A stretch of 26,276 nucleotides of DNA. Origin: a candidate division WOR-3 bacterium. Its GTDB lineage: Bacteria > Hydrothermota > Tepidihabitantia > Tepidihabitantales > CAIPLT01. Shown here one piece after another: positions 1-26,276 of this stretch. The position numbers and the translations under genes were made by a program. Every line of letters starts with the position of its first letter. Position 1 is the stretch's first letter. The notes below the pieces were generated by a model that did not search any database, was not told the DNA's origin, and saw only the letters and a program-made list of their open reading frames with translations. The DNA lies in the NCBI GenBank assembly GCA_965649215.1, contig CBFGJZ010000023.1, positions 1 to 26,276 of the forward strand, in the 5' to 3' direction.

Positions 1-99
1 CCTCATTGTATCTGTCAAGTAATATTTAGCACTTATTATCTTTAAAGTGTTCTTCCAACATCGTTGAAATACAAGTTATTAGTAATATAATCCCTAAAA

Positions 100-1815
100 C
101 TATTGGACGATCAATTTTAATCCGCCTTGATTGTCTAATGTCTCGTATGTTAAGAAATAAATACCGCGACTGATGTTGGTCAAGTTAATTGTATAATCAC
201 CTGCTTTAAGATGTTCATTTACCAATGTTTTTACTAATCTTCCTGATGCATTATAAAGTTTAATTGTGACCGTACCATCAAACCGCAAAGTATAATAAAT
301 TGTCGTATGTTTTACGAACGGATTGGGTTTAATCTTTACTACTGAATTATGTGGCAAGTAATCATCTTGACTATAAGGCAAGTAATCATCTTGACTATAA
401 ATCGCTGGTTGGGACTGAGCATATTTAATTACGACCCAGTCAATATAAGTTCCCAAACCTCTGCCATAACCAGCAACATAAACATTATTGGCATTATCAA
501 CCGCAACCGATTGTCCTTGATGGATAGTATCAATATTCGGATGATTATAACGGGCTTGCCAAAGCAGATTACCATTCGCATCATATTTCAGAGTTAAGAT
601 ATCTGTATAAGAAGTATAAGGAGCACCAATATAAGTACTCCGACCCGTGAGATAAATATTACCAGCATTATCAAATGTGATGCCATTTTGCCCATCTTCA
701 CTGGGACAATTTTCATAACTGGCAAGCGTATCTTGGACTACCGCAGGTCCATTATAGGTTCTTAACCACACTTGATTACCACTTATCGCATCGTATTTTA
801 TCAGACATAAATCCTGGCTGCGGACATTGGCAGGTGTATAAATTGTGCCATAAACATAAACATATCCATTCCCGCTTAATCTTATCCACCACCCACCATC
901 TGCTAAATTATAAGAACCATCATAAGTTCTTACCCAAACTGTGTCGCCCATTGCATTGTATTTAATTGTAGTAATATCTGTGTTCATGCCAAGATTGTTT
1001 GCCGCACCCGTAATATAAACATTACCCAAAGCATCAGCGACAATATCACGACCATAATCACTGCTATTAGCAGTACCATTATATCGTCTTGACCAAATTT
1101 CATTACCATTTGCCGGGTCATATTTAATAGTTACGATATCTGCATTACCTGTTGAAGTTGCATTGGAATAACCTGTCACATAAACACCAGTTTCATTAAC
1201 AAATATTGCATAACCTTGGTCCGCACCGCTTACACCACCATCATAAAATGCTTCCCATTGAAAGGCACCATTCGTATTATATTTCAAAGTTACAATATCA
1301 TAAGAACCATAACCAGTTCGTGCACCATAACCAGTTACATAAACATTTTCTAATGCATCAATTGCAATTCTACGGGCAAAATCATAACCACCGCTGCCCG
1401 GCGCATCATAAGTTCGAGTCCAAATCGAATCTCCAGTCTGGCCATTAAGTTTTACAATCAGATAGTCTCCCGCATTATAACCCATTGTATAGCCACAGAG
1501 ATAAACATTTCCTGAGCGTGCTACGGCAATAGAACTGAAGCGTTCCGCATAATTACCACTGTTATATTCATAAGTCCATAGCAAATTACCATTGGTATCA
1601 TACTTTTTTACCAGGGCATTACTACTCTGATTGGTGATCGTATGATGACCTGCGACATAAACATTACCAACACTATCAATGGTCATTATATAAGCATAAT
1701 CTGCCACTGCACCTGCTGAAGTGTATCTTCTGGTCCAAACAGTATCAACTTGCGCTGAGGCTGAAGCGATTATAACTAACATAATTACTATAAAACATGT
1801 TTTGTTTTTTAGCAT
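100..1815 (-). CDS. Secreted beta-propeller (SBBP-like) repeat protein with C-terminal T9SS/Por secretion-tail-like domain
   Basis: N-terminal signal peptide (MLKNKTCFIVIMLVIIASASA-Q). Repeated DxxGNVYVxG...KYDxNGNxxW units. C-terminal PNPF...IYYTL...KLYNASGRLVKTL...GIYF...KLIVQ tail. ATG at 1815 preferred over TTG 1827 because GGAGGGAG lies just upstream. Confidence 0.85.
   Translation of the reverse strand: MLKNKTCFIVIMLVIIASASAQVDTVWTRRYTSAGAVADYAYIMTIDSVGNVYVAGHHTITNQSSNALVKKYDTNGNLLWTYEYNSGNYAERFSSIAVARSGNVYLCGYTMGYNAGDYLIVKLNGQTGDSIWTRTYDAPGSGGYDFARRIAIDALENVYVTGYGARTGYGSYDIVTLKYNTNGAFQWEAFYDGGVSGADQGYAIFVNETGVYVTGYSNATSTGNADIVTIKYDPANGNEIWSRRYNGTANSSDYGRDIVADALGNVYITGAANNLGMNTDITTIKYNAMGDTVWVRTYDGSYNLADGGWWIRLSGNGYVYVYGTIYTPANVRSQDLCLIKYDAISGNQVWLRTYNGPAVVQDTLASYENCPSEDGQNGITFDNAGNIYLTGRSTYIGAPYTSYTDILTLKYDANGNLLWQARYNHPNIDTIHQGQSVAVDNANNVYVAGYGRGLGTYIDWVVIKYAQSQPAIYSQDDYLPYSQDDYLPHNSVVKIKPNPFVKHTTIYYTLRFDGTVTIKLYNASGRLVKTLVNEHLKAGDYTINLTNISRGIYFLTYETLDNQGGLKLIVQ
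353..400. repeat. Perfect 2 x 24 bp tandem duplication (YSQDDYLP x2 in the protein linker)
   Basis: ggcaagtaatcatcttgactataa at 353-376 and 377-400. Confidence 0.97.
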
Positions 1816-1883
1816 AACTCCCTCCAACTATATTTTAAGTAGTTACTAAAAACCATAACATCTTTTATTTGTAATGTTTGTCT

Positions 1884-1912
1884 ATTTTAAATAAAAAAAC
1901 TCAATTTATCAA
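1884..1912 (-). promoter_or_regulatory. Putative sigma70 promoter for the beta-propeller gene
   Basis: Minus strand TTGATA (1912-1907), 17 bp spacer, TAAAAT (1889-1884). Confidence 0.5.
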
Positions 1913-1923
1913 GATATAAGATT

Positions 1924-2727
1924 CTAATTTTCGCCCACATTGTCGTTTAACTCTTTATCTAAAAGATTACGAAAATGACGATGTGAAATATAGTGATCGG
2001 CTAACAATTTACCATTATAGATTAAATTAAAAGTCGCATAGACTGATGGTGCATTTTGAGCTTTCTGGGCGTTTCTAATTTCATAAACTTTAAGTGGACA
2101 ATTATATTCTTTGGCAATCTCTGTCATACCTTTAATCCCGCGCGCAACCCATGGACATTGATTAGAATAAATAATATTCAATCCTTTATATCGTCTTAAG
2201 CTCAAAGTGCTTTTTTGAAATCTAACCGTTCCTGCTTTTCGAAAACTCTTGACCAATAAATCATAACTTGGTTTTTGCGAATCAACAATCTTAAAGCCAA
2301 GTTTTTTGTATAAATCTTTACTTGCCATAAATGGACCATTGCTACTCATGGCAATCACACCGGCTTTTTTCTCTTTTTGGGCTTCTTCTAAAACCTGTTT
2401 GATTAACAACGAACCATAACCTTTCCGTTTATTATTATCGCCTGACACCCAAATACAATGGATAAACAAATAATTTTTAGCTTTCACTCCCCGCCACGCA
2501 TATTCTGAGGGTATGTATTCAATAAAACCAATACACTTATCTGATTGTTCGGCATACAATAATTTTATCTTTAAACCGTTACGAAACTGTCTTTTAATCC
2601 ATTTTAATTTCTTTTTATAACCATCATTATCAGTTTGCATAAAACAAGATGGCGGATATGTTGTGATGTTCTTATGATTAATATCAATTACTCTAACACT
2701 GCTTTCATTTATCACATTAAACTCCAA
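1924..2727 (-). CDS. GNAT N-acetyltransferase with C-terminal YoaP-like domain
   Basis: GFIEYIP..AWR, IHCIWV, acetyl-CoA motif KRKGYGSLL, C-terminal YSNQCPW...AQNAP...YNGK. Confidence 0.8.
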   Translation of the reverse strand: MEFNVINESSVRVIDINHKNITTYPPSCFMQTDNDGYKKKLKWIKRQFRNGLKIKLLYAEQSDKCIGFIEYIPSEYAWRGVKAKNYLFIHCIWVSGDNNKRKGYGSLLIKQVLEEAQKEKKAGVIAMSSNGPFMASKDLYKKLGFKIVDSQKPSYDLLVKSFRKAGTVRFQKSTLSLRRYKGLNIIYSNQCPWVARGIKGMTEIAKEYNCPLKVYEIRNAQKAQNAPSVYATFNLIYNGKLLADHYISHRHFRNLLDKELNDNVGEN

Positions 2728-2754
2728 TCCTTATAATTTTTATTTTAATAAATT

Positions 2755-2783
2755 ATTATACTTAAATTACAAACCACGGACAA
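2755..2783 (-). promoter_or_regulatory. Putative sigma70 promoter for the GNAT gene
   Basis: Minus strand TTGTCC (2783-2778), 17 bp spacer, TATAAT (2760-2755). Confidence 0.5.
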
Positions 2784-2934
2784 GACTTAGCGAATCACGG
2801 GTTCACATAATTATTACCTCTTAAGCATTATCTTCATTATCTCCTATCTCTTTGTCACATTACCACCATTAAGATTCTATCACTCCGTCTCGTAAGGATA
2901 AGAAACCAGCTTTACAAAAGAAAAAATGTCATAT

Positions 2935-3336
2935 TTAAGCGATGGTGGTAATATCTTTCTTTCCGCTTTCGCTAAGCAACTCTAATAACTCTTTAAACTC
3001 ATATCTATCCCGATACTGAAAATATTTAATGAGCGTGGCGACATTAACACCGCAGATAATACCGAGTTTCTGTTCTTTTGTTTGGGATAAGACCTGTCGT
3101 GAAATCGTATCACACGAACCGCCTTGCAAATCTACAAAGATAATCACATCTTTCCCGTGAAACTTCTCAATTGCTGAATTAAGACGGTTTTTTAACTCAA
3201 CTGCAGAACAATTGTTATTGGAGACAATCTCAATATCATCTTGTTTGCCAATAAATTGTTCCACGGTTGTGAGAATAACTTTTGGAAACTCACCGTGACC
3301 AATCAAAATACCGCAAACTCTCTTATTCAATGTCAT
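2935..3336 (-). CDS. PTS mannose/fructose-family EIIA component
   Basis: ILIGHG (phospho-His), IFVDLQGGS, GVNVATLI. The likely start MTLNKR at 3336 overlaps the hprK stop by 14 bp (the ORF track extends to 3369). Confidence 0.8.
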   Translation of the reverse strand: MTLNKRVCGILIGHGEFPKVILTTVEQFIGKQDDIEIVSNNNCSAVELKNRLNSAIEKFHGKDVIIFVDLQGGSCDTISRQVLSQTKEQKLGIICGVNVATLIKYFQYRDRYEFKELLELLSESGKKDITTIA

Positions 3337-4345
3337 AATCCACCCACGGGTCAATTTTACTAACTTCATTTGATTTCTTATTCATCACGCGTAAGAGCTC
3401 TTCGTTAAATGCTTTGGCTGGCGAATAACCAAGAATCTTTAACAGATAATTTTTCGCAATCACTTCACAAACTAATGCTAAGTTCTTTCCTGGAATAACG
3501 GGAATTTGCACTAATGGTATTTTCACACCTAAAATTTCCGTATAGCGATCTTCTAAACCAATCCGTTCATAATCCAATTGTTCGCTATAACGCACCAACT
3601 CAACTTGAACTTCTATCCGTTTTTGCATCCGCACTGAGCGAATTCCGTATAACGCATAAATATCAACAATTCCAACGCCTCTGATTTCAATATGATGTTG
3701 CAATTTAGCACTTCTTGCCGCACTCTGTCCCATAATAATCACTTCACTACGGCGCAGCACTTTAATCAAATCATCAGCGACTAGGCGGTGTCCGCGCTCA
3801 ACCAAATCCAACGCACATTCACTTTTTCCAATTCCCGATTCCCCAACTAACAAAAGCCCAACTCCGTAAACATCAACCAAGTCCCCGTGCACATAAGTTT
3901 CAGGTGCTAACTTATATTCCAGATAAGCTGAAAGCATATGAATAAAAAGAGTCGTATCCAAAGAAGTTCTTAATACGGGTACTTTTAACTTATTTGCAAT
4001 CGCAACTAATCCGGCAGGTACATCCAATCCTTTGGCGATAATAAAACAGGGTGGTGTAAAACTAAACACTCTACTGATTGCCTTTTTCCGCTCGGCGGCA
4101 GTTAAGGTTTTTAAATAAGACAATTCCGTACTTCCTAAAATCTGAATGCGTTCTTTTAAAAACTTTTCTGTATAACCTGCTAATGCCAAGCCCGGTCGAT
4201 TTATATCAGCAGTAATCAATTTACGGATTGTCAATCCTTCGGCACCGGCTAATAATTCCAGTTTCAAATCGATACTTTTTTCGTCCAATAAAGTCTTTAC
4301 CGTAATTGATTTAGCCTTAGACTCTTGATTATTAACTTTCTCCAT
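3323..4345 (-). CDS. hprK: HPr(Ser) kinase/phosphatase
   Basis: RPGLALAGY, HGDLVDVYGVG, Walker A GESGIGKSECALDLVERGHRLVADD, IEIRGVGI, IPVIPGKNLA. Confidence 0.97.
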   Translation of the reverse strand: MEKVNNQESKAKSITVKTLLDEKSIDLKLELLAGAEGLTIRKLITADINRPGLALAGYTEKFLKERIQILGSTELSYLKTLTAAERKKAISRVFSFTPPCFIIAKGLDVPAGLVAIANKLKVPVLRTSLDTTLFIHMLSAYLEYKLAPETYVHGDLVDVYGVGLLLVGESGIGKSECALDLVERGHRLVADDLIKVLRRSEVIIMGQSAARSAKLQHHIEIRGVGIVDIYALYGIRSVRMQKRIEVQVELVRYSEQLDYERIGLEDRYTEILGVKIPLVQIPVIPGKNLALVCEVIAKNYLLKILGYSPAKAFNEELLRVMNKKSNEVSKIDPWVDYDIE

Positions 4346-4346
4346 T

Positions 4347-4655
4347 CTAACTGACCCTATTTATCCGTTTCTTACTCTTTAACTTACCATCAAATGATTT
4401 CAATTGCTTTAATAATTTATCTGCCAGTTGCGTGATTGCCAAAAAAATATCATGCGACTGTGTTTTCGCAATTAAAAAACTACCACGCAAACTCACCTTA
4501 CCTTCGGCAATTTTCAAACTACCTTCATTGCTCAAGACAATATCAACCTTAACAATCAAATTATCAAAAACATTCAATTTCCGAAACTTCTTTTCAGTGA
4601 ACTCTCTAATCTCATCAGTCAGTTCAAAATGTCGAGTTGTGATATTAAAAATCAT
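4347..4655 (-). CDS. hpf: Ribosome hibernation promoting factor / RaiA family
   Basis: ITTRHFELTDEIREF..KK..KL and DIFLAI...DKLLKQL. GGAGG RBS. Usual position upstream of hprK. Confidence 0.85.
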   Translation of the reverse strand: MIFNITTRHFELTDEIREFTEKKFRKLNVFDNLIVKVDIVLSNEGSLKIAEGKVSLRGSFLIAKTQSHDIFLAITQLADKLLKQLKSFDGKLKSKKRINRVS

Positions 4656-4691
4656 TTCGCCCTCCTTCTATACCATTTATAACCATAAGAA

Positions 4692-4750
4692 AATATACTC
4701 AATTCCATCGCAAAAGTCAAGTTGACAATTAACATCTCCTAATTTATACT
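4692..4750. promoter_or_regulatory. Back-to-back divergent sigma70 promoters (hpf operon and M20 operon)
   Basis: Plus: TTGACA 4722-4727, 17 bp, TATACT 4745-4750. Minus: TTGACT 4720-4715, 17 bp, TATATT 4697-4692. Confidence 0.7.
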
Positions 4751-4777
4751 AATCCATAAAACAGAGAAAGGAATAAT

Positions 4778-6031
4778 ATGTGGCAACGAAGAGAATGGCA
4801 AAAAATAAGTGAAGTATTAGATGAAATGCAATCCTGGATGATTCAAATGCAAAGCGAATTGACTTCACGGGTTGCAATTGGTCCAACTAATGGCGGTGAC
4901 GGCGAAAAAGAAAAAGCCCAATACCTAATCTCAATACTAAAAGAAATCAATTTAGAAATCAATGAATATAATGCTCCCGACTCGCGGGTTTCAAGTGGAT
5001 ATCGCCCAAACATAATTGCTCGCTTTGCTGGAATCCATCCCAAACCAAAAATCTGGATTATGACCCATCTTGATGTGGTTCCGAGCGGTCCCAAGGAATT
5101 ATGGCAAACCGATCCGTTTCAAGTTAGCGTTGTTGACAATAAAATTTATGGACGTGGGACCGAAGACAATCAGCAAGATATGGTCGCATCAATTGCTGCA
5201 GTTAAAGCCCTAAAATCACTCGGATTCAGGCCTAATTATGATATCAATCTAATCTTTGTTGCGGATGAAGAAACCGGCAGTCAATATGGAGCTGCTTATT
5301 TGCTTAACACCGTTCCTCATTTATTTTCACCTGACGATATCTATATCATCCCTGATGCTGGTAATGAAGACGGCACTTTATTAGAAGTTGCAGAAAAATC
5401 AATCTTTTGGATTAAATTCACAGTTAAAGGCAAACAAGTTCATGCGGCAGCCGCTCCAAAAGGCATCAATGCCCATCGCGCTAGCGCCTATTTAATTGTT
5501 TCTTTAGATAAAATGTTTAAGAAAAAATATCGTAAGAAAGATTCCTTGTTTTCACCACCAATAAGTACAGCCGAACCAACTAAAAAAGAAGCTAATGTAC
5601 CTAATATCAATACAGTTCCTGGCGAAGATATCTTTTATTATGATTGCCGGATAATTCCAGAATACAATATTCACCAAGTGCTGGCGGATATAAAAACCGA
5701 AGTTAGTAAGATTGAACAGAAATTCGGCGTTTCCATCCAGTTAGATTTTCCCCAAGCTGAACAAGCTGCTCCACCTACATCACCAAATGCCGTGGTCGTA
5801 AAAATGTTAAAAAAAGCAATTAAGCAGGTTTATGGTGTCACCGCTAAACCAAAGGGAATTGGCGGCGGTACTGTCGCGGCATTTTTTAGAAGACTGGGTT
5901 ATCCTGCAGTGGTCTGGGCAAAATTTGCTGATAATGCTCATAAACCTAATGAATACTGCTTAGTCGAAAATATGCTTAACGACGCAAAAGTTTTTGCTTA
6001 TCTGGCTGGAATGGAAATTGACAAAATATAA
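4778..6031 (+). CDS. M20 family metallohydrolase (ArgE/DapE-like)
   Basis: Metal-binding motifs HLDVVP, GRGTEDNQ, ADEETGS, GGGT and AHKPNE. AAGGA RBS. Confidence 0.9.
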   Translation: MWQRREWQKISEVLDEMQSWMIQMQSELTSRVAIGPTNGGDGEKEKAQYLISILKEINLEINEYNAPDSRVSSGYRPNIIARFAGIHPKPKIWIMTHLDVVPSGPKELWQTDPFQVSVVDNKIYGRGTEDNQQDMVASIAAVKALKSLGFRPNYDINLIFVADEETGSQYGAAYLLNTVPHLFSPDDIYIIPDAGNEDGTLLEVAEKSIFWIKFTVKGKQVHAAAAPKGINAHRASAYLIVSLDKMFKKKYRKKDSLFSPPISTAEPTKKEANVPNINTVPGEDIFYYDCRIIPEYNIHQVLADIKTEVSKIEQKFGVSIQLDFPQAEQAAPPTSPNAVVVKMLKKAIKQVYGVTAKPKGIGGGTVAAFFRRLGYPAVVWAKFADNAHKPNEYCLVENMLNDAKVFAYLAGMEIDKI

Positions 6032-6058
6032 AATCAAATGAGCGATTGTTAATAATTT

Positions 6059-6412
6059 ATGACTCTTGTTGATATTATTGAACCAGACTCAATTTCTTTT
6101 AAAGATGCCCGGGTGACGCGGGGCGAAGCAATTTCTTTTTATATTAAGCAAAATATTGATGTTAATAATGCGCTCCAAGTTATTATCAATGACTTAAAAC
6201 AATTTATGAGTAAAGCTACGGGTAAACTTTACACGCATAGTCGCGAATCATATAGTAATTCTTATCGTATTTCAGAACCCGGTCGGATTAGTTACGGCGT
6301 AAAAGTCAGTGCAGATAATCTGCAAATTACTATTCAAGCCATTGCTATTTTAGAAGATATCACACTCCTTAAAAGATATTATCAACGTATAAAAAAATTA
6401 ACCGAGACTTAA
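6059..6412 (+). CDS. Hypothetical protein
   Basis: 117-aa ORF filling the gap between co-directional genes. No recognisable motif. Confidence 0.65.
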   Translation: MTLVDIIEPDSISFKDARVTRGEAISFYIKQNIDVNNALQVIINDLKQFMSKATGKLYTHSRESYSNSYRISEPGRISYGVKVSADNLQITIQAIAILEDITLLKRYYQRIKKLTET

Positions 6413-6445
6413 GATATAATCACAATGAAAATATTACAATAAATT

Positions 6446-7531
6446 ATGGATAGTCATCCTTCTGAAATCTTTCCTTTTGATTTTAATGAGATAAGCCAAT
6501 ATTTACAAATTCATAAAATCGGTTTTAATTATCTGGAAGGTAAAATTAATGAACCTATATCGTCTAATATCCAACACTTAACAGTTTTTTTCCAAAATAA
6601 CGGTTATACAGCTTTTTTTACTCAGAATAAAAATTCGTTTAGTCCTCATCTCATAAAATTAAATCCTTTGATAATTAGTCAAGTTAAAGAGCAGTTACAG
6701 ATTAAAAGTTTAATTCTCTCATTATCATTATTTCTATTAACGCTTGTTAGTACTTTAACGATTGGCTCATTAAATCGAGGGGGTAATCTTTTTCATAATT
6801 TCAAAGATATCTTTTTAGGAATTCCATTTTCTTTTTCATTGTTAGTCATTTTAAGTGGCCATGAGTTAGGTCATTACTTTGTTGCTCGTAAAAATAAAGT
6901 CTCAGTTTCACTGCCTTATTTTTTACCAATTCCTCATCCTTTAATTGGCACAATGGGTGCTTTTATTAAAATCAAATCTATAATCCCTAATCGTAAGGTT
7001 TTAATCCGAATTGGTATTGCCGGTCCGTTAATCGGTTTTATCATAACGATTCCAATAACGATTATCGGTATCAAACTTTCAAAAATAACTGAAATTCCAC
7101 AAACTGAAACCGTTTTTCGATTAGGCTCGTCACTCTTATTCTTTTTATTCACTAAAATCATTCATTCCTCTTTGCCTTCGGGATATGATATTGTACTTCA
7201 TCCGATGGCTTTTGCTGGTTGGTTAGGAATGTTTATTACTGCTATTAATCTTTTACCTTTAAGCCAACTTGATGGCGGACATATTGCCTATGCCATTCTT
7301 GGTAAAAAACACAAGTATCTTATTATCTCCCTCCTTGCGCTTTTAGGATTTTTAGGGATAATTTGGCCTGGTTGGTTTTTCTTGATTTTACTTATTTTAG
7401 TTTTTGGCTTAGCACATCCGCCGGCTCAAGACGAAATTACCCCAATCAATAAGAATGATAAGATTTTAGCAATCATAGGATTAATAATCTTTGCTTTAGC
7501 ATTTATACCAAATCCATTTCCAATTAAATGA
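6446..7531 (+). CDS. Site-2 protease family (M50) intramembrane metalloprotease
   Basis: HELGH zinc motif, GIAGP, NLLPLSQLDGGH, multiple TM segments. Confidence 0.92.
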   Translation: MDSHPSEIFPFDFNEISQYLQIHKIGFNYLEGKINEPISSNIQHLTVFFQNNGYTAFFTQNKNSFSPHLIKLNPLIISQVKEQLQIKSLILSLSLFLLTLVSTLTIGSLNRGGNLFHNFKDIFLGIPFSFSLLVILSGHELGHYFVARKNKVSVSLPYFLPIPHPLIGTMGAFIKIKSIIPNRKVLIRIGIAGPLIGFIITIPITIIGIKLSKITEIPQTETVFRLGSSLLFFLFTKIIHSSLPSGYDIVLHPMAFAGWLGMFITAINLLPLSQLDGGHIAYAILGKKHKYLIISLLALLGFLGIIWPGWFFLILLILVFGLAHPPAQDEITPINKNDKILAIIGLIIFALAFIPNPFPIK

Positions 7532-7562
7532 ATAATATAAAACAATTTAATAAGGAGAAAAA

Positions 7563-8324
7563 ATGTATCCTACTTTAATAAAAGTTGGCAGTTTTCAAAT
7601 CTATTCCTATGGGTTAATGCTTTTCCTTTCCTTTTTGATCGGAACGATGTTGGTTGAAAATCGTGCCCGAAAATTTGGCGTGAATCCTGAAAAGATTACT
7701 AATTTAGCTTTACTTACTTTAATAATGGTTGTGATTGGTGCTCGGCTCTTATATGTAATTTTTCACTTCTCAGAATTTGCCAATGATTTGATTGGGATTA
7801 TTGCTTTTTGGCGTGGCGGACTTGGTGGGTTAATGTTTTTTGGCGGATTTTTATTTGCTTTTATTGCCGGTATTATTTATGTCCAAGTTAACAGAATGCC
7901 CATTTATAAGATGCTTGACGCAATTGCCCCGGCATTGGTATTAGGTGAAGGCATTACTCGCATTGGTTGTTTTCTTAATGGCTGTTGTTTTGGCAAACCA
8001 ACCAATTGTTTTATGGGCATTATCTTTCCACCCCATTCTGCTGCGGGTTATCAGTTTCATATTCCTATCCATCCCACGCAACTTTATTCTTCGCTTGCAG
8101 GGTTTATCTTATTCGGCATAGCTCTGATTTTAGAAAAAAAACATCTTAAAGATGGAGTTCTATTTGGGATAATTTTAGCTTTATATTCACTTTTTAGATT
8201 TGGCATTGACTTTGTCAGGTATTATGAAAACGCTGCCAATTTCTTGGTTAATCAAATTATTGCGCTTGTGCTTTTTATTGGTGCGGTGGTCTTTGTCATC
8301 ATTCGGCTAAGAAATAAAAACTAA
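7563..8324 (+). CDS. lgt: Prolipoprotein diacylglyceryl transferase
   Basis: YSYGLM, IGARLLYV, RIGCFLNGCCFG, HPTQLY, RFGIDFVR. AAGGAG RBS. Confidence 0.95.
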   Translation: MYPTLIKVGSFQIYSYGLMLFLSFLIGTMLVENRARKFGVNPEKITNLALLTLIMVVIGARLLYVIFHFSEFANDLIGIIAFWRGGLGGLMFFGGFLFAFIAGIIYVQVNRMPIYKMLDAIAPALVLGEGITRIGCFLNGCCFGKPTNCFMGIIFPPHSAAGYQFHIPIHPTQLYSSLAGFILFGIALILEKKHLKDGVLFGIILALYSLFRFGIDFVRYYENAANFLVNQIIALVLFIGAVVFVIIRLRNKN

Positions 8325-8329
8325 TCTTA

Positions 8330-9070
8330 GTGACTAAAATTACTTTTAAACCTATTCAATTTTTAATAAATAGTATTCAGGATTTTATCTTCCCGCCACA
8401 ATGTCTGGGATGTAATAAAGATATTGACGAAGGATTTATCTGTAAAAAATGTTATACGATTGTCACAACCTCAGCTTTAATAAATTGTCCGATCTGTGGT
8501 TTACCATACGATCATACTGAAAAATGTTCTCATCCAACACTTAAATATAATAAATCTTCCCCTTTAAAGAGAATTCGTGTTTTAGGTAAATATAAAATGC
8601 CATATCAAAATTTAATCCATCATTTTAAATATCAACAAAAAACTGAGGTCGGCAAACTTTTCGGATTTGCTTTAGCCAGATTAATTATCTCGGACCCGAT
8701 TTTAAGCCGTGCCCGTTATTTAGTGCCAATTCCCTTACATCCTGCCCGATTACGAGAACGAGGATTTAATCAGTCCTTGCTCTTATCGCAAGAAATTAGT
8801 TTGAATACAAATCTGGTTGTGCTTGATTGTTTAAAAAGAGTAAAAAACACCAAATCGCAAACCGAACTTAACTTTGCTTTGCGTGTAAAAAATGTTGAAA
8901 ATGCCTTTGCAATCAAACCTGGTTTTTTAGAAATTACGAAGCAAAGTTTGATTATCCTTGTTGATGACGTAATAACAACCACTGCGACAATTTCGGAAGC
9001 GTCCCGAGTACTCCAATTAAATAATGCTCAAGAAATTTCAGCTGTAGCGGTGGCTATGGCCAAAACTTGA
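8330..9070 (+). CDS. comF: ComF family protein (zinc ribbon plus PRTase fold)
   Basis: FPPQCLGC..CKKC..CPIC, VPIPLH..R..ERGFNQS, LVDDVITT. GTG start. Confidence 0.88.
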   Translation: MTKITFKPIQFLINSIQDFIFPPQCLGCNKDIDEGFICKKCYTIVTTSALINCPICGLPYDHTEKCSHPTLKYNKSSPLKRIRVLGKYKMPYQNLIHHFKYQQKTEVGKLFGFALARLIISDPILSRARYLVPIPLHPARLRERGFNQSLLLSQEISLNTNLVVLDCLKRVKNTKSQTELNFALRVKNVENAFAIKPGFLEITKQSLIILVDDVITTTATISEASRVLQLNNAQEISAVAVAMAKT

Positions 9071-9081
9071 CCTAAAGTAAA

Positions 9082-9110
9082 TTGACTATCACGGGCTAGT
9101 TGTTTATGAT
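9082..9110 (+). promoter_or_regulatory. Putative sigma70 promoter just upstream of repeat copy 1
   Basis: TTGACT 9082-9087, 17 bp, TATGAT 9105-9110. Confidence 0.6.
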
Positions 9111-9132
9111 ATTCGCGTTAAAAATTCTTTGG

Positions 9133-9247
9133 TCGGTAAGATTGCCACGCTCATTATATTCACCCGCAGACACCCTGTCTCTGTCTTTGCGAGGAGCAAA
9201 GCGACAAAGCAATCTTACCGACAGTAAAAATAAATCCTTTATTCATC
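9133..9247 (+). repeat. REP/RPE-like palindromic doublet element, copy 1
   Basis: Perfect 14-bp internal inverted repeat gtcggtaagattgc (9132-9145) / gcaatcttaccgac (9209-9222). About 104 of 117 aligned positions match the reverse complement of 11155-11271 (manual alignment). Confidence 0.92.
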
Positions 9248-9252
9248 AATGG

Positions 9253-9281
9253 TTGCTCTGAATTAATAAAATGAATATAAT
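9253..9281 (+). promoter_or_regulatory. Putative proximal sigma70 promoter for the symporter-phoU pair
   Basis: TTGCTC 9253-9258, 17 bp, TATAAT 9276-9281. Confidence 0.5.
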
Positions 9282-9300
9282 TACTAATACAATAAATTAA

Positions 9301-10389
9301 GTGCGCGAGAAGACAAAAAAAATTCTATATCTATTACTCTTCTTTATCTCGCTTTATCTGTTTTTAGCGAGTATCAATCTATTAGGCGATGGCTTAAAAT
9401 TACTGGGTAATAACTTTATTAAAAACTTAATTGCCTTAACCGCAAATCCTTTTTTAGGGCTGATTATTGGTATCTTTGCCACCGCCATAATTCAAAGTTC
9501 ATCAGCCACTACTTCTATTACAGTTAGTTTAGTGGCATCAAATATCATCAGTATTAGTAATGCAATTCCGATTATCATGGGCGCAAATATCGGCACCACT
9601 GTTACTAATACTTTAGTTTCGCTTATTCATGTCACTCGGAAAAGCGAATTCCAGCGGGCTTTTCCTGCTGCAATTGTCCATGATTTTTTTAATATCCTCA
9701 CCATCCTCATCGTTTTTCCGTTAGAACTAAAATATCAAATCTTACAACGAGTTTCTCACCTGTTAAGCACTATTTTCTGTTCATTTGGCGGAGCTCACAT
9801 TGCCAACCCTTTGAAATATATCATCACTCCCTTATCTAATCAAATATTAAAAATCACCTCGCAGTTAAATTGGTTAGTTGTAATCTTTGCTTTATTACTG
9901 CTTTTTTTCTCCTTGAAATTTTTAGTCGATTCAATGAAGGCATTGAGCAGTCGGCGGTTAGAACTGATTATTGACCATTATCTGTTTGGCAGTTCATTCG
10001 CCGCATTTCTGATTGGTTTAATCACAACTGCCTTGATTCAATCTTCGTCTGTAACAACCTCATTAATAATCCCGCTCATTGGCGCAGGCATTCTTTCACT
10101 GGATAAAGGATTTCCTTATATGGTGGGCGCTAATATAGGCACTACCATTACCGCCCTATTAGCCGCTTTAGCCACTGCCAGTCCCTTGGCAATTCAAATT
10201 GCATTTGCCCATTTTGGTTTTAATTTTATCGGTAGTTGTATCTTCTTGCCCTTAAAAATCATTCCCATTAAACTGGCACTGTTTTTTGGTAATCATGCCT
10301 CAAAAAATCGGTTCTTGGCAATTTCATATATTGTCATTCTTTTTTATCTGTTGCCGATTATAATTTTTATAACAACTAAATTAAAATAA
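9301..10389 (+). CDS. Na+/phosphate symporter (NptA/SLC34-like)
   Basis: Two QSSS signature repeats (IIQSSSATTS, LIQSSSVTTS), each followed by GANIGTT. GTG start. Confidence 0.92.
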   Translation: MREKTKKILYLLLFFISLYLFLASINLLGDGLKLLGNNFIKNLIALTANPFLGLIIGIFATAIIQSSSATTSITVSLVASNIISISNAIPIIMGANIGTTVTNTLVSLIHVTRKSEFQRAFPAAIVHDFFNILTILIVFPLELKYQILQRVSHLLSTIFCSFGGAHIANPLKYIITPLSNQILKITSQLNWLVVIFALLLLFFSLKFLVDSMKALSSRRLELIIDHYLFGSSFAAFLIGLITTALIQSSSVTTSLIIPLIGAGILSLDKGFPYMVGANIGTTITALLAALATASPLAIQIAFAHFGFNFIGSCIFLPLKIIPIKLALFFGNHASKNRFLAISYIVILFYLLPIIIFITTKLK

Positions 10390-10410
10390 GTTATATTAAA
10401 AGGAGTCAAA

Positions 10411-11061
10411 ATGTTTGGCGATTTTCTAAAATTTTGGAGAACCACTTCATTATTAAATGAAGCCACTGAACTGACCAATCAAATGCTTCTTAAAACTAAA
10501 GATATGTATGTCTTTGCCTTGCGGGTCTTAATGGATAATGAAAAAGAAGTATCTGATATCTATCAATTAGATCAGCAATTAAACCAAATGCAAATTTTAG
10601 TGAGACGCAAAGTCTTAGAACATCTCTCGATCAATCCCAAACAAGATACAACCGGCGCTTTGATTTTAGTGACCATTGTGGTTGATATTGAACGGATTGG
10701 TGATTATGCCAAAAATCTTATTGAATTAGCCCATATGTATCCTGAACGGTTATGTGGTAGTTATTGTGAACGCGTCCGTAACTTTGAAAACATCATCACT
10801 AACATCTTTGATAAAACCATCAAAGCCTTTAAAGAAGCTGATGCTGAATTGGCGGAACGTGTCATGCAAGAACACGCTCAATTAGCTCCCGAAATTGAAA
10901 AATTGATTGAAGATATTATTAATGACAATCAATTAAGCGGTCGCGATGCGGTCATCTATGCCCTGTTAGCCCGATTCCTAAAGCGAGTCTCTGCCCATTT
11001 AAAAAATGTTGCCTCGTCAGTTACAAATCCATTCCATCGGCTTGGCTATAAACCGGAATGA
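10411..11061 (+). CDS. phoU: PhoU-domain phosphate uptake regulator
   Basis: DIERIGDYAKN motif and second repeat RFLKRVSAHLKN. AAGGAG RBS. Adjacent to the Na/Pi symporter. Confidence 0.85.
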   Translation: MFGDFLKFWRTTSLLNEATELTNQMLLKTKDMYVFALRVLMDNEKEVSDIYQLDQQLNQMQILVRRKVLEHLSINPKQDTTGALILVTIVVDIERIGDYAKNLIELAHMYPERLCGSYCERVRNFENIITNIFDKTIKAFKEADAELAERVMQEHAQLAPEIEKLIEDIINDNQLSGRDAVIYALLARFLKRVSAHLKNVASSVTNPFHRLGYKPE

Positions 11062-11116
11062 ACAGATGCCAAATCGCAAACCAATAAAAAGATTGTAAGT
11101 AAAAACAATAATCCCG

Positions 11117-11971
11117 ATGAGAACGAATAACACAAAGACAAAAAAGAACACAAAGATGATTAAAGGATTTATTTTTACTGTCTGTAAGATTGCTTCGTCG
11201 CTTTGCTCCTCGCAAAGACAGAAACAGGGTGTCATTGCGAACGAACGAAGTGAGCGTGGCAATCTTACCGAGAGAGAAAGAATTGATAGACCTGCTTTAA
11301 TCCGTCTTTGCTTTTCCGCTCTGTTTGTCTTATTATTTATAATCCTAATTTTAATCTTATTTCGCCGTTATCCCCAACTCCCGCTTATTCTTACCAATCC
11401 CCAAGAAATCCGTGCTTTTGTCTCTCAATTTGGTCTACGTGCACCGTTAGTTTTTATCGCCTTACAAGTCGTACAAATCATTGTCGCGCCGTTACCTGGT
11501 TATATTGTAGAATTAGTTGCCGGTTATATTTTTGGAGCATGGCACGGCACGATTTATTGTATGTTGGGCATTCTTATTGGATCGTCGCTTGCTTTTAGCA
11601 TCGGTCGTCTTTTTGGTCGGAACCTTTTACAGACTTTTATCAATAAAGAAAAAATGCAACGGTTTGACGATTATGTAGTTCATAAAGGGCCTTTTATTAT
11701 CTTTTTACTGCTCTTATTTTCCTTATTAGGAGATTTTACTTATTATCTGGCTGGGCTAACTCCAATTCCCTATTTGATTTTTATCTTTATGGTACTTATT
11801 GCCCGCTTGCCCACTAATATTGCTTATAATTTGGTTGGCTCAAAAGCATTTTCGCTTTCGCTTGCTCAATGGCTAATTCTAATTGGGATTCTTTTACTTT
11901 TGGCTGGTCTGTTTTATCGCTTTCGCCATCAAATTGAAAAAATCATCATTCGTTTAACTAAAAAATCATAG
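11117..11971 (+). CDS. TVP38/TMEM64 (VTT, DedA superfamily) membrane protein with a repeat-derived N-terminus
   Basis: LQVVQIIVAPLPG...GYIFG..G...GSSLAF.IGRLFGR and YLAGLT...F...ARLP. Start is 11117 or 11156. Confidence 0.85.
   Translation: MRTNNTKTKKNTKMIKGFIFTVCKIASSLCSSQRQKQGVIANERSERGNLTERERIDRPALIRLCFSALFVLLFIILILILFRRYPQLPLILTNPQEIRAFVSQFGLRAPLVFIALQVVQIIVAPLPGYIVELVAGYIFGAWHGTIYCMLGILIGSSLAFSIGRLFGRNLLQTFINKEKMQRFDDYVVHKGPFIIFLLLLFSLLGDFTYYLAGLTPIPYLIFIFMVLIARLPTNIAYNLVGSKAFSLSLAQWLILIGILLLLAGLFYRFRHQIEKIIIRLTKKS
11155..11271 (-). repeat. REP/RPE-like palindromic doublet element, copy 2 (inverted relative to copy 1)
   Basis: gtaagattgcttcgtcgctttgctcctcgcaaagac...gtcattgcgaacgaacgaagtgagcgtggcaatcttac. 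Its reverse complement aligns with 9133-9247. Confidence 0.92.
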
Positions 11972-12018
11972 AATCCGCTTTCCGGTTTTACAAACAAACT
12001 CAAACTTTACGAGCTTTT

Positions 12019-12744
12019 TTATTTACGGTTATGGGAATTCAAGACATCGGCCATCGTATATAATCCTGGTTTTTGATTTACGATAAAGTGAATTGCCTTA
12101 ATCACACCATTGGCAAAAGCATTGCGGTTAATAGCCTGATGCATAATTTCCACCCGTTCACCACTGCTAACAAAAATTAATCGATGTTCACCGACAATCT
12201 CGCCTGCTCTAATGGAATGAATTTTTAAGGGCTCTTTAGTTCCCTTGGCTTCTTGAATTATTTCTGCGATGCGCTTAGCAGTTCCGCTGGGCATATCTTT
12301 TTTATGCCGATGATGTTCTTCGATAATCTCAATATCAAAATCACTTAATAATTTAAGTAAGTTTGGTAACAATTCATAAATTGCATTGATGCCAATTGAA
12401 AAATTAGCCGCCATTAAAAGCGGTATTTGAAATTGAAATTTATAAATTTCATTTAAGTTATTATGAGCGGTTGTCCCACAGATGAATGGTTTATTTTTTA
12501 AAGCTGCAATCGCAATATTCTTTAAGGTAACCTCTGGACTTGCAAATTCCACAACCACATCGCATCGGTCAATAACATCATTCAAATCTGAATAGACCCG
12601 TCCCTCTCCTATCATACTTCCAAGCATTGGATGAGTAGCACATTCAACCCCACCAACTATTCGCATATCCACTTCTTTTGACAATGCCGCCACCAAGGTC
12701 TGTCCCATTTTTCCGCCGATGCCAACAATCACAACTCGTATCAT
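12019..12744 (-). CDS. dapB: 4-hydroxy-tetrahydrodipicolinate reductase
   Basis: GIGGKMG, GTT, ANFSIG, EEHHRHKKDMPSGTA, RAGEIVGEH. Confidence 0.95.
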   Translation of the reverse strand: MIRVVIVGIGGKMGQTLVAALSKEVDMRIVGGVECATHPMLGSMIGEGRVYSDLNDVIDRCDVVVEFASPEVTLKNIAIAALKNKPFICGTTAHNNLNEIYKFQFQIPLLMAANFSIGINAIYELLPNLLKLLSDFDIEIIEEHHRHKKDMPSGTAKRIAEIIQEAKGTKEPLKIHSIRAGEIVGEHRLIFVSSGERVEIMHQAINRNAFANGVIKAIHFIVNQKPGLYTMADVLNSHNRK

Positions 12745-12778
12745 AAATTAATCAGAAATCAATTTTACTAAAAACAAT

Positions 12779-13663
12779 TTATATGATCTTATATCGTTTT
12801 AAAGTTTGTTGGATAATCTTTTGACTTTCTTCTGATACACCAACCAATGGTAGTCGTAAAATATTTAAACCCATCCCTAATAATGACATCGCATACTTAA
12901 TCGGCGCAGGATTAGTTTCAATAAACATCACTTTACTTAAAGCAAACAACTGCTGATTTATCAGTTGCGCCTTCTCAATTTTACCCACCCAAAAGTAACG
13001 AATCATTTTCGCGACCATTCGCGGAACCAGATTAGCAATCACAGAAATCACACCCCTACCTCCAATGGAGAGAATTGGTAAAGTCAAACTATCGTCGCCA
13101 CTCAAAACAATAAACTCATTTCCGCAGGCATTAATTATCTCTTGACACTGATCCAATGACCCGCTCGCCTCTTTAACACCAATGATCTGTTTCGGATACT
13201 TTTTATATAACCTTTCGATCGTCTTAGGTAACATATTTACCGCACAACGAGCAGGAATATTATAAATAATAATCGGTATTGAAACCGTATTAGCAATCTT
13301 TTCAAAATGACGAAATAAACCCTCTTGAGTTGGTTTATTATAATATGGGGTAACAACCAATAAAGCATCTGCTTTTAACGCTTCGGCTCGTATAGCAAAT
13401 TTAATCGTCTTATCGGTCGCATTCGTGCCACAGCCCACAATTACCGCTTTCTTGTGAGCAACCGTTTGAACGGTTGTTGCGACAACGTCTTCCCATTCTT
13501 TTTCACTTAAGGTTGGTGCTTCCCCGGTCGTTCCACAAACGACAAAACCATCTGTCTGATTGGTTAATTGAAACTTAATATTTTTAACCAACTGCTCTTT
13601 ATCAATTTGTCCATTCTTATCAAAAGGGGTTACTAAAGCAACTATTGAGCCTTGTAATTTCAT
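12779..13663 (-). CDS. dapA: 4-hydroxy-tetrahydrodipicolinate synthase
   Basis: ALVTPF, GTTGE, PYYNKP, YNIP, GVKEASG, SGDD, ETNPAPIK. ATGA overlap with ftsH. Confidence 0.96.
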   Translation of the reverse strand: MKLQGSIVALVTPFDKNGQIDKEQLVKNIKFQLTNQTDGFVVCGTTGEAPTLSEKEWEDVVATTVQTVAHKKAVIVGCGTNATDKTIKFAIRAEALKADALLVVTPYYNKPTQEGLFRHFEKIANTVSIPIIIYNIPARCAVNMLPKTIERLYKKYPKQIIGVKEASGSLDQCQEIINACGNEFIVLSGDDSLTLPILSIGGRGVISVIANLVPRMVAKMIRYFWVGKIEKAQLINQQLFALSKVMFIETNPAPIKYAMSLLGMGLNILRLPLVGVSEESQKIIQQTLKRYKII

Positions 13664-15528
13664 AAATTTTGACCTTGTTCAGAAGTTTGGGTAACTGATG
13701 TTTTTAATCCCAATAAAATATCAATTTCATTACCATCAAGTATCTCTTTTTCCAAAAGTTTCTGGGCTAAAACTTTTAATTTATCAAAGTTTTCTCTGAG
13801 GATTTTTAATGCGGTTTGGTGGGCATCTTCAACAAATCGACTGATTTCGCTATCAATCAACTGGGCGGTTTTTTCTGAATAATTACGATGTAGTCCCATT
13901 TCTCGACCTAAAAATATCTCTTCATCTGCCTTACCCAAAGTCAAAGGACCTAATTTCTCACTCATTCCCCATTCACAAACCATTTTTCGCGCTAACATCG
14001 TTGCCCGATTAATATCATCTCTTGAGCCGGTTGAGATATCATTAAATTGTAACTCTTCAGCAGCGCGACCACCTAACATAACTACCAATTGATTTAAGCA
14101 ATATGATTTAGAATATATCTTACGATCATCTAATGGTAGTTGTTGAGTTACACCTAATGCTTGACCTCGCGGAATAATCGTAACCTTGTGAATCGGATCT
14201 GACCCCGGCATTAACTTTGACACGAGTGTATGACCTGCTTCATGAAAAGCAATCCAGGACTTTTCCTGTTCGGAGATAAATAAACTCCTCCGCTCAACAC
14301 CCATTAAAACCTTATCCTTTGCGTCTTCAAAATCTTTCATTTCTACCACTGACTTATTACGCCGAGCGGCAAGCAACGCTGCCTCATTAACCATATTTGC
14401 TAAATCAGCACCGGAAAAACCCGGTGTCCCCCGCGCTAACACTTTAAAATCAACATCCTTACCCAACGGAATTTTACGAGTATGAACTTTTAAAATCCCT
14501 TCCCGCCCAATAACATCAGGCCTGTCAACTACAATCTGACGGTCAAAGCGACCAGGTCTGAGTAATGCCTGATCTAAAATATCAGGGCGATTTGTTGCGG
14601 CCATGATAATAACCCCTTCTTGGGTATCAAAACCATCCATTTCAACCAATAATTGGTTCAAGGTTTGCTCACGTTCATCATGACCACCACCCAAACCTGC
14701 TCCCCGTTGGCGACCAACTGCATCAATCTCGTCAATAAAGATGATACAGGGGGCATGTCTTTTACCTTGTTCAAATAAATCTCTAACCCGAGCTGCTCCG
14801 ACTCCAACAAACATCTCAACAAAATCTGAGCCAGAAATAGAAAGAAACGGCACGCCAGCTTCGCCAGCAACTGCACGAGCTAATAAAGTTTTGCCGGTTC
14901 CTGTGGGACCGACTAAAAGTACTCCTTTCGGTATTTTGCCACCTAATCGTTGAAATCGGCTTGGTGCTTTTAAAAACTCAATCACTTCCTTTAATTCTTC
15001 TTTTGCTTCTTCAATTCCTGCGACATCGTCAAATGTAATTTTCGGGCGATCAGTGGTTAATAACCGCGCACGGCTCTTGCCAAATGTAAATGCCCGATCT
15101 GAACCTGCTGACATTCGTCGAATAAAGAAAACCCAAATCCCGATAAATACCAGCCACGGAATAATTGATAATAAAAGCGAAGTCCATGGCGACGAAGGTT
15201 TGGCAACAACTACGACATTGCGGGCTAATAAAGTTTTAATTAAATCGGCATCTTCAAATGGAATATAGGTCTTAAAATGCTTATATGACTTTTTTTCACC
15301 CGGCAGGGTTGACTCTTTTCTTAAACTCCCTGAGATTTCTTTTTCTGATATCGTAACCGATTTAATATTGTCATCTTCCAATTCTTTAATAAATTGGGAA
15401 TATTCAATATTCGCTTTACCCGCACTCCGACGCATAACAAAATTCCAGGCAGTCCAGACAACTAAAAATATTACTATCCAAATTATAAAATTACTAATGA
15501 TAGGTTTTTTAATTGGTTGTTTTGCCAT
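13660..15528 (-). CDS. ftsH: ATP-dependent zinc metalloprotease FtsH
   Basis: Two N-terminal TMs, Walker [31 protein letters not shown]. Confidence 0.98.
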
Positions 15529-15541
15529 CTTTAATTACTCA

Positions 15542-16936
15542 CTAACTTTGTTTAGTTGCTTTAACTTCTATGACGACAACTTCTTTCGTCTTTTTATTAA
15601 CCAAAGCATGATTCGAACGCCGTAGCCCAATCAACCATAAAATATGGTTTTTATCGCATAAAATTGGCAAGCGATTTCTTATCTCACGCGATATTTTATT
15701 ATTAATCAAAAAATCTTTCAGTTTCATCTCTACTCCCTGATACGGAGTAAAACGATCACCTTCTTTTCGCAATCTGATCAGCAATGGCAAATTAACTGCT
15801 TGTTTATCAAAAACCGCATAACTCTGATCATTCAGTTTTTGCTTATCAATCGCAGTAATTTTAGCAATCTTTGTGATAACTGATAAATTAAGTTCTTTAA
15901 TATAATTTACGCTCTTTATATCTATGGGCCAAATTTGATGCTCATTCACACGCTGACTCTCTCTTTTACTGATAATCAGTTTATCATAATCCCGATAAGC
16001 AACCCAATTATCGGAGAGATAGATTCCTTTTCCACTTGGTTTATCAAGAAGACTTAAAACATTATCAATCATTTTAAAATCATAACGGGGAAGCATTGCT
16101 TTTATTATCTCCCGCCTTACTAACATATTATAGATTAAAAGATTTTTAATGTCAAGTTCAATCCGTTTTGAGTTGGATTTACGAACTACATTTTTTATCG
16201 CGTTTTCGGTAATCTCTTTAATGCCCTGCTCCATATCTCGTAAAATAATTGAAGTTTTAATTAAGGTGGTATGTAAAGAGGGATTTATTTTCTCAAGTTT
16301 AGGAATTACATCGTGACGAATAAAATTACGTCTGAAACCTAATTCAAAATTTGAAAGGTCGTGACAATATTTAAGATGATTTGCTTTTAGATAATCGATG
16401 ATTTCTTGACGCGTAATCTCAATTAATGGTCGAATAATAATTTCCCGTGTCGGTGGGATTCCTGTTAAACCCGTCAACCCACTTCCCCTTACCAAATTGA
16501 GCAAAATAGTTTCTGTGTTATCATTAGCATGATGACCAAGGGCAATCTTATCACACTTTCTTTGCTCTGCGATTTCAAACAATTTCTCATATCGTAAAGT
16601 TCGAGCTGCTTCTTCAATTGATAATTTATTTTGTAAAGCATACTCCTTGACTGACACTCTTTTGATGACAATCGGAATCTTTAGTTTTTTACAAAATTCA
16701 ATACAAAAACATTCGTCTTGTAAAGCACTCTTGCCCCGAATTTGGTGATTAATATGGAGTGCAATCAATTTCACTTTTAGGATATCTCTTAATTGATGCA
16801 AAACAAAAAAAAGCGCAGTTGAATCAGGGCCACCCGAAAAACCAATTAGTACTCGCTCATTTTCTTTAAGCATCTGGTATTTCTGAATCGTCAGAAATAT
16901 CTTTTTAAGAAAATTATCTGTGGTTAGCTTCTTCAA
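15542..16936 (-). CDS. tilS: tRNA(Ile)-lysidine synthetase
   Basis: SGGPDS PP-loop, HINHQIR, EEAARTLRY, GHHANDNTET, RPLI, RNFIRH. TTG start. Confidence 0.96.
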   Translation of the reverse strand: MKKLTTDNFLKKIFLTIQKYQMLKENERVLIGFSGGPDSTALFFVLHQLRDILKVKLIALHINHQIRGKSALQDECFCIEFCKKLKIPIVIKRVSVKEYALQNKLSIEEAARTLRYEKLFEIAEQRKCDKIALGHHANDNTETILLNLVRGSGLTGLTGIPPTREIIIRPLIEITRQEIIDYLKANHLKYCHDLSNFELGFRRNFIRHDVIPKLEKINPSLHTTLIKTSIILRDMEQGIKEITENAIKNVVRKSNSKRIELDIKNLLIYNMLVRREIIKAMLPRYDFKMIDNVLSLLDKPSGKGIYLSDNWVAYRDYDKLIISKRESQRVNEHQIWPIDIKSVNYIKELNLSVITKIAKITAIDKQKLNDQSYAVFDKQAVNLPLLIRLRKEGDRFTPYQGVEMKLKDFLINNKISREIRNRLPILCDKNHILWLIGLRRSNHALVNKKTKEVVVIEVKATKQS

Positions 16937-17006
16937 GGGTTTATTATATTTACTTAATCTCGGTGATATTTGTTATCTTGCAATTAAGAGATTAAATAGT
17001 TTTTAT

Positions 17007-18332
17007 TTAATTACAATGTTTTTTTAGTACCGATTCAAAGATTTCCAAAGCAACCGTAATCTCATCTTCATTAACAATTAAGGGCGGTGAAAAACGAATT
17101 GCCGTCTGGCCACATCCTTGCAAGAGCAGTCCTTTTTCAAAACATTCATAGACAATCGCATTTCTTTTTTCGGGAATCGGTTTTTTACTAATGCTGTCTT
17201 CAACTAATTCAATGCCAATCATCAAACCTTTTCCCCTAATATCACCGATTATTGGATATTTTGCCTGTAAACTTTCTAATTGTTTTAGTATGATTTTGCC
17301 CATCCTTTCAGCGTTTTCAATTAATCCGTTCTCTAATAATCTAATCGTTGCTATAGCTGCAGCACACGATACCGGGTTACCACCAAATGTTGAGGCATGA
17401 CTGCCGGTGGGCCAACTCATTAAACTCCGATTGGCAATAAACGCTCCGATTGGCATTCCTGAGGCAAGTCCTTTGGCAATACAATAGATATCGGCCATTG
17501 TCTCGTAATGTTCAATCGCAAACATTTTGCCCGTTCTGCCCATTCCTGATTGCACCTCATCAACAATTAAAAGAATTCCGTATTTATCGCATAATTCCCG
17601 TAATTTGGTAAAATAACCATCCGGTGGTATTACATAACCACCTTCACCCTGAATGGGCTCAATAAAAATACCACATACTTCTTCGCTCGGAACTGTCTTT
17701 TTGAATAACTCTTCCTCAATATAACTGACACAAGCAAAATTACAACTTGGATATTCTAAATTATAAGCACAACGATAACAATATGCATAGGGAACATGAT
17801 ACACTCCTGCAATTAAGGGACCAAAACCTTGTTTTTGAGCGGTTTTACTGCCGGTCAAAGATAAAGCGCCCATAGTTCGACCATGAAAAGCGCCTAAAAA
17901 AGCAATTGCATAAGGTCTTTTTGTCATATAGCGGGCAAGCTTAAAAGCACCTTCTATTGATTCAGCACCCGAATTACAGAAAAACACCCGTTTATTCATC
18001 CCGCCCGGCGTAATCTCAACAAGTTTTTCTGCCAATTCAGTTTGTAATGGGTAATAGTAATCAGTACCTGACATATGAATCAATGTCTGAACTTGTTTTT
18101 GGACTGCATTGACAATATCTGGATGGCAATGACCTGTTGCACATACAGCAACACCGGCATTAAAATCTAAAAACTTATTACCATCTACATCCCAAACCCA
18201 ACAACCTTGACCACTGCATATAACCGCAGGATAGGAACGGGTATAAGATGGCGAAATATATTTTAAATCTTTGCGTAAAACTTTCTGTGCCTTTGGACCT
18301 GGTAATTTTGTAACAATTTTAGGTTTTTCCAT
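17007..18332 (-). CDS. Class III PLP-dependent aminotransferase (ornithine/acetylornithine/GABA family)
   Basis: DVDGNKFLDF, NSGAES, FHGRT, EPIQGEGG, DEVQSGMGRTG, AKGLASG, STFGGNP. Confidence 0.92.
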   Translation of the reverse strand: MEKPKIVTKLPGPKAQKVLRKDLKYISPSYTRSYPAVICSGQGCWVWDVDGNKFLDFNAGVAVCATGHCHPDIVNAVQKQVQTLIHMSGTDYYYPLQTELAEKLVEITPGGMNKRVFFCNSGAESIEGAFKLARYMTKRPYAIAFLGAFHGRTMGALSLTGSKTAQKQGFGPLIAGVYHVPYAYCYRCAYNLEYPSCNFACVSYIEEELFKKTVPSEEVCGIFIEPIQGEGGYVIPPDGYFTKLRELCDKYGILLIVDEVQSGMGRTGKMFAIEHYETMADIYCIAKGLASGMPIGAFIANRSLMSWPTGSHASTFGGNPVSCAAAIATIRLLENGLIENAERMGKIILKQLESLQAKYPIIGDIRGKGLMIGIELVEDSISKKPIPEKRNAIVYECFEKGLLLQGCGQTAIRFSPPLIVNEDEITVALEIFESVLKKHCN

Positions 18333-18371
18333 GACTTCTCCATTTTAAATAAAATATATTATTAAAAATAA

Positions 18372-18400
18372 ATTATACTACAGCTAACTCTCTTAGTCAA
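18372..18400 (-). promoter_or_regulatory. Putative sigma70 promoter for the aminotransferase(-tilS-ftsH-dapAB) unit
   Basis: TTGACT (18400-18395), 17 bp, TATAAT (18377-18372). Confidence 0.65.
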
Positions 18401-18630
18401 GTTTAAGGGATAACCTATTCGGTTACTTATTGAAATTATTCTGGTTATAGTATAGTTAAATATCCCGTTTAATTTCAAAACATCTTTAATGATCTTTTAT
18501 AAGAGATTTATCTATTATTCAACTAGCACTGTTTTAATTGTATCAAAGTCACACTTAATATGTGTTCTCCTACTGTTTAGGCCATCGTGTCAGCCCATAA
18601 GACTGATCACATAAAAAATTATTAAAACTA

Positions 18631-18659
18631 TTGCCAAATTTATCTTTTTATGCTAAATT
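18631..18659 (+). promoter_or_regulatory. Putative sigma70 promoter for the PlsY-fusion gene
   Basis: TTGCCA 18631-18636, 17 bp, TGn-TAAATT 18654-18659. Confidence 0.45.
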
Positions 18660-18683
18660 CTATTATTTAAAGCGGGGATAAAT

Positions 18684-19898
18684 ATGGTTAATAGCATTAT
18701 AGCAATCTTTTTGGGCTATCTATTGGGCTCAATACTACCTGCATACTTTCTATCAAGGTGGATAAAAGACATTGATATAAGAAAAATTGGTACGGGCAAT
18801 GCAGGGACAACCAATGTTATTAAAACAATCGGTATAATTCCTGCCATTCCCACTGCAATTTATGATGTCAGTAAAAGCATTCTCGCAATTATCATTGCCA
18901 GACAAATCTTTCATACTTCATCAATAATTGCTTATCTTAGCGGGTTTGCAGCGATTTTAGGCCATATCTTTCCCTTTTATATCGGTTTTCGAGGTGGACA
19001 AGGCGCGGCTAGTGCTACCGGGCTTTTACTTTATAATCTATATCAACTTTTTTTTATTAGTAAATCTCAGTTGGTCATTTTGGATTTATTACTTCTGATT
19101 TTAACCATCGTCATAATGATTATTATCTCTCATATTCAAGAACTTATTGCAATTACCGTACTACCCCTTTTCGGCTTTTTCTTAATCTATCGTTTACCCC
19201 CACGAATTGAAGTCATCACTAGTTTGATTATCATTACTTACCTTTTTGCCTTAGCCATTTATAATATTATCAAGTTTAACCTATATACGATTGATTATGA
19301 AAATTACCCTGATTTTAGATTATGGCGCACCTTAATTAGGCCTGCGGCGATGGCGTTCCCAATTTTAAGTTTTTTCATCTCAAAATCATCTTTGATTACC
19401 TTAATTGGCACGGTTCTAGCAATTTTTTTCATAACTGATGTTGTCCGGATCTTACATAAAAGAGTGGGGCGGTTTTTTATCCATGATATCAGAAAATCAA
19501 TTACAATTTATAAAGATAAAGAACAAGTTAGAATTTCATCAATGACACTTTTCTTGCTTGGTTGCTTTCTCAGTTTTCTGTTATTTGAACGGACAATTGC
19601 ATTTTGTGTAATGGTCTTTTTAATATTTGGCGACCTTTCTGCTAAGATGCTTGGTTTGGCTTATGGCAAACATAAACTTTTTAATAAGACTTTAGAAGGC
19701 TCATTAGCCCACTTATTAGCGTGTCTTGTCTTGGGTTATATACTCCATCTCTTTGTTTATATGCCAAGTAGTCTAATCTTTATTGGTGCTTTTGTCGCCA
19801 CGATAGTTGAAGTTCTGCCTTTTAATATTGATGATAATTTATCCGTCCCCGTCATCACAGGTGCAATATTAACTATTGGTCTTCAACTTATTAAATAA
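18684..19898 (+). CDS. PlsY-like glycerol-3-phosphate acyltransferase domain fused to a CTP-dependent lipid kinase-like domain (DGK1/SEC59/VTE5 family)
   Basis: N-terminal GYLLGSI..DIRKIGTGNAGTTNV..GHIFP...FRGGQG. C-terminal FGDLSA...G..YG...KTLEGSLA...IDDNLSVP. Confidence 0.85.
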   Translation: MVNSIIAIFLGYLLGSILPAYFLSRWIKDIDIRKIGTGNAGTTNVIKTIGIIPAIPTAIYDVSKSILAIIIARQIFHTSSIIAYLSGFAAILGHIFPFYIGFRGGQGAASATGLLLYNLYQLFFISKSQLVILDLLLLILTIVIMIIISHIQELIAITVLPLFGFFLIYRLPPRIEVITSLIIITYLFALAIYNIIKFNLYTIDYENYPDFRLWRTLIRPAAMAFPILSFFISKSSLITLIGTVLAIFFITDVVRILHKRVGRFFIHDIRKSITIYKDKEQVRISSMTLFLLGCFLSFLLFERTIAFCVMVFLIFGDLSAKMLGLAYGKHKLFNKTLEGSLAHLLACLVLGYILHLFVYMPSSLIFIGAFVATIVEVLPFNIDDNLSVPVITGAILTIGLQLIK

Positions 19899-19946
19899 TC
19901 TCTGGCAAGTAATAATATTAGAGAAGTTAAACTAAAGATCGATTAA

Positions 19947-20309
19947 TTATACTCCTGCTTCTCTTAGTTCTTCTTCTGATAGCCCATAATAATGTCCAAT
20001 TTCATGCGTTATCACTTTACTAATCAATTCTTTAATTGCCTCTTCGTTATTAGCAATCCTTTCAATGGGCTTTTGATAGATAATTATCTTATCAGGTAAA
20101 ACATTTCCATACCAAAAGCCCCTTTTGTTATACGGAATCCCCTGATAGGTGCCTAATAATTCATATTTACCCCGCTTCATTTTAGTCAAAATCTCCTCTG
20201 ACGGGAAATCTTCAATTATAATACTTACATTTTCCAGTTTATCTCGGAAAAACTTGGGCAATGCTTTAACTGCTTCAATTACATACTGTTCAAACTTATC
20301 TTTTTCCAT
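19947..20309 (-). CDS. Zincin-like metallopeptidase (DUF1025 type)
   Basis: LLGTYQGIP, PDKIIIYQKPI, HEIGHYYG. Confidence 0.88.
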   Translation of the reverse strand: MEKDKFEQYVIEAVKALPKFFRDKLENVSIIIEDFPSEEILTKMKRGKYELLGTYQGIPYNKRGFWYGNVLPDKIIIYQKPIERIANNEEAIKELISKVITHEIGHYYGLSEEELREAGV

Positions 20310-20317
20310 AAATTTTA

Positions 20318-21025
20318 TTATGTTAAACGACTCCCAAAAATCGCAGTCCCGACTCTTATCATATTTGCTCCTTCTTCAATAGCGACCTCATAATCCGAAC
20401 TCATTCCCATTGACAAATATGGTAACTTAAGCCTAAACTCTGCTTCAATTTTCTCTTTTAACTCGTAAAGCTTTCTAAAACAAGGTCTTGATTGCTCTTT
20501 ATTTTGAATGGCAGTGATGGGACCCAATGTCATTAACCCCATTAACTTAACATTAGATAACTTTAAGATTTCAGCAACCAAATTAAATAAACCTGACTCC
20601 CTTATCCCAAATTTACTCTCTTCCTGAGCTGTATTGACTTCAATTAAAACAGGAATGGTCTTATTCACAGCAAGTGCTCTTTTTTGGATTTCTAATGCAA
20701 GATGAAGAGAATCAACGCTTTGTATCATAGAGAATATCTCTAATGCTTTTTTTACTTTGTTGGTTTGTAAATGGCCAACTAAATGCCATTCAACTTGATG
20801 TGGTATATAGGGGTATTTATCATCTGCTTCCTGAACCCGATTCTCACCGATAACTTTAATTCCATTATTTATAGCAATTATTATTTTTTCGACAGGGACT
20901 GTTTTTGTAACCGCTACCAATGTAATTTCTGATGCTTGGCGATTTACTTTAGCCGCTGCAATGGCTATTTTTTCATAAACCCGTGCCAGATTCTCTTTAA
21001 TCTCAATATCTTCCATATTTACCAT
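20318..21025 (-). CDS. yggS: PLP homeostasis protein
   Basis: LVAVTKT, GENRVQE, WHLVGHLQTNK, LSMGMSSDY..AIEEGANMIRVGTAIFG. Confidence 0.95.
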   Translation of the reverse strand: MVNMEDIEIKENLARVYEKIAIAAAKVNRQASEITLVAVTKTVPVEKIIIAINNGIKVIGENRVQEADDKYPYIPHQVEWHLVGHLQTNKVKKALEIFSMIQSVDSLHLALEIQKRALAVNKTIPVLIEVNTAQEESKFGIRESGLFNLVAEILKLSNVKLMGLMTLGPITAIQNKEQSRPCFRKLYELKEKIEAEFRLKLPYLSMGMSSDYEVAIEEGANMIRVGTAIFGSRLT

Positions 21026-21030
21026 AAAAG

Positions 21031-21060
21031 ATTATAACCCTAACTAATGCTCAATGTCAA
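21031..21060 (-). promoter_or_regulatory. Consensus sigma70 promoter for yggS
   Basis: TTGACA (21060-21055), 18 bp, TATAAT (21036-21031). Confidence 0.7.
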
Positions 21061-21186
21061 GAAAAACTCACCCCCATATACCCCTTAAAGCATTCAGATA
21101 GAAATTTAGAGTGCTTTAACAATATAAGATAATATATTTCAATACCTTACATTAAATAATCATATCTAAATTTAACATCTTATATC

Positions 21187-21215
21187 TTGACATAAGTGAA
21201 AATTACGCTTATTAT
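21187..21215 (+). promoter_or_regulatory. Putative sigma70 promoter for the 3D-domain gene
   Basis: TTGACA 21187-21192, 17 bp, TATTAT 21210-21215. Confidence 0.6.
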
Positions 21216-21223
21216 ATGTTATA

Positions 21224-21910
21224 ATGCTTATTTTAAGGTTAAAAGACCGCATAATGCGGTTTTTTGTATTTTTAATGGTTTTGGGATTGTCTTGTATCTA
21301 TCGTCCCGTTATTAAAGACGACCCAAACCGACCCGAGACCCGACTTTTACATATTGATATCAATAAATCAGAACAACCTGAACGCCTAAATTACAAATAC
21401 CTTGGCAAATTCAAAGTCACTTTTTATTGGATTGTGGAAGAAAAAGACTACAGCGGTCCTAAAACCACCCCTTTATTTTTGGAAAATGGCAAATTACTCG
21501 GCTATTTTCCATCAAAATTCGTATCCGATTTCCGTAAAGAATCCTGTGCTGAACTCAAAGATGGCCGTCGGATCAGTTATCTTAAGAAAAAGAATAAAGT
21601 AAGGATCGTTTCAGACTTTCTTGGTTATGGCGGATATACGTTAAAACCATTTATCTCAGTTGCGACAGACCCCAAAATCATTCCGACCGGGTCAAAATTA
21701 TACATCCCTGAGATGACCAAGATTGACCGGGTTATCTTAATTGGCTTAAACGACAAATATGAACCAGGTATTGTCTATGCCCATGATATTGGCAGTATGG
21801 TCTGTGACCATCATATCGATTTTTTTGTCGGTTACAAACGAAATATCAAACTATTTAATGATGCTGGAATTGAAAGTTCGGGTGTTGTCGATGTCTATCT
21901 TATTGAATAG
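21224..21910 (+). CDS. 3D (Asp-Asp-Asp, MltA-like) domain protein, probable lipoprotein
   Basis: VATDPKIIPTGSKLYI...AHDIGS.V...HIDFFVG. Hydrophobic stretch ending in lipobox-like LGLSC. True start may be 21254. Confidence 0.8.
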   Translation: MLILRLKDRIMRFFVFLMVLGLSCIYRPVIKDDPNRPETRLLHIDINKSEQPERLNYKYLGKFKVTFYWIVEEKDYSGPKTTPLFLENGKLLGYFPSKFVSDFRKESCAELKDGRRISYLKKKNKVRIVSDFLGYGGYTLKPFISVATDPKIIPTGSKLYIPEMTKIDRVILIGLNDKYEPGIVYAHDIGSMVCDHHIDFFVGYKRNIKLFNDAGIESSGVVDVYLIE

Positions 21911-22729
21911 GTCGTTAATTAAATAATCTGTTTCTAACCAGCCTTTATCTTTGATAAATCTCACCATCATCTCTTGCCACCATTTTTGATATAAGTCGCG
22001 TAAAGTCAAAAACTCAATCTTTTCATTTGCGCTTAAGGTATCAATTAATCGATTAAACTTATCAACCGACCATTCGGTAAAAACCATGGGCGCTCGACTG
22101 AGACGATGAAACAATAAAATTGTAATATCATTATTATTAATATACCTTACAACTTCATCAACTGTGGTTGTGTTTCTTACTTCTTTAACAGGTAATAAAT
22201 AACGGTCAACCCACAGATTAACTTGTCCCCAACGAACACTTCGGCCTAATTTATAATTCTCTCTTTTAGTAAGTTCAATGACTTTTCGGTTAACCGCTCC
22301 GTAGGGATATACAAAAGTAATAGTTTCCTGTTTAAAGAGCGAATCAAGTATTGCTTTTGACTGTCTTAATTCAGAGATTGCTTTTTCATGGGGCAATTTG
22401 GTCAAATCAGGATGGCTAACCGAATGGCTGGCGACTTCGATATCAAGTTGTTCTATCATCTCTTTGATTTCACCTTGACTCATAAATTGATACTCACTGG
22501 CATATTTGCGTACCTGATTAGACTTAGATAAATAAGAAGTAATCACTGCTAAAGTCATGGGAACTTGATAACGTTTTAAGATTGGGTAGGCGTATTTATA
22601 GACTGAATAATAACCATCATCAAAACAGATAACAACTATTTTTTTAGTAGCATCTTCATAACCATTACTAATATTACCAAATCCCACTAATCCTACTGTT
22701 AAAGCGACAATAAAAGCATTTTTTAGCAT
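21851..22729 (-). CDS. Polysaccharide deacetylase (CE4/NodB), exported
   Basis: Signal peptide, CFDDGY, SHSVSHPDL, FVYPYG, ILLFH. Confidence 0.88.
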   Translation of the reverse strand: MLKNAFIVALTVGLVGFGNISNGYEDATKKIVVICFDDGYYSVYKYAYPILKRYQVPMTLAVITSYLSKSNQVRKYASEYQFMSQGEIKEMIEQLDIEVASHSVSHPDLTKLPHEKAISELRQSKAILDSLFKQETITFVYPYGAVNRKVIELTKRENYKLGRSVRWGQVNLWVDRYLLPVKEVRNTTTVDEVVRYINNNDITILLFHRLSRAPMVFTEWSVDKFNRLIDTLSANEKIEFLTLRDLYQKWWQEMMVRFIKDKGWLETDYLINDLFNKIDIDNTRTFNSSIIK

Positions 22730-22824
22730 CGGTTTAAAAAGATGTAATCAACATAAATTCAGGTTCTAACAAGAGCATAGCATGGTAATAATTATTTATT
22801 GGAAAATAACTGTGTTAATGTTTT

Positions 22825-23874
22825 TCATTTCTTATTTTCATTCCCTTTGAAGCCAAAGTGAATTTGAGAACGATACTTTTTTTGACAAGCCTGATAGGCT
22901 AGTTCCGTCGCTTCACGACCGCGGGGGGTACGATGTAAAAATCCTTTTAGCACTAAAAACGGCTCATATACTTCTTCAATAGTTTCCGCACTCTCACCCA
23001 AGGCTACCGCCAAAGTATTTATACCAACTGGTCCGCCCGAAAATTTATCAATAATTGTTAACAATATCCGTTTATCCATTTCATCGAGACCATTCTTATC
23101 AACTTCTAACTTTTCTAAGGCGTAATCGACAATATCCTTATCAATTATTGATTTTTTATTAACCTGCGCAAAATCCCGAACTCTTCGTAAAAGTCGGTTG
23201 GCAACTCGTGGTGTACCACGAGCTCTCAAGGCAATCTCTTTTGCTGCATCTTCATAAATAGCAATATCCATAATTTTAGCTGACCGCTGAATGATTAAAA
23301 ACAGGTCTTCGGGTGGATAATAATCAAGATGAAACGAAATTCCGAACCGCGCTCGGAGCGGGGCTGTCAAAAGACCGGACCGGGTTGTTGCACCAATTAA
23401 GGTAAAATTCTTGATTGGAATTTTACAAGTGCGTGCTCCGGGTCCTTTATCTAACATTATATCAATTGTAAAATCATCTAAAGCAGGATATAAATACTCC
23501 TCAACTGATTTATTAGTACGATGCACCTCATCAATAAAAAAGATATCTTTATCTTCTAAATTAGTTAAAATGCCACAAAGATCGGCAGGGCGTTCTAACA
23601 CTGAACCGGTAGTTGCTTTAATTCCACTACCCATCTCATAAGCAATAATATTTGCCAATGTTGTCTTACCTAAGCCCGATGGCCCAAAAAGTAATACATG
23701 TTCTAATGGCTCTTGTCTTTCTTTGGCCGCAGTAATAAAGACTCGTAAATTATCTTTAATCTTGTTCTGACCAATAAATTCATCCAAAGTTCTCGGTCTT
23801 AACTTAATATCAAATATTTCATCGCCTTCAATACGATCGGGCGAGGTAATGCGTGTGGCTTTAGACTTAGTCAT
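22825..23874 (-). CDS. ruvB: Holliday junction branch migration ATPase
   Basis: LRPRTLDEFIGQ, GLGKTTLA, FIDEVHR, GATTRSG, RGTPRVANRLLRRVRD, TPRGR. Confidence 0.97.
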   Translation of the reverse strand: MTKSKATRITSPDRIEGDEIFDIKLRPRTLDEFIGQNKIKDNLRVFITAAKERQEPLEHVLLFGPSGLGKTTLANIIAYEMGSGIKATTGSVLERPADLCGILTNLEDKDIFFIDEVHRTNKSVEEYLYPALDDFTIDIMLDKGPGARTCKIPIKNFTLIGATTRSGLLTAPLRARFGISFHLDYYPPEDLFLIIQRSAKIMDIAIYEDAAKEIALRARGTPRVANRLLRRVRDFAQVNKKSIIDKDIVDYALEKLEVDKNGLDEMDKRILLTIIDKFSGGPVGINTLAVALGESAETIEEVYEPFLVLKGFLHRTPRGREATELAYQACQKKYRSQIHFGFKGNENKK

Positions 23875-23913
23875 TGCTTATATCCCTACTTATCCTGTCA
23901 ATGTCGATCATCT

Positions 23914-24468
23914 TTATCTTTGTTTTAAGATATCTTGAATGACATCGGTGACTGATTTACTCTGCCAGTCTTTAATTTTGCTTAATTTCTCATTGATTTC
24001 TTTGCGATTAAATCCCAAATTTAATAACGCTTGAACAATTTCTTTATGACTATCCGGCAATCCTTCCGTTGCTTGTTTAGACTTTCGTAAATTAAAAACA
24101 ATCATCTCTGATTTTTTTTCGCCAATACCAGGAATGGTTCTAAATAAAGAAACTTGATTTTCATCAATTGCTTTAATAATCTCAGTTGGACTGAGCCGAG
24201 ATAAAATATTAATCGCGGCTTTCGCGCCAACTCCACGCACACCAATTATCGTATTGAAAATATCTCTCTGTTCTGGATTTTCAAAACCATACAAACTAAT
24301 TTCATCTCGACTGATAACAGTTTGAACATATAATGTAACCGAAGAATTTACTTCAATTGACTTTGCCAACGGAAATGGCACCGTGATTGAAAAACCAACA
24401 CCTTGGCAATCAACAATAAAACTCATTGCTTTTTTATAAACAACCTTACCCCGCAACAACCCAATCAT
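23914..24468 (-). CDS. ruvA: Holliday junction branch migration protein
   Basis: MIGLLRG, LYGF, HhH motifs GVGAKAA and IPGIGEK, ALLNLGF. Confidence 0.93.
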   Translation of the reverse strand: MIGLLRGKVVYKKAMSFIVDCQGVGFSITVPFPLAKSIEVNSSVTLYVQTVISRDEISLYGFENPEQRDIFNTIIGVRGVGAKAAINILSRLSPTEIIKAIDENQVSLFRTIPGIGEKKSEMIVFNLRKSKQATEGLPDSHKEIVQALLNLGFNRKEINEKLSKIKDWQSKSVTDVIQDILKQR

Positions 24469-24962
24469 TTTCGTAAGCGATAAATACTGTTTAACTTTTG
24501 CATCGCTTCATAACAATAAGCCACTGCCAAAGCATCCGCAGCATGCTCATTAACTTTACCATCTAGTTTATAGAGTTTCCTCACCATATAATTTATCTGT
24601 GCTTTAGATGCCCTGCCATTGCCCGTAAGAACCTTTTTAACTTTTGCCGGGGTGACTTCAATGACCGGAATATTTAATTTAAATAACAGATAAAACAAAG
24701 CACCACGCAGATGGGCCGAATAAATCACGCTCCGAGCTGATTGTTGACGAAAAAAAAGACTTTCAATCACACAGACTTTGGGTTTGTGCCGTAAAATCAA
24801 TTTTCGCAAATTTGAAATAATTTTGGCAATTCGTTCTCCTAAGGGATAAGCATTATCTGTCCGCACCATGCCATAATCTAAACACTGCTCGTTTACCACA
24901 AAACCATAACCCGTAACCGACAAGCCGGGATCTAAACCTAAAATCCGATTAACTCTTGTCAC
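24465..24962 (-). CDS. ruvC: Crossover junction endodeoxyribonuclease
   Basis: ILGLDPG...TGYG, IES, TGNGRASKAQI, AADALAVA. Confidence 0.95.
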   Translation of the reverse strand: MTRVNRILGLDPGLSVTGYGFVVNEQCLDYGMVRTDNAYPLGERIAKIISNLRKLILRHKPKVCVIESLFFRQQSARSVIYSAHLRGALFYLLFKLNIPVIEVTPAKVKKVLTGNGRASKAQINYMVRKLYKLDGKVNEHAADALAVAYCYEAMQKLNSIYRLRK

Positions 24963-24994
24963 GAAAAACTAGTAGCAATCCCAACTATCAAAAA

Positions 24995-25759
24995 CTATTC
25001 GTTACCAACCGATGCTGAAAGTCGTTCCATTATATCTTCTGAAATATCAAAGTTAGCGAAAACTTTCTGGACATCTTCATGTGATTCTAATGCTTCATAC
25101 ATTTTAAGCACTCGCTCTGCAGTTTTCTCATCCAAAGTAACGGTGTTTTGAGGAATTTGTGTTAACTCGCTATGGCTAATCGTAATCTTTTCTGCTTCAA
25201 ATTGCTTTTTGATCTTTTCATAATTTTCTGGTGGCGTGATCACTTGATAAGAATCTGCATCAGTTTTAACATCATCCGCTCCTCCGTCCAAAGCAATCGC
25301 AAAGATTTTATCTTCGTCATTGCCACTCCGTGGAATAATAATGATACCTTTGGGTGAAAATTGCCAAGCGACACAACCTGCTGCGCCTAAATTTCCACCA
25401 TATTTAGAAAATATATGACGCATCTCAGCGGTAGTTCGATTCTTATTATCCGTAAGCGCTTTCACAATCATTGCCACACCGCCTGGTCCATAACCTTCAT
25501 AATCAACTTCTTCGTAACTTACTCCTGGTAGTTCACCGGTTCCTTTTTTAATTGCCCGTTCAATATTATCTGCAGGCATATTCACTGCTTTAGCCGATTC
25601 TATTGCAGTCCGTAAACGTGGATTAGCGGCGGGATCTCCACCACCAATTTTAGCGGCGGTCGTAATTTCACGAATCAATTTTGAAAATATTTTGCCTCGT
25701 TCAATATCAGCTTTACTCTTTTTATGTTTAATAGTTGCCCATTTCGAATGTCCTGACAT
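24995..25759 (-). CDS. yebC: YebC/PmpR family protein
   Basis: MSGHSKWATIKHKK, NPRLR, YEGYGPGG, TDNKNRT. AAGGAG RBS. Conserved yebC-ruvCAB order. Confidence 0.96.
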   Translation of the reverse strand: MSGHSKWATIKHKKSKADIERGKIFSKLIREITTAAKIGGGDPAANPRLRTAIESAKAVNMPADNIERAIKKGTGELPGVSYEEVDYEGYGPGGVAMIVKALTDNKNRTTAEMRHIFSKYGGNLGAAGCVAWQFSPKGIIIIPRSGNDEDKIFAIALDGGADDVKTDADSYQVITPPENYEKIKKQFEAEKITISHSELTQIPQNTVTLDEKTAERVLKMYEALESHEDVQKVFANFDISEDIMERLSASVGNE

Positions 25760-25798
25760 AAAATTATCTCCTTAAAGAAAAGTAAATAATCTAATAAT

Positions 25799-25826
25799 AG
25801 TTTATAACTATTTAGTTAAATGTCAA
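25799..25826 (-). promoter_or_regulatory. Putative promoter for yebC-ruvCAB
   Basis: TTGACA (25826-25821), 16 bp, TAAACT (25804-25799). Confidence 0.55.
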
Positions 25827-26003
25827 GAAAAAAGTAAGTAAAAGTAACAATCATAAATATAAATCAATAAAGAACACATCGCTAACATTAAAAATTATCT
25901 TATAAAAACATAATCTGACATTTCAATCATACCCCAAAAAGATTTCATTAATTCAGGGAAAAAAATCTGAAACAATAATTATATTATAAAACTAAATTAA
26001 CTA

Positions 26004-26031
26004 TTGACAATCTGCTGATTTATTATAAACT
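26004..26031 (+). promoter_or_regulatory. Putative promoter for the small Lys-rich ORF
   Basis: TTGACA 26004-26009, 16 bp, TAAACT 26026-26031. AT-rich UP-like region upstream. Confidence 0.6.
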
Positions 26032-26057
26032 AAAATTGTTAGAAGATAGGAGGCACT

Positions 26058-26117
26058 ATGCCGTGTATGAAAAAAGCAAAACCCAAGGCGAAGAAAAAGG
26101 TCGCCAAGAAAAAGTAG
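26058..26117 (+). CDS. 19-aa lysine-rich small protein MPCMKKAKPKAKKKVAKKK (not in the ORF track)
   Basis: AGGAGG at 26048-26053, ATG 26058 (alternative ATG 26067), tandem stops TAG TAA, promoter upstream and terminator immediately downstream. Confidence 0.75.
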   Translation: MPCMKKAKPKAKKKVAKKK

Positions 26118-26124
26118 TAAACTA

Positions 26125-26156
26125 AAAGGGGGCTTTAAGCCCCCTTTGTTTTTTTT
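26125..26156 (+). terminator. Rho-independent terminator
   Basis: aaagggggct-tta-agcccccttt stem followed by g and eight T. Confidence 0.9.
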
Positions 26157-26162
26157 ACCCAC

Positions 26163-26276
26163 ATGGACTTTCTATATCAAAGATTTCTTAAGTTAAGACC
26201 CACACAACAATTAATCCAAACCATTGAAAATTATCTAAGACACAATCAACCAAAACCACTGCTTGCAACAATCAAT
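26163..26276 (+). CDS. Possible 5' end of a CDS running off the window (MDFLYQRFLKLRPTQQLIQTIENYL...)
   Basis: ATG at 26163 with 38 open codons to the window end. No clear RBS or motif. Confidence 0.35.
   Translation, partial: MDFLYQRFLKLRPTQQLIQTIENYLRHNQPKPLLATIN

Follow-up and report, generated by a model that had tools for sequence, protein, structure and literature searches.

A lysine-rich ORF of 19 codons lies near the end of the window analysed here, which is the whole of a 26,276-bp contig (C23) from a MAG (G000) of 1.64 Mb in 39 contigs with 35% GC. The ORF is framed by what look like a promoter, a ribosome binding site (RBS) and a terminator, and it stops just short of the start of mfd, raising the questions of whether so short a frame is translated at all, what its product might do, and what its position before mfd might mean. 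A sequence-only reading had taken the span 26004-26156 for a self-contained mini-gene. The promoter, RBS, ORF, double stop TAGTAA and terminator that it named were all confirmed, and the boundaries of the span proved to be exact (Table 1).

Table 1. Features of the micro-gene and its surroundings in the window, with the bS22 gene of the same genome.
Feature	Position	Strand	Basis or remark
-35 hexamer TTGACA	26004..26009	+	read directly and by scan
-10 hexamer TAAACT, 16-nt spacer from the -35	26026..26031	+	read directly and by scan
Shine-Dalgarno (SD) AGGAGG, 4-nt spacer to the ATG	26048..26053	+	read directly
Micro-gene, 19 codons plus TAG, product MPCMKKAKPKAKKKVAKKK	26058..26117	+	ORF; homologues of 17-86 aa in relatives
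TAG stop of the micro-gene	26115..26117	+	read directly
Second in-frame stop TAA	26118..26120	+	read directly; absent as a conserved feature in relatives
Terminator-like hairpin AAAGGGGGC-TTTAA-GCCCCCTTT, then G, T8	26125..26156	+	scan and folding; interpreted as an internal attenuator
mfd (transcription-repair coupling factor) start, 38 codons to the contig end	26163..26276	+	N-terminus matches relatives' mfd
Canonical bS22 of G000, starts MPCGRKRK	C5:31120-31206		custom profile; after an HU/IHF-like gene, before a tRNA

Expression signals and coding signature

The two promoter hexamers of the micro-gene agree with the consensus at 10 of 12 positions. Downstream of them, the AGGAGG is a motif that precedes only 4.7% of the 969 ORFs of at least 200 aa in G000, which makes the RBS of the micro-gene exceptional in this genome. 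Any SD-like 4-mer was found upstream of 28% of the same 969 ORFs, and the missing SD before mfd is ordinary for G000. The hairpin that follows the ORF has the GC-rich stem and U-run of an intrinsic terminator: its arms and loop (26125-26147) form 10 pairs, 6 of them G-C, around a loop of 3, and the T8 lies at 26149-26156. Its G-C pair count is the highest among the 27 terminator-like sites of the window, and in this sense the earlier description of it as the strongest terminator there is true. Judged by these sequence signals, few genes of G000 have an expression cassette as strong as that of the micro-gene. No tRNA genes were found in the window.

Direct reading of MPCMKKAKPKAKKKVAKKK bore out the composition first reported for it, with Lys at 10 of 19 positions, no acidic residues and a single Cys (Cys3). 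Comparison with 56 related loci indicated that this peptide belongs to a family in which the frame itself is kept. Each of the 56 tabulated loci has an ATG linked to an SD, and the frame that this ATG opens, of 17-86 aa, ends ahead of the hairpin; a check for loci that retain the hairpin but have lost the ATG or the frame returned 0 cases among the 56. Across 57 equal-length pairs of sequences, which are related and hence non-independent, differences at codon positions 1, 2 and 3 numbered 149, 150 and 410, respectively. Cys3 is present in 50 of the 56 sequences, encoded by TGT in 22 and TGC in 28, while position 2 is occupied by Pro, through 3 different codons, or by Ala, through 4, seven in all. 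The conserved N-terminus is thus M-[AP]-C, with MAC and not MPC as the start in most of the family; past it, both sequence and length are loosely constrained among members.

Pooled over the 56 sequences, the residues comprise K 49%, A 17%, T 9%, V 5%, P 5%, C 4% and R 4%; the entire set has 4 acidic residues and not one that is aromatic. Lysine richness is kept in genomes of 58-69% GC by way of AAG, and AAG makes up 5 of the 10 Lys codons of the window ORF, compared with 19.2% genome-wide in a genome of 35% GC. This preference would fit a translated message in which slippery A-runs are avoided. As judged from the pattern of sequence change, the ORF at 26058-26117 is a genuine conserved protein-coding gene, and the view that it is a real mini-gene beneath gene-calling cut-offs was upheld by the coding signature together with the conservation of its signals in relatives. 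Peptides of 17-31 residues fall under gene-calling limits, and because the micro-protein is of this size, has no Asp or Glu and would be shredded by trypsin, it is missed by standard annotation and proteomics.

These observations bear directly on two other explanations of the locus. In the first, the ORF would be a chance occurrence within a non-coding small RNA or a mere terminator-bearing leader. An Rfam search of 25500-26276 with E values up to 10 did return weak, sub-threshold matches driven by the hairpin, the best scoring 28.7 bits where gathering requires 56, but nothing reached gathering level. The SD-ATG phasing, the maintenance of a frame over 17-86 codons, the excess of third-position changes and the conservation of amino acids across loci of 26-69% GC make a non-coding element very improbable. 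In the second explanation, the product would be a secreted or membrane-active cationic peptide, similar to an antimicrobial. Its small size and highly positive charge would suit such a role, but it has no hydrophobic or aromatic residues from which to build an amphipathic face (0 aromatic in 56 sequences) and it carries no signal peptide, nor do genes for export, immunity or maturation adjoin it at the loci whose neighbours were determined; we consider this explanation scarcely credible.

Distribution of the unit in the order

The unit was found in 56 of the 66 genomes of the order, representing all five families, and in 56 of the 61 genomes with an assessable mfd 5′ region, at loci ranging from 26 to 69% GC; these and the other counts across relatives are non-independent through kinship. 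The gene mfd was located in 63 of the 66 genomes, with no match in G022, G047 and G051, and its 5′ region is cut by contig ends in G006 and G063. No unit was found in the fetched mfd 5′ stretch of G021 and G065. In three further genomes (G057, G059 and G062), the ORF and hairpin have been deleted, leaving mfd preceded by the same promoter and what remains of the SD, indicating that the micro-gene is dispensable in at least these three genomes. Outside the order, 40 mfd 5′ regions were sampled; the unit is present in 2 of them, which belong to sister families within the class, and was not found in the other 38, of which 4 were shorter than 450 nt.

Several kinds of search contributed to this picture. 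A DNA search of 40 relatives recovered the unit within the same family, on contigs different from the yebC contig, and eight genomes of the family showed the promoter, an AGGAGGC, a Lys-rich ORF that begins MPC and spans 19-24 codons, and the GC hairpin, between outer flanks that are unrelated. Searching the 66 genomes of the order for an SD-plus-MPC pattern yielded 71 matches, spread over 44 genomes, versus 21 matches for a reversed control, and the translated matches disclosed further members in GC-rich genera (e.g., MPCMKRGVKKAAKKTAKKKTKK). Of 272 genomes examined from the phylum, 16 matched a stricter codon-level ORF pattern, every one of them from two families of the order, with 0 matches for the reversed control, and in an exact-pattern contig scan 4 of the 18 stretches matched were true family members. 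The family profile, which misses many AT-rich members, produced a single match per genome in 35 of the 36 genomes that it matched, and within that sensitivity it revealed no convincing copy of the micro-gene away from mfd. The exceptions in the profile search were a degenerate second copy in G054 and a match in G045 that is not on the mfd contig of that genome. One weak family-profile match (E 0.098) was also seen in family f7.

The peptides differ from family to family in length and, beyond the N-terminus, in sequence. Members in family f1 begin MPC.. and have 19-24 aa; those of f3 (MACMKRGKAAAKKKTATKKKK) have 21-25 aa, those of f4 (MACMKRSAKKPAKKSPKKK) 19 aa, and those of f5 (MACAKKTTKKKTTKKKKE), whose GC content is 26-31%, 17-21 aa. 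Most genera of f2 encode peptides of 17-31 aa that begin MACMKRGVKKTAKKTAKK.., and the same family includes longer forms of 45 aa and 66 aa in genera g19 and g22, respectively (one genome each), as well as Cys-less repeats of 37-86 aa (MVAKKKPAKK..) in genus g21.

The surrounding signals are conserved as well. A -35 element of the form TTGAC[ACT], followed after 16-19 nt by TAnnnT, is present at 54 of the 56 loci, and the distance from TAnnnT to the ATG is 20-30 nt at most of them (16 nt at one locus and 45 nt at another). It is on this conservation that the promoter call rests, because promoter-like hexamer pairs in the AT-rich window occur at chance level (55 versus 53.4 expected, and 57 versus 48.8, in comparisons with shuffled sequence). 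From the same spacing, the 5′ UTR would be only about 13-23 nt. AGGAGG occurs at 53 of the 56 loci, and the spacer between it and the ATG is 4 nt at 49. The hairpin is more stable than shuffled sequence, with a z of -2 or lower at 51 of 56 loci, and since the tops of its stems comprise 16 different sequences among these 56 loci, it is the structure that is maintained and not its sequence. The U-runs are weaker in the GC-rich genomes of f2. The gap between the stop codon and the hairpin is 4-24 nt in the 54 loci with a called hairpin; it is 4-11 nt in f1, f3, f4 and f5 and 13-24 nt at most f2 loci. Taken as a whole, the distribution indicates that a Lys-rich micro-gene has been kept throughout the history of this order-level clade.

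Linkage to mfd and the role of the hairpin

At all 18 loci found without reference to their neighbours, the micro-gene is followed on its own strand by an mfd-like gene, and the N-termini of these downstream genes follow M-E/H-x-L-x-x-R-F. Pfam searches with five of the downstream genes identified UvrB_inter and CarD_TRCF_RID in 5 of 5, a combination that marks a protein as the transcription-repair coupling factor Mfd. In the window, the N-terminus of mfd reads MDFLYQRFLKL... and the remainder of the gene is on contig C3. This mfd has no SD and no space for a promoter of its own, as its start codon is 6 nt past the end of the terminator. The description of the micro-gene as self-contained therefore had to be abandoned: it always immediately precedes mfd and shares its strand. 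Its supposed divergent arrangement with yebC-ruvCAB fared better only in part. Those genes do adjoin it in this genome, but the arrangement is not kept, with the upstream neighbour being yebC here and an acetate-kinase-family gene (ack/buk-like), accD, secA or mazG in relatives. The adjacency of yebC is incidental and particular to G000.

The distance between the hairpin and mfd varies among loci. At 30 of the 56, the window included, mfd starts 1-11 nt after the hairpin, and since these compact loci leave no room for another promoter, mfd would have to be transcribed from the micro-gene promoter through the hairpin. At 18 loci (f1, g26, g21 and others), 49-189 nt separate the two. The order of elements suggested by the sequences is promoter, micro-gene, attenuator hairpin and mfd, with the micro-gene as the first cistron.

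A plausible mechanism can be built on this order. The strong sigma-70-type promoter, very short leader and near-perfect RBS would be expected to produce much peptide. The hairpin would stop most transcripts, so that the peptide would have a plentiful mRNA of ~115 nt, and the fraction that reads through would carry mfd, the product of which cells require in small amounts. Among the listed sequencing runs, none recorded as RNA was found to contain the stretch, and one metatranscriptome run of the same study contributed no match; the DNA contigs that match it come from runs labelled hot springs metagenome, which may include the source sample. The peptide is charge-dense, acid-free and aromatic-free, and to judge from this composition it probably acts in trans on a polyanion, with DNA as the first candidate and RNA, ribosomes or polyphosphate as alternatives. 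That the translated micro-gene is a promoter-proximal cistron for an abundant, trans-acting polycation of this kind, with mfd expressed by read-through, is the interpretation that we favour, with our confidence in it evenly balanced. The arrangement brings to mind the rpsU-dnaG-rpoD operon of E. coli, where the first gene is small and highly expressed and an internal terminator follows it. In both, the promoter is strong, the first product would be small and abundant, and a terminator then throttles the gene for a low-abundance enzyme, although here the layout is deduced from sequence and the first gene is a micro-gene of no assigned role.

The main rival to the polycation interpretation is a cis-acting leader peptide, that is, a uORF attenuator in which the progress of the ribosome over the Lys codons or at the stop codon would set termination at the hairpin and tune mfd. 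Attenuators of transcription that work through leader peptides are typified by trpL and hisL, and the unit resembles them in that a short ORF enriched in one codon family follows a promoter and precedes a terminator hairpin, directly beyond which a gene begins. The ORF always lies between mfd and its sole evident promoter, with the terminator-like hairpin intervening, and the tight placement of mfd at the 30 compact loci is equally expected of a leader acting in cis. A hairpin 4-11 nt after the stop, as in f1, f3, f4 and f5, would be reachable by a terminating ribosome, and the joint loss of ORF and hairpin in three genomes is also in keeping with a leader, as is the freedom with which members vary in length and, past the N-terminus, in sequence.

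Other observations argue against the leader. In the fold of 26038-26170, the one locus folded at full length, the hairpin is kept in the MFE and centroid structures and its arms are left without a competitor helix; no competing antiterminator was seen, of the kind that trpL and hisL possess as an alternative structure. At most f2 loci the 13-24 nt from stop to hairpin lie beyond the ribosome footprint. Nothing obvious ties Lys codons to mfd, which has no known connection to lysine supply. Moreover, in contrast to trpL and hisL, the N-terminus is conserved at the level of amino acids, Cys3 included, and the ORF reaches 86 codons; the H1-like repeat expansions of 54-86 aa better suit a polycation that acts in trans. 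The micro-gene is also kept at the 18 loci with 49-189 nt between hairpin and mfd, and AAG is favoured over slippery AAA runs. On balance, a leader peptide is possible but, in our estimation, rather unlikely. The window fold also showed codons 2-3 of the micro-gene pairing with the mfd start, a pairing that is unmatched by the MAC-type starts of most relatives and was taken as chance.

Comparison with small ribosomal proteins and H1-type polycations

Two groups of known proteins offer themselves for comparison with the product of the micro-gene. The first consists of tiny ribosomal or ribosome-associated proteins of the bS22, eL41 or bTHX kind; a ribosomal link had been put forward by the sequence-only reading and was assessed here against bS22. 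In two other families, the SD-plus-MPC pattern picked up a 29-aa protein (MPCGRKRKL..) that matches solved bS22 chains (8fmw_V, E 4.4e-5; 7jil_5, E 0.008) and, among Pfam and NCBIfam models, weakly matches COX24_C (PF08213; E 0.25). Because a six-frame search of the order with PF08213 was too insensitive and missed true bS22 genes, a custom profile of the 29-aa protein was used in its place, and it located canonical bS22 in 62 of the 66 genomes of the order at E<=1, 59 of them at E<=2.4e-11. The micro-gene is not bS22, since the canonical bS22 gene sits elsewhere in G000 (Table 1). The possibility that the micro-gene is a diverged bS22 orthologue of families f1 and f2 was ruled out in the same way, canonical bS22 being present separately.

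What remains of the ribosomal explanation is a protein of the same general kind, perhaps a bS22 paralogue. Part of one report (PMC10618245) describes the bS22 of Borrelia as unannotated and highly basic, with 61% Lys+Arg, and places bS22 in a pocket of 16S rRNA formed by h2, h27, h44 and h45. Like bS22 (8fmw_V, 7jil_5), eL41 and bTHX, the micro-protein is small, charged and missed by annotation; its very strong expression signals would also befit such a protein, and in the window it shares an MPC start with the bS22 of its own lineage (MPCGRKRK in G000). The family as a whole, however, starts mostly with MAC, and an hhalign comparison of the micro-protein family with the bS22 of the order gave a probability of 3.7%, with only the first 4 residues aligned. 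No PDB sequence matched a 24-aa relative of the micro-protein with E values up to 10, whereas the bS22 of the order matches 8fmw_V. Unlike bS22, which is an Arg/His-rich helix of fixed length, the micro-protein is rich in Lys, Ala, Thr and Pro with a variable number of repeats and is encoded by a separate gene, and that gene has been lost in three genomes. A ribosomal role accordingly did not hold up well, and we regard it as improbable.

The second group comprises histone-H1-like proteins, which the composition of the family recalls in its Lys/Ala/Pro-type low-complexity repeats without acidic residues. In Pfam and NCBIfam searches with the relatives, no member reached any family threshold, and relatives of 21-24 aa were without a match. 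The 86-aa member scored 19.6 bits with HC2 (PF07382) against a cut-off of 40, and 21.9 bits with NF038053 against 80; the 66-aa member likewise gave a sub-threshold match to histone-H1-like models. A search for proteins homologous to the 45-aa member yielded 5086 word candidates, none at E<=0.01. As no family threshold was reached, the resemblance to H1 is compositional. The micro-protein has a histone-H1-tail-like composition, as first proposed, and membership in those families is not implied.

Within these bounds the likeness is considerable. Hc2 (PF07382, NF038052), the Burkholderia-type H1-like proteins (NF038053) and the KPAA C-terminal domains of AlgP and PhaF all combine Lys with Ala, Pro, Thr and Val, as the micro-protein does, and the H1-like repeat proteins share with it a KKxA/KKTA/PAKK tetrapeptide-like periodicity and a repeat number that varies among relatives. 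In published accounts, size variation is described for chlamydial Hc2 (PMC2848022) and links to DNA and polyphosphate for the repeats of AlgP (PMC9239181); the literature on H1-like and Lys-repeat proteins includes Hc2, the PAKKA repeats of Ku, the lysine repeats of TopA, PhaF and DdbA. The micro-protein differs from the H1-like proteins in being 5 to 20 times shorter (17-31 aa mostly) and lacking a folded domain, in its conserved M-[AP]-C, and in always being encoded directly before mfd; it is also known from sequence alone. A simple polycation role leaves the near-invariant Cys3 unexplained.

One further parallel joins an H1-like polycation to the gene that follows the micro-gene. According to part of one report (PMC2919716), myxobacterial CarD has an N-terminal domain of the CarD_TRCF family, related to the RNA-polymerase-interacting domain of Mfd, fused to an HMGA-like tail, and the basic tail of Anaeromyxobacter CarD is histone-H1-like. 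An RNA-polymerase-binding module of the TRCF-RID type is thus associated with an H1-like polycation in both cases, although in CarD they form one chain and here they are encoded by adjacent cistrons. CarD is a transcription factor, whereas Mfd is a translocase, and no fusion was seen here; we treat the parallel as a lead only. It would be conceivable, if unlikely, that the micro-protein is a dedicated, trans-acting, H1-like DNA-binding partner of Mfd or RNA polymerase, a split counterpart of CarD, for which the hairpin would keep the ratio of peptide to Mfd high and Cys3 would serve as a functional handle.

In the literature searched, which does yield the known H1-like proteins, we found no description of a Lys-rich micro-gene before mfd, nor of mfd being expressed behind an abundant small product or tuned by translation of a uORF. 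Should the micro-protein prove to be a polycation of the nucleoid, of RNA or of polyphosphate, it would add a minimal member to the chromatin proteins of bacteria. The layout of micro-gene, hairpin and mfd also provides a clean, testable model, either for a rarely needed enzyme encoded behind an abundant small product or for the tuning of a transcription-repair factor by uORF translation.

SD use and the arms of the hairpin

The micro-gene, which encodes a 19-aa Lys-rich peptide behind an AGGAGG SD, lies in a genome (G000) with low SD use. Among 969 ORFs of at least 200 aa, with the first ATG taken as the start, 72% had no GGAG, GAGG, or AGGA upstream, a figure inflated by start-codon misassignment, and AGGAGG preceded 4.7%. 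The terminator-like hairpin downstream of the micro-gene, as well as the hairpins at related loci, had a purine/G-rich, SD-like 5′ arm in every case (AAAGGGGGC, AGGAGGGC, AAGGAGGGG) and a CCUCC-like 3′ arm that is a near-complement of the micro-gene's own SD region. Such an arm pattern may simply reflect the strand bias that terminators usually show, or may go beyond it.

Promoter-like sites in the window

The palindrome ATTGACAAT, located between the micro-gene and the divergent yebC gene, contains the −35 element of the micro-gene promoter. Read on the minus strand, it supplies the −35 of a promoter-like site (11/12) that has a perfect TATAAT and is directed at yebC, and a further minus-strand site was found ~40 nt upstream of the yebC start. 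Together with the micro-gene promoter, these sites may constitute back-to-back promoters, or they may reflect chance in AT-rich DNA. Elsewhere in the window, a sequence scan showed a promoter-like site followed by a terminator-like hairpin and an ATG (Table); transcription of this segment may yield a very small RNA, or the segment may serve as a short leader or attenuator.

Table. Locations of features in the window and on contigs C3 and C5 of the same genome.
Feature	Location	Strand	Remarks
Segment with promoter-like TTGACA-17-TATTAT	window 21187-21280		11/12
Terminator-like hairpin (T-run follows)	window 21240-21266		~25 nt downstream of TTGACA-17-TATTAT
ATG after this hairpin	window ~21276		
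Promoter-like site upstream of yebC	window 25826-25799	−	
Segment with palindrome ATTGACAAT	window 25983-26010		
Hairpin downstream of micro-gene	window 26125-26147		
mfd, codons 1-38	window 26163-26276		contig end
mfd, residues ~342 onwards	C3:15-332		contig start
bS22 gene	C5:31120-31212		outside window
Small basic ORF, 40 aa	C5:53112-53234		outside window; AGGAGG site present

A bS22 gene and a small basic ORF on contig C5

A canonical bS22 gene (beginning MPCGRKRKLRKIKRH) was found without an SD, 7 nt downstream of an HU/IHF-like gene and followed by a tRNA. The canonical protein was present in 62 of the 66 genomes of the order. The length of this gene is at the limit of gene callers. The second small basic ORF (beginning MARSKSKHKIKQHK) was kept in 11/66 genomes (E ≤ 0.01); it gave a single chance-level match in Pfam (E 0.057, under the cut-off) and no match in PDB.

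The broken mfd gene and micro-gene copies in relatives

The mfd gene downstream of the micro-gene is broken by the assembly of G000, in which the piece between codon 38 and residue ~342 was not found. In relatives of the same order, the micro-gene was duplicated at two loci, L197 (G041:C327) and L114 (G054:C49). The former carries two tandem copies upstream of mfd, the second of which is without the MAC start. At the latter, the extra copy lies 1.2 kb upstream behind the same promoter and SD, loses the Lys-rich register after 10 codons, and is likely a pseudogene.
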